DNA of 64,000 nt from Octopus vulgaris (lineage: Eukaryota), in NCBI GenBank assembly GCA_951406725.2, contig OX597825.1, positions 70,184,001-70,248,000 of the forward strand. Direction: 5' to 3'. Positions 1 to 64,000 of the stretch are shown piece after piece (position 1 is the stretch's first letter; every line of letters starts with the position of its first letter). The notes below the pieces were generated by a model. The model saw nothing but the letters and a program-made list of their open reading frames with translations, did not search any database and was not told where the DNA came from. The position numbers and the translations under genes were made by a program.

Positions 1-480
1 ACTATTCTTACTATGAAAGCTCTCCACTCCCTGTGGGGCATTGGCCATCGAGGAATTTTCTTCATTGTCCTTGATTTTCCACTGCCCTTTCTGCTTCTTT
101 TTAGTTGGATCCCTTATTCAGATCTGCCTCAATATTTTGTTTCCAGCTATTTTACCGCGTCCTCTCTTCCACTTCCATAGTATTTTCCTGGCCAGAGCCT
201 GACGTGAATGCAGGGGGTTGGTGTCCTTTCGGATTTTGCTGTACAGCGTCATATATTTCTCTGAATAAAGGACCTTCCCCTCTCAAGTCCTGTTCGTTTT
301 TAATTGTCATCGATGCTTCTAGATAGAGGTGGTGGCGTTACAGAAATCCATTTTTACCCTTAAACTGGCCCTTATCCTTTGACCTTTCCACAAATGAGGC
401 TCTCGTAGACGCTTGCACTCCGCTAGCATAGCCCTCAGAGGTATTGAGGTACACAAGGTACCGCACTGCAACAAAGACTA
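1..480 (-). mobile_element. RTE-clade LINE remnant: 5'-UTR-like segment (~340-480) joined to a decayed ORF2 3' end (~30-260)
   Basis: Minus strand 480-340 reads ctttgttgcagtgcggtaccttgtgtacctcaatacctctgagggctatgctagcgg...ggaaaggtcaaagg, resembling the RTE/BovB-type 5' UTR. Downstream frames give NSWKQNIEADL..KEAERAVENQGQ*RKFLDGQCPTG, typical of RTE C-termini. Confidence 0.55.
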
Positions 481-1074
481 GACTTTATGGCGATAATCCC
501 TTTTAATAAAGGAATATTCAAAAAAAGATCCTTGCCTATAGTCCCTTTCTTTTTTGGCTAAACAAGCTTTTACCGATATTTTAAACCAGTCTGGGATTGA
601 CTACAAATGCTGTGAGATGACTTTCAACTATCTCTTCCATATGCATGTCGTAAAATTTTACACTTCAGCTGAAAGACACAGGAAACCCTATTACATCTGC
701 TGTACACGAACTCAGGAAGGAAATTAATATAAAATGATGGTGGGAAAGAAAAATGCGTCAAGGCACACTTAAAGAGGGAAAAATGAATAAAAGCACTTAT
801 AATATATTAAATAAATAAATAACATATTAGATAACATATTATAGCATATTAGATAAATAAATAGAGATAAGCTCAAGGACATCTACACGAATATTCTAAA
901 ATTAATGAACTAGACAAAGTACAACACATACAAGTGAAAGTTAAGGCTAGGAAAACATATACGTTTCAGATTAACACTTACAAAAGAAATTCAACTAAAT
1001 GCTCTAAATTAAAATGAAACCGATCAGAGCTGTGTCCGTAGATTTCGTAGACGGAAACTAAAAGAAGCCCTTCG

Positions 1075-1134
1075 TATGTATGTATGTATGTATGTATGTA
1101 TGTATGTATGTATGTATGTATGTATGTATGTATG

Positions 1135-1168
<34 letters not shown>

Positions 1169-1206
1169 TGTATGTATGTATGTATGTATGTATGTATGTA
1201 TGTATG
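1075..1206. repeat. (TATG)n microsatellite, one example of dozens of (TA)n, (CA)n, (TATG)n, (TAA)n, (TAG)n and (GATA)n tracts in the window
   Basis: Directly visible tandem repeat. Confidence 0.99.
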
Positions 1207-1219
1207 AATATATATATTC

Positions 1220-1399
1220 TTACACCTGCGTTAACTCCATTTTTTTATTCATATTATTCAAAATATTCAACGTAAACACGAAGTTTCTACCTTTATAAAC
1301 AAGGAGTTACAACACCTTTACTTGTGAGATTTTTGCTGCCCTGGTAACTATTTTTTTTTTTTTTCCATGTTAATTGTTAACAAGGTAAAAATACACTCA

Positions 1400-1455
<56 letters not shown>

Positions 1456-1654
1456 GGAGTAAACACATAAATGTGAAACAAGGTGCAAAAAAGAGTACTC
1501 AAATACCAGTGGTAGAGTAATATGCTTTATTTAAAGCAGCAGAAAATTCAACAAAACCTTTTACTCTGAGTAACAGGTTTTGTTGAATTTTCTGCTGCTT
1601 TAAATAAAGTATATATATATATATATATATGAATATGTATTATATATATATATG

Positions 1655-1731
<77 letters not shown>

Positions 1732-1772
1732 AATGTATTTGTATGTATATATGTATGTATGTATATGTATAA

Positions 1773-1811
<39 letters not shown>

Positions 1812-2171
1812 AATTATTGATGGTAATGTTTGATGTTCCGAGAAATGACAGCTGGGATAAACTGTTAAAAACATTCTGGTAATAACTTTATTCCTTACCA
1901 TTCTCAGGACAAATTTTTAGGCCACATTTTCCCTCGTTCCAAAACCTTTAGTGATATCTTCGAAACATGTGTCGGAAGTAAAAGTATTTGAATTACACCT
2001 GCGTTAAACTCCATTTATTTATTTATATATCATACAAAAAATTCCATGTAAACCCGAAGTTTCTACCTTTAAAAACAAGGAGTTACAACCTCTTTACTTG
2101 TGTGATTTTTGCTACCCTGGTAACTATTTATCTATTTTTTCCGTGTTAATTGTTAACAAGGATAAAATACA

Positions 2172-2176
<5 letters not shown>
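1220..2176 (+). repeat. Two diverged copies (~1220-1400, ~1992-2176) of an ~180-bp element end, each followed by (TA)n
   Basis: Both read ttacacctgcgttaa...gaagtttctaccttta..aaacaaggagttacaac...ccctggtaactattt...gttaattgttaacaagg..aaaatacactcat then (TA)n. Confidence 0.85.
1453..1614. mobile_element. (TA)n-embedded fold-back element with a ~47-bp hairpin; same family as 39445-39646
   Basis: Inverted repeat 1520-1614 centred on ctc-t-gag; the left part matches 39445-39520 (cacataaa.gtgaaaca.ggtg...agtactcaaatacca). Confidence 0.8.
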
Positions 2177-2209
<33 letters not shown>

Positions 2210-2541
2210 TGTATGTGTATACATGTTTTGCAATCATAACATGCTAGCAAGTATATTAAAGGTTTATAAGGCAATACTCTAGCCTACTTTGTGTCAGCAC
2301 TGCATTGTCTTTATTTTTTTAAGTTTATCTCTACAAACTTCCTATGGAATTAGAGCCAGCACTAAGATAGAAATATAGCTAATGGGTGTATATGCATATT
2401 TCAGGAATCATTGATCTTTCTTCAGTATCAAATCCAATTAACCAGCCACAACCATATTGCTTATGATATAACACAACTGGATATACCAATTTTACAATGT
2501 TTAGACACATTCCTGGAGATACACTTATTATTATTATTATA

Positions 2542-2573
<32 letters not shown>

Positions 2574-2580
2574 CATTATT

Positions 2581-2983
2581 AAGGCGGCGAGCTGGCAGAA
2601 ACGTTAGCACGCCGAGCGAAATGCTTAGCGATATTTAGTCTGCTGTTACGTTGTGAGTTCAAATTCCGCCGAGGTCGACTTTGCCTTTCATCCTTTCGGA
2701 GTCGATAACTTAAGTACCAGTTACGCACTGGAGTCGATGTAGTTGACTTAATACCTATGTCTGTCCATGTTTGTCCCCTCTATGTTTAATAAAGAAATAG
2801 GTATTTCGTCTGTCTTTACGTTCTGAGTTCAAATTCAGCCGAGGTCGACTTTGCCTTTTATCCTTTCGGGTTCGATTAAAGAAATACCAGTTACGCACAG
2901 GGGTCGATGTAATCGACTTAATCCGTTTGTCTGTCCTTGTTTGTGTCCTTTATGTTTAGCCTCCCGTGGGCAATAAAGAAATA
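2581..2983 (+). mobile_element. SINE family A (tRNA-derived, Meta/MESC-like central domain), head-to-tail dimer
   Basis: aaggcggcgagctggcagaaacgttagc head, B-box-like gagttcaaattcc, core gactttgcctttcatcctttcggggtcgat..agtaccag; second unit restarts at ~2800. Confidence 0.9.
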
Positions 2984-3019
2984 ATAGTAATAATAATGAT
3001 AATAATAATAATAATAATA

Positions 3020-3105
<86 letters not shown>

Positions 3106-3599
3106 TGTATACACTCATGTAAATGTCGAATTTTTCAGATCATTTTCTAAGGTCATATTTATGGGGTCGACTATTACATGGATACTACTTTTGAGGGGAG
3201 GGGCTGAAATTCAAGCTACAATCTGAAGTACCATATCAGCAGCAGAAGCCCAACTGATCTCTAAGCGATTAAAAACAAAAGCACAATGAATTACAGCAAT
3301 ATTACCAATTCTGTGCTTCAAAACATACGCCCTAGTAAATAACAAAACCCATAAGCAAAACTGTGTAGCCCTTATGAATATTTGCGCTTTCTCTTTTATT
3401 TGTATCCATCGAACTTAACAGACTACCAGAGTGAAATCAACTTATATCTCTTAATTATGTTATATTGCCACCGGTAACATATCTACCCCGTACCGACATG
3501 CCACTACCTAGCGTAATACGGTGCATACAGCTGATAGCTACTCGGCGTGTTTCCCATCATAGCTCTTCAATAACGTTACACTATTTTCATATTCATAGA

Positions 3600-4025
3600 G
3601 GCGCAGGAGTGGCTGTGTGGTAAGTAGCTTGCTTACCAACCTCATGGTTCCGGGTTCAGTCCACTGCGTGGCACCTTGGGCAAGTGTCTTCTACTATAGC
3701 CCCGGGCCGACCAAAGCCTTGTGAGTAGATTTGGTAGACAGAAACTGAAAGAAGCCCGTCGTATATATGTATATATATATATATATATACATATGTATGT
3801 ATGTATGTATGTGTGTATATGTTTGTGTGTCTGTGTTTGTTCCCCCAACATCGCTTGACAATCGATGGTGGTGTGTTTACGTCCCTGTAACTTAGCGGTT
3901 CGGCAAAAAGAGACCGATAGGATAAGTACTAGGCTTACAAAGAATAAGTCCTGGGGTCGATTTGCTCGACTAAAGGCAGTGCTCCAGCACGGCCGCAGTC
4001 AAATGACTGAAACAAGTAAAAGAGA
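3600..4025 (+). mobile_element. SINE family B (tRNA-derived, CORE-like, internal TA/TG microsatellite), full length
   Basis: ggcgcaggagtggctgtgtggtaag A-box, ggttcagtccc B-box, CORE-like accttgggcaagtg, tail gactgaaacaagtaaaagag; many other copies in the window. Confidence 0.9.
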
Positions 4026-4667
4026 AATTGTGGCGACTAGCTAGGTTTTCCTCTGTTAGCACATTTTCCTTTTGGCATCGTCTGCAGTTTGTTTGATATC
4101 TTTCTCCAGTCTCTCACAAGTTTCTCTGAAACACAAAATTCTCTTGCTGCTACACAGTTACTTGTCACCTTAGCAACTTCAATTACTTTTAGTTTAAACG
4201 CTGCTATATAATTGTAGGCTTTTTTTTCTGGGGGAAATTTTTACGTAAAATGACGGAGAAATTTTAAACCCTCAACTATACGACTGTATTCCACGTGTGC
4301 TATATGGAAACTGAAGTCAGCTGAGCTGCAAAGAGACATTATAACCTGACTCTGATATGATTTTTAAAAATCCCGACTCTGACCTAATATATTTAAATTT
4401 TCACGCCAAATTCCTTCATTGCCCTCTGTTTTCTCTCGTACTTTTTTAATGTTTAAATTGCCATAACATTTTAAGCTATTTTCCACTGATAAAAGTTATC
4501 TATTTGACTCCCATATAGTCCCATAGATCATTGTACCTGGGAGGAATCGTCAAAAGCTGCGTATCAAATCGAATCCTGCATTAAAGCAGAAGGAATATCG
4601 GTACAAATTATGTTATGCTATGAAACAAGCGCTGTTATAAAAGATAGATCAGTATGAAACTTACAGT

Positions 4668-4961
4668 TTCTTACACATGGCCTAGTGGTTAGAGCAGCGG
4701 TCGAGGGATTGCGGGTTCGAATCTCAGACCGGGCGATTTGTGTGTTTGTGAGCGGAACACCTAACCTCCACGCGGCTCCGACAGAGGGTAGTGGCGAACT
4801 TCTGCTGACTCTTTCGCCACAACTTTCTCTCACTCTTTCCTTCTGCATCTTGCAGCTCACCTACGACGGACTGGCGTCCCGTCTAGGTAGGGTACCTGTA
4901 CGCCAAGGAAACCGGGAAACCGGCCCTTATGAGCCAGGCATTGCTCGAGGAGGAATAAACA
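4668..4961 (+). mobile_element. SINE family C (tRNA-like head), tail type 1, with 14-bp target-site duplication
   Basis: atggcctagtggttagagcagcg...ggttcgaatctc head; TSD atgaaacttacagt at 4654-4667 and 4962-4975. Confidence 0.85.
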
Positions 4962-5203
4962 ATGAAACTTACAGTAATAATATAATGTTAATGCATTTCG
5001 GCCCAGGTGCTATCGTATTCACGCTCACGATCATTTGACATTTCGTGGAATGCATTCGCCACTCGATGCTTATAAGGTAAGCAGTATGTCGTGTTCTGTG
5101 TATATGTTGTCCCCCCCAAAAAATGAAAACAAAGTTGCAGAATGTCATGTGCGGTTACCAGTAACTCTTCACCATAATATGGTGAAGAGTTGTTAATCTG
5201 GAG

Positions 5204-5322
5204 CAGGGATTCCTAAAGTGTGTTCTGCAAAACCCCAGGGTACCCTGGAAGTTATCAATGTTTCCACATTTTTAAAAATAATGTCTAAGTATTCCGCAGT
5301 AAAAAAAGTTTGGGAACCACTG
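5204..5322. mobile_element. hAT-Charlie-type MITE
   Basis: Ends cagggattcctaaag / gtttgggaaccactg (CAGTGGTTCCCAAAC-type TIR); degenerate 8-bp TSD atctggag/atctaccg. Confidence 0.7.
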
Positions 5323-5672
5323 ATCTACCGATTAACTAAATGTTATTAGGCTTACCAAATTCATTACACTGTACGAATTCATAGTGGTATTTGCTGTTGT
5401 TCGCCGATATTGCTGTCTGTGAAACACACTTCTTACCATGTAAACAGACGAGTGTATGACGCATATGTTTATTGTATTTGGAGATGAGGAAAATATAAGG
5501 TCGCATGGGAACCATAGGATCTAGCGATTAATTGAATGTTTTTTAGGCTTACCAAAGTCATGCCTTTGTACGGATTCAGACAGTGGCGTTTGCCTGTGTT
5601 CGCCAATAGCGCTGTCTGTGAAACACGTTTCTCGCAATGTAAACAACGAGTGTATGACGCATGTGTTTATTG
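5323..5672. repeat. Diverged tandem duplication, ~196-bp period
   Basis: 5323-5475 and 5519-5672 share taggcttaccaaa, gctgtctgtgaaacac, acgagtgtatgacgcat.tgtttattg. Confidence 0.8.
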
Positions 5673-6148
5673 ACCTTGAAGATGTATGCATATCCTGTAC
5701 ATACATTTTAGTAATGGTGGTGTAGCACCCATCAACAGATATGTAGTGCTTACTATTAAATGGTGTTTTACAATAAGCACCTAGAATTCCATTATAATCA
5801 CCAAGCATTCCACCTATAGAGCAGGCTACAATAAGGTAGCCACACAATTTTGTAACAGTGTTATTTGTACGTACAGGATGATACGGTAACTTGACCCATA
5901 ATTGTTGTCGTGAAACTTTTATACAGAATCTATGGAAAATTTCCAATTTTTTGACCAAAAACAAGGAGTCGACTTTTACATGAAATCGACTATTACCCGA
6001 GTATATGCAATATTATTATTATTGTCATTATCCGCTTCTTTCAATTTTCTTTCCATTTCTTGCTGGGTGTTTTCCCGAGACCTAGGACAAAGAAACTCAC
6101 TCTATACATCGGTCACCATTAAAATAAAGGCACCAGATTGTTCAACTA

Positions 6149-6182
<34 letters not shown>

Positions 6183-6185
6183 TTT

Positions 6186-6600
6186 AGGTGGCAAGCTGGC
6201 AGAATCGTTAGCACGATGGTCGAAATGCTTAGCGGCATTTCGTCTGTCTTTTCGTTCTGAGTTCAAATTCCGCCGAGGTCGTCTTTGCCTTTCATCCTTT
6301 CGCGGTGAATAAAAATAAGTCCATTTGAGCCCTGGGGATCGATGTAATAGACTTAACCCCTTTCTCTAAAATGCTGGTCTGTGCCAAAATTTGAAGCAAT
6401 ATAAGGCAGTTAGCAGAACCGTGAGCGTGTCGGACAAAATGCTTAACAGCATTTCTTTCGGCTCTTTACGTCCTGGGTTCAAATTCCATTTCATCCTTTC
6501 GGGGTCGATAAAATAAGTTTCATTTGAGCACTGGTGTCAATATAATAGACTTCTCAATCCCCTCAAAATTGCTGGCCTTGTACCAAAACTTGAAAACGAT
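6186..6600 (+). mobile_element. Two adjacent SINE family A copies
   Basis: Family A head and core twice (6186-6400, 6403-6600). Confidence 0.8.
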
Positions 6601-7478
6601 ATTTGAAACGTTTTGGACGAAGACGTAGCTATATTATTATGAAGTTCGCTTCGCATCTGCGTAACTTCAAGATAAATCCTGCTGCGTAGAACTTTGGACA
6701 AGTGATTTCCACCTAGATTCACATCATCAAAATCTTTGCGAATAAAATTTTGGTAATCGGGAATCGTGCAGACGAAAATAAACGTTTCCATTTATCTCAT
6801 GGGTTGTACCCTTAATCCGTTTGCCCGGTTTAACACAACCATCTAGCCCTTGGTTCATTTTAGTACAATCCACTCTGTTGGAATGCAAACATTTGAACCC
6901 ATTATTCATCCTTTCTGCTTATCAACTGCAGAGGCCTCTTTCTTGACAAGATCATTAAAAGGAAAATAGTATTTATAATAACAATGAAAGACATTTTATA
7001 AATTATGAAGTAATTTATTCAAAAATTATTTACACTAAAGCCTCTAAAAACCTCAGCAGAACATATTTATACATATATATATGTATATGCATGTATGTGT
7101 TTATGTATTTGTTTACGGGAAACGTTTTAAATATGCAAATAAAGCTCAAACTCCATTATGCCGGCCACAGTTGCATTGAGCTGTACCGATATAATATAGA
7201 ATAAATACAATAGTAGTAACAATAATCCGTGGATGGAATTCACAAAAATTTAATGCATCACTACGCGCGTTTCCACAAGTTACATGACTCTTAAGATCAC
7301 AGTCCGTATTCCTGGGGTGATTACAGTAGATTCCGTTGTATCTGTGACATGTGTCCATTCAAAGTTTATTGTTATTATATATATATATAATATTATGCTA
7401 AAACATTAAATTACTATCATTCTCATTATTACAATTATTATTGTTGTTGTTGTTGTTGTTGTAGTCGTTGTTGTTGTT

Positions 7479-7692
7479 AAGGCGGCAAGCTGGCAGAATC
7501 ACTAGCGCGTCGAGCGAAATGCTTAGCGGCATTTCGTCCGTCTTTACGTTCTGAGTCCAAATTCCGCAGAGGTCGACTTTGCCTTTCATCTTTTCGGGGT
7601 CGATAAAACAAGTACCAGTTGAGTACTAGGGTCTATGCAAGCTGCTTACCCCCTCCTCGAATTTGCTGGCCTTGTACCAAAGTTTGAAATCA
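7479..7692 (+). mobile_element. SINE family A
   Basis: aaggcggcaagctggcagaa...gactttgcctttcatc...ggccttgtaccaaagtttgaaatc. Confidence 0.85.
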
Positions 7693-7753
7693 TTATTGTT
7701 ACTGTTGTTGTTGTTGTTATTGTTGTTGTGGTTGTTGTTGTTGTTGTTGTTGT

Positions 7754-7788
<35 letters not shown>

Positions 7789-8289
7789 GTATTGTTTTTC
7801 ATGATTGTGTTCTTATGCTTGTTTTTCTTTTCTTATGCTTGTTTTTCTTTTCTTTTATGCTTGTTTTTCTTTTATACGTAATTTATCATTAAGTGCCCTC
7901 ATTTTTCGCCCTTGCGTTCAAAAATTAGGAAAGACATATTTCTCTGTTTCTTGCCTTGTCCCCCCTCATGCATGCCCCAGTGGTTAATAAAAGAAACTAT
8001 TATCATTATTGTTCTTGATGTTGTTGTCGTTGTTGTTATTGATTATTGCCCGTTGTCATTGTTCTTCTTGTTGTGGTTCTTGTTACTGCCACAGTTTTGC
8101 TTCAACGGAGAGTGCTTCTTTGAATTTCGCTTTGCGGTACTCGGCGGACATTAACATCTGTGAAATTAGTCCAGAGAGAAAAAGGAACGGTGCGTTTCAT
8201 TTCATGCTTCCTTTCATGTTTTTGTAAGGATACGAAGAAGTGTCCTTTGGAGTAATAGCATTAACACACACATACGCGCACGCACAATC

Positions 8290-8590
8290 ACTGATCAATG
8301 TAAGGGATTTTTGGAGGAATATTCCCATCAACACTTCTAGCAAGTTCAAGCATAACTGGCCAGATATAGTTATTTGGCATAAAAAAAAGAATGAAGTCAT
8401 GTACATTCATAGAGGTCAGCTGCCCTCCAGATGTGACGTTCTCTTCCAAAATTAATAAGAAGGAGAATATACACACATACACACACACACATATTCATGC
8501 ATGTATATATATATATATATATATATATATGTTTATATATATATGTCCTTGTTTGTCCTCTCTGTGTTTAGCCCCTTGTGGGTAGTAAAG

Positions 8591-8632
<42 letters not shown>

Positions 8633-8750
8633 TATTTATTTATTTATATATATATAAACAACTGCTTCAAAATCTAGAGCTCTACTCTGATAATAAATTG
8701 ACATTTACTCCAATAATTGTTGGAACACTTGGTTATGTTAGTAAATGTCG
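8290..8750 (+). mobile_element. Remnant of a restriction-like-endonuclease non-LTR retrotransposon (R4/NeSL group), split by a (TA)n insert
   Basis: FWRNIPINTSSKFKHNWPDIVIWHKKK / IEVSCPPDV (PD..D/ExK REL motif, frameshifted); after the microsatellite, LYSDNKLTFTPIIVGTLGYVSKC. Confidence 0.75.
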
Positions 8751-8779
8751 AAGCTAGGAATAATTTCCTTTTTCTGATG

Positions 8780-9305
8780 ACTTGGCAATTACCCTATTTC
8801 CCGTTTCAGGGCAAGTTTATGTTTCGATATAAACCAAAAGTACCTTCAACTCTGGTCTGGTTGTTTAGCATCTACTATGGAGCTTGAAGGTAACTCTGTA
8901 ATGACGTCGGTACCCTTATATCAGGATTTCCTTGGCCTTTTAGTGGTTCTATACGGCAGAGTTAATGCAAAGGGTTGGTCATGTCTACCCAATTAAACAA
9001 ACATTGTTCCCTGGTCGTAACGCAATCTTTTAGGACAATAAAGCGCCCAAAGCCGATACGAAGGGCACAGAAGTAAAGTTATCTATCTGGATTGACCTCC
9101 ATAATCAACAGATCTCAATATAATCGAAGATTTGTGGCGCATTTTAGAGCATTAAGCATGGAACTTCACTGTGCCAAAACCGATGAAAGAGCTAAAGCAC
9201 GTTTTAGTCGGTGAATGGTTCAAAATTCCCTTAACAACGGTTCAGAACCTGTAGAAATCATATTAAAACTGTGATGGATACTAAAGATGCACCAACTCCG
9301 TATTA
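8780..9305 (+). mobile_element. Tc1-like transposase remnant
   Basis: Decayed frames: LVVLYGRVNAKG..KQTLFPGRNAIF*DNKAP..YLD*PP*STDLNIIEDLW (WPPQSPDLNxIE motif) ending APTPY*. Confidence 0.75.
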
Positions 9306-10001
9306 AACTATAAAGCTTCCTTTAACGTTCCGTTTTTCTTTTATCTGGGCTAATTTAACAGATGTTCTTGTCCGCTGAGTATTGCAAATCGAAATTGCAA
9401 TGGTATGTCCATATGTGTGCGTGTGAGAGGGGAAGAGAGAGAGAGAGTGTGTGTGTGTGTGTGTGTGTATCAATTATTTTATGAATGTTCGCGTATCGAG
9501 CCAAGATATATACTCATAGATATACATACATACAATATATACAGACATGTAAATATGCATAATGTATAGCATATATATGATTATTATATATTATATATTC
9601 GTATAGATACACACACACACATGTCTGTATATATATATGTGTGTTTGTGTCTGTGCCTGCATATGTGTGTATTATGTGTATTTATGTCTGCAAGTTGCAT
9701 GTATGTATGCATGTATGTATGTATGTATTATGTATGTAGGTATTTATGTATGTAGGTATACATGCATGCATGTATTCAGACATGTATGTAAATTAAGAAC
9801 CAGATTTCTCATTTCGTGTTTCACCGTCGGCTTTAAAGACAGACCCTCTAAGATTTAAGGAGTAAAATTCACGTAATATCCATCTATTGATATTTTCGTT
9901 CCTCCTTCAACATCTTCTTCATATCACATTCTTTAACCGGTAACAGCATTATTTTGATTCTAGAAAATTTTCCTCGAAATTCTTTCATATCATCGATTCT
10001 T

Positions 10002-10160
10002 TTACTCATCCCTATGAGTTTCCAACCAGGAATCTAGAAGTTGGTAAGTTAGTGTTTGTTTAGATGGTACTTTGTAACCGTCTTCGTGTTTGCCTTTAAT
10101 CATGAGTTCAGCTTCGGAGAAATGGAACCAAGTGGCATCTTTTAGTTCTTCTTCGTTAAC
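10002..10160 (-). CDS. NUDT12: NUDT12-like NAD(H) pyrophosphatase, last coding exon (VNEEELKDATWF...SWLETHRDE*)
   Basis: Acceptor ttttttgcag; 159 nt, phase 0; aligns with the NUDT12 C-terminus (VDKNEIEDARWF..VP..AHQLIKHW). Confidence 0.88.
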   Translation of the reverse strand, partial: VNEEELKDATWFHFSEAELMIKGKHEDGYKVPSKQTLTYQLLDSWLETHRDE

Positions 10161-10236
10161 CTGCAAAAAAGGAAGCAAAGAAAATAGTAAAAAAAATAAC
10201 ATTTGTTTTAAAAGAATGAGGTACCAGAAACTATTG

Positions 10237-10293
<57 letters not shown>

Positions 10294-10294
<1 letters not shown>

Positions 10295-10685
10295 ACCGGG
10301 CAAAATGCTTAACAGTATTTCGCTCGTCTTTACGCTCTGAGTTCAAATTCCGCCGAGGTCGACTTTGCCTTTCATCCTTTCGGGGTCGATTAAATAAGTA
10401 CCAGTTATGCAATGGGGTCGATGTAATCAACTTAATCCGTTTGTCTGTCCTTGTTTGTCCTCCCTGTGTTTAGCCCCTTGTGGGTAGTAAAGAAATAGGT
10501 ATTTCGTCTGCCGATACGTTTTCAGTTCAAAATTCCGCCGAGGTCGACTTTGCCTTTCATCCTTTCGGGGTCGATTAAATAACTACCAGTTACGCACTGG
10601 GGTCGATATAATCGACTTACTCCGTTTGTCTGTTCTTGTTTGTCCTCTCTGTGTTTAGCCCCTTGTGGGTAGTAAAGAAATAGGT
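10294..10685 (+). mobile_element. SINE family A dimer in the last NUDT12-like intron
   Basis: Two units with junction aaagaaata|ggtatttcgtc at ~10497. Confidence 0.9.
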
Positions 10686-10808
10686 TACTTTGTTATTGGC
10701 CTCTGTGTTTAGCCCCTTGTGGGTAGTAAAGAAATAGGTTGCTTTGTTATTGGCCTCTGTGTTTAGCCCCTTGTGAGTAGTAAAGAAATAGGTTGCTTTG
10801 TTATTGGC
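10647..10808. repeat. 54-bp unit x3 tandem repeat spanning the SINE A tail and flank
   Basis: ctctgtgtttagccccttgtgggtagtaaagaaataggttrctttgttattggc three times. Confidence 0.95.
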
Positions 10809-11111
10809 GGATTGGCAAAATTCGAGTATCGAACAAAATGACTAGAGGTATCTCTCGCGACTCTTGACTGGTAGTGCGAGGCAGAAGAGAAACGAGTATT
10901 TGTTTTCAGGTACGAGCATAGGGTTTACTATAAAAGCAAATTACTTAGCGGAAGAAATGTATGCTTTGTATCTTGGAGTTGGAAACATAAAACATAAGAG
11001 CAGAGGTATGTCCAACATAATTTAAATTAGGTGGAAAACGCCCAGTACAAGAGTATACCATAATAATTTACAAGTGCCCTGCAATTCTTATTCAGGTTAA
11101 GAGAACTTGTC

Positions 11112-11173
<62 letters not shown>

Positions 11174-11473
11174 ACTGTTGTTGTTGTTGTTGTTGTTGTT
11201 AACACTGAGCACATACCTAGCTGTGACAAATGTTAAAGTTTTAATGTAATAAAGAGTCGTGGGAATGAAAACAGCCTGTGTGTGAATGCATTTTCTCTTA
11301 CTTCTCTTTTTTCTGTGCTGATACCATAGGAAGGAAAACGTGATGAGAGAAGTCAACAGCCTCGATGCGTGGGATAAAGTACATATGAACAAGAAAGCAT
11401 GTCGCCCGTAAAAAGTGGTGCATATATATATGTAAACAGACAGAGAGAGACTAGTAGACAGACACACAGTCAC

Positions 11474-11629
<156 letters not shown>

Positions 11630-12029
11630 ACTGATTGACATGTTTGTCTATATATATAAACGTGACTGTGCATGTATATGCATATATGAGTACATGTGTG
11701 TTTTTATTTACGTGTGTGTGTGTTTGTGTGTGTGTGCGCCTATTACAGATGCTATGTACCGTCACAAATGTAAAGATTACGGAAGCGACGGTATTTCATT
11801 GTCATTGCCGCAAACGTGCAGGAAACTCCGACTTCCGCAATGAAAGATCCTCCGTGTAATTCGAGATTTTCAGTTCTGACTAATGCTGGACTTTTAACTA
11901 CGATGAGGGAGAGCCTTGCTCAACGGTCAATTCTTCTGTCTTTTTGTTCATGATCTCTTGGACTAGTGGCAAGCCACTTTCGCTTCTGCGATCACCCGTA
12001 TCCTTGGGTCCTCCGATCTTTTATATTTT

Positions 12030-12230
12030 ATCTTTTACTCGTTTGAGTCATTATACTATGGTCATGCTGGAGCATCGCGTTGAAGAGGATTTAGTGGGGG
12101 AAAAAATCGACCCCAGTACATACATTTTAAGTCTGGTGCTTATTCTATCGGTATTTATGCCGATCCGCTAAGTTACGAGGGTGTAAGCAAACCATTAACG
12201 GTTGTCAAGTAATAGAAGGACAAAAAACAT
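12030..12230 (-). mobile_element. SINE family B, diverged 3' half
   Basis: Reverse complement of the family B tail (cttttactcgttt..tcatt...ggtcatgctggagcatcgc...atcgacccc). Confidence 0.75.
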
Positions 12231-12631
12231 AATCATACACATACACACACACGCATACATATATCTATATATACACACGCACGAACACACATATGTATAC
12301 AAATGCATGTGTGTGTATGCGGTCGCCTAAGCGAAACTGTATACATACATATATATGTATATATGTATATATATATATATATTAAAATTAAAATGGGGGT
12401 GAAAAATTGGATATTAATTTGATAACATCAATTTTAACACCAGTGGTCTAGCACATAAAATATTTGAGGTTCAGTAAATAGTATTACATACATAAATATA
12501 AGAGGGAATTTACCACTATGTGGAAACCCTTATGCTAGAAGAAGATCCGCTATGGTCTTAACCACTAAGAATTGTTCTCTAGAAAATTTAGCAAACACCA
12601 GAAACGTAAGCGAGCAAGACAAATGAAAAGT

Positions 12632-12701
<70 letters not shown>

Positions 12702-12782
12702 CGTATGTATGTATGTGTATATGAATAAAGGTATACATATATACATATTTATAATCAAGTACCCCAGAGGTTTTGTACCTAC

Positions 12783-12934
12783 CTTAACAACTTCGGTTGC
12801 CACATGAACAGTGCACCCGACCAGGAGTACCACAGGGTATGGCCACGGTTGGCTAGAATGATATTCAACTTTCACAACATCGAGACTCACTTGTTCCAAT
12901 ATTTCTCGCGTGCATGCATCTTCAATTGATTCAC
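12783..12934 (-). CDS. NUDT12: NUDT12-like exon with the second half of the Nudix box and SQPW motif ([18 protein letters not shown]...SQPWPYP...ATEVVK)
   Basis: Acceptor tttacaacag, donor aag|gtaggt; 152 nt (phase 1 to 0); SQPWP is the NudC/NUDT12 subfamily signature. Confidence 0.92.
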
Positions 12935-13015
12935 CTGTTGTAAAGAATACAAAAGACACATAGATATATACAGGTCGATAGACAGATAAACAGATAGACA
13001 TATTGATATATAACC

Positions 13016-13096
<81 letters not shown>

Positions 13097-13101
<5 letters not shown>

Positions 13102-13942
13102 GATATTATCAAACATTCATTCTGCATTGAAAATCTTTGCAGATGATTCCAAACTCCAGAAAGCCATAAACTGCATGGGAGATCGAACATGCCTTCAGTC
13201 AGATCTGTTTGCTGTTGTCCAAGGGGCAGAAAAAACAATATGCTTCTAAATGGAGATGAGTTTGATTTGATCCACTTTGGAAAAGAGGATACCCTGAAAT
13301 TACCGTAGGCTTTTCCCTCCGGCAACTCCCTAGCGTCATCCAACAACACCGGAGACCCTGGAATAATTGTTGATAACAATCTAAGCTGGAGTTCCCATGT
13401 AAACAGCAAGGTTGACTTGGCCCGCAGATTATGCTCTTGGATTCTGAGAACTTTCCAGTTTAGAGATGCCTATACCATCTCTGCTCAACTTTTTCCCGAC
13501 CCCACCTTGAATGCTGTTGCCCACTGTGCCCTCCCCCCATACGAAACAACTCATTATGAAGGTGGAAGCACGCCAGAGGTCAATAACAAGAAAGATAGAC
13601 GGCATGAGAGGCATTGACTATTGGGCTTGACTAAAAAAATCACAACATCTTTTCTCTCCAACGCCGCTGGGAACGCTACACCATTTGTGTGATGTGGAAA
13701 ATATTCCATCAATATTGCACAAATGATGTTGGCATCAATTTTGAAATCCACGCAATACTTGGCCCCCATGCTATCCGCCCACTACAAAAAATCGAACTCA
13801 GTACACATAGCAACATTACGTCACAACTACTTTACCTCAACCAGCTGTCTTGAATACCGTACGTCAAATACGTCAAAACGGAAACGGAGCCCATAAAATT
13901 CAAATGTTCATTGGACAAATTTCTTCAAAACATCCCGGACCT
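13097..13942 (+). mobile_element. CR1/L2-group LINE, 5'-truncated reverse transcriptase 3' fragment, antisense in an intron
   Basis: KIFADDSKL..LQSDL..NNMLLNGDEF..IHFG..PGIIVDNNLSWSSHV..SWILRTF..RPHLECC with stops and frameshifts. Confidence 0.9.
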
Positions 13943-14765
13943 ATTTTTTTTTTTTTTTTGTTAATGCCTCAAGAGAGGGCACTTTGACACCGTGGTTAAC
14001 ACGATAAATTGCTATAAATATTACAGAAAAGAAAACAAGAAACTAACTCTGAATATGCTTTTATGAATTTGAAATTCTAATTGCAAATAGATTATATTAT
14101 GCAGAGGGACCAGGACCAGAGTTACTACAAGCAAAATGAGTATCAGTAAATGTTATTGCGATGATGACAGTTTCTTCATGTTTGAAGATCATGAGGAAGA
14201 TCGGCACGGCCTCAATTGGCTATGAAAGCTGATCCTTGACGCTACTGGATTTTTCTTCATGTCTGTGCTTAGTAGTGTTAACATGAGACTCAATCAGTGC
14301 AGTCTGACCCCCACTCTTGAGTCTTGGAAATCTAAAGTGGTTCAGTGAGCTCGGACGGCTGTGGTGACCAGCAAGCTGTAGGTTTTACCTTGGAGTGGTC
14401 CCCACTTTCGTTGGTAAAATTACCTTACATGATTCAAGCTTTCCACCTATCATGGAATTACTGGAATGGAGTCAAAGAGAGCACCGGACCCCCTAAGGAA
14501 CTACACTCCTTGATTTGCTGTCAATTTGACCCTCCTCTAGTCTTTTACTTTCCCAAAGCATTTACAAGGCAGTGGGGATTGTGCTTGGAGTTCTTTCCAG
14601 TAACATAATAACTAACCGAAAGCCGGCAGCAAAGGTGCCTAAAAGAGGTAATTCGAAACTTCTAGAACCCTGGAACTCCTTAACCAGGATTTCACTAATG
14701 GATGCGGTTTAAGATCGTACCCATGGCATTAATATATTTACTCATACAATTTAACAGCAACAACA

Positions 14766-15135
14766 GTGGAGGCGCAATGGCCCAATGGCTAGAGCAGCGG
14801 ACTCGCGGTCGGAGGATCGCGGTTTCGATTCCCAGACCGGGCGTTGTGTGTGTTTATTGAGCAAAAACACCTCCACGAGGCTCCGGCAGGGAGTGGTGAC
14901 GACCCCTGTTGTACTCTTTCGCTCCAACTTTCTCTCACTCTTTCTTCCTGTTTCTTATCCACGACTTCCTACGCAACCGCTGAGCCTGGACGCGCATTCA
15001 TCCATCCGTCGATGCTCTCGGTGTCGGGGGTTGACCTGCTTTCTCTTCTGCGGGTCTTACGAATAGCAAAGGACCACGTTTCTGACTTCTCCTACTCTGG
15101 GACGAAGACTGCTTCGCTCAACAGCAACAACAACA
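14766..15135 (+). mobile_element. SINE family C, tail type 2, (CAA)n end
   Basis: gtggaggcgcaatggccc head, ggtttcgattccc B-box; tail matches 27262-27420. Confidence 0.9.
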
Positions 15136-15171
15136 ACAACAAGAATAAGAACAAGAAAGTTGACATCTTAC

Positions 15172-15315
15172 CAGGTTCGATATAACCAGAGACACAGAAG
15201 AACATATTGGAGGGGAAATTTTTCTTGAGCCCCATCAGACAGTGAGTTTGGGAAGAATTGACGACAAGAACTACAACATTAGGGTCCACACGTGGGTAGT
15301 TCGTATTCAATAAAC
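15172..15315 (-). CDS. NUDT12: NUDT12-like exon (GLLNTNYPRVDPNVVVLV...MFFCVSGYIEPG)
   Basis: Acceptor ttctccttcag, donor g|gtaaga; 144 nt, phase 1-1; YPRVDP motif and start of the Nudix box. Confidence 0.92.
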
Positions 15316-15390
15316 CTGAAGGAGAAGAACATATTACATGACAAAATTGTTTTAATTACTTCAAAGCGATTATATTTGTACGCATTCTGT

Positions 15391-15795
15391 TTCTTTCTTA
15401 GCGACAGGGGGCTAAACATAGAGGGGACAGACAAACGGATCAAGTCGATTACATCGACCCCAGTGCGTAACTGGTACTTAATTTATCGACCCCGAAAGGA
15501 TGAAAAGTAAAGTCGACCTCGGCGGAATTTGAACTCAGAACATAGCGGCAGACGAAACACCTATTTCTTTACTATCCACAAGGGGCTAAACACAGGCAGG
15601 ACAAACAAGGACAGATAAACGGATTAAGTCGATTACATCAACATCAGTCCGTAACTGGTACTTAATTTATCGACCCCGAAAGGATGAAAAGTAAAGTCGA
15701 CCTCGGCGGAATTTGAACTCAGAACGTAGCAACGGGCGAAATACCGCGAAGCACTTCGCCCGGCGTGCTAACGTCTCTACCAGCTCGCCGCCTTT
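15391..15795 (-). mobile_element. SINE family A dimer
   Basis: Reverse-complement dimer, junction at ~15561. Confidence 0.9.
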
Positions 15796-16059
15796 ACATT
15801 TGTATATATTATATTTGTATGCATTTGTCATTGCTGTGTGTGCGTGCGTGTGTGTGTGTGAGAAAGAGACAGAGAGTGTGTGTGTGTATGTGTATGTGTG
15901 TGCGTGTTTGTGTGTGTTCGTGTGTGTGTGTGTGCGTGCGTATATGTGTGCACGTGTGTGTGCGCGCGCGTATGTGTGTGTGTATTTGTGTTTGCGTATG
16001 AGTGTGTGTGTGTGTGTGTGTCTGTACGTGTGTGTGAGCGTATGTGTGGGTGTGTGAGG

Positions 16060-16275
16060 TGTGTGTTTGTTTGTTCCCAACCATCTCTTGACAAATGCTG
16101 TTGGTCTGTTTGCGTCCTCTGATTTAGTAATACGGCAAAATGACCCCCACTAGAATGGGTACCAAGCTATAAAAATAGGTAGCGAGGTTGATTCATTCGA
16201 CTAAACTCTTCAAAGATGTGCCCCAGCATGGCCGCAGTTCAATGATTGAAACAAACAAAAGATATAAAAGATAAA
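16060..16275 (+). mobile_element. SINE family B, diverged 3' half
   Basis: ccatctcttgacaaatg...ccccagcatggccgcagttcaatgattgaaacaaacaaaagata. Confidence 0.75.
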
Positions 16276-16314
16276 TGATAAAAGATAAAGAATATTTAGA
16301 ATTATATTACGAAC

Positions 16315-17021
16315 CTGATCGACTCAAACATTTTCCGTTAGTGCATTCTCGTTTAAGTCCGGCGTCTTCCGGGATCGTTCGGCAACCGCAGGTGGGGCAG
16401 AATTGGTGGTCCATGTGCCACAAAATCAACGAACAAGCTTCAGAAAAGATACACCTCTCGTATTCATTCAAATTCAAAAAAGCAGGGAAAGGTGATACGA
16501 AGTGACCATTGGGCAAGATACTCTCAAGTTTATCTTTGTCCATCGAAGACACATCAATAGCGAACCATGCACGGTCTTTCTTTGATTGTTCGTTTTTCGT
16601 CTGAAGTGGTTCCGTTCCTAAAAAGATGTTCAATGATTTTTCTTCGTTCAAAAAAAAATCGATATCTTTATAACTAGCCGCGATTAGTTGATGTCTCTGA
16701 GGTGTATCGTCGTTAGATTGTTTTTCTGGTGAAACATAGATTTGAAGATCTGAAAATAAAAGGAATTGAGTGCTGGCGTCCTTCTTCTTGGTATCCAGCC
16801 ATAGAAGATCTTTCCGTTTGTCTGAGCAGCGTTGTAAGACATTGAACGAAACGTGTTTCTTCTCCAGGTTTTCTATAAGAGGTTTGTTGCTCTCGTTAGA
16901 AATCGATGATCTCGGGGATGAGCTCTCGTTACTCAGTATAGAAGCAATTCTTTTTCTACTCCATATTTTGGCAATGTCAGCAGCAGTGTGGCCTCCGTTC
17001 GTCTGCAGATCACTTCTACAC
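16315..17021 (-). CDS. NUDT12: NUDT12-like large exon: end of ankyrin region, NudC N-terminal domain and Zn ribbon (CPTCG...CTNGKC)
   Basis: Acceptor ttttcttgtatttgatcag, donor tcag|gttcgt; 707 nt open; HTAADIAKIW, LQRCSDKRKD..WL, FLLFSDL, IFLG, AWFA, WH..QFCPTCG..GLKREC match the NUDT12 layout. Confidence 0.92.
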
Positions 17022-17068
17022 CTGATCAAATACAAGAAAATAAAACATAACTTTAAGCATGTGTGTAT

Positions 17069-17218
17069 GCATATATGTATTCATGTAGGTATATGTATGT
17101 ATGTATGCATATATGTATTCATGTAGGTATATGTATGCATGTATGCATATATGTATTCATGTAGGTATATGTATGTATGTATGCATATATGTATTCATGT
17201 AGGTATATGTCTGTATGT
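17069..17218. repeat. 38-bp minisatellite x4 just upstream of the exon acceptor
   Basis: gcatatatgtattcatgtaggtatatgtatgtatgtat repeated. Confidence 0.9.
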
Positions 17219-17228
17219 GCGCCTGTGC

Positions 17229-17288
<60 letters not shown>

Positions 17289-17352
17289 ACATATATATAT
17301 GTATACATAGATATATACATACATATATAGACATATATATGTATAAATATAT

Positions 17353-17423
<71 letters not shown>

Positions 17424-18411
17424 ATAGAGAGAGAGACGCAAATATTCACACAGCCATATTTGTATATATATGTGTATACATATGTATGTGTATAAATAGA
17501 TGTATGTATATACATGTAAGGTGAAAGAGAGAGAGAGAAAGAGAGAGACTTATAATTCAAAAAAGCATACACCCTGGGTGAAATAAACAAAATCAATAAT
17601 TAGTTTAACAGACGTTTTCTTTAAGTAGCGATAAAATCACTCAGCTATGAAATACCACTTATTTTGTCATAAGTAAACATCCTTAATTAGTTTTACAGTT
17701 ACATTTACTCACAAACAAGCAAATTATTATAAGTTAACTAATGTTCATCAAAACAACAATATTTACAAACACTTTACGATAAAGGAACTTGACTAAAAAA
17801 CCGAGGAAAATATCTTAGATAAGCAGACAAAACTAAATAAACAAAAAAAATACGCCCGTAACTCCTTATCAATAAACACAAGAAAAAGAACCACCACTCC
17901 ACAAAAATAAACACTCGTGAGGCAGAAAAATAACATCAATCAGCAAACGTCAGACAATAAACAAAAGCATGAGATTCATACGGAAAACAATTAATATAAA
18001 CACACAACCAAACTGAGTAGTTAGAGATCTCGCCTGCGGATGGTAGTAGCGTGAAACTCGAGTCAAAAGTCAAACATCTGGTTAACCCTTGAAAAGCTGA
18101 CATCACCAATTGATGTTTCAAAAGGTTTTCGTAGATATGGCCATGTATCCAAGCCCGAGCGTCTTCTTCGTCAAATGTGCCAAAACGCAAGCGGCTCTTA
18201 TCGATGGAGAGATGAATTCGCAAATAGATGATGATCATGATGATGCTATAGATAGTGCAAAAGAAACCGATACTTCAACTAGCTCTGGATAGAAAAAAAT
18301 GCCCTGATTTTCTTCATGTGAACATTCGTTTCACGTCAACAATGCCGGAATCTCAAATGACTTTATGTTCACACAGATGCGGAGAATAGCGAATATTTTA
18401 CGGTTCTTTTC

Positions 18412-18705
18412 AATAATTCTCTCGACCTTGCTCCTTCAGTTTACTATTTCTTTCGTAGTTTAAAGAATCATTTGGGAGATATAACTTTCGCAAGCCAGGA
18501 GGAAGTCGAAACTGACATTTCAGAGTTCTTTGCTTTGAAACCAAAAGAGTTTTACATTGATAGGATTAAAAATCTTGTAAATAGATGGAAGGAAGTCCTA
18601 GATTATCAGGGAAAGTACGTTGATGATTAAATTTCAATTAAATATAACATTTGATCACTTGTTTTCTTTATTCAAAATTCGGACAGAACTTATGGGATGA
18701 CCTGA
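18412..18705 (+). mobile_element. mariner transposon 3' remnant with right TIR
   Basis: SLDLAPSVYYFFRSLKNHL..F...EVETDISEFFALKPKEFYIDRIKNLVNRWKEVLDYQGKYVDD* (YSPDLAP motif region), then TIR-like ggacagaacttatgggatgacctga + TA. Confidence 0.9.
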
Positions 18706-18795
18706 TAAATAAACTGGGAATAATTCCTTTATTTCTTATGACTAACATTATTATTAATACCAATATACTATTCTGTACACTACCAAAAACGTCTT

Positions 18796-18909
<114 letters not shown>

Positions 18910-18929
18910 ATATATATGTGTGTATATCT

Positions 18930-19171
18930 AATATAGGATAAAATTTTTCGAAAAAAATTATATCAATGGGCAGCATATTAAAAAATACCTTTAAAGGTTA
19001 AATTTATAAACGACATATAAATAAGGGCAAAAGGAAAATATTTTAGAAATTTCTGTCGGCTTACTTCGAGACACGTGCTTATAGTGATGAATTATATGGT
19101 TATTGACGATTTAAGTCTATTTTCGGCATATTTGGCATTGGAATTTTTTTCTTTTGCCCTTGTTTATAAAT

Positions 19172-19172
<1 letters not shown>
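18930..19172. mobile_element. (TA)n-flanked fold-back element
   Basis: aatttataaac..aagggcaaaag.aaaa (~19001-19038) inverted at 19147-19172. Confidence 0.55.
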
Positions 19173-19233
<61 letters not shown>

Positions 19234-19234
19234 A

Positions 19235-19642
19235 TAAATCATGATAAGAACAAGTGGCCAGCATGGGAATAAAAACCTTCAAAGATAATAATTATTAAAA
19301 TTATAATTTAGGGTATCTGAGAGATACCATCACGCTGGAAATACTAGCCAAAACCTGACTCTAAAACCATATTAAGTGTTCATACAGCACCAAGAGAGAA
19401 GACAAAAAGATAAAATAAACTGGCAAAAAAATTTCTGGATAATTCCAGATCCCGGATTTCTGACTCTACATAAATGCTTTGTCTCATCTCTCCTGGTGAT
19501 GTATGAACACATGAACACCGCATAAGAAATGCTTTGCCTCCTCTCCTGGTGCTGTATGAACACTTAATGTGGTTTTAGAGTCAAGTTTTGGCTGCTATTT
19601 CCAGCGTGGTGGTATCTCTTAGATACCCTAAATTATAATTTA
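19235..19642. mobile_element. (TA)n-flanked fold-back element with ~110-bp inverted arms; deleted relative at 43800-43985
   Basis: 19296-19407 is the reverse complement of ~19535-19642 (taaaattataatttagggtatct..gagatacca.cacgctggaaata...gtgttcatacagcacca). Confidence 0.85.
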
Positions 19643-19654
19643 TATATATATATA

Positions 19655-19872
19655 TATTTGATTTCAAATTTTGGCACAAAATCAGCAAGTTCGGAAGGGA
19701 AGACTAGTTGTTTATATGAACTCCAGGACTCAACTGGTATTTATTTTGTCGAATTCAAAAGGGTGAAAGGCAAAGCTGACCTCGGTGGAATTTGAACTCA
19801 GAGCGCAAAGACAAATAAAATGCTACTACGCATTTTGCCCGGTGCTCTAACGATTCTGCCAACTTGCCGCCT
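19655..19872 (-). mobile_element. SINE family A, diverged
   Basis: Reverse complement of family A head and core. Confidence 0.8.
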
Positions 19873-20125
19873 AATTAAAATCATGTCATTGTCCAAATAC
19901 AAGATATTATCCTACAAATGAGATATGCAGTGGTAATTTTTTTTCCAACTTGTCCGGTCATACCTAGTCTATGTCAACTGACCAGGTGGTATGAGTGACT
20001 GACCGAACGAACGATGAGACTATAGATCAGTTAATCAGTTATCCTGGATTTCCTGAGTCGTGTCAGTCAACGGACGACAAAGATGAGAAGCGGGAATAAA
20101 TAAATACAATAAAGCAGGTAACTGA

Positions 20126-20512
20126 AGGCTGTGAGCTGGCAGAAACGTTAGACCACCAGGCGAAATGCGTAGCCGTATTTCGTCTGCCGGTACGTTCTGA
20201 GTTCAAATTCCGCCGCGGTCGGCTTTGCCTTTCATTCTTCCGCACTGGGGTCGATATATTCGACTTAATCCGTTTGTCTGTCATTGTTTGTCCCTTCTGT
20301 GTTTAGCCCCTTGTGGGTAGTAAAGAAATAGGTATTTCGTCTGCTGCTACGTTCTAAGTTCAAATTCCGCCGAGTTCAACTTTGCCTTTCATCCTTTCGG
20401 GGTCAATTAAATAAGTACCAGTTACGCACTGGGGTCGATATAATCGACTCAGTCCCTTTGTCTGTCCTTGTTTGTCCCCTCCATGCTTAGCCCCTTGTGG
20501 GCAATAAAGAAT
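20126..20512 (+). mobile_element. SINE family A dimer
   Basis: Junction aaagaaata|ggtatttcgtc at 20330/20331. Confidence 0.9.
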
Positions 20513-20520
20513 TAAATAAA

Positions 20521-20885
20521 GTCCCACTGCGTGGAATCTTGGGCAAGTGTCTTCTGTTATAGCCCCGGGCTGACCAATGCCTTGTGAGTGGATTTGGTAG
20601 ACGGAAACTGAAAGAAGCCTGTCGTATATATGTATATATATATATGTATGTGTGTATATATGTTTGTGTGTCTGTGTTTGTCCCCCTAGCATTGCTTGAC
20701 AACCGATGCTGGTGTGTTTATGTCCCCGTCACTTAGCGGTTCGGCAAAAAGAGACCGATAGAATAAGTACTGGGCTTACAAAGAATAAGTCCCGGGGTCG
20801 ATTTGCTCGACTAAAGGCGGTGCTCCAGCAAGGCCGCAGTCAAATGACTGAAACAAGTAAAAGAGTAAAAGAGTAAAAGAGTAAA
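20521..20885 (+). mobile_element. SINE family B, 5'-truncated, (GTAAAAGA)n tail
   Basis: Matches 3660-4025. Confidence 0.9.
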
Positions 20886-21514
20886 GTGGGTAAATGTTGG
20901 GGTGAGGGGTAGATGTGAAGAAGTGATAGAGATGGGAGAGTCTAGAGATACATCGAGAAGATCAAATGGTTTCAGTTAGCTCCACTTGTTAGCCAGCTTG
21001 CATAAACGATATGTGTGTTTACAATATGTATGTGTCTACGTATACATGTATGTGAATAAATACATATATATGTCTATATATAAATGCGCGTGTGTGTGTG
21101 TGTGCGTATGTTTGTGTGCGCGTGTGTACTAACAAGAACTTCTTAATCAGAATAGTCACAATTTTGGATAAGTAACAAGTCAAAATACAATACTTGCACA
21201 TACACAATTAAACACACTGCTGGACACGTGACGTTCTGTAAATAAACATATTCAAATTTATGCAAACATTATGTGTACTTTTGACTAAAAATTTCTCCCT
21301 TGTTTTAATTTCTGAGGCTAACGAAGACATGGGAGGGAGAAAAATATACTTATTTTTCCCATGACATATTTATACACATACAGGGTGTCCAAACAATGTA
21401 TATACACCCTAACAGCTGATAACTTAATTTTCATTTATTTTTAGATATAACCCATTATATAACACACACACGCACACACACATATATAGATGCACACGCG
21501 CACATATATATATT

Positions 21515-21550
<36 letters not shown>

Positions 21551-21557
<7 letters not shown>

Positions 21558-21848
21558 ATCACGTGACCGGCCAGTCCATCAGATGTAGTTACACATCGCT
21601 GGTCACAATGCGTTCGCATTGTTTTAGCCTTCGAATGACGCCACCCCGCTGGCTAAGCGAGCTGACCAACAGAAGAAAGAGTGGTGAAAGAATACAGCAG
21701 GGATCACCACCATCCCCTGCCGGAGCCTCGTGGAGCTTTTAAGTGTTTTCGCTCAATAAACACTCACAACGCCCGGTCTGGGAATCGAAACCGCGATCCT
21801 ACGACCGCGAGTCCACTGCCCTAACCACTGGGCCATTGCGTTTCCACT
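21551..21848 (-). mobile_element. SINE family C, tail type 3
   Basis: Family C head; tail ends in tcacgtgatcacgtga-(TA)n and matches 51430-51547. Confidence 0.88.
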
Positions 21849-21856
21849 TATACATA

Positions 21857-21994
<138 letters not shown>

Positions 21995-22710
21995 GTGTGT
22001 GTCATTGAGTTCATGTCTATACCCACTTTCATCGCTTGATAATCAACGTTGATTCATTCATGTCTCCGTAGCATTAGCGGTTCGGCGTAAGGGAGCGATG
22101 GAATAAATGCCAGATTTTAAAAGTAAACACGAAGTCGATCTGTTCGTCAAAAAACCATTGAAGGCGGTACCCCATCCTGGATGCAATCTAATGATTGAAA
22201 CAGGTGTAAAGCAAAACAAAGTATTAACCAAGTGTCTGTAGTCTTCAATAAACTACAGACCACCATCACAGCAGCAAAGAGTGGTGGGGGGCGTTTTAAT
22301 TACATTATAGATTCCCATTAAAAACAATACACTGACACTCAGTAACCTCAGATCGGGAAAGATAGTTGGAAATGTGATGTTGTAAATGTCATGTTTTTCC
22401 CGAAACCTTTCGCAACGTAGAAAAAATAAAACTGCTACAGTCAGAAATAAAAAAATTAGGCTCGTAATTGTGCGGTGTCGAATTTCTCAATTTCTCAATC
22501 TTGTTTACCGGATTTACATAAATAAGAACAATGAAAATATACAATACACATCCCATAGTTGTTATTACTATTTAGCCAGAGGTTAGTCCTGTCTGAGCGA
22601 ACGCTATGATAGAAAGTATTCCAGAAGTGACCATTATGCCTTTTATTCAAACTATGTCTTCAGGACTGCATAGTCCACTGTTCCAATGAGCACTCATTCC
22701 AATTTTGAAG

Positions 22711-22818
<108 letters not shown>

Positions 22819-23597
22819 TGTATGTATGTATGTATGTATGTATGTATGTATGCATGCACACAGTGACACACATTACGTTAGTGATGGCAAACGTTCGGAA
22901 GACCACTTAAACTACATTAAGTTTTCATTTAAACTACATTCAACCTCTCATCTAAAACCCTCGTGTTTTCTGCCGACAGAACGCGTCTACTGCTATCTGC
23001 AGTCGTATGGGGGTTCTGAGTGTTATCCGCGCTCTTTTCTGGTATTCTAGCAAACACCCAGTGCATAAATATTTGTACGATTGTCGAATAACTCTACTGA
23101 CAGGAAACCCAAGGTTTCTAGGCATCAATTTAATTAACGACGAATAGTACACACTCTATCTTCTCGAGTTGTGTAGTCTGAGTCACGTAGTACAAATTGA
23201 TGACTACAGAGAAAATATTATCTCAGAATTATTCATAATATGCAAAAACAGACATAGAGTGTGTCCTAAAATGTGTTAGAGTATCAGAGCTGTCAGTGTG
23301 AAGTTAATTAATTAGTTAATCAATTAATCGGTAGAGGATGTGAATAAATACGTAATTAAGATTAAATTTGGAGTGTGTATTTTTAGTAAACACATGTTTT
23401 AGTTTCATTGAAGTAAAAAACAAGTAGATTTTTAATGAATTCACGTTACTCGCGTTTGAACTGTTATGCAAATCAGGACATACCAATTTAATTTTACCCG
23501 TGTGTATATACAAGCTGTCTACTGAAAACACGCGCTTGTAAATTTGTTTTACATCTCTCTCGCCCCCACCCCCACCCTCTCAATATGTAATACGTAT

Positions 23598-23812
23598 AAG
23601 GCGGCAAGCTGGCAGAAACGTTAGCACGCCGGACGAAATGCTGAGAGGTATTTCGTCTGTCTGTACATTCTGAGTTCAAATTCCACTGAGATCGATTTTG
23701 CTTTTTATCCTTTCGGGGTCGATAAAAACTAAGTACCAGTTTTGAACTGGGGTCGATCTAATCGACTGGCCTGGCCCACTTCCCCAAAATTTCGGGCCTT
23801 GTGCCTAGATAG
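23598..23812 (+). mobile_element. SINE family A
   Basis: Family A head and core. Confidence 0.85.
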
Positions 23813-23840
23813 AGCAAAAAAGAATATATAATACGTGTGT

Positions 23841-23895
<55 letters not shown>

Positions 23896-24531
23896 TGTTT
23901 GTGTGTGTCCATGATACCGCACAAGGAAGAAATCACACAAACGACAAGACGTTTACTATAACGATGACTATGACAGAGCAATGACCACAACAATAACAAC
24001 AACAACGGCAGCAGAAACTATATATTTACATATATGTGTGTGTGTGTGTGTGTGTATGTCTGACTGTCTATCTGTTCGTGCGTGTGCGTGTATATGTATG
24101 TATGTATGTATGTACGTGCGTGCTTATATATATCTACGTAAATGTCGAACGATGAAATGAGTGCTCAACACACACACACACATATATATACATATATGTG
24201 TGTGTGTATGTGTGTGCATGTGTGTGTGAGTGTGTGTGTGTTTATGTTTGCATGCACACACACACACACGATACACGTGTGGACGCACATGTTTTATTTG
24301 CATATGTGTTTCTTTGCATACGTGAGTCAGAACACGGTACCAGTCCATGTTGCACAAACATGTCACACAAAAACAGAAAGCATTACTGCACTTATGCTTG
24401 CACCGTACTCCGCTGCAACGTGTGTTCAGTAACATCGTGCACCAATTGTTAAAATCTGAGTCATTATGTCACACCCAAACATTGACACCGTCTCATAAGA
24501 TAGATCGAGAGTTTTATTTATAGTAGATACA

Positions 24532-24604
<73 letters not shown>

Positions 24605-24695
24605 TAAACCAAACAAGAAAACAAAAAGACAACAACGCGAGGATGTGGAACAAATAAAGTATTATTGGGCGCTCAGGAAAGAAGGGAAGAAGGAG

Positions 24696-24733
24696 GGCAT
24701 GACGTTTCGAGCGGAGCTCTTCGTCGGAAACAT
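24696..24733 (-). ncRNA. Minimal hammerhead-ribozyme-like motif, CCGACGA variant core; near-identical copy at 36919-36956
   Basis: Minus: atgttt CCGACGA a gagc-tcc-gctc GAAAC GTC atgc, inside a (TA)n-flanked element (~24601-24815). Confidence 0.5.
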
Positions 24734-24846
24734 AGGAGAAAGAAAGATCCCGAGGTGGGAGGACAGAGGGAAAAAAATTGCAAGTGGTCTTCACGAGGTC
24801 ACATACTGAAAAGCTATATATATACACTCACAAGCATATATAATAA

Positions 24847-24905
<59 letters not shown>

Positions 24906-25132
24906 GCATGCATACATGCATAAATAGTATACGTATACATACATATTTATGCATACAAACGTATACATGCATATTTGTATGACATCATCAAAAGTTCATT
25001 ATATATATATGTGTGTGTATACGCATAAGTATATGTATATGCACAGGAATAAATATATGAGTTTGAGTATGTGTGTATGTATGTATGTATAAAAATGCAC
25101 CCATATATATATATATATATAGATATACACAT

Positions 25133-25165
<33 letters not shown>

Positions 25166-25532
25166 CTTGGAAAAGATGCGTGGCGTTCTATCATATAATA
25201 ATATAAATAATATATAAATATATGCATATATACATATATGTGCATACCTGCATATATATGTATATATACATGCATATATGGGTACAGGACATAAAAGAAA
25301 CGTAGAACACAATGAGAAATGAAAACATAAAAACAAAAACGTAAAAACGAACTTTTTCTTGGAACAACGAAAAAAAAAGCAGAGAAACGAGACATACAAC
25401 ATAAAGAATATTCCTCTTCTTCAGTTGTCCCTGTCTCATCTACTCCGCGACACAGTTTAACATGTTTCTATTAGAGAGTATTATTTCAAACCTATGGGGT
25501 GAGTATATATATATATATGTACACTCTTTGAT

Positions 25533-26101
<569 letters not shown>

Positions 26102-27261
26102 ACAGTACGGTTACCATCACCAGCATGACCTCCATCACCATTACCACTACCACCAATGCCTCAACCACCGCCACCACTACCAACACCATAAACATAACCG
26201 CTACTGTTACTACAACCGCCATCACCACCATCGCCATCAGGCCCACTATCACCATCACGACCATCAGCAGGCTCACTGCCACCATCACTACTACCACCAA
26301 TACCCCTGCCCACACCATCACCAGCACATATGTATACACACACACACGCACACACACACATATATATATATATATACATACATACATATATATATGTATG
26401 TGTATATATATATGTATATTTGTATGTATATATATATATATAGATATATATATATATATGTATTTCTTTTATTATATGTATATTTATATATATATATATA
26501 TATATCTAGATATATATATATATATATGTATTTATTTTATTAATATATATATATATATACTATTTATGTATATTCATATATATATATGCATGTATGTATA
26601 TATATATATATACATATATATATATGCGCATATATAGTTGCCGAAAGGGTGACAGGAAGAGTGAGGGAGAAAGGTAGTGAGAGAAAGAAAGAGAGAGACA
26701 AGATGACGAAGAAGTGTGTATTTATAGAAATTAGCCATGGGAAGAATTATAAAATAAAACAGTGAACTGTGAAGAACACAGGAGTATTTTTTTTTTTTTT
26801 TTGGAATATTGAAATAGATTCCAGATGGTTCCGTTGTTGTAGAACTTACTTTGCTTGTCTAGATTTTGGTGTCTTTAAAAGACCAAGAATACAAAGAGAA
26901 TGACAACTAAAAACCTAACTACATTTAAATAAGCGCAACATAGGTGGTGGTGGCCACGGAGATGTTATCGGTGTTGTTGTTAGTGGTCTTGTTAGTGATT
27001 GTGGTGGTGGTGGTGGTGAAGGTGATGATGTTGGTGGTGTTAGTATCGTTAACGTCGCAGTTTTTGGTGGTGGTGATGATGATGATGATGATAACGTTGT
27101 CGGTGGCGATGGTGTTGATGCTGTTGATGGTGGCAATGGTGGTGGTGGTGGTGGTGGTGGTGGTGGTGGTGGTGGTGGTGGTGGTGTTGGTGGCGGCGGT
27201 GGTGGTTGTGGTGGTGGCAATGATGGTTGTGGTGGTGTTGCAGTTACTAATGTTGCTGTTG

Positions 27262-27600
27262 TGCAGCTGTTGAGCGGTCCGAAACGTGGTCCTTTGCTAT
27301 TCATAAGACCCGCAGAAGAGAAAGCAGGTCAACCCCCGACACCGAGAGCATCGACGGATGGATGAATGTGCAACCAGGCTCAGCGGTTGCGTAGGAAGTC
27401 GAGGACAAGAAACAGGAAGAAAGAGTAAGAGAAAGTTGGGGCGAAAGAGTACAACAGGAGTCGCCACCACCCCACTGCCGGAGCCTCGTGGAGCTTTTGT
27501 TTTCGCTCAATAAACACACACAACGCCCGGTCTGGGAATCGAAACCACGATCCTCCGATCGCGAATCCACTGTCCTAACCACTGGGCCATTGCGCCTCCT
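27262..27600 (-). mobile_element. SINE family C, tail type 2
   Basis: Reverse complement of 14766-15125 with a small deletion. Confidence 0.88.
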
Positions 27601-28854
27601 GCTGTTGTGCACGAGAGCATAGGAAAAAATGTTGCGTAGTATTTGTTCTGGTTCTTTACATCAGGAGTTCAAATTTCGCCATGGTAAGCTTTACCTTTCA
27701 TCCAGCCGATGTCGATAAAATAAAGCATGGGTCGAGCTCGGTCTATAGTAGAAAACATCTGCCTAAGCTGCCACGCAGTGGGACTGAACTCGAAACCACA
27801 TAGCTCCAGACAGAGCTTCTTAACCACAACCATGATATCAATATTTATTAATACATTTTAATCTGAATTAACGATTTATACGTTTGGCATTTATATTACG
27901 GGTACAAATATGTTTGTTTATACTCAATCAACGTTGGACTATATTTATAATTCAGTGGTTCTGAATTAAGGTGTCGAAATCACGTTGATTAGCAGCTGAC
28001 GAGGAAAGTTCGCCAGTTATGTTGAATATGATTTTCGTTCTCTCCTCTGTTCGTTGCTACTATCTTGTTTAAGTTACTTTACTTACTTACTATAGTGCAG
28101 GTCCATATTTATTTTTATAATTCCTTGGTAAAATATGAGTTAGAGATAAGGAAATTTTTTATTAGGCTTATACTGTTTTTGCAAATATTTATAGCTTATC
28201 AATATCGGTATATCAATACACGGCAGATATTAAGCATATTGCATGCCTAAAAACAAATATAATCTACTGGAGTAGAGCATCTTAATTGCGTATTGTTATA
28301 AATTTTCTAGTTAGATGACAGGGGAGTCAAGTTTATGTGTGACAAAATACGACGTTTCAGTTTCTCGGAAAGGAAATGTAAACATAATACATACTTATTT
28401 AAGTATAAATAGTGAAGCAATTAGAAATAATTCATATACAAATACAAAACACTGAAGGAGTTTCTGTAGTATAGATTGACCAGCGAGAAGTAGGAGTGAA
28501 ACCTCTCTTAAACTTTAACCTTGAGTTTTAAAGTACATAAGGACACTTTAGTTAATACCGTTTTAGATTTACTAAAAATAACTCTCAACTCACTTTGTTT
28601 CTCTCTCTCTCTTTCTCTCTTCTCTCTCTCGCTCTCTTTCTCTCTTTCTCTCTTTCTCTTTCTCTCTTTCTTTCTCTCTTCTCTCTCTCTTAACTTTTTA
28701 CCTTGTTTCTCTTCATCAGACACACGTACACACAAACACACAAATATACGTCGAGGGGCGCGTTGGATCGTTGAGCGAGGCACTTCATTCCACATTGCTT
28801 CCACCTTCTCACCTTAGAGTAAGCACCAGCACTTGGCTCTCCCTGCCTTCTCTC

Positions 28855-28979
28855 TCTTACCAACCACATGGTTCCGGGTTCAGTCCCACTGCATGGCACC
28901 TTGGGCAAGTGTCTTCTACTATAGCCTCGGGCCAACCAAATCCTTGTGAGTGGATTTGGTAGAAGGAAATCCCGTCCGC

Positions 28980-29024
<45 letters not shown>

Positions 29025-29225
29025 TTGTGTTTGTCCCCCACCACCGCTTGACAGCAGATGCTGGTGTGTTTAGGTTCCCGTAACTTAGCAGTTCATCAAA
29101 AGATACCGATAGAATAAGTACTAGGCTTAAAAAGAATAAGTCCTGGGGTCGATTTCCTCGACTAAAGCAGTGCTCTAGCATGGCCGCAGTCAAATGAGCG
29201 AAACATATTAAAGAGTTAAAGAGTA
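28855..29225 (+). mobile_element. SINE family B
   Basis: Family B body and tail. Confidence 0.88.
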
Positions 29226-29286
29226 TATATATATATGGGAAAAAATAGTCAAGATAGAAAATGCTAAAATAATTTTATAAAAAACA

Positions 29287-29330
29287 TTTCAGTACCGGTT
29301 TCAGTCATCGAGACTTTTTCAAATTGGAAA
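29287..29330 (-). ncRNA. Minimal hammerhead-like motif with U3-A8 core
   Basis: Minus: tttccaat TTGAAAA agtc-tcgat-gact GAAAC cg GTA ctgaaa, next to (TA)n at 29224-29236. Confidence 0.5.
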
Positions 29331-29442
29331 TTATTAAATTTGGAAAAATTAAAAGAAAAGTTTTTTTAAAAGAATATTTGCATAGTGTTCAAATACAAGT
29401 GGCATTTTCCTTGTTTCTGCCTGTCTCTGTCTATCTGTCTGC

Positions 29443-29517
<75 letters not shown>

Positions 29518-29699
29518 TATGCATGTGTTAAGTACGTTTTCACCTATTTTATTTCTAAACGTGTGAAGCCTGCTCCGATAAGGTTGACCACTTACTACGA
29601 GAAGAGAACGCATCGAGGAGACAAGGTAATATCTCTTCACATGCTCCACATAGAACTTGGCAGATATTGCAATACCATCGAAGAATCTCTTTAACCAAC

Positions 29700-30080
29700 A
29701 CCTTATCTCGGAACCTGAACACGTCCTGAAGCTTGAGACTTTAAAGCAGACGTCTTTGAAAATTGCACAACCAATTCGTTTATCCAAAGAGAACAGATTT
29801 GGCTTCGTGGTCAGCAAATATCGCTCAACCATATCAACAAGATAAGAATCAGCTATCATTCAACATGCATCCAAAAACCTTTTAGATAATCACATAAAAT
29901 CCCATTGCAAACAGAAGTCCGCAGTATCCACGTATTTTTCGAGAAGATGAAACAAAGCTATTTAAACTAGACAACGCACTTTCCTCAAAGGTCTTTCCAG
30001 CAATATTACGAAAAACGTATACATACTTAACACACACACAGTGTAATGTATAACGAAACATTTGCAACTAAAAGTGGATG
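29700..30080 (+). mobile_element. Possible heavily decayed Penelope-like GIY-YIG region
   Basis: Weak motif resemblance only: ESAIIQH..LLDNH and NVYILNTHTV*C. Confidence 0.3.
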
Positions 30081-30198
30081 GAACACATGTTGGATGACAT
30101 CATCAAAGTCTGTGAAGGAGTGATAGGAAGGAAGGAAAGATATGACAAAGAGGTTATGTAATTAGAAAAAAACTGGAAATCTGGCAATGACACGTGTG

Positions 30199-30289
<91 letters not shown>

Positions 30290-30442
30290 ATGCGCACACA
30301 CACATACAAGCATACACTTGCGCTAGTAAGCATACATGCATATATATGCATACAAACGTACGCCACACATAATACATATATCATATTATGATGTAGAGTC
30401 TGTATATATGTGTATGTCTGTATATATATATGTGCATGTATG

Positions 30443-30476
<34 letters not shown>

Positions 30477-30682
30477 TACTGAGAGACAGACAGGCGACAA
30501 ATAGATAAATAGGCTGCTAGATGCGTATCAGTAGATGTTTATATTTATGCGTACATATGTATACATTTGTGTACATACATATATATATAACTCAGTGTAT
30601 GTGTATTTATATGCATATATACATATATATTCATATATGTGCATACATTTATATACATATAGACATACGTATATATCCGTAT

Positions 30683-30914
30683 TTACATACTTACATACAT
30701 ACACACATACATACATACATACATACATACATACATACATACATACATACATACATACATACATACGTGCGTACGTACATACATGCATACATACATACAT
30801 ACACACACACATACACACATACATACATACATACATGCATACATACATACATACATACATATATGCATACATACATACATGCATACATACATGCATACAT
30901 ACATACATACATAT

Positions 30915-30945
<31 letters not shown>

Positions 30946-31150
30946 CATACGTACGTACGTACGTATATACATACATACATACATACATACATACATACAT
31001 GCATACATACATACATACGTACGTACATACATACATACATACATACGTACGTACGTACGTACGTACATACATACATACATACATACATGCATACATACAT
31101 ACATACATACATACATACATACATACATACATGCATACGTACATACATAG
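30683..31150. repeat. Long degenerate (TACA/TACG/TGCA)n tetranucleotide array
   Basis: Directly visible. Confidence 0.97.
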
Positions 31151-31681
31151 ACTTAATTTATAGTGAATGTTACATAATCATAAATTGAAATGTAAAGTGA
31201 GAGATATCTAATGATAAACAATACAAAATTTGAAATGGGAAGAAGCAAAAAGACGCTCGTATATAAATTTGTCCACGCGTATCTGATTACATACACACAC
31301 AGACACACAAACACACAAGCAGACACAGACAAATATAGAGATGCACATGCATACACACAGCAGAGAAGACAATGGCTACTTTGTTTCTTCATTCATTTCT
31401 GGCTTCTTCACACACAAGAGTCCCCATTCACGCTACTCTCTCCTCAAGATTTTGTCCTTAAAGTCAGACATCACTTGACCCTTTTTGACCAAACAGCACA
31501 ATACAACACAATCCATATGTGTATATGTAGGCCTGTGTATGTGTGTGTGAGAGAAAGAGAGAGAGAGATTAAGTGTGCGTGTGTGTGTGTGTGTATGTGT
31601 GTATTCGTGCATATAAACCATTCCGTACCATAAACTTCCTTTTCTTCATTTTCTTCCGCATAATGTCATCTTATTATTATT

Positions 31682-31901
31682 ACGAGTTGGCAGCATCATT
31701 AGCACGCCGGAAAAAATGCTTAGCAGCATTTCATCCGTCTTTACGTTCAGAGTTCAAATTCCACCGAGGTCGACTTTGCCTTTAATCCTTTCGCGGTCCA
31801 TAAATTAAGTACCAGTTGAATACTGGGGTCGATGTAATCGACTCAAAATCTTCCCCGAAAAACTGCTGCCCTTGTGGCAAAAATTTGAAACCATTATCAT
31901 T

Positions 31902-31993
<92 letters not shown>

Positions 31994-32325
31994 CATTATT
32001 ATTATTTAGTGAGAGAGCAGTGCATACCATCAAAGTGACACTAGGTTATAATATATGAAGCCCAGAATACCCATCATGACTACCTGTTTGATAAGGGTAC
32101 ATCAGGCATATGCATCACAACATGGTGATCTCATATCAATCGCATGTTATTATTATTAAGGCGGCGAGCTGACAAAATCATTAGCACGTCAGAAAAAAAA
32201 TGCTTAGCGGCACTTCGTCTCTCTTTATACTCTGAGTTCAATATCTGCCGAGGTCGACTTTGCCTTTCATCCTTTCGTGGTCGATAAAATAAGTACCAGT
32301 TGAATACTAGGCTCGATGTAATCAC
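31682..32325 (+). mobile_element. Two SINE family A copies (31682-31892, 32158-32325) separated by (TTA)n and other sequence
   Basis: Family A head and core twice. Confidence 0.8.
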
Positions 32326-33007
32326 CACCAACTCTGCATCCGATACCCAGCTTCACAGCTCACCAGCACCACCATCGCCACCATCAAAAGCCCTACGTCT
32401 AGTAACACCACCATCAACACAATCGCCAACACCAACGCCATATCCTTTATCAGTTAATCCAACGCTACCAACACCACCGCCATCATCATCACTGCCGCCA
32501 TCATCATCACCACCACTTCGTCATCATTGCCCCTTTCTATACCAACTCTGCACTCAATATCCTCCTTTGCCACCATCAACACCAACACCAACATTACCGT
32601 AACCATCATCACTGTACACTCCTCTTTCACCACCATTATACGCTTACTCATTATCGCGACCATTATCATGTCTATAATCCTCCTCATCGCTTATATAATT
32701 ACAATTATCAATAATTAATTGGCTACGACGGAAAACAATTAAACCGTTTTTCGCAGCTGACCCTTAACCAGAACGTAAACATTTGTTAGAACAGGCAATG
32801 GGGAGAGAACCTAAGTGTCTGTGATAGCAATTATGAGAAGCACATCCAAAGAAACACACCCATTGAACTTGACAGGAAATCTTCCTCCAAGAACAATCTT
32901 AGAGCGGATGTTGCAACCAACAATAGGAGGAAGAACTAAAATAGCACTCACACAGACAGACAGCACACATACGTACACACATACGTACACATATGAGTGT
33001 GAGCATT

Positions 33008-33134
<127 letters not shown>

Positions 33135-33414
33135 GTATGTATACATATATACATATACCAACCAGAACCCTCTGAGTTAATTTGATAGACGGAAACTTAA
33201 CGAAACCCGTCTTATGTATGCATGTATGCATGTATGTATGTATGTGTGTGTATGTATATATGTATGTATGTGTGTGTGTATGTATGTATGTATGTATGTA
33301 TGTATGTATGTATGTATGTATGTATGTATGTATGTGTGTGTATGTATATATGTATGTATGTGTGTGTGTATGTATGTATGTATGTATGTATGTATAGTAT
33401 AGTATAGTATATTC

Positions 33415-33625
33415 TTTCTTCTAGAGACACAAGGCTTGAACATTTTCGGGAAGCGATCAGTCCATTACATCGACCCCACCGCTCACCTGGTACTTATTTT
33501 CTCTACCCTCGAAAGGATATGAAGCAATATCGATCTCGGCCATATTTGAACTGAAACGTAAATCCGGAAACAATGCAGCTAAACATTTTGTCCGGGTGCT
33601 AACGATTCTGCCAACTCGCCGCCTT
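33415..33625 (-). mobile_element. SINE family A, diverged
   Basis: Reverse complement head gattctgccaactcgccgcctt. Confidence 0.75.
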
Positions 33626-33869
33626 TACAGACACACAGACACGTACACACACATAGATGTATATAAATATATACAAACACATGTACGTATGTGAGTGCGT
33701 GCTTGTGGGAATATGTACACTGGCTTCTCTAAAAGAGATCACATAGACAATATAGTTTCTGATAGGCAGATAAGATAGTCTCCCAGTTGGAACTCCTTTG
33801 ATTGTAGGTCTGCTCAGTCTGTGCTGACAAGGCACTAAACGATAACTAGGTTGGCCTCTATATATTCAT

Positions 33870-34045
33870 TTGATAAGCTAGAAATAGCAACCAAAACTCC
33901 AGCAAATCACATCCTCTCCCTTTCAGAAAGGAAGAATTCATTAAAGAATGTAGTCTCTGATACACAAAAAAAGATAGATTGTCTCCGATAGAATGTTCTC
34001 ATCGTAGGTCAGCCGAATCGAAGCTGACCTATGGCCAAACAATAG
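33870..34045 (+). repeat. Old interspersed repeat family D; related copies ~38090-38272 (+), ~45268-45452 (+), ~43300-43500 (-)
   Basis: Shared pattern ctagaaatagca.ccaaa.ctcc...aaatcac...taatg...ggaatg.ct...at.taggt...gacc...ggctaaacaacaac. Confidence 0.55.
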
Positions 34046-34054
34046 CATAGGGGA

Positions 34055-34300
34055 AAGATCCTTGTCGAGTCATATAGACACATAGGGCTAGTTTCTCTGT
34101 TCTCATGGCGTATATATTAACCCCTGGATAGGACACCGGTCTATCGCAGGATTACATATTTTTGCCAGCTGAGTGGACTGAAGCCAGGTGAAATGAAGAT
34201 TTTTGCTCAAGAACACAATGTGCTGCCCGTTTCAGGAATCGAAACCACAATCTTGCGATCATGAGTCCAACACCCTAACCGCTAAGCCATGCACCACCAC
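34055..34300 (-). mobile_element. Older SINE related to family C, tail type 1-like
   Basis: Reverse complement head gtggtggtgcatggcttagcggttagggtg...ggtttcgattcc. Confidence 0.7.
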
Positions 34301-34399
34301 AAATGATCGCGAATACAAGAGTCTATTTTCTTTCCTCCACCCCACTCTCTATTTTGTAACACATCTAAACTAACTATGGCTTAACTATCCTCTCACACC

Positions 34400-34451
34400 G
34401 TCTCCGATGAAGGGATATAATAAATAAATATCCTAGAAACAGCTGTAAGGC
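34400..34451 (+). ncRNA. Type I hammerhead-like motif, CCGAUGA variant core
   Basis: gtct CCGATGA a gggatat-loop-atatcct a GAAAC agct GTA aggc. Confidence 0.55.
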
Positions 34452-34778
34452 CTTCTATCTATAAATGCTCTAATATCTACACAGCCTAGGTTTTTTATCT
34501 TATTACGCAAAAAATATCTTATATACACAAGCTGACATAGAACCAACGATGAATCCTTTATCCGCAACATTACCGAATCTGGAACTTAACTATGGTCTGT
34601 CTATAGCACTTATTCAGCATTACCTGACGCCTTTGGGTCTTCGTGACACTTATTATCTCTTATAAATATATTTATACATATATATATATACACACACACG
34701 TGCGCACGCACGCACGCACGCACGCACACACGCATTCATCTATCTCTCTTTCTCTCCTTCTGTAGATATATATACACT

Positions 34779-34830
<52 letters not shown>

Positions 34831-35171
34831 ATCCAAACATGAAAGCACAAAAAAACACAACAACGCGAGGACGTGGAACAAATATAGTATTATTGGACGC
34901 TCAGGATAGAAGAAAAGGAGGGTTTAACGCTGTAAATATATATATATATATATATATTGTGTGTGTGTGTGTGTGTGTGTGCGTGTACACCACTGTTATA
35001 TACATTGTATAGATGCAATAAGACTGTTTTACTGAGAGTGGAATAAAGCGTGCCATAGATACACAATATCTAAATAAAATCTACGAACCCAAAGTTTCTG
35101 CCTAATATCTGGTAATACAGACTGTATTGTTCCTTAATATATTTAAATGCATAACTGCAGAATGCAGTAAT

Positions 35172-35213
<42 letters not shown>

Positions 35214-35317
35214 ATACACATACTCATACATGTACTCATACATGTATGCTTGTATGTATGTATGTATGTATATTATATATTTACGTATATACATGATTGC
35301 ATACATAGATACATAAA

Positions 35318-35380
<63 letters not shown>

Positions 35381-36131
35381 ACATTCATTCATATATATAT
35401 ATCTATGTATATTTGTACGTGTGTGTGTACGCATGTGCCTCTGTGTGTGTATGAGCCTTTGGTGTATATGTATATATTCGTGTATATAACTCCACACGCT
35501 CACACGCCTCAAGGTAGACCAAGTTTGTGAAAATATATTAACTGATAACATAGAGAATGAAAGAGACCCACATTTTATTCCAAAGAGTCTGGAGACTTTT
35601 CTTCCGCGTCAGTGAAGTTTTTGTTTTCTTTTTACATTTTTTTTTTGGGGGGGGGGGTGTTTGTCAGGGACTTTTTGTTTTTTATTTATTTATTTGTTTG
35701 TTTTTTTATTAAATTCATTTGTTTCTTTTTTTTTTCATCAAAATCCTCTTCTGAGACGACTAAATCAGTAAGATAAGGTGTAACACAGACATCTAAGTGT
35801 TCGGTTTGGCTTGTGCTAGTGAGTAATTATTTACAACTAAGGTGTTAAAATTGGAAATATTAAGGGACGTTGTGGTAGGACTAAACAACACTCTGTAGAG
35901 AAAAAGAAAAATGTGGAGGAGGAGGAGGAGGAGGAGGAGGGGAGAAAAGAGGGGTGAAGTGGTGGGTAAAGAGGATCAAAACGTTAGTTTCATAAAAGAA
36001 AAATATTATAAGACGTTTTAATGGTACTTTGGGGTCTATTTTGGTATTTTTCTGTACTGACCTGATAGCTTTCAGATGGAAAGAAACATTCGTTCTGCAT
36101 TGATACTATCACATATGTATGTGAGAGAGAG

Positions 36132-36189
<58 letters not shown>

Positions 36190-36339
36190 TGTAAGTGTGT
36201 GTGTGTGTGTGTGTGTGCGTGCTTGCATATATATGTGTGTATGTATACATATGGGTGCGACCGTGCTATGGTACCCCGCGACCATGCTATGGTGCCCCCA
36301 TGAATAGATTCAGTTGAACAAATCAACCTCAGTATGATA

Positions 36340-36386
<47 letters not shown>

Positions 36387-36658
36387 TCAGGATGTCATAC
36401 GAACTTAGAAACTTCATAATGTGAAACAGTACCTCTTTTGAACAGTGAATATGGAAGTCAATAAAGCTATACATAATAGCTCGTAAATACTAGAATTTAA
36501 AAAATTCTTCGGATCGAAAATACAATGTTTACAGGGAAAAGGTGGTTTCGTGTCCTACAGACAGTCTTCGACATTATTATATCCAAGGTACTTTTAAGCC
36601 AACGTGTACATGCTATTATTTATAGATTTAACTGCTTCGAAAATCATTGTCCCGATAA

Positions 36659-36728
<70 letters not shown>

Positions 36729-36792
36729 TTGAACGCGCACATACACGCATCACACACGTATATACACGCGCACACAGACAAGCGTACATGTA

Positions 36793-36833
<41 letters not shown>

Positions 36834-37592
36834 AATCCAAACGGGAAACAAAAAAACAACAACAAGGGAACAATTACAGTATTATTATTAATAGGCGCTC
36901 AGGAAATGGAAGCAGGAAGGTATGACGTTTCGAGCGGAGCTCTTCGTCGGAAACATAAAGAAGGAAGAGAGAGGAAAGAAAGATCCCGGAGCGGGCAACG
37001 GAGATAGAGAAAAACGGCTGGTGTTAGCAGAAGCACATGGTGAAAGGCGGATGTTTACGATAACAAGAGCAAAGTGGGTTTTTAAAGGCACAAGAGTGGA
37101 GACAAGGTTGGTAACGCAACAGATGTGTGTGTATGTGTGAGTGTGTGCGTGTGCGTGTGTGTATGTGTGTGTGTGAGGCGAGGTAAAAAAACAAAAAATA
37201 TATGTATGTGTTAGTGTGTGCGTCTGTGTGTAGGCGTGTGAGGTAGGGCGAGACGGTGGTCAGCATAGCAGCAGCATAGCAGACAAAGGTCAGTAGTGAG
37301 ACAAAGGTCGTATGTATATATATATATATACGTCTCGCTTTTATCCTTCGAAACGTAGAGTAGATGAAACCATAGCGACTGAAGAAGGGGCTTTTTCTTT
37401 GTGTTAATTGTCCTGTACTCCATTTTTTGTTGTTTTTAAAAAAAATGTCCAGTTCCTTTGGTTTGTGTCTATGTTTTCGTTTCTCTTTGTGTTCGACGTC
37501 CCTTTGGTGTCCTGTACTCATATATGCGTATATATGTACATGTAGAGGTAGGTATGTACATATATGTTTATATATATGCATATATATTTCAT

Positions 37593-37647
<55 letters not shown>

Positions 37648-38691
37648 TTATATTTACATATATATAGTAAAAAAAGCATATATATCACAGACGTTTCGTT
37701 ACTTCATTCTAATCTCTGTGTCTGCTTTAATTGTTAAAATCCAAACATCATCATCCATATAATTACTTCATTCATACATAATATAATAATAAAAAACAAA
37801 CCATAATTAATTAATTTGAATGTGATGGATAAGCAGTTTCATTATGAAATAAAGTGATATACGAAAATTCCTGAGCAATCACACACACACGCATATATAC
37901 AAACAGAAGCACACGCGCACACACGCGCGTGTGTGTTTCCGTTTGAAACCGAGAGAAAGGGCGAAGGATAGAGAGTAAGGGGGAGAGAGACTCGCATAAA
38001 TACATACATAAACACGCTGAAATATATAGACAAATGTACATAAGCATGCGTACACGATCCAACAAAGAAGCCTCTATCTAGCTTTTCTATGTGCTAGATA
38101 TAACAGCTGAATTTGCTCTCTTATCAAACAATCTCTATTGTCTCAAAGCACACAAAAACACATTGCATAATGGAATCCATTATAGAAATTATCTGATATA
38201 ACGGTTATCGCTGGATTGCGTTTGTTACATCAGGTCTTCTCCCGAGAAATGACCGCGGGTTAAACAACAACCGCATACACAGACAGAAAACAAGTTAAAG
38301 AAAAAAAACGAGACAAAGTTAAATTTATTTTCAAAATGGTTTTCAACACTCATCGCGTCAGATAATTAAGCAGGCTTATAATTAACACTTTAAATAATTG
38401 GGTGTAATCTATTTAAAAAAATCTCGAAGGAAACCTTACATCTGTTGCCACACAGATTGATATCAAAAGTGAGTCTTCCGCTTTGGAACTGCTTAAATGG
38501 TAATTCTTGTTGTTAAAGGCTCGGATGTGGTTGTGTGATAAGAAGTGTGCATCCCAGCCCAATGATTTCGGGTTCAGTGACACATTCGGCTAGTGATCTT
38601 CTACAACCCCAGGACCGACCAAAGCTTTGTGAGTGAATTTGGTAGATGGAAACTAAAAGAAACCCATATATGTGTGTGTGTGTGTGAATGG

Positions 38692-38746
<55 letters not shown>

Positions 38747-38934
38747 TTTATAATTAGGGTTCAGCAACGATTTGCTTCACCGCATATCGAAGTTTAGAAA
38801 TAGCAGTCAAAAAAATCTTAGCTATTCCTTCTACTTTTAAGGGAGTTCCCAGAAAAACCAAAGCACTTGAAAACAAACCACGCAGGCAAAAGGGAAAAAC
38901 TGACGAAAATCATTATGGTTAATACATATGTACT

Positions 38935-39052
<118 letters not shown>

Positions 39053-39404
39053 TATAAATATATATATAAATATATATATATATAAATATATATATAAATA
39101 TATATATGTATGTATATGTGTGTATATGTATATGTATGTATGTGTGTACGTAATTTTGGGGACTAATGGGTATATGTCAATTAGTATGTCGAGTAAAGCA
39201 CGTTTACAGTTTGGGCTACCTGGTGTCATCCACGGTTGGGATATATTTCCTCTGGATCTACGTCAGGAATTCCGCAGTGTTAGTTGAGGTAGTATGAAGC
39301 AACACAATAAGATGCATAATATTCTACCGATAACGGACAGTTGCAGGATGGGTCGAAACGATCGTCGTTTCTTTCATCAATTACATGTATGTGTGTGTAC
39401 GTGC

Positions 39405-39444
<40 letters not shown>

Positions 39445-39448
<4 letters not shown>

Positions 39449-39646
39449 ATCACATAAAAGTGAAACAGGGTGGGAAAAATAGTACTCAAATACCAGGGTA
39501 CTGTGCTTTATCAATATAGCTGCAAAGACATCGCAAAAACTGTTACTCAGGGTATCACGTTCCCATTCGTCGGACAGTTTTTTTTCTCAACCAAAACTGT
39601 CCGAAAAATGGGAACGTGAAACTCTGAGTAACAGTTTTTGCGATGT
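39445..39646. mobile_element. (TA)n-adjacent fold-back element with a hammerhead-like motif in each inverted arm
   Basis: Arms 39528-39581 and 39593-39646; consensus aaaactgt CCGACGA atg-ggaa-cgt GAAA ctc-t-gag TA acagtttt. Confidence 0.75.
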
Positions 39647-39648
39647 AC

Positions 39649-39722
<74 letters not shown>

Positions 39723-39772
39723 TAATAATAATGATAATAATAATAATGATAATAATAATAATAATAATAATG

Positions 39773-39807
<35 letters not shown>

Positions 39808-39822
39808 AATAATAATAATGAC

Positions 39823-39853
<31 letters not shown>

Positions 39854-40712
39854 GCTATCATAATATGAACAACTTCCATCTATCAACGCCCCCATTGACA
39901 AACGGCAGTGAAACAGAAAATCTTGTTATAACTAAAAGGCATTTCATCCAAACCAGAAAGCAAACTCAATGAGCAGCAGCAACAAAGAATCGCAAAGAAT
40001 CGGTATTGAGTTACAAATCTGCAACAGAAGTCAAATAGGAAAAGAATTTTTACCAATCCCTTAATTTTTATAACTGTTGTTGTTGTTATTTTTTTTGTTG
40101 CTTTCTTTGATTTTATAAACGAAGAAAATTTTCTTTTGAATTTTTTTTTTTTTTTTGGACCCCGTATTTTCTTTTTCTTTTTTTTTGTCTTTGCAACTGT
40201 TTGCTATTAATCTAAGAATCTTATTAAGATGGAACCATTGCATGAGTGTATATGTTGACAGACGAAGAAAATAGGATGGGAGGCAGTAGCTGGAGGTGGG
40301 TGCTTAGGGCTTATATCATTCATTGGTTAAAAACTCAGAGATATAAATCAAAGTAGTCCTTCTTCAAGAAAGTCTGTTGCCTTCTTCCTTCAGAAGAATA
40401 ATCCCTGGAGATTTACAATGGGGTAAATGGTAAATGTAAACTTTCGGGGTTTTCCTTTACAAACATACATACATACAAACATACATACATACATACATAC
40501 ATACATACATACATACATACATACATACATACATACGTACATACATACATACATACATACATACGTACATACGTACATATATACATATATATATACACAC
40601 ACACACATATCTATGTACATATACATACATATATGTGTGGTGTGTGTATGTATGTATATATATATATATACACACACATATGCCCACATATATATGTGCG
40701 GGTATATATATA

Positions 40713-40824
<112 letters not shown>

Positions 40825-40861
40825 GTATATATATATATATATGTATATGTATATGTATATA

Positions 40862-40913
<52 letters not shown>

Positions 40914-41443
40914 CAGATGCCCTTTTTATTTTCTGCTTTGTTTTGTCTTCCATATGGGTGATTAATTGGAGTAAAACAGAGCCAGTGTGTATATGTATAT
41001 AACTGATACGTACGTACCTGGAACTCATTATCATATAGATATATATATCATACATCGAAAGCATTCATTATATACTCACGGGGTTTGAACACAACTGCAG
41101 CATTATTTATACATAATCTCTATACATACATGTGCACGAGCATATATAAATGTATGTGTGAGTATGTATGTGTGTGTATGCGCAGGTGCGTGGGTGCGTG
41201 TGTTTATGTGTGTGTGTTTATGAACAGAAACAATGGTTGTACTCAGTACAAGAAAAAGAGTAGAACTAAAGCAAGTAAAGAATAATGCTCAATAAATTCA
41301 AGAGTACTATTTTATTATTTTTCTCTTATATCTTGAATCGTCGGAAATACTGCTGTCCCTGAGAATTCGAAACAAGCAATTATTTAGTGCGCGCGCGTAG
41401 GTCTGTCAAAGTATCCGCGTGTGCACGTGTGTATGTGTGCATG

Positions 41444-41480
<37 letters not shown>

Positions 41481-41524
41481 TTGCACGCGCGCGCACACAC
41501 ACACACGTTTATATATATATGCAG

Positions 41525-41911
41525 TGGGGAAGCACTCCGTCGGTTACGACGATGAGGGTTCCGGTTGATCCGAATCAACGGAACAGCCTGCTCGTGAAAT
41601 TAACGTGTAGGTGGTTGAGCACTCCACGGACACGTGTACCTTTAACGTAGTTCTCGGGGATATTCAGCGTGACACAGAGAGTGACAAGGCCGGCCCTTTG
41701 AAATACAGGTACAACAGAAACAGGAAGTAAGAGTGAGAGAAAGAGTGGTGAAAGAATACAGCAGGGATCACCACCATCCCCTGCCGGAGCCTCGTGGAAC
41801 TTTAGGTGTTTTCGCTCAATAAACACTCACAACGCCCGGTCTGGGAATCGAAACCGCGATCCTATGACCGCGAGTCCGCTGCCCTAACCACTGGGCCATT
41901 GCGCCTCCACT
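41525..41911 (-). mobile_element. SINE family C, tail type 4
   Basis: Near-identical to 61001-61387. Confidence 0.9.
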
Positions 41912-42045
41912 ATATATACAGTACCATACTGAGGAAAAGGAATCCTTCGAAGAGGTGTGTTAAACATCCAATTGACTGGTACTTCAGTTGGATACCACAT
42001 AAATATTGATATAATTCAATAATAAAGATAAATTAAATATAAAAA

Positions 42046-42238
42046 TATTCTATTGACATTCAATGATTTATTTATATTACAATATTACATTAATTACTAT
42101 GAATATAATATATAACGTAACATAATATAATATAGATAAATTTAAAAACCATAAAAGTCCAACAAATTGCTTCGTCTTATATATATTGTAATATATATAT
42201 ATTATAATATAAATAAATTATTGAACGTCAATAGAATA
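42046..42238. repeat. AT-rich fold-back with ~40-bp inverted arms next to (TA)n
   Basis: tattctattgacattcaatgatttatttatatta vs taatataaataaattattgaacgtcaatagaata. Confidence 0.75.
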
Positions 42239-42259
42239 TAATTTATATATATATATATA

Positions 42260-42476
42260 TACTCTTTTACTTGTTTCAGTCATTTGACTGTGGCCATGCT
42301 GGAGCACCGCCTTTAGTCGAACAAATCGACCCCAGAACTTATTCTTTGTAAGCCTAGTACTTATTCTATCGGTCTCTTTTGCCGAACCGCTAGGTTACGA
42401 GGACGTAAACACACTAGCATCGGTTGTCAAGCGATGTTGGGGGGGACAAACACAGACACACAAACATATACACACA

Positions 42477-42523
<47 letters not shown>

Positions 42524-42616
42524 GACGGACTTCTTTCAGTTTCCGTCTACCAAATTCACTCACAAGGCTTTGGTCGGCCCAAGGCTATAGTAGAAGACAC
42601 TTGCCCAAGGTGCCAC
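42260..42616 (-). mobile_element. SINE family B, 5'-truncated
   Basis: Reverse complement of family B. Confidence 0.9.
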
Positions 42617-42746
42617 GGTGGTGGTGAAGGACAGAAGAAAGTAAAAACGGGAAGGACGAAGAAGAAAGTAAATAGCGGAAGTTACAAAGCAGAAAGAAAA
42701 ATGGGGGAAGGATTAGAAGACAACGGGAAAAAGAGCATAAAAATAC

Positions 42747-42810
<64 letters not shown>

Positions 42811-42812
42811 TT

Positions 42813-42880
<68 letters not shown>

Positions 42881-43285
42881 TGAAGAAGAAAATGATGAAG
42901 AAGAAGAAGAAGAAGAAGAAGAAGAAGAAGAATGTCCTAAATAATTGTCAATGACGGCCATAACAAAAAGCACGACAATTGAAACAACAACAACAACCAC
43001 CTCCACAGCAACACTTACAACACCAACAACCTCAGTTGCATACACAGCAATGATAACAGCAAAACAGCAACAACAACATCAAAACGAAGCTAAACTGATA
43101 AATGGAGAAATTCTATGAAAACAACTGGAATGATCTGAAGCGTGAAAAATTCGAAATACTAAGAATTTTAACACTGTTATCTACAACAACGATGTTAAAG
43201 AGAGTTACGGCTGGTGTTGCTGATAGTGTTGTTGTCGTAGTTGTCTGTTGCTGTGGTGGTGGTGGTGGTGGTGATGGTGGTGCTG

Positions 43286-43320
<35 letters not shown>

Positions 43321-43748
43321 ACCTCTGGTGATCCCTAGCCTAATCAAACAAACTTTATGATCAAAAGTTTTCAAACCCCTACTAAGCATTTCTTTTCATT
43401 GCGTGCAGGAGCTTTTAGGATCACATTATTCAATTTATTCTTTTGTAAGACTGTGAGACAATGTGATTAGAAAATGAAGTTTGACTGCTGTTTCTAAGAG
43501 CGCAAGAAGCATTATACTGGTTTCATCTTTGGCTCTTTGGATCATTGTCACTCACTTTGAGAAACCCTACGTCTTCCTTTTCTATTTGACTTTCCTCTGT
43601 CTCCTGGTTCTCAAAAAGAGCTTTGCTCGAAACCTAAAACCACCTTTCTTTCCTTCCCTGAGCGTCTGCTAATACTTTACATGTACCATGTACTCGCGTT
43701 ATTGTTTTGTTTTTTTTTGTGTTCGTTCTTCGTTTTTTAAGGGGCGGA

Positions 43749-43802
<54 letters not shown>

Positions 43803-43990
43803 ATAATATCGTTAATTTAAATTAAATAACGATTCTATCAAGTGGTTAGCATGATAATAAAAAGCTTCAAAGGTAATAATTATTATTAAAATTATAATTT
43901 AGGGTATCTACGAGATACCGCCATGCTGAAAATAGCAGCCGGTGGTTTTAGAGTCAGATTCTGGCTGTAGATACCCTAAATTAGTATTAT

Positions 43991-44032
<42 letters not shown>

Positions 44033-44557
44033 GTGTGTGTTAGTGTTTGCGTATACATACATACACATATATGTGTGTGTGTATGTATGTATATGTCTGT
44101 GTGTGTGTGTGTGTGTGTGGAGACAGATTGTTAATCATCTTATTCAGTGAAAAAGGGGCTAATATAATATCCACCACGTCAGTATTAGAAGGCGGGGGTA
44201 AAGTCGACCCCAGCTGCGTTAACGCTAGTTTCTATTTCATTTGTCTGAAAACTGTATCTAGATATTATTGATATAACATTGGCATAGACCACCCTGTGTT
44301 GATGAGAGGATAATATCTTTATTATTATATTACATTTCTTTACATTAATTCTAGTCATAGGTTACGGCTCTTTGGGTTAGAAGTTCGCTCCGCTGCCGCT
44401 TGTTACTAAGTTCGATTCCGCTGCTCGGCACCTTGAACAAATATTTTTAATGTAGTCATTTATCTTATGTGTGAAAATTGTTCAGAAGTCCGTAATCGAC
44501 AATTCTCGTCAAAGGATTTTAATTATTATTATTATTATTATTATTATTATCATCATC

Positions 44558-44620
<63 letters not shown>

Positions 44621-44623
<3 letters not shown>

Positions 44624-44998
44624 TAGTTTTATTTTTATAACGTGCTTTCACTTCACTACCGAGCGCAGCTCTGTGTGCCTTGAGCATGTGCTGTGGTTTG
44701 TTGTGATGCTCTTATGGTTACTGTATTGAAAGTGTTTTATGTTCTATGTGTGCAGTGCCCAGTAGTGCAATTTTCTGTATGTTATACATATTTGTAAGTC
44801 CTGATGTTTTTGTTATGTATTTGTCTGAAAATTTTTTTATCATACCTAATGCGCCTACTATGGTAGGAATTGTTTCTGTTTTTAGATTCCACATTCGAGT
44901 TACCAGGTTTTTGTATTTTTGTATTTTGAAAGTTTTTCCATTTCTTCTAGAGAAACGTTGTCATCTGCTGTTATTGATGCATCAATTAGAAAGCATTT
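44621..44998 (-). mobile_element. R4/Dong-type non-LTR retrotransposon 3' end inserted in (TAA)n
   Basis: CFLIDASITADDNVSLEEMEKLSKYK / VTRMWNLKTETIPTIVGALGMIKK..NIQKIALLGTAHI..TLSIQ*; (TTA)n on both sides. Confidence 0.9.
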
Positions 44999-45022
44999 TA
45001 TTATTATTATTATTATTATTAA

Positions 45023-45075
<53 letters not shown>

Positions 45076-45643
45076 TATAAACACACTCCACGCGAATTTC
45101 TCTGACAGAATATATAGGTGCTCGACGTAACTATCTTCCAGTCTTTGAAGTAATTTGGGAGAATCTTGAGATAATCCATACTGGCAGGTGCTAACTTTAG
45201 AACAACAAACGATTCATCACCCAACGTGGTATTTAATAACTCTAAATTTAGCTGTACCTGATCCCTCAACCTGCAAGAAATAATAACCAAATCTCCCTCA
45301 AATCATACCTTACCGCCTTGATATGGTATAAAGGATACATGAGGTAATGTATTTTTAAATAGATTTTAAAAGATTCGTTGGTCGGCATTGGAATGTCTTT
45401 GATATAGGTTTTGGTGATCGGATTTGGTTTGGCCTACGGCTAAACAACAACAGTGATGATGACAACAGAAACGATAGCAACAACAACAACTTCAAGGGCA
45501 CGTCTCTTTAAGCAAACGTTCGAAATATATTCACTATCTCATATGTTCTTAAAATTTAAATCCACATCTTTGTCTGTATATCTACCTTCTCTATAATGTT
45601 GCCACTTGATTTGAAAATGTTTGTATTAATGGAAAACCTCTAT

Positions 45644-45734
45644 AATTGGCTGGTGAGTACTCAGCATCTTAAATCTGTTGTAATACTTACAACATTTAAT
45701 AAAATGATGTAGTACGGAACGATCGTACCAAATT
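45644..45734 (+). ncRNA. Decayed type I hammerhead with long stem II
   Basis: ttgg CTGGTGA gtac...gtac GGAAC gatc GTA ccaa; two core positions differ from consensus. Confidence 0.5.
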
Positions 45735-45762
45735 ACCGGAGTCATTCTTGTTGCTTATTTTG

Positions 45763-45830
<68 letters not shown>

Positions 45831-45859
45831 GTATTTATGTATGTATGTATGTATGTATG

Positions 45860-45891
<32 letters not shown>

Positions 45892-45933
45892 TGTATGTAT
45901 GTATGTATGTATGTATGTATGTATGTATGTGTA

Positions 45934-46530
45934 CGAGATGCATTCAAATAGTATCCGACCCTGCCTTTTCGCGCTGGCAGTTACCGGCTGTTACGACCAG
46001 AATACAGACGTGTAGTGTGTATTTTCGAGATCGTGCATGAATACCGAATGCATCGAACAGAGACTATAAACCTATATCTCGTAGTTTGCACAGTCCAACA
46101 TGCCGTGAACGATTTCCAAGCAGAGCTGCTTCTGCTGCTCCATCAGCACCTTGGGCGAGAATTTTGCCGCCACTCTCCACCTGCACACATTCCCCGCTAT
46201 AATGGAATGCATTGAACTAGTGCTTATTCCCACTTCCTAAATAATTTCCTAGATTGTTACCCCACGGTCTTCCATGAGCTTCTTCCGAACATTTTCAATG
46301 GGCTCCTCGTTTTAGCTTGTGGACAGCTTATCTGAGCATGCCTTGCTCTCCACTGAGGTGTGGCCATGTCTAAAGCTTTTGTACCATATCTTGATCTGAG
46401 TTTAACCAATGGCATCATCGCCAAAGGCCTATTTATCTTATTGATGATTTGAGCTTGTGTATCACCAAGCTTTTTGTGAAACTTGATGCAATATATTTGC
46501 TCGAAATCGCTGACCTTCGTGCAAACTTTG
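45934..46530 (-). mobile_element. mariner transposon remnant (N-terminal HTH region plus one TIR)
   Basis: EQIYCIKFHKKLGDTQ..GDDAIG*TQIKIWYKSFRHGHTSVES..EDRGVTI..VGIS..RVAAKFSPKVL..QKQL; TA-cgagatgcattcaaatagtatccgacc TIR-like end. Confidence 0.88.
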
Positions 46531-46749
46531 AACCCAATATATATGTATTAAGTAATAATTAAATTATAAATGATGCACTTATCTGTGTTTTGTTATACAC
46601 GTGAACACTTAACTGTGAAAAAATTGTCCCGCATCAAACTGGACCGTGACACGAAAAACGTTGTGTATAGCTGTCCCACAGGGGCCATCCAAGACGCCCC
46701 GATTTGCAGCATAGTAACGAAGACGGCGGTATAAGACTTTCACTTGTTT

Positions 46750-46983
46750 AAGGCGGCGAGCTGGCAGAAACTTTAGCACGCCGGGCGAAATGCGTAGCCG
46801 TATTTCGTCTACCGTTACGTTCTGAGTTCAAATTCAGCCGAGGTAGACTTTGCCTTTCATCCTTTCGGGGTCGATAAATTAAGTACCAGTTACGTACTGG
46901 GATCGATGTAATCGACTTAATCCGTTTGTCTGTCCCTGTTTGTCCTCTCTGTGTTTAGCCCCTTATGGGTAGTAAAAAAAATA
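46750..46983 (+). mobile_element. SINE family A, full-length monomer with 22-bp TSD
   Basis: ggtataagactt(t/c)cacttgttt at 46728-46749 and 46984-47005. Confidence 0.92.
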
Positions 46984-47833
46984 GGTATAAGACTTCCACT
47001 TGTTTCATTCATTGAGCTCCGGCCATGCTGGGGTACCACCTTGAAAGTTTTAGTCGAAGCAGCATGGTACCATGGTAAATAGAAGGTTGTATATCAGGTT
47101 ACTTTTCTGATTCCCCAAAAAATCTTTCTATCACAGTATGACACCAGGGCAAATACAATCTTATAGCCACTTTTCGTCTCACAGTTGATGTCTTTACACA
47201 CGAAGTGTTGTCTGCAATGTCAGAGTCACTTTGTGTTGAGTTTTCTTTTTCACCTAATTAGCTAAATTGTATTCATTTTACACGGTTAATGAAATAATTT
47301 AGAAGTGAATAGGAAAGTTTTCAGTTCACCTTCTCTCCCTCTCTCTCTCCCCCACCCTCTCTCTCTCTTCCACCCTCTCTCTCTCTCACCCTCTCTTCTC
47401 TCTCTCCCTACTACTCCTTCTCTCCCTCTACTTCTCTTTCACTCTCGTACTCTCCCCTCCACTTCACTCCCCTCTTTCTCTCTCCTTATAAATGCGTGTG
47501 TGTGTGTATGCGGCTGTATACATACATATACATACATACATATATAATGTGTGCACATATGTGTGGAAAGGTATACACATATGTATGTATACAAATATAT
47601 GTATATACATGTGTATATATATATATATATATATATGCATATATATATATATGTATGTATATATATGTATATATATATATGTATGTGTAGATATATATAT
47701 ATATATATATATACATATATATATACATATATACATATACATATATACATATACATATATACATATATACATATACATATATACATATATACATATACAT
47801 ATATACATATATATATATACATATATAATATTA

Positions 47834-47865
<32 letters not shown>

Positions 47866-48291
47866 GCTGGCATTCATATATGGTCTCGTATATATATCTA
47901 CACACACATATTATATGTATAGATTTATTGTGTATTGTGTATGCCTGTGTGTGTGTTCGTACGTGCGTGTGTTTAAGTAGGTGAGTTATCATGTATGCAA
48001 CGCAAGTAACAACATTTTCTGAAACATTAAATCATAAGGCATCCAACAGCATACTTCGAGATAGCGTTAAGCGGTGTGGCACGGCGCGGTGTGGCACGGC
48101 GCGGTGAGGCACGGCGCGGTGTGTTGTTGTGTGCTGTCATGTGGTGAGACGTATATTGGTCGGTTCCTGGTTGACATTTATGGTGACAGACACTCGAAAA
48201 TGTGGAGATATTAAAAGCACGCTCGAATATATATATACAATACATATGGTCATTTCTATACCCAAAATAGTTTATGTGAAAATTCAGAAAC

Positions 48292-48450
48292 AGGCGTGGT
48301 TAGTTTGGTAAGAAGTTTAGTTCCCAACCACGTGATTTCTGGTTCAGTTCTTCTGCGTGGCACCTTGAACAATTGCATTCTACTATAGTACCCAGGCCGA
48401 CCAAAGCCTTGTGAGTGGATTTGGTAAACGGAAGCTGAAAAGTCCGTCGT

Positions 48451-48501
<51 letters not shown>

Positions 48502-48831
48502 AGAAGAAACTGGATCAAACAACAATGGGAAACTCGTAGTTTATGCTGGTATGTCTATGTCTTTAATTAAATAGGTAACAAAGAAGGAAGGAGCAGAGAT
48601 GAGGGTAGCATTTACGATCGTTTCGATTTACTGGTTTAAGCAAATCTCTTCAGAATGCAAGTATAGATAGATGCATCGGTTAGGATGCGAAAGTAATTGA
48701 TACATATGCGATGGTAATGTAAACAAATTGGTAATCCTTACATTAAATTTATGTTCTTGCACTGGTAAATAACCAGGAGCGACTCTGGATTTAATTAACC
48801 CTTAGAGGTTTTAAACCCCTCTACCTCGATA

Positions 48832-48870
<39 letters not shown>

Positions 48871-49050
48871 GCGTGTGTGTGTGTGTGTGTGCGTGTGTAT
48901 GTATTTTTGTCTGTGTTTGCCCCATGCCACCGCTTGACAACCGGTGCTGGTGTGTCTACGTCGCCGTAACATAGCGGTTCGGTGAAAAGAGACCGACAGA
49001 ATACATACAAGTCTTAAATAATATATAAGTACTTGGATCGATTCAATGAA
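48292..49050 (+). mobile_element. SINE family B split at its internal (TA)n by an ~335-bp insert (48499-48834)
   Basis: Head 48292-48450, tail 48895-49050, (TA)n on both sides of the insert. Confidence 0.8.
48608..48658 (-). ncRNA. Type I hammerhead ribozyme, canonical core
   Basis: Minus: gcatt CTGAAGA gatttgct-taaacc-agtaaatc GAAAC gatc GTA aatgc; 5-bp stem I, 8-bp stem II, palindromic minimal stem III. Confidence 0.85.
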
Positions 49051-49129
49051 CATATAATGTATAAGTATGCAGCACATGCATTTTGCTACATAAATATGCA
49101 TTAATTTTAGCGATCTCACTGATGAAGTA

Positions 49130-49520
49130 CAGATGACAAATCTATTTGCTCATTAATACAGAGACTCGAGTCTGAGGGTAACTAGAAAAATATCTTATTT
49201 TCTTGCCCTTTATCCTTTCTAGCATGTAAAGTGTCCTGTCAAAGGTCACCTCTTTTGTGATGCGCTTCCGTACAGATTTGATGTATCAGTCTTCCACTTA
49301 GAATGTATTTGCGACCTCGCGTCGAGGCTACGAACTGATGACATTTCCCTTAGTATCATACATTTGAATTGAAAACCAAACTGCATGATGTCAAAGTGGA
49401 CATATTAGCTAAAAGACAATTGTCTGTGTCTAATTGTTCCATATTAGTTATAAAACACATGTTATGAAATCCTCACGCAGAACTGATGCATCCTTCTTAA
49501 CAACACAAGCGGCCTTTCAA
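49130..49520 (-). mobile_element. Penelope-like element GIY-YIG endonuclease remnant
   Basis: Decayed MSTLTSCSLVF/QFKC...RSLDAR...NLYGSA, resembling the xxIYxFxCxC..R.L..R..H..SAI pattern. Confidence 0.5.
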
Positions 49521-49930
49521 TAAGAAAGTAATAGAATTAAACAAGTCGTTAATCCAATACGGATATACGAATAATGTAGGCTGTAAAACAATGGGGGAAC
49601 AACATCACTGATGGAATAAGTATAAAAGCACAAAACAATATAACAGATACAATCCGTTGTAAATGATAAACTATATATATATAGTGTTTATTGTTTTGTA
49701 TTTTGTCTAAAATCCCGTTATACAGGACATAATTTAGAGTACGGCCAATCATTGGCTAATGTAAATCACAAAATTTCCCAAAATTATATGTAATTTCCAC
49801 AACAACAATAAGGTTTTAAACTTGCAAGCGAATACGTAAACTTCTGGGCCTTACTGCCAGAACGCAAAAGCCCATTGCTGCCAGAACGCAAAGCCCAGTT
49901 TTCTCTCTTTCTTTTCTAACCTCTTCTACG

Positions 49931-49969
<39 letters not shown>

Positions 49970-50324
49970 CTTCTTTCTCTTTCTATTTCTCTATCTCTCT
50001 TTATATTTGTATTCTTTCTTGCACTTTATCACTCAATTTTTTATTTCTTATTATTTTCTCTTGTTTCTCTCATCTCTCTCCACTTCCTCTTTCTATCACT
50101 CTTTCTCGCTTTCATTGCCTCCGTTTCTCTCTGATTTCATTCTCATTACCTCTCCCCATCTTCGCTCTCACCCTCCCATCACCACCAAGAACCACCACCA
50201 CCACTTCCTTTATTCATTCTCTTCATATTTTGTGTCCTTTCATTTTAGTATCTTCATTTTTCATACACAAGATAAATTTTTCTGGGTGTTCTCCCCTTCT
50301 CTCTCCCTTCCCCTCTTCTCTCTT

Positions 50325-50362
<38 letters not shown>

Positions 50363-50722
50363 TCTCTCTAACATTTAACCCATATTCATATAATAATATA
50401 ATATATACCCTTCATAGAAGATAATATCCCCTTATTTCAACACACACCATCAGCATTACTGCAGCCACTCGCCACCGCCACTCAGTCCCTGAAGTAAGTG
50501 CCAACTTTTAAACTGGAGTTAAGAGATACGTCCTTAATTTAAGGTAATCATATAAACAGGATCCAATGCGTAGGTAGAGGTTGGGTGGGGGTGACAATAA
50601 TATCACGTGACGTATTAACTTTGTGCTTTTTTCATGATGCTTTTTACTCTGGTGATGAAGTGATAAAAATGTTCATGTAAAATGTGATATATCAAGTGTG
50701 CGTGTATATATATATATGATAT

Positions 50723-50760
<38 letters not shown>

Positions 50761-50794
50761 ATATATATATATGAAAGTACTAGTTCAATCAGAA

Positions 50795-50835
<41 letters not shown>

Positions 50836-50856
50836 TTATAAGATTGTAAATAAAAC

Positions 50857-50896
<40 letters not shown>

Positions 50897-51036
50897 TTTG
50901 CTAAAAGTGGTGCCTTACATGAAGACGGATTAATATAACTGATAACTGAAAATCGGAGCCTTTCAGTTATGTTGTTTTAAAGAATACTATCTATCTATCT
51001 GTCTATCTATCTACCTGTCTGTCTGTCTGTCTTTCT

Positions 51037-51547
51037 GCGAGCTGGCAGAAACGTTAGCGCGCCGGGCGAACTGCTTATTGGTATTTCGTCTGTCGTTACG
51101 TTCTAAGTTCAAATTCCTCCGAGAACGACTTTGCCTTTCATCCTTTCAGGGTCGATAAATAAAGTACCAGTTTCGCACCGGGGTCGATGTAATCGACTTA
51201 ATCCCTTTGTCTGTCCTTATTTGCCCCCTCTATGTTTAGCCCCTTGTGGGTAGTAAAGAAATAGGCATATATATATATATATATATAAATGAAGGCAAGT
51301 GACCTAATGGTCGGGCTGTTGCACTTACGACCGCGAGGTCGTGGGTTCGATTCTCAGACAGGGCGGTGCATTGTGTTCTTGAGCATTTCCCTTCATTTCC
51401 AGTCTCTTCTTTCCATCAGCGGAGAAATGTTGGCCATACTCGCCTAGCCAACAGGTGGCGTCATTCGGAGGCTATAACGATGCAAAGCGCATTGTGACCA
51501 GCGATGTGTAACAACTTCTGATAGTCTGGTAGTCACGTGATCACGTG
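51037..51547 (+). mobile_element. SINE family A (51037-51265) followed by diverged SINE family C tail type 3 (51291-51547)
   Basis: Similarity to other copies in the window. Confidence 0.85.
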
Positions 51548-51561
51548 CACACACACACATG

Positions 51562-51649
<88 letters not shown>

Positions 51650-51814
51650 GAAAACCTGGCGTAACATTGAAGAACTACACACATGGGGATCCTGTCTGAA
51701 ACTATCTTTTAGCGACTAACAGAAAACCGCATGGAGGACGGTCTTTCCGTAACGGACATTCAATACATTTAATACTACATTGAAGTGTATAAAGACAATG
51801 CTAATAAATAACTT

Positions 51815-52253
51815 GGATCTTTTCGGTTTGAACGGCAGTTTTTAACATAATTTCTAGGTAACTAAAAAATTTTAAACTCGTATACTGGTAGAATGTGTTT
51901 ATAAAACATCTTTTTCTCTTGGCTTTATTGAGAAAATTCTATAGTTTGTATGATATTTGTTGTTTGTTTTTTCTTCAATTTCTGCAATTTCAACCAATCA
52001 TTGACGTCTATAGAGGTAAAAACCATTCTATGCCGTATGAATATGTCGCTCGTTTAAGAAATAGGTTGGATTTATTAAGATTAGTGAAGAAAAAAAGATA
52101 CCCTTCCCCCCACCCCTAACCCTAACTAATCCTAACTAACCCTGACCCTAAAACAGATTGAAATGCAATAGATCGATACTAGGGTCATAATTATGGGTGA
52201 CAATTTCATATGACACCGCTAGAAAAAAACTGCCGTTCAAACCGAAAAGATCC
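51815..52253. mobile_element. 439-bp MITE, perfect 29-bp TIRs, 8-bp TSD, Merlin-like
   Basis: TIR ggatcttttcggtttgaacggcagttttt (51815-51843 / 52225-52253); TSD aataactt (51807-51814, 52254-52261); GG..CC termini. Confidence 0.9.
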
Positions 52254-52569
52254 AATAACTTTAAGAGTGACTGGGAAAAGTTAAGATTAAATGAATTCAC
52301 GTGGGACAAATTGGAGTATGGCTCGTTAGCGATAAATAAAGATTATAGGTGAGGATCCTTTGAGTTGTGGATATGTAATAGGGATTCTCCCTCGGTGACT
52401 ATTACTACTCCCTATCAGGGTGTTTTGTGGTCGTGTGTATGTGTACGTATGTATGCATGTATGTGTCTATGTTTGTCTCTCTGTGTGTATGTCTGGATGA
52501 ACGTATATATGTGTACGCATCTGTGCATTTCTCTGTGTATATATGAGTGCGTGTGTATGAGTGTGTGTT

Positions 52570-52601
<32 letters not shown>

Positions 52602-52626
52602 AGTGTGTGTATGAGTGTGTGTATGA

Positions 52627-52675
<49 letters not shown>

Positions 52676-53304
52676 CGCGTGTCCGTCTGTCTGTCTGTGC
52701 ATGTGATTATCACATTTCCTCCAGTAATTTGTCGCTTTGGAATGGTTTCTTTTTCAGTATCACTTTTTTTTTTTTACATTTTAATTTTTTTTTTCTACTT
52801 TCTCTTTCTGCTTGTTTTTTTCTCTCTCTCTTTTCTTCGTTTCTGATATCATCATTATCATTAAAGCGATCACTACCTTTACTACAACCAAAACTACCAC
52901 CCACAGAGCCCATTACAGTCACTACCACCACCACCATCACTGCTACCACCACCACTAACACTAACACTATAAACATCATGACTATAATCAGTCATCATCA
53001 GCGTCGTCGTCGTCATCATTATCCTAATGAGTATCATCAACCTCATCGACATTATTATTGACACGCTCCTTTTCTCCTCCACTTCCTGTTCCTGATCAGC
53101 ATCATCATCATCATCATCATCATCATCACCATTATCATTATCATCGTCATCATAATCATCATCATCATCATCATTAGCAGCAGCAGCATTACACTCATCA
53201 TCCACATTGCCCTCATCATCATCATCGTCGTCTTCGTCATCCTCATTACACTCACTATCATCATCATCATCACTATGATTATTAACATCATCATCGCTAG
53301 TAGC

Positions 53305-53365
<61 letters not shown>

Positions 53366-53420
53366 TACATCTACATATACATATGTATTTACACATACAT
53401 ATTACACACACATATATATA

Positions 53421-53812
53421 GGCGCAGGAATGGCTGTGTGGTAAGTAGCTTGCTAACCAACCACATGGTTGCGGGTTCAGTCCCACTGCGTGGCATCTTG
53501 GGCAAGTGTCTTCTGCTATAGCCTCGGGCCGACCAATGCCTTGTGAGTGGATTTGGTAGACGGAAACTGAAAGAAGCCTGTCGTATATATATATATATAT
53601 GTGTGTGTATGTGTGTTTGTATGTCTGTGTTTGTCCCCCTAGCATTGCTTGACAACCGATGCTGGTGTGTTTACGTCCCCGTCACTTAGCGGTTCGGCAA
53701 AAGAGACCGATAGAATAAGTACTGGGCTTACAATAGAATAAGTACTGGGCTCGACTAAAGGCGGTGCTCCAGCATGGCCGCAGTCAAATGACTGAAACAA
53801 GTAAAAGAGAGA
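53421..53812 (+). mobile_element. SINE family B, full length
   Basis: Matches 3600-4025. Confidence 0.92.
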
Positions 53813-53828
53813 GAAAGAGATATATATG

Positions 53829-54490
53829 AGATGGTGTGGCCATATTGTTCGAATGGCGGATGGACGCTAGCAGAAACAGCTATTTTATGGTGAGATTGAA
53901 GAGGGGAGACACTATCGGCTTAAACCTGAAAAAATGTTCTAAGGGCGGCATAAGAACTACTATCAAGTCACTTGGAATGGATCTAGAAGAAACCCTTGCT
54001 CTGGATCGATTTGGATCTCGAACAAAAGTGTGAAGTGGAGTGAAAGCATTTGAAGAGGCCAGGATAACGCATGTAAGACTCAAAAGAGATCTAAGGAAGA
54101 ACGTTACGATCGAGAAAGTGAGTGACAATGACCTTTTTGTGTGCAGAGTTTGTGACAGACCATACCTTTCTTTTGCTGGGCTCAAATCTCATCTGCGAAC
54201 CCATGGAAAACGAACCTCCACCAACTATTCTGCCTATATGTCTGTTCACACCTTTGACTGCAGTGTATGCCAGAAGGTTTGCATATCTAACGGAGGCCTC
54301 AAAAGACATATTAAGATCTACAGAGATCAGGACTTATCTGTAGCTCTTGGTGGTCCAAATCAGGTGTGCAAGCTATGTGTCTTTTCAGAACATTCTCTAG
54401 TTTAAAAAGCCACATCAGATGCCATGATGGTGCTAAGGTTGTAGGTACAGGGAGATGGTCAAACTCTGCTTAAGGAGTAGACAACCACCA
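53829..54490 (+). mobile_element. RTE-clade LINE 3' fragment with three C2H2 zinc fingers, between (TA)n tracts
   Basis: RWCGHIVRMADGR*QKQLFYGE..ETLALDR..GVKAFEEAR; CRVC..LKSHLRTH, CSVC..LKRHIKIY, CKLC../LKSHIRCH. Confidence 0.88.
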
Positions 54491-54616
54491 TATATATATA
54501 TATATATTTGAAAGTCTATGAGAATTACTTAATACAATTTTGAAGTGTAAGAATTACTTTTTAAAATACACACACACACACACACACACATATACATACA
54601 TGTACATGTATATATG

Positions 54617-54648
<32 letters not shown>

Positions 54649-54651
54649 ATG

Positions 54652-54685
<34 letters not shown>

Positions 54686-54688
54686 ATG

Positions 54689-54728
<40 letters not shown>

Positions 54729-55057
54729 GTATGTATGTATGTATATATATATGTATATATATGTATATATATACATATATATACATATATATATAATGGA
54801 TGTTTATTGTCTATGCATTCCGGTGCTGCAAGGGTTTTATTTTGGTAATGTGTACCTAAAAGTATTTATTTCTATGTGTATACATCTTTATGTGTATGCG
54901 TGTCGCGGGATGGGGGTCATAACACAGTTGTTTCATGCGCATGCGTCACTTTGCCTTTTTTTTCCCCGCTGTGTTTGCTTAAAATATTTATGCTTAAGGG
55001 ATTTACTTTAATTGTGCGTGAGGGAACTTTTACGTAGGCTTACATACACATATACAC

Positions 55058-55147
<90 letters not shown>

Positions 55148-55344
55148 GCAATGATACACATATATCAATATAAACCTATATGTCCATATATGCTTCTCGT
55201 TAGGGGTGTTGTTGACAGAATTTACCGAACACATTGAAAATATCACTATGTAAAATACACATATGCGCGGACGCTGATGAGCTAATTGACAGCCTACAGA
55301 AATGACTGCCTATATATCTAAATAATTTGTACAGAAATTCTCAA

Positions 55345-55980
55345 AATAGACACAATTTCATGATAGAAACACAATATTCAGAGTGTATATTATCAGGAAG
55401 CAGACACAGTATGTATATATGTTATCAAGAAATCGCCACTACTTTAATTTATTTTTTGGCATTATTGATACCGTGTGTATCCTACAAATATATAGACACA
55501 GCATGAAGTTTTACCCACAAAGATAAAGTCTATGTATATTTCCAACAGATATAATGTGTATGTTTTTAAAAGAACAAGAAGCAGTGTTTATATTAGCCAT
55601 TATATACACACTGACTTCATATATTATCTAACTGTAGCTATTACAGACAGTGTGTTTAATATCAACAAATTATTAGTTTGTATTTTTATCACCAATGCTA
55701 CGCTGTGTATATATGTTTTCAATAAATAGACGCAGGATGTTATATTGTTAAAGGAATATACACTATACGTATATCATACGCAAATTGAGTTACTGACTAT
55801 ATATATATCTAACAAAATGGACACTGACTATATATTATCAACTAAAGAGACACATTTTTTATATGTCTACAAAATAGACAGAATGTGTATATATTTACAG
55901 GAAACACGAAGATATATATGTTCATAGAAAGAAAGATATATTTTTTTGAATGTTCATAAAATAGATATTGTATATATGCT
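55345..55980. repeat. Highly decayed ~28-32-bp minisatellite
   Basis: Recurring aaatagacacagtgtgtatatattatcaa-like units. Confidence 0.55.
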
Positions 55981-56636
55981 TGAACAGCTGTAAGATCCAT
56001 TTTATATTTATATGTATTGTTCTTATGGTATTATCTTACTCATTGATGTGTACTGTTTTATTCTGTATTATTCTGTTTGATCTGGATGTTCCTAAATAAT
56101 TAGTTAATAAATTATATGAATTGGTATTATCTCGTAGTTGATGATTGATTAAAATCTATTCCTCCATTTTCTTATTTTGTATATATATATATATATATAT
56201 ATATAGGGGGAGGAATTCACAAAAAAAAAACAAAAGACGAAGACAGGTGGTGTAGACAACAAACAGGTGTATTAGTATGACCCTCGGGAAGCGAAAAAGT
56301 CTTTAACGTTTCGGGCCTACGCTCTTCCACAGAAAGGAACACTGTGTATGGTTCAGCAGAAAGATCTTCAGCACTCATTCTGTCAAGCTGACTTTTAAAG
56401 AGGCTGCAATATTAGCCAGCATAACTTCATCCTGAAGTGAAACTATGAAAGTCTGGAAAAGTTTATGACGGATTCCGGACTTTTAATTTTCCAGAGAAAC
56501 TGCGAAAAATTTATATGTAAAACACGCAAATAATTCCTTCATGAAAATATTAAGATCAGGACAGTTCTGTAATTAATGCATGTCTAAGAGAAAATCTATT
56601 TTCCATACATACTTGTAGAAACACACACACACACAT

Positions 56637-56751
<115 letters not shown>

Positions 56752-57170
56752 TGTATGTATGTATGTATGTATAATTACATGTATCATTAATATTTGGCAG
56801 AATCAATAGAGTGACCCAAGGGTCAACGCACGGAACTCTCAACTCTTGAGTTCCTCTGTTGCTTCTGCTAAATATTAATAAAAATATACATATATTCATA
56901 TTTTGTGTTCTAGATTTCCTGTTTGCATCATCATATCGAAATGTGTGTGTGCTTACGTGTGTGTATATGTGTGTATACATATAAGACATTGTAGATCTTT
57001 AGCTGGGCTAAAAAGACACGTTTGATCACAGCACCAATAACAGTTAAGCTTCGTGCAATGGCCATACTCGATATCGAGGGGGCAGCCATCATAAAGTGAC
57101 CTATGGAATAATGTTATTTACATAATAAATATATTATATTACGAACATGAACACACGTACACAGATATAC

Positions 57171-57207
<37 letters not shown>

Positions 57208-57652
57208 TGAATATGCTATCCACACTAACAAAAGAAAGATTTTAAAAGAGAAGCAGAAAGAGAACTACTATTTGGTTCAATCCTCCTTTTAACCTAACAT
57301 TAGCCTCGCCCATATCTCGAATGTTGTTCCAACAAATTAAGGACCAGTTTACAACAGCACGAATATTACCAAATTTTTAACAGAAATGCGTTACTGTTAG
57401 TCATTACTGAAAAAATATTTGCAAACACACATATATACATACATGTGTGTCCGTGCATGCGTGTGTTTGGGTACGTGTATGTGTGTATATCTAGGAAATC
57501 TATAGACTTTAAATTAATTAATTTAGTGCTTGAGTTCTGTATACATATGCATTACGCGAAAACATATGCATAAACGTATAGTCTCTGTAAAAGAAAATCA
57601 TATTACACTCTCGTTAAAAGACATGTTCAATCATATTTACACAAGCATACCC

Positions 57653-57696
<44 letters not shown>

Positions 57697-58210
57697 CACA
57701 TACACATATATGATTCACACAATACAGTCGCTAATTCTTAAAACGACTCCATTTTTTTTAATGGCTCCCAACATAAACACACTACTCATATCCTTGTTAA
57801 AAAAATAAAATGAAATAAAATATAATAAACTTCAGTTTTAAAAAGAAAGGGAAGAGTCAAAACAATGACAGCCACAGCATTTTGCAGTTAAGGGTGGGTT
57901 CATTGGTGGTCTGGTTGTAATACCAGGGTAGAATAGTCAAAACATTCTTTGTAATCTTATCCAAAGTGATGACGACATGTTTCGTCATCTACCAGACAGT
58001 TTTCAGTCTCCAGAATTTCAAGGCTCCTCTTTGGCGGATATTACCGACTAGTTCAACTGCAAAGCCCCAAACCTTTCCTCCCTTATCTTTAGTCCGCATT
58101 TGTTCTTACATTGTGTAAATATACACATACAAATGTACATACATAACAACATAGATATGCAGAGTTAGATTAATTACCTGCAGTACATACAAACATGCAT
58201 ACATGCACAG

Positions 58211-58250
<40 letters not shown>

Positions 58251-58563
58251 ATACATATACATACACATATACATATATATATACATATATATCAGTACAA
58301 ATATACATAGAAAAACATACACACACACACGTACACACACATACATACACACACAAACACACACACACACACACACATACACACACACATATATATATAC
58401 ATGCGTAGAATATTATACGCATGTATTACAATTTTTCTGAATTTTCAGATTTTTCTATATGCTAGGCTACAGGTTTTAAATTGATATTAATTAAATTAAT
58501 ATTCAATTTATCATCCTCATTATTTAAATTTTATATAATGAACCTCGCTAAGTTAAATATTTA

Positions 58564-58632
58564 AACCACCTGAAGAATGACTGTAACTCGAAACTTTTAA
58601 GAATTGGACAGCCATGAAACGATCGTAGTGTT
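58564..58632 (+). ncRNA. Type I hammerhead ribozyme, canonical core
   Basis: cac CTGAAGA atgactgt-loop-acagccat GAAAC gatc GTA gtg. Confidence 0.72.
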
Positions 58633-59145
58633 ATACTAATTATCTTTTTTAATAATTTTGATATATATTTAAATAATATAAATTAATTAATCTTATGTAT
58701 TGGCTTAAGTTTTTCATTCATTTGCCTAATAGTGGTTTTATCTCTAATTTAATATAATATATATATATATATATATTGTTGTATTTCGGAATGGTCATTT
58801 GGCTATACTGGCAAAACAATATCTGTTTCAACACACAATTTCACATAAAAAGTCTTGCACAACAAATATATAAACGTATATATATATATGACAAGCATTT
58901 ATGCGCCAAGTTATGCATAGGTATACACACATGCATACACATATTTGTTATATGTAGCACACTGTAGAGTATATCAGAAATTTAATGAATTTATTTATTA
59001 GAAAGCCTCCCTGTGGGTGAAGTATAAATGTAAACAGATTCTTTCTATACTATAATAGTGCAGAGAAAACGAGACAGGCTGTTTAGTGGTTTATTGACTG
59101 TAAGGGAAGACATGATCGGTTTCCTTTTCCAGTCAATGGCATATA

Positions 59146-59298
59146 CCAGGTGTTATATAAAGCAATCATGACCAAGTACTATATAAAGCAGTCATGACCA
59201 GGTGCTGTATAAAGCAGTCATGACCAGGTGCTATATACAGCAGTCGTGACCAGGTGCTAGATAAAGCTGTCATGACCAGATGCTATATAAAGCAATCA
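59146..59298. repeat. 26-bp minisatellite x~6
   Basis: ccaggtgctatataaagcagtcatga repeated with variants. Confidence 0.93.
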
Positions 59299-59433
59299 CC
59301 ATGATGGACAAATTAACTTGCATATTTATAGTTTTTGATGGCTTAATAGGATTTAAATTATATTCTGTTTTATTTTACGTAAGGTAATTAGAAGAATTAA
59401 AATGTAGATATTACACAACCTCACTATGGGTGA

Positions 59434-59520
<87 letters not shown>

Positions 59521-60033
59521 AAGAAGAAGAAGAAGAACAACAACAACAACAACAACAACAACAAGAAGACATAAGCATCATTCTACCACCACCACAACCA
59601 CCACCATCACTACTACCACCGCCTCTTTGCAAGTACCGCTATCCTCAGCAGCGACACCACCTTTGGCAAACACCGCTTTCACTAACACCACCACCAGCAG
59701 CGTCACCGCAACGACCAAAACCACCAAGCTATGACTCATTCAGTACAAATTACTGATGGAAAAACTTACATTCTCGTTACACAACATCGTTGTCGTCCTT
59801 GCTACTGTTGATGCTGCTGTTGATGCTGTTGTTGTTGTTGTTGGTGTTACCGTCGTCGTCGTCGTGGCTGTTGTTTGAATATCATAATGCGTAACTCCTA
59901 CTCCTTTTTAATATATTTCTTCCCCCCTTCTTCAAGCCATGGTACCACCGTAGTTAATTCCCACGGTCCTCTTCCGAAAAAAAAAATTTGTACCAACCAC
60001 TACAACAACAGCAACTACTACTACTACTACTAC

Positions 60034-60078
<45 letters not shown>

Positions 60079-60151
60079 TGATGATGATGATAATAATAAT
60101 AAAAATAATAATAATGATGATGATGATGATGATGATGATGATAATAATAAT

Positions 60152-60204
<53 letters not shown>

Positions 60205-60249
60205 TGATGATGATGATGATGATGATGACAATAAGGTCAAAAACCGAAC

Positions 60250-60500
60250 AGAAGATAGCGAGTTTAGAATTTTAAGCAATTTCTCCTCTTCTAAGGACCG
60301 AATGCTGGAGCTGGGGCATTGCTGTTCTAGCAACTGCAATTCTACGGTCCAAATCAGCTTCCTGCTTCCCATCACCCGTGAATACGGCTCCGAGATATTT
60401 AAACTTCTCCACTTGTCTCAGTAATGCTCCACTAACATGGAAAGACTTTCTTGAGAGGGCCAGTGTCTCTGTCTTTGCAATACTAATTCTCATTCCTGTC
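60250..60500 (-). mobile_element. RTE-clade LINE reverse transcriptase fragment
   Basis: GMRISIAKTETL..LRQVEKFKYLGAVFTGDGKQEADLDRRIAVARTAM. Confidence 0.88.
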
Positions 60501-60523
60501 TTGTGTGTGTGTGTGTGTATGTA

Positions 60524-60575
<52 letters not shown>

Positions 60576-61000
60576 TGTGTGTGTATTATATCCGTTCTTC
60601 CATTCTGTGTTGAGTGTTTAGTCATTCAATATCCTTCTCACACCGTCCTTTTGGCCAGTTAAACAATCAGTTAATCAATTAATTAATCATTTAGTCCGTC
60701 AGTCGTTTAGTCAATTGTCTGTAAATCCGTACATAGATCAGTCAATCAGTTTATCAGTCAATCAATTATGTGATCAATAAATCATTCAGCGAATTAGTCG
60801 ACAACGAGTTGTCGACAGCAGGATTAACAGCTTCAGAAGAGTTGGTACGAATTCGTTTGAAGAACGAGAGTCTAGTTCCAGTCGTTTATATTATTAATGC
60901 AGCTAGACGACCGTCTGGACACAGAACCTCTTCTGACAATGGAGACAAACAAACACACACACAAAATCTTTCACACACACACACACACTCACTTACACAT

Positions 61001-61387
61001 GTGGGAAGCACTCCGTCGGTTACGACGACGAGGGTTCCGGTTGATCCGATCAACGGAACAGCCTGCTCGTGAAATTAACGTGGAAGTGGCTGAGCACTCC
61101 ACAGACACGTGCACGCTTAACGTAGTTCTCGGGGATATTCAGCGTGACACAGAGAGTGACAAGGCCGGCCCTTTGAAATACAGGTACAACAGAAACAGGA
61201 AGTAAGAGTGAGAGAAAGTTGTGGTGAAAGAGTACAGCAGGGATCACCACCATCCCCTGCCGGAGCCTCGTGGAGCTTTTAGGTGTTTTCGCTCAATAAA
61301 CACTCACAACGCCCGGTCTGGGAATCGAAACCGCGATCCTATGACCGCGAGTCCGCTGCCCTAACCACTGGGCCATTGCGCCTCCAC
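61001..61387 (-). mobile_element. SINE family C, tail type 4
   Basis: Near-identical to 41525-41911. Confidence 0.9.
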
Positions 61388-61560
61388 TCACATACACATA
61401 CACACACAGACACACACATACTCACAAGTGCATATTTCTGCACTGTGTGCAGAAACATCCGCATAAAGATAGAGAGGGTGGGAGAGTGTCACATTACAGT
61501 TTATTGGTTGAACACGATTGATATATATATACTTTCCCACTCTTCACACACGTAAATAGA

Positions 61561-62407
61561 AATATACTCACACATAAAAATTAAAAAAAAACAGAAAGTG
61601 TGGGAGAGAACGAGAGAAACAGCAAAGCACCACATGTCAAAAATGTCAAAACAGTGCGCTTAAAGGTCTCTTATCCTTCACCTCACCAGCAGAAAGTTTG
61701 AGAGCAGCTTCGTGGCATTTTTTTACACATTGCTGGAATTAGGTGCGAGAAAAACACGCTGAACTAAGATCTCTTGGAATGATAACTGGAATGTTAGTTG
61801 GTGAATTATGTCTTTCAAAGCTCACAGATCTGCTGGTTTCTTCGTCATCTTTGTTGTGTGAACACCCCTCAGACGATAAGTAGGCTAGTCCAATACGTAT
61901 AAATAGTGGACGTGGTAGCTAGTCGTAGAAGCGTCGCGTAGAGCGAGCCGGAGCCGTCGAGTTCTGTAGAGTCGAGTCGTCGGAAGTGAGAGTTCGGTGG
62001 TTGAGTAGAAGTACGTTATTGGTGAAGAGACGCCATCCGAAGGTGCGAGATAACAATCCTTGATTTTAAATAGTACAAAACTTCTGCATCTGCGCAACAT
62101 AACGCCAAAAAACGTTTCTTGCTTAATTTACGACAAGACATAGAGGTTTAGAACGTGGTCGACGTCATTATCGAAGAAGTAATATGTAAGTTAAATAAAA
62201 AGAATATGAAAAGCTATGAGATTCGCGGAAGCTATAAGATGTCGCATGAGCACCCACCTCTGAGCGCAATGCTGCACTCAAATTTTCTGCTGGTGAGGTG
62301 AAGGATAAGAGATCCTTCGGCGCACAGTTTTGACATATTTGACATGTGGTGCTCTGATGTTTCTCTCGTTCCCTCCCACACTTACTTTGTTTTTGCGTGA
62401 GTATATT
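61561..62407. repeat. ~140-bp inverted repeats (61561-61708, 62271-62407) enclosing a CpG-rich cassette
   Basis: aatatactcac...aagtgtgggag.gaacgagagaaaca.ca.agcaccacatgtcaaa.atgtcaaaac.gtgcgc...tctcttatccttcacctcaccagcagaaa.tttgag.gcagc in both orientations. Confidence 0.9.
61890..62191 (+). promoter_or_regulatory. Putative Pol II promoter and first-exon-like segment
   Basis: ccaat 61890, tataaata 61898-61905, CpG-dense stretch, donor-like gtaagt 62186-62191; motif evidence only. Confidence 0.35.
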
Positions 62408-62739
62408 CATATAGCAGAAACGGCTGTAAACTCACGAAAGTGACTGCGTAATTCCTGCTCCTATTGTTATTCGTTAATTGATATTTGTGTGTGTATGTTA
62501 ATATATATATATATATATTTTTTTTTATCTAGTTTCAGCTCACGAGCTATGGCCATGCTGGGGTACCGCCATTTGATATATATATATATAATAAAAATGA
62601 AAAAATACACATTTAGTACAGGACATCATCAATGAGCGAAAAATACGTAAACACACAACGAGAGACAAGTACGGCACAAAGTACTAAAAGAAGTCTAACT
62701 CCTCCTCAGTTGTCGACTGTTTATTACTATCTGTTTCGT

Positions 62740-62812
<73 letters not shown>

Positions 62813-63489
62813 CGGATGGTATTATTAAAATACCATCACAGGTGGTAAGCGAATTATCAGCCGTACAGGCAAATTAATATAATATATGCATACAATATTA
62901 GATATGTACATATATACATAAGGGTACTACATGAGTACCTATATCGCTAATGATAGAAGTCAAAAAATACTTCTGTACCACCGAATAGTCACAAATCCAT
63001 TACAGACAAGATAGGAAAAAATATGTATATATATGCGAGTGAGTGACCAAACGAAAGAAAAGGGAACTCAACAGATATAGTGGGAGTTACATGTATCATT
63101 GAATACAGTTTGATAGGTTTCTTAAAGTTTCAAAGCCCCTAACAGCGCTTATCTTCGGGCCAGTGATGTGTAAGTCTATATGGATATGCATACGCCCGCA
63201 TGCACTAACACTCATACATACATACATACATACATACATACATACATACATACATACATACATACGTACATACGTAAAACCATAGTGAAAAGTTAAAAAC
63301 TGGGGTCTTTATCAGTAACAGTTAGACACTCAGACAGACAGGCAGGCAGACACACAGACAGGAAATAGTGTCGGTAAATACAATAAATACACTGATTTAA
63401 AATACCAACTGACATACAAACACACAGCAGTCTCCAGAGCCACAGCCATCACCAAGCACCCACGTCTGACCCTTTCTCACTTATCTCCT

Positions 63490-64000
63490 GTCCATCTTTC
63501 TTTCTTTGTTTTTTTTTCTTTCTTTCTTTTTTCCTTCTTCCATCGTAATTCCTCCTTACGTAATTTATCTTCATATTCTTTTCTTCCTTCCTTTTCTTGC
63601 TCCCATTTCTTCTCTCCCTAGTTTCGTTCTTTTTCCTCCTCTCTTTCTTTACTTCCTTCCTGTTTATATATCTTTCTTTAGTTTCTTTCTTCCTTCGCTT
63701 CTTTCTCTCCTCCTTTCCTTTCTTCTTTCCCTCCTTCCTTCCTTCCTTCCGGTCTCTCTGTAATCCCACCATTTCTTTCATCCTCTCTCACCTTTCCTTC
63801 CTCTCTTCCCTCCTGTCTCAGTATCTTTCCTTTCTTCCCTCCTCTCTTCATTCGTTTCTTTCTCTCTTTCCTTGTTTCCTTCCTCTCCTTCAGCCTTTCC
63901 TTCTTTCCTTTCTTCCGTGTTTCTCATTTTCTTCTTACCACCTTCCTTCTTTTCTTCCTTCCTTCTTCGCTGTCTCTTTCCTGCCCTCTCCCGTCTGTTC
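63490..64000. repeat. Polypyrimidine (CT-rich) low-complexity tract
   Basis: Directly visible. Confidence 0.9.

Follow-up and report, generated by a model that had tools for sequence, protein, structure and literature searches.

Glutamine at a metal-binding position of the Nudix box in octopus and cuttlefish NUDT12: a candidate pseudo-enzyme

The window, a stretch of 64,000 nucleotides from the Octopus vulgaris contig OX597825.1, contains four of the seven coding exons of a NUDT12 gene, all on the minus strand. The other three, exons 1 to 3, encode an N-terminal extension and ankyrin repeats and lie past the end of the window, by up to about 41 kb, on the same contig (window-equivalent positions 105271-105119, 89345-89207, and 73167-73065, minus strand). 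Joined at GT-AG sites throughout, the seven exons give an intact open frame of 518 amino acids, 100% identical to residues 1-518 of an O. vulgaris protein record (P0008), a record that is possibly the annotation of the same assembly and hence lends no independent support.

Exon 4 (16315..17021, minus strand; residues 133-368) encodes the last ankyrin repeat, an N-terminal pseudo-Nudix subdomain, and most of a Zn ribbon, whose four cysteines (C340, C343, C358, and C363; 16328..16399, minus strand) were placed by a match to PF09297 and a table of conservation. Exon 5 (15172..15315, minus strand; residues 368-416) encodes the YPRVDP motif, with the adenine-stacking Tyr374, and the start of the Nudix box. 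Two changes found in coleoids, F407 and S410, are encoded here as well, and Arg397 is missing in octopods. The codon for Ser410 (15188..15190, minus strand) stands in place of that for an alanine whose main-chain carbonyl binds Mg1 (Ala354 in mouse). The rest of the box comes from exon 6 (12783..12934, minus strand; residues 416-466), along with the SQPWP motif and Leu453, and exon 7 (10002..10160, minus strand) supplies residues 467-518 and a TAA stop, including Glu471 and a C-terminus that reads HRDE.

The Nudix box itself (residues 411-433) is interrupted by a GT-AG intron (15171-12935). At its position 20 is CAA (12891..12893, minus strand), which encodes Gln430, where mouse has Glu374 and E. 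coli NudC has Glu178. The original prediction had read the same codon at 12893-12891 and held that the reading frames, splice sites, Zn cysteines, YPRVDP, and SQPWP are all intact. The minus-strand sequence confirms the codon, and those features are indeed intact across the joined seven-exon gene. Two spliced contigs from different studies, X7 record 14 and X8 record 19, lack the introns and agree with 0 mismatches over 12781-12932, their runs being labelled "RNA?" as a guess and none recorded as RNA. A contig from organism B (X16) has one mismatch in the exon 6 stretch, at a site not given, and X2 gave no exon 6 piece among those listed. Reads over exon 4 differ at two places, one synonymous and one producing A214V. 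The serine at position 22 (AGT, 12887-12885, minus strand), also pointed out at first, is present in this gene but is no fixed serine: the five coleoids read S, N, S, N, and H at this position, sharing merely the loss of Gly. As a meaningful feature it was dropped.

What position 20 does is best seen in mouse and in E. coli. According to the available part of the work on mouse Nudt12 (bioRxiv 10.1101/474478), Mg1 is bound by Glu374 and the carbonyl of Ala354, Glu370 holds Mg2 and Mg3, Glu415 holds Mg1 and Mg2, and the attacking hydroxide bridges Mg2 and Mg3. In the dimer, adenine is sandwiched by Phe356 and Tyr318 of the other subunit. The same source reports that the ankyrin domain must be present for the deNADding of RNA and is dispensable for NAD hydrolysis, and that the catalytically dead protein is a double mutant, E373Q/E374Q. 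By alignment, the mouse residues Glu374, Ala354, Glu370, Glu415, Phe356, and Tyr318 correspond to octopus Q430, S410, E426, E471, Y412, and Y374. In E. coli NudC, the single change E178Q leaves NAD-hydrolysing activity almost undetectable, not zero, and strongly lowers activity on NAD-RNA; it is also the form that was crystallised with NAD bound (PMC5034116). Octopus Gln430 aligns on the Gln of that mutant chain (5ISY), while the wild-type structure (5IW4) has Glu there. The earlier identification of position 20 with the metal-binding glutamate, NudC Glu178, is thus borne out by the alignment of Gln on Gln and by the role of mouse Glu374 as a ligand of Mg1. The effect of the single change from Glu to Gln is proven solely in NudC, since the dead mouse protein carries two. 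Databases name the coleoid proteins "NAD-capped RNA hydrolase" or "NAD(+) diphosphatase".

The same glutamine is found in O. sinensis (P0001), O. bimaculoides (P0006 and P0009), Argonauta hians (P0002), and Sepia pharaonis (P0210). All five full-length coleoid proteins have Gln at position 20, and all 83 non-coleoid NudC-type proteins have Glu, as do 51 of 51 once near-duplicates are removed by thinning at 80% identity. These counts come from 217 stored proteins, of which 100 match the catalytic region; 89 of those are non-coleoid, and 6 of the 89 lack the columns of the box. Unnamed proteins consisting of exon 4 only (P0033, P0187, P0188, P0211, and P0212) have no box and were excluded from the count, and the cephalopod sampling of the box takes in three Octopus species, an argonaut, and a cuttlefish. 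Given Glu in 83/83 and 51/51 relatives, Gln430 is no chance occurrence. Whether the change is conserved across cephalopods was a check called for at the outset, and the five sampled coleoid species do share it. Since octopods, Argonauta, and Sepia all carry Gln, it is most simply older than the split between octopods and decapods, about 270 million years ago.

Is the coleoid gene really NUDT12? Pfam finds in P0006, P0002, and P0210 the order expected of an orthologue (ankyrin repeats, then the NUDIX-like N-terminal domain, or NTD, the Zn ribbon, and the NUDIX domain), with PF09296 scoring under its cut-off in coleoids. The four Zn-ribbon cysteines are present in 5/5 coleoid proteins. In a tree without any named NUDT13, the coleoid proteins form a clade with 100% support, on a long stem, inside the animal NUDT12 group (97). 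Their sister group is left undecided by the tree, and a topology joining them to the other mollusc-like proteins could not be rejected (p-AU 0.29, tested on 24 of the 34 rows). By architecture, tree, and copy number, then, the coleoid gene is NUDT12, yet its sequence lacks the catalytic Glu by which an active NudC-type hydrolase is recognized.

Three further changes in the pocket, A410S, S407F, and M453L, are common to all five coleoids. Non-coleoids conserve 35 positions of the catalytic domain (CTD) to at least 90%, and coleoids differ at 7-9 of them; when each of the 51 others is left out in turn, the mean is 1.5 departures and the maximum 8. The departures common to 5/5 coleoids are F407, S410, Q430, and L453, both Mg1 residues among them. 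Ser at the equivalent of 410 appears also in 5/83 others, and Met at the equivalent of 453, Leu in coleoids, is found in 83/83 non-coleoids. Much is retained: E417, R425, E426, and E429 of the box, and E471 and W446 outside it, are present in 5/5 coleoids, so that the metal and catalytic residues at box positions 7, 15, 16, and 19 and the equivalent of mouse Glu415 are all in place. The adenine-stacking aromatics, Tyr374 and Tyr/Phe412, are kept. In the nicotinamide cavity (NudC I132, Q192, W194, and M201), W446 is kept, V382 and L453 are conservative, and Q444 is kept in octopods and is Leu in Sepia. Residue 451 has gone from Ser to Val or Ala in coleoids. The signature SQPWPFPxS has become SQPWPYP in octopods, with Val as its last Ser, and SLPWPYP in Sepia. 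Other drift in the pocket is specific to a lineage: R397L/V and I382V in octopods, Q444L and G396A in the cuttlefish.

The rate at which the CTD changes has shifted too. Octopus and Sepia are identical at 82/140 positions of the CTD and 81/146 of the NTD (p 0.63), whereas two bivalve-like proteins share 119/140 and 70/144 (p 6e-11). Among non-coleoid pairs of comparable NTD identity (pairs that share members and so are not independent), 23 of 23 have higher identity in the CTD than in the NTD, by 10-40 points. With the tree topology fixed, the branch of the CTD that leads from the mollusc node measures 1.23 to Octopus versus 0.23-0.31 to three other mollusc-like proteins. On an assumed tree of 12 taxa, the distances between Octopus and Sepia are 0.41 for the ankyrin region, 0.80 for the NTD, and 0.81 for the CTD, and those of the bivalve pair are 0.67, 1.23, and 0.19. 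The ankyrin region is more conserved than the CTD between Octopus and Argonauta (p 0.019), not significantly so between Octopus and Sepia (p 0.15). By these measures the extra conservation that is usual for the catalytic domain is gone in coleoids, where this domain diverges at the pace of the non-catalytic NTD. The protein is nonetheless still constrained overall, judging from the 159 of 328 columns that are invariant among four coleoid species.

Both ends of the protein have changed as well. The coleoid C-termini, HRDE, HRVE, VPLI, and NHIC, contain no PTS1-like tripeptide of the peroxisomal type, by the pattern that I take to define one, versus TANL in three mollusc-like proteins. By the same count 31/51 non-coleoids have a PTS1-like ending. 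The loss is not unique to coleoids, because zebrafish Nudt12 has no predicted PTS1 and the human signal is weak, according to the available part of PMC8919083. At the other end, coleoids carry an extension of about 75 residues in comparison with mammalian NUDT12, with a helix predicted at residues 55-73 of P0006 (pLDDT near 68). The extension has no Pfam match, and the N-terminal 95 residues of the protein drew no usable match in an Atlas search. The lost PTS1-like end, the new extension, the other pocket changes, and the coleoid-wide spread of the glutamine are points that the original prediction lacked.

I propose that NUDT12, an intact gene and the only one of its type found in the octopus genome, has become a pseudo-enzyme in coleoids, one that would still form dimers and grip an NAD(H)-type dinucleotide or an RNA cap by its adenine end without cutting it. 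I would put the chances of this at about even. That the canonical activity is strongly impaired is quite probable. With Mg1 lost, the pyrophosphate would not be positioned for attack, by analogy with NudC E178Q. The neutral Gln430 would let the diphosphate occupy the pocket, where the adenine would be stacked between Tyr374 from one subunit and Tyr/Phe412 from its mate, and the ankyrin repeats would couple whatever RNA or nucleotide is bound to a partner in the cytosol. Removal of NAD caps would pass to DXO, a gene present in the genome with its acidic motifs in open frames, motifs whose roles in the octopus DXO-type gene I assume. A gene of the bleomycin-hydrolase type (BLMH) is present too; in mammals, the available part of PMC9283932 has bleomycin hydrolase as a partner of Nudt12 that places it in cytoplasmic granules.

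In favor of the pseudo-enzyme stands the identity in position between Gln430 and the glutamine of inactive E178Q, a mutant that binds NAD while barely cutting it. So do the contrast between Gln in 5/5 coleoids and Glu in 83/83 others, the number of departures at conserved CTD positions, the lost lead of the CTD in conservation, and the presence of DXO and BLMH-type genes. Against it, E426 and E471, the residues that would serve Mg2, Mg3, and the hydroxide, are kept, which is compatible with residual or redirected catalysis. The view that the gene is an intact but catalytically impaired copy agrees with all the data, in that the protein appears to be intact, expressed, and likely impaired. What it binds is another matter. 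Because of substitutions in the nicotinamide subsite (I382V, M453L, Val or Ala for Ser at 451, and Q444L in Sepia), NAD is possibly not the ligand. The suggestion that the protein binds NAD(H) or NAD-capped RNA uncut survives in part: holding of the adenine end is still favored, but specific reading of NAD caps is weakened, both by this drift of the subsite (all five have M453L, octopods I382V, and Sepia Q444L) and by NudC E178Q, which reportedly co-purifies RNA that resembles total RNA, with no selectivity for the cap (cited in the available part of bioRxiv 10.64898/2026.06.03.730015). A bolder version, in which the coleoid eraser of NAD caps has become a cytosolic reader that grips NAD-capped RNAs (or senses NAD(H)) and passes them on to a partner by way of its ankyrin repeats, strikes me as improbable. 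If it were true, no natural NAD-cap reader would have preceded it in animals, and its lineage would be left without a working NudC-type enzyme.

Perhaps instead the protein is still a hydrolase, remodelled into a two-metal enzyme that relies on Mg2 and Mg3, or one that uses Mn2+, and acts on some other or slower substrate, cap or dinucleotide, with Gln430 and Ser410 binding phosphate directly in place of Mg1. I consider this, the main rival, unlikely, though it deserves to be taken seriously. The six residues retained by all coleoids speak for it, as does the nucleophile, which bridges Mg2 and Mg3, whose ligands persist. Gln430 and Ser410 were fixed jointly and then frozen while adjacent residues of the box vary, and no alternative NudC-type gene was found in the genome for the task. 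Active Nudix enzymes with substituted boxes are known, such as GDP-mannose hydrolases, but the noncanonical boxes of active enzymes in the available part of PMC5389931 retain the Glu at position 20. The change to Gln, moreover, nearly kills the action of NudC on NAD and strongly reduces that on NAD-RNA (PMC5034116), and it is not to be expected of a working enzyme constrained by its substrate that its CTD should lose its extra conservation.

No more probable, and no less, is a pure scaffold, a dimer whose sole task would be to display its pair of ankyrin domains and the newly gained N-terminal helix to protein partners, with a pocket that binds nothing in particular. Bearing on the pseudo-enzyme as well as on the scaffold, the dimer surface was predicted by modelling residues 200-532 of O. 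bimaculoides, the catalytic part, as a homodimer (score 0.84 versus 0.00 for the best control, contacts agreeing by at least 88% between runs, pLDDT at least 86). In calibration the mark was reached by 21/30 solved homodimers and 0/23 single chains, and among eukaryotes by 17/29 homodimers and 0/30 single chains (7/16 homodimers in animals, 1/7 where there was no older solved relative); the model's pass may reflect memory, as like dimers have already been solved. Monomer models were of less use. An alignment of 6 rows gave one too poor to use (pLDDT 48), and one from 65 rows (pLDDT 82) superposed poorly on 6O3P (rmsd about 15 Å, TM 0.53), probably through a different arrangement of NTD and CTD, and was not used for pocket geometry.

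Within the predicted dimer surface, 2/17 of the 35 conserved CTD positions have changed, as against 10/18 outside (p 0.012, post hoc), so those that survive lie mostly within it (kept 15/17 versus 8/18), as a scaffold would have it. The pocket also drifts differently in octopods and the cuttlefish, and within coleoids no domain evolves more slowly than the ankyrin region. Yet enrichment of the predicted interface over whole columns is not significant (33/56 versus 125/267, p 0.11), and Gln430, Ser410, E426, W446, and E471 are invariant in coleoids although they are not residues of that interface. A site under no constraint should have wandered over the time since octopods and decapods parted.

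The original prediction also entertained a decaying duplicate, or a partner that dampens an active paralogue within a dimer. Both require a second gene, and a second canonical NUDT12, looked for in the genome, was not found. No second NudC-type gene (a statement that covers NUDT13 too) appeared in O. vulgaris with exon 5, the NUDT12 proteins of Pinctada and Tegillarca, P0074, PF09297, or NF001299 as queries. The bivalve queries and the NudC family model gave just the four catalytic exons of this gene, ankyrin matches, and one stretch with stops (E=4.3). All four matches to the family model, NF001299, lie within this gene, and the Zn-ribbon model, PF09297, rises above its cut-off at this locus alone. 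PF00293 found 8 other Nudix loci, none of them NudC-like, in a search so insensitive that it missed this gene itself. No canonical NUDT12 record with a cephalopod name is among the protein matches, and a scan of metagenomes found no related loci.

For a decaying duplicate one may still say that the genome search scores only the top candidates, that the assembly is possibly gapped, that the search with P0074 used a stricter first pass, and that the CTD evolves fast. But the queries served as their own positive control, picking up the diverged octopus copy at 30-53% identity, and because they did, one would expect a canonical copy to turn up more readily still. Add to this the open frames in five species, the invariant columns, the spliced contigs, and a Gln shared with cuttlefish, and duplicate and dominant-negative partner alike are largely refuted and very improbable. 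As for an error of sequencing, or recoding of the codon to Glu at the RNA level, coleoids do edit RNA heavily, but A-to-I editing of CAA yields Gln or Arg, never Glu, the contigs of two studies match exon 6 exactly, and four other species have Gln, which together rule it out with virtual certainty.

It remains to consider what a pseudo-enzyme here would mean. From bacteria to mammals, NudC-type enzymes cleave NAD(H) as well as NAD caps, and the Glu at position 20 is invariant in every non-coleoid relative examined. If the proposal is true, octopuses and cuttlefish have retained the gene over a very long span while doing without its chemistry. A job for NUDT12 other than catalysis, one perhaps present in mammals too, would come to light, and the protein would offer a natural trap for NAD-capped RNA. 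NADH turnover and the removal of NAD caps would be wired differently in coleoids, and the hydrolase names given to the coleoid proteins would be wrong. Among the titles of the matches listed in the literature searched, mostly without subscription papers, there was no description of a cephalopod NUDT12 pseudo-enzyme, nor of any natural pseudo-enzyme of the NudC subfamily. Natural Nudix pseudo-enzymes as such are already known, as the available parts of the sources below attest (TRPM2 NUDT9-H, NrtR, DBC1, and NUDT21).

The nearest known system is mammalian NUDT12 (6O3P in mouse, 6SCX in human), the best match of the octopus protein in both sequence (E 4e-66) and fold (E 8e-35). The two have the same order of ankyrin repeats, NTD, Zn ribbon, and Nudix CTD, and the octopus protein keeps YPRVDP, SQPWP, the equivalents of E370 and E415, and the adenine-stacking aromatics. 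It departs in having Gln for E374, Ser for A354, Leu for M397, and Val for S395; octopods have lost the R of the GR motif, and in coleoids the CTD is no longer the most conserved domain, there is an N-terminal extension of about 75 residues, and a PTS1-like end is absent. E. coli NudC E178Q (5ISY) offers the identical residue in the identical position, in a mutant that binds NAD and barely cuts it (PMC5034116), whereas the octopus Gln is natural, fixed in five species, and accompanied by more pocket changes and an ankyrin fusion.

Other parallels lie outside the NudC type. The NUDT9-H domain of vertebrate TRPM2, in the available part of PMC6461439, is likewise a natural, lineage-wide loss of Nudix-box catalysis with ligand binding kept, but it is a domain for ADP-ribose that forms part of an ion channel, the Glu missing from it is that at position 16, and an active soluble NUDT9 remains, while the searches of the octopus genome found no active paralogue. 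NrtR repressors, the Nudix-homology domain of DBC1/CCAR2, and NUDT21 (CFIm25) are Nudix folds without catalysis that serve to sense ligands or to bind RNA, again by what is available of PMC6800001 and PMC5389931; they belong to different subfamilies, none NudC-type, and have far more degenerate boxes. In M. smegmatis NrtR, a triple reversion failed to restore activity, according to the same portion of PMC6800001. Closest in role is E. coli CsdA, reported in the available part of bioRxiv 10.64898/2026.06.03.730015 as an NAD-cap reader that binds the cap without removing it. It is an unrelated bacterial DEAD-box helicase, in which the role was measured; for the octopus protein the same role is proposed from sequence.

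The first two exons of the coleoid NUDT12 gene (G000:C12:70289271-70289119 and 70273345-70273207, in the octopus's own genome assembly) encode an N-terminal extension that, among the proteins compared, is present in coleoids only. Within it a QWxWxCRxH-like stretch is conserved and a helix is predicted, and neither a family search nor an Atlas search with the extension gave a match. The O. bimaculoides model P0009 lacks most of the ankyrin repeats, and its start matches window 18223-18125 on the minus strand, which is possibly the alternative first exon of a short isoform, or possibly a mis-annotation. It is probably an annotation or assembly gap that accounts for the absence from the O. sinensis record P0001, at residues about 98-103, of exon 3, which carries the middle ankyrin repeat.

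At the other end, the O. vulgaris model P0008 gains a longer C-terminus from an extra last exon at 3333-3214 on the minus strand, but contigs from two sequencing runs labelled 'RNA?' (X2 record 7 and X8 record 19) read past the TAA at 10004-10002 and on into 3' sequence. The extended form may belong to a minor isoform, or the annotation may be in error.

SINE-like repeats lie in the introns at about 10290-10775 and 15410-15900, where summed contig depth exceeds 100,000 in several RNA-like runs, presumably because many copies are spread across the transcriptome. Five short frames, at 18361-18627 (+), 13202-13614, 44721-44960 (-), 54034-54402 (+) and 60275-60625 (-), resemble remnants of mariner transposase, LINE reverse transcriptase, LINE endonuclease and C2H2-finger sequences.

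Elsewhere in the genome there is a DXO/Rai1 gene with open exons (G000:C21:35967724-35977867, plus strand) and a bleomycin-hydrolase-type gene (G000:C30:11684637-11704916, minus strand). Queries of the whole genome with bivalve NUDT12 proteins and the NudC family model found neither NUDT13 nor a further NudC-type gene; with queries of this kind, a loss of NUDT13 is possible but unproven.

Outside the coleoids, the NUDT12 records of Lingula (P0015) and Lineus (P0022) begin with short extensions that by eye resemble mitochondrial presequences, and both records also end in PTS1-like tripeptides. Judged by these termini, dual targeting of the two proteins is possible.
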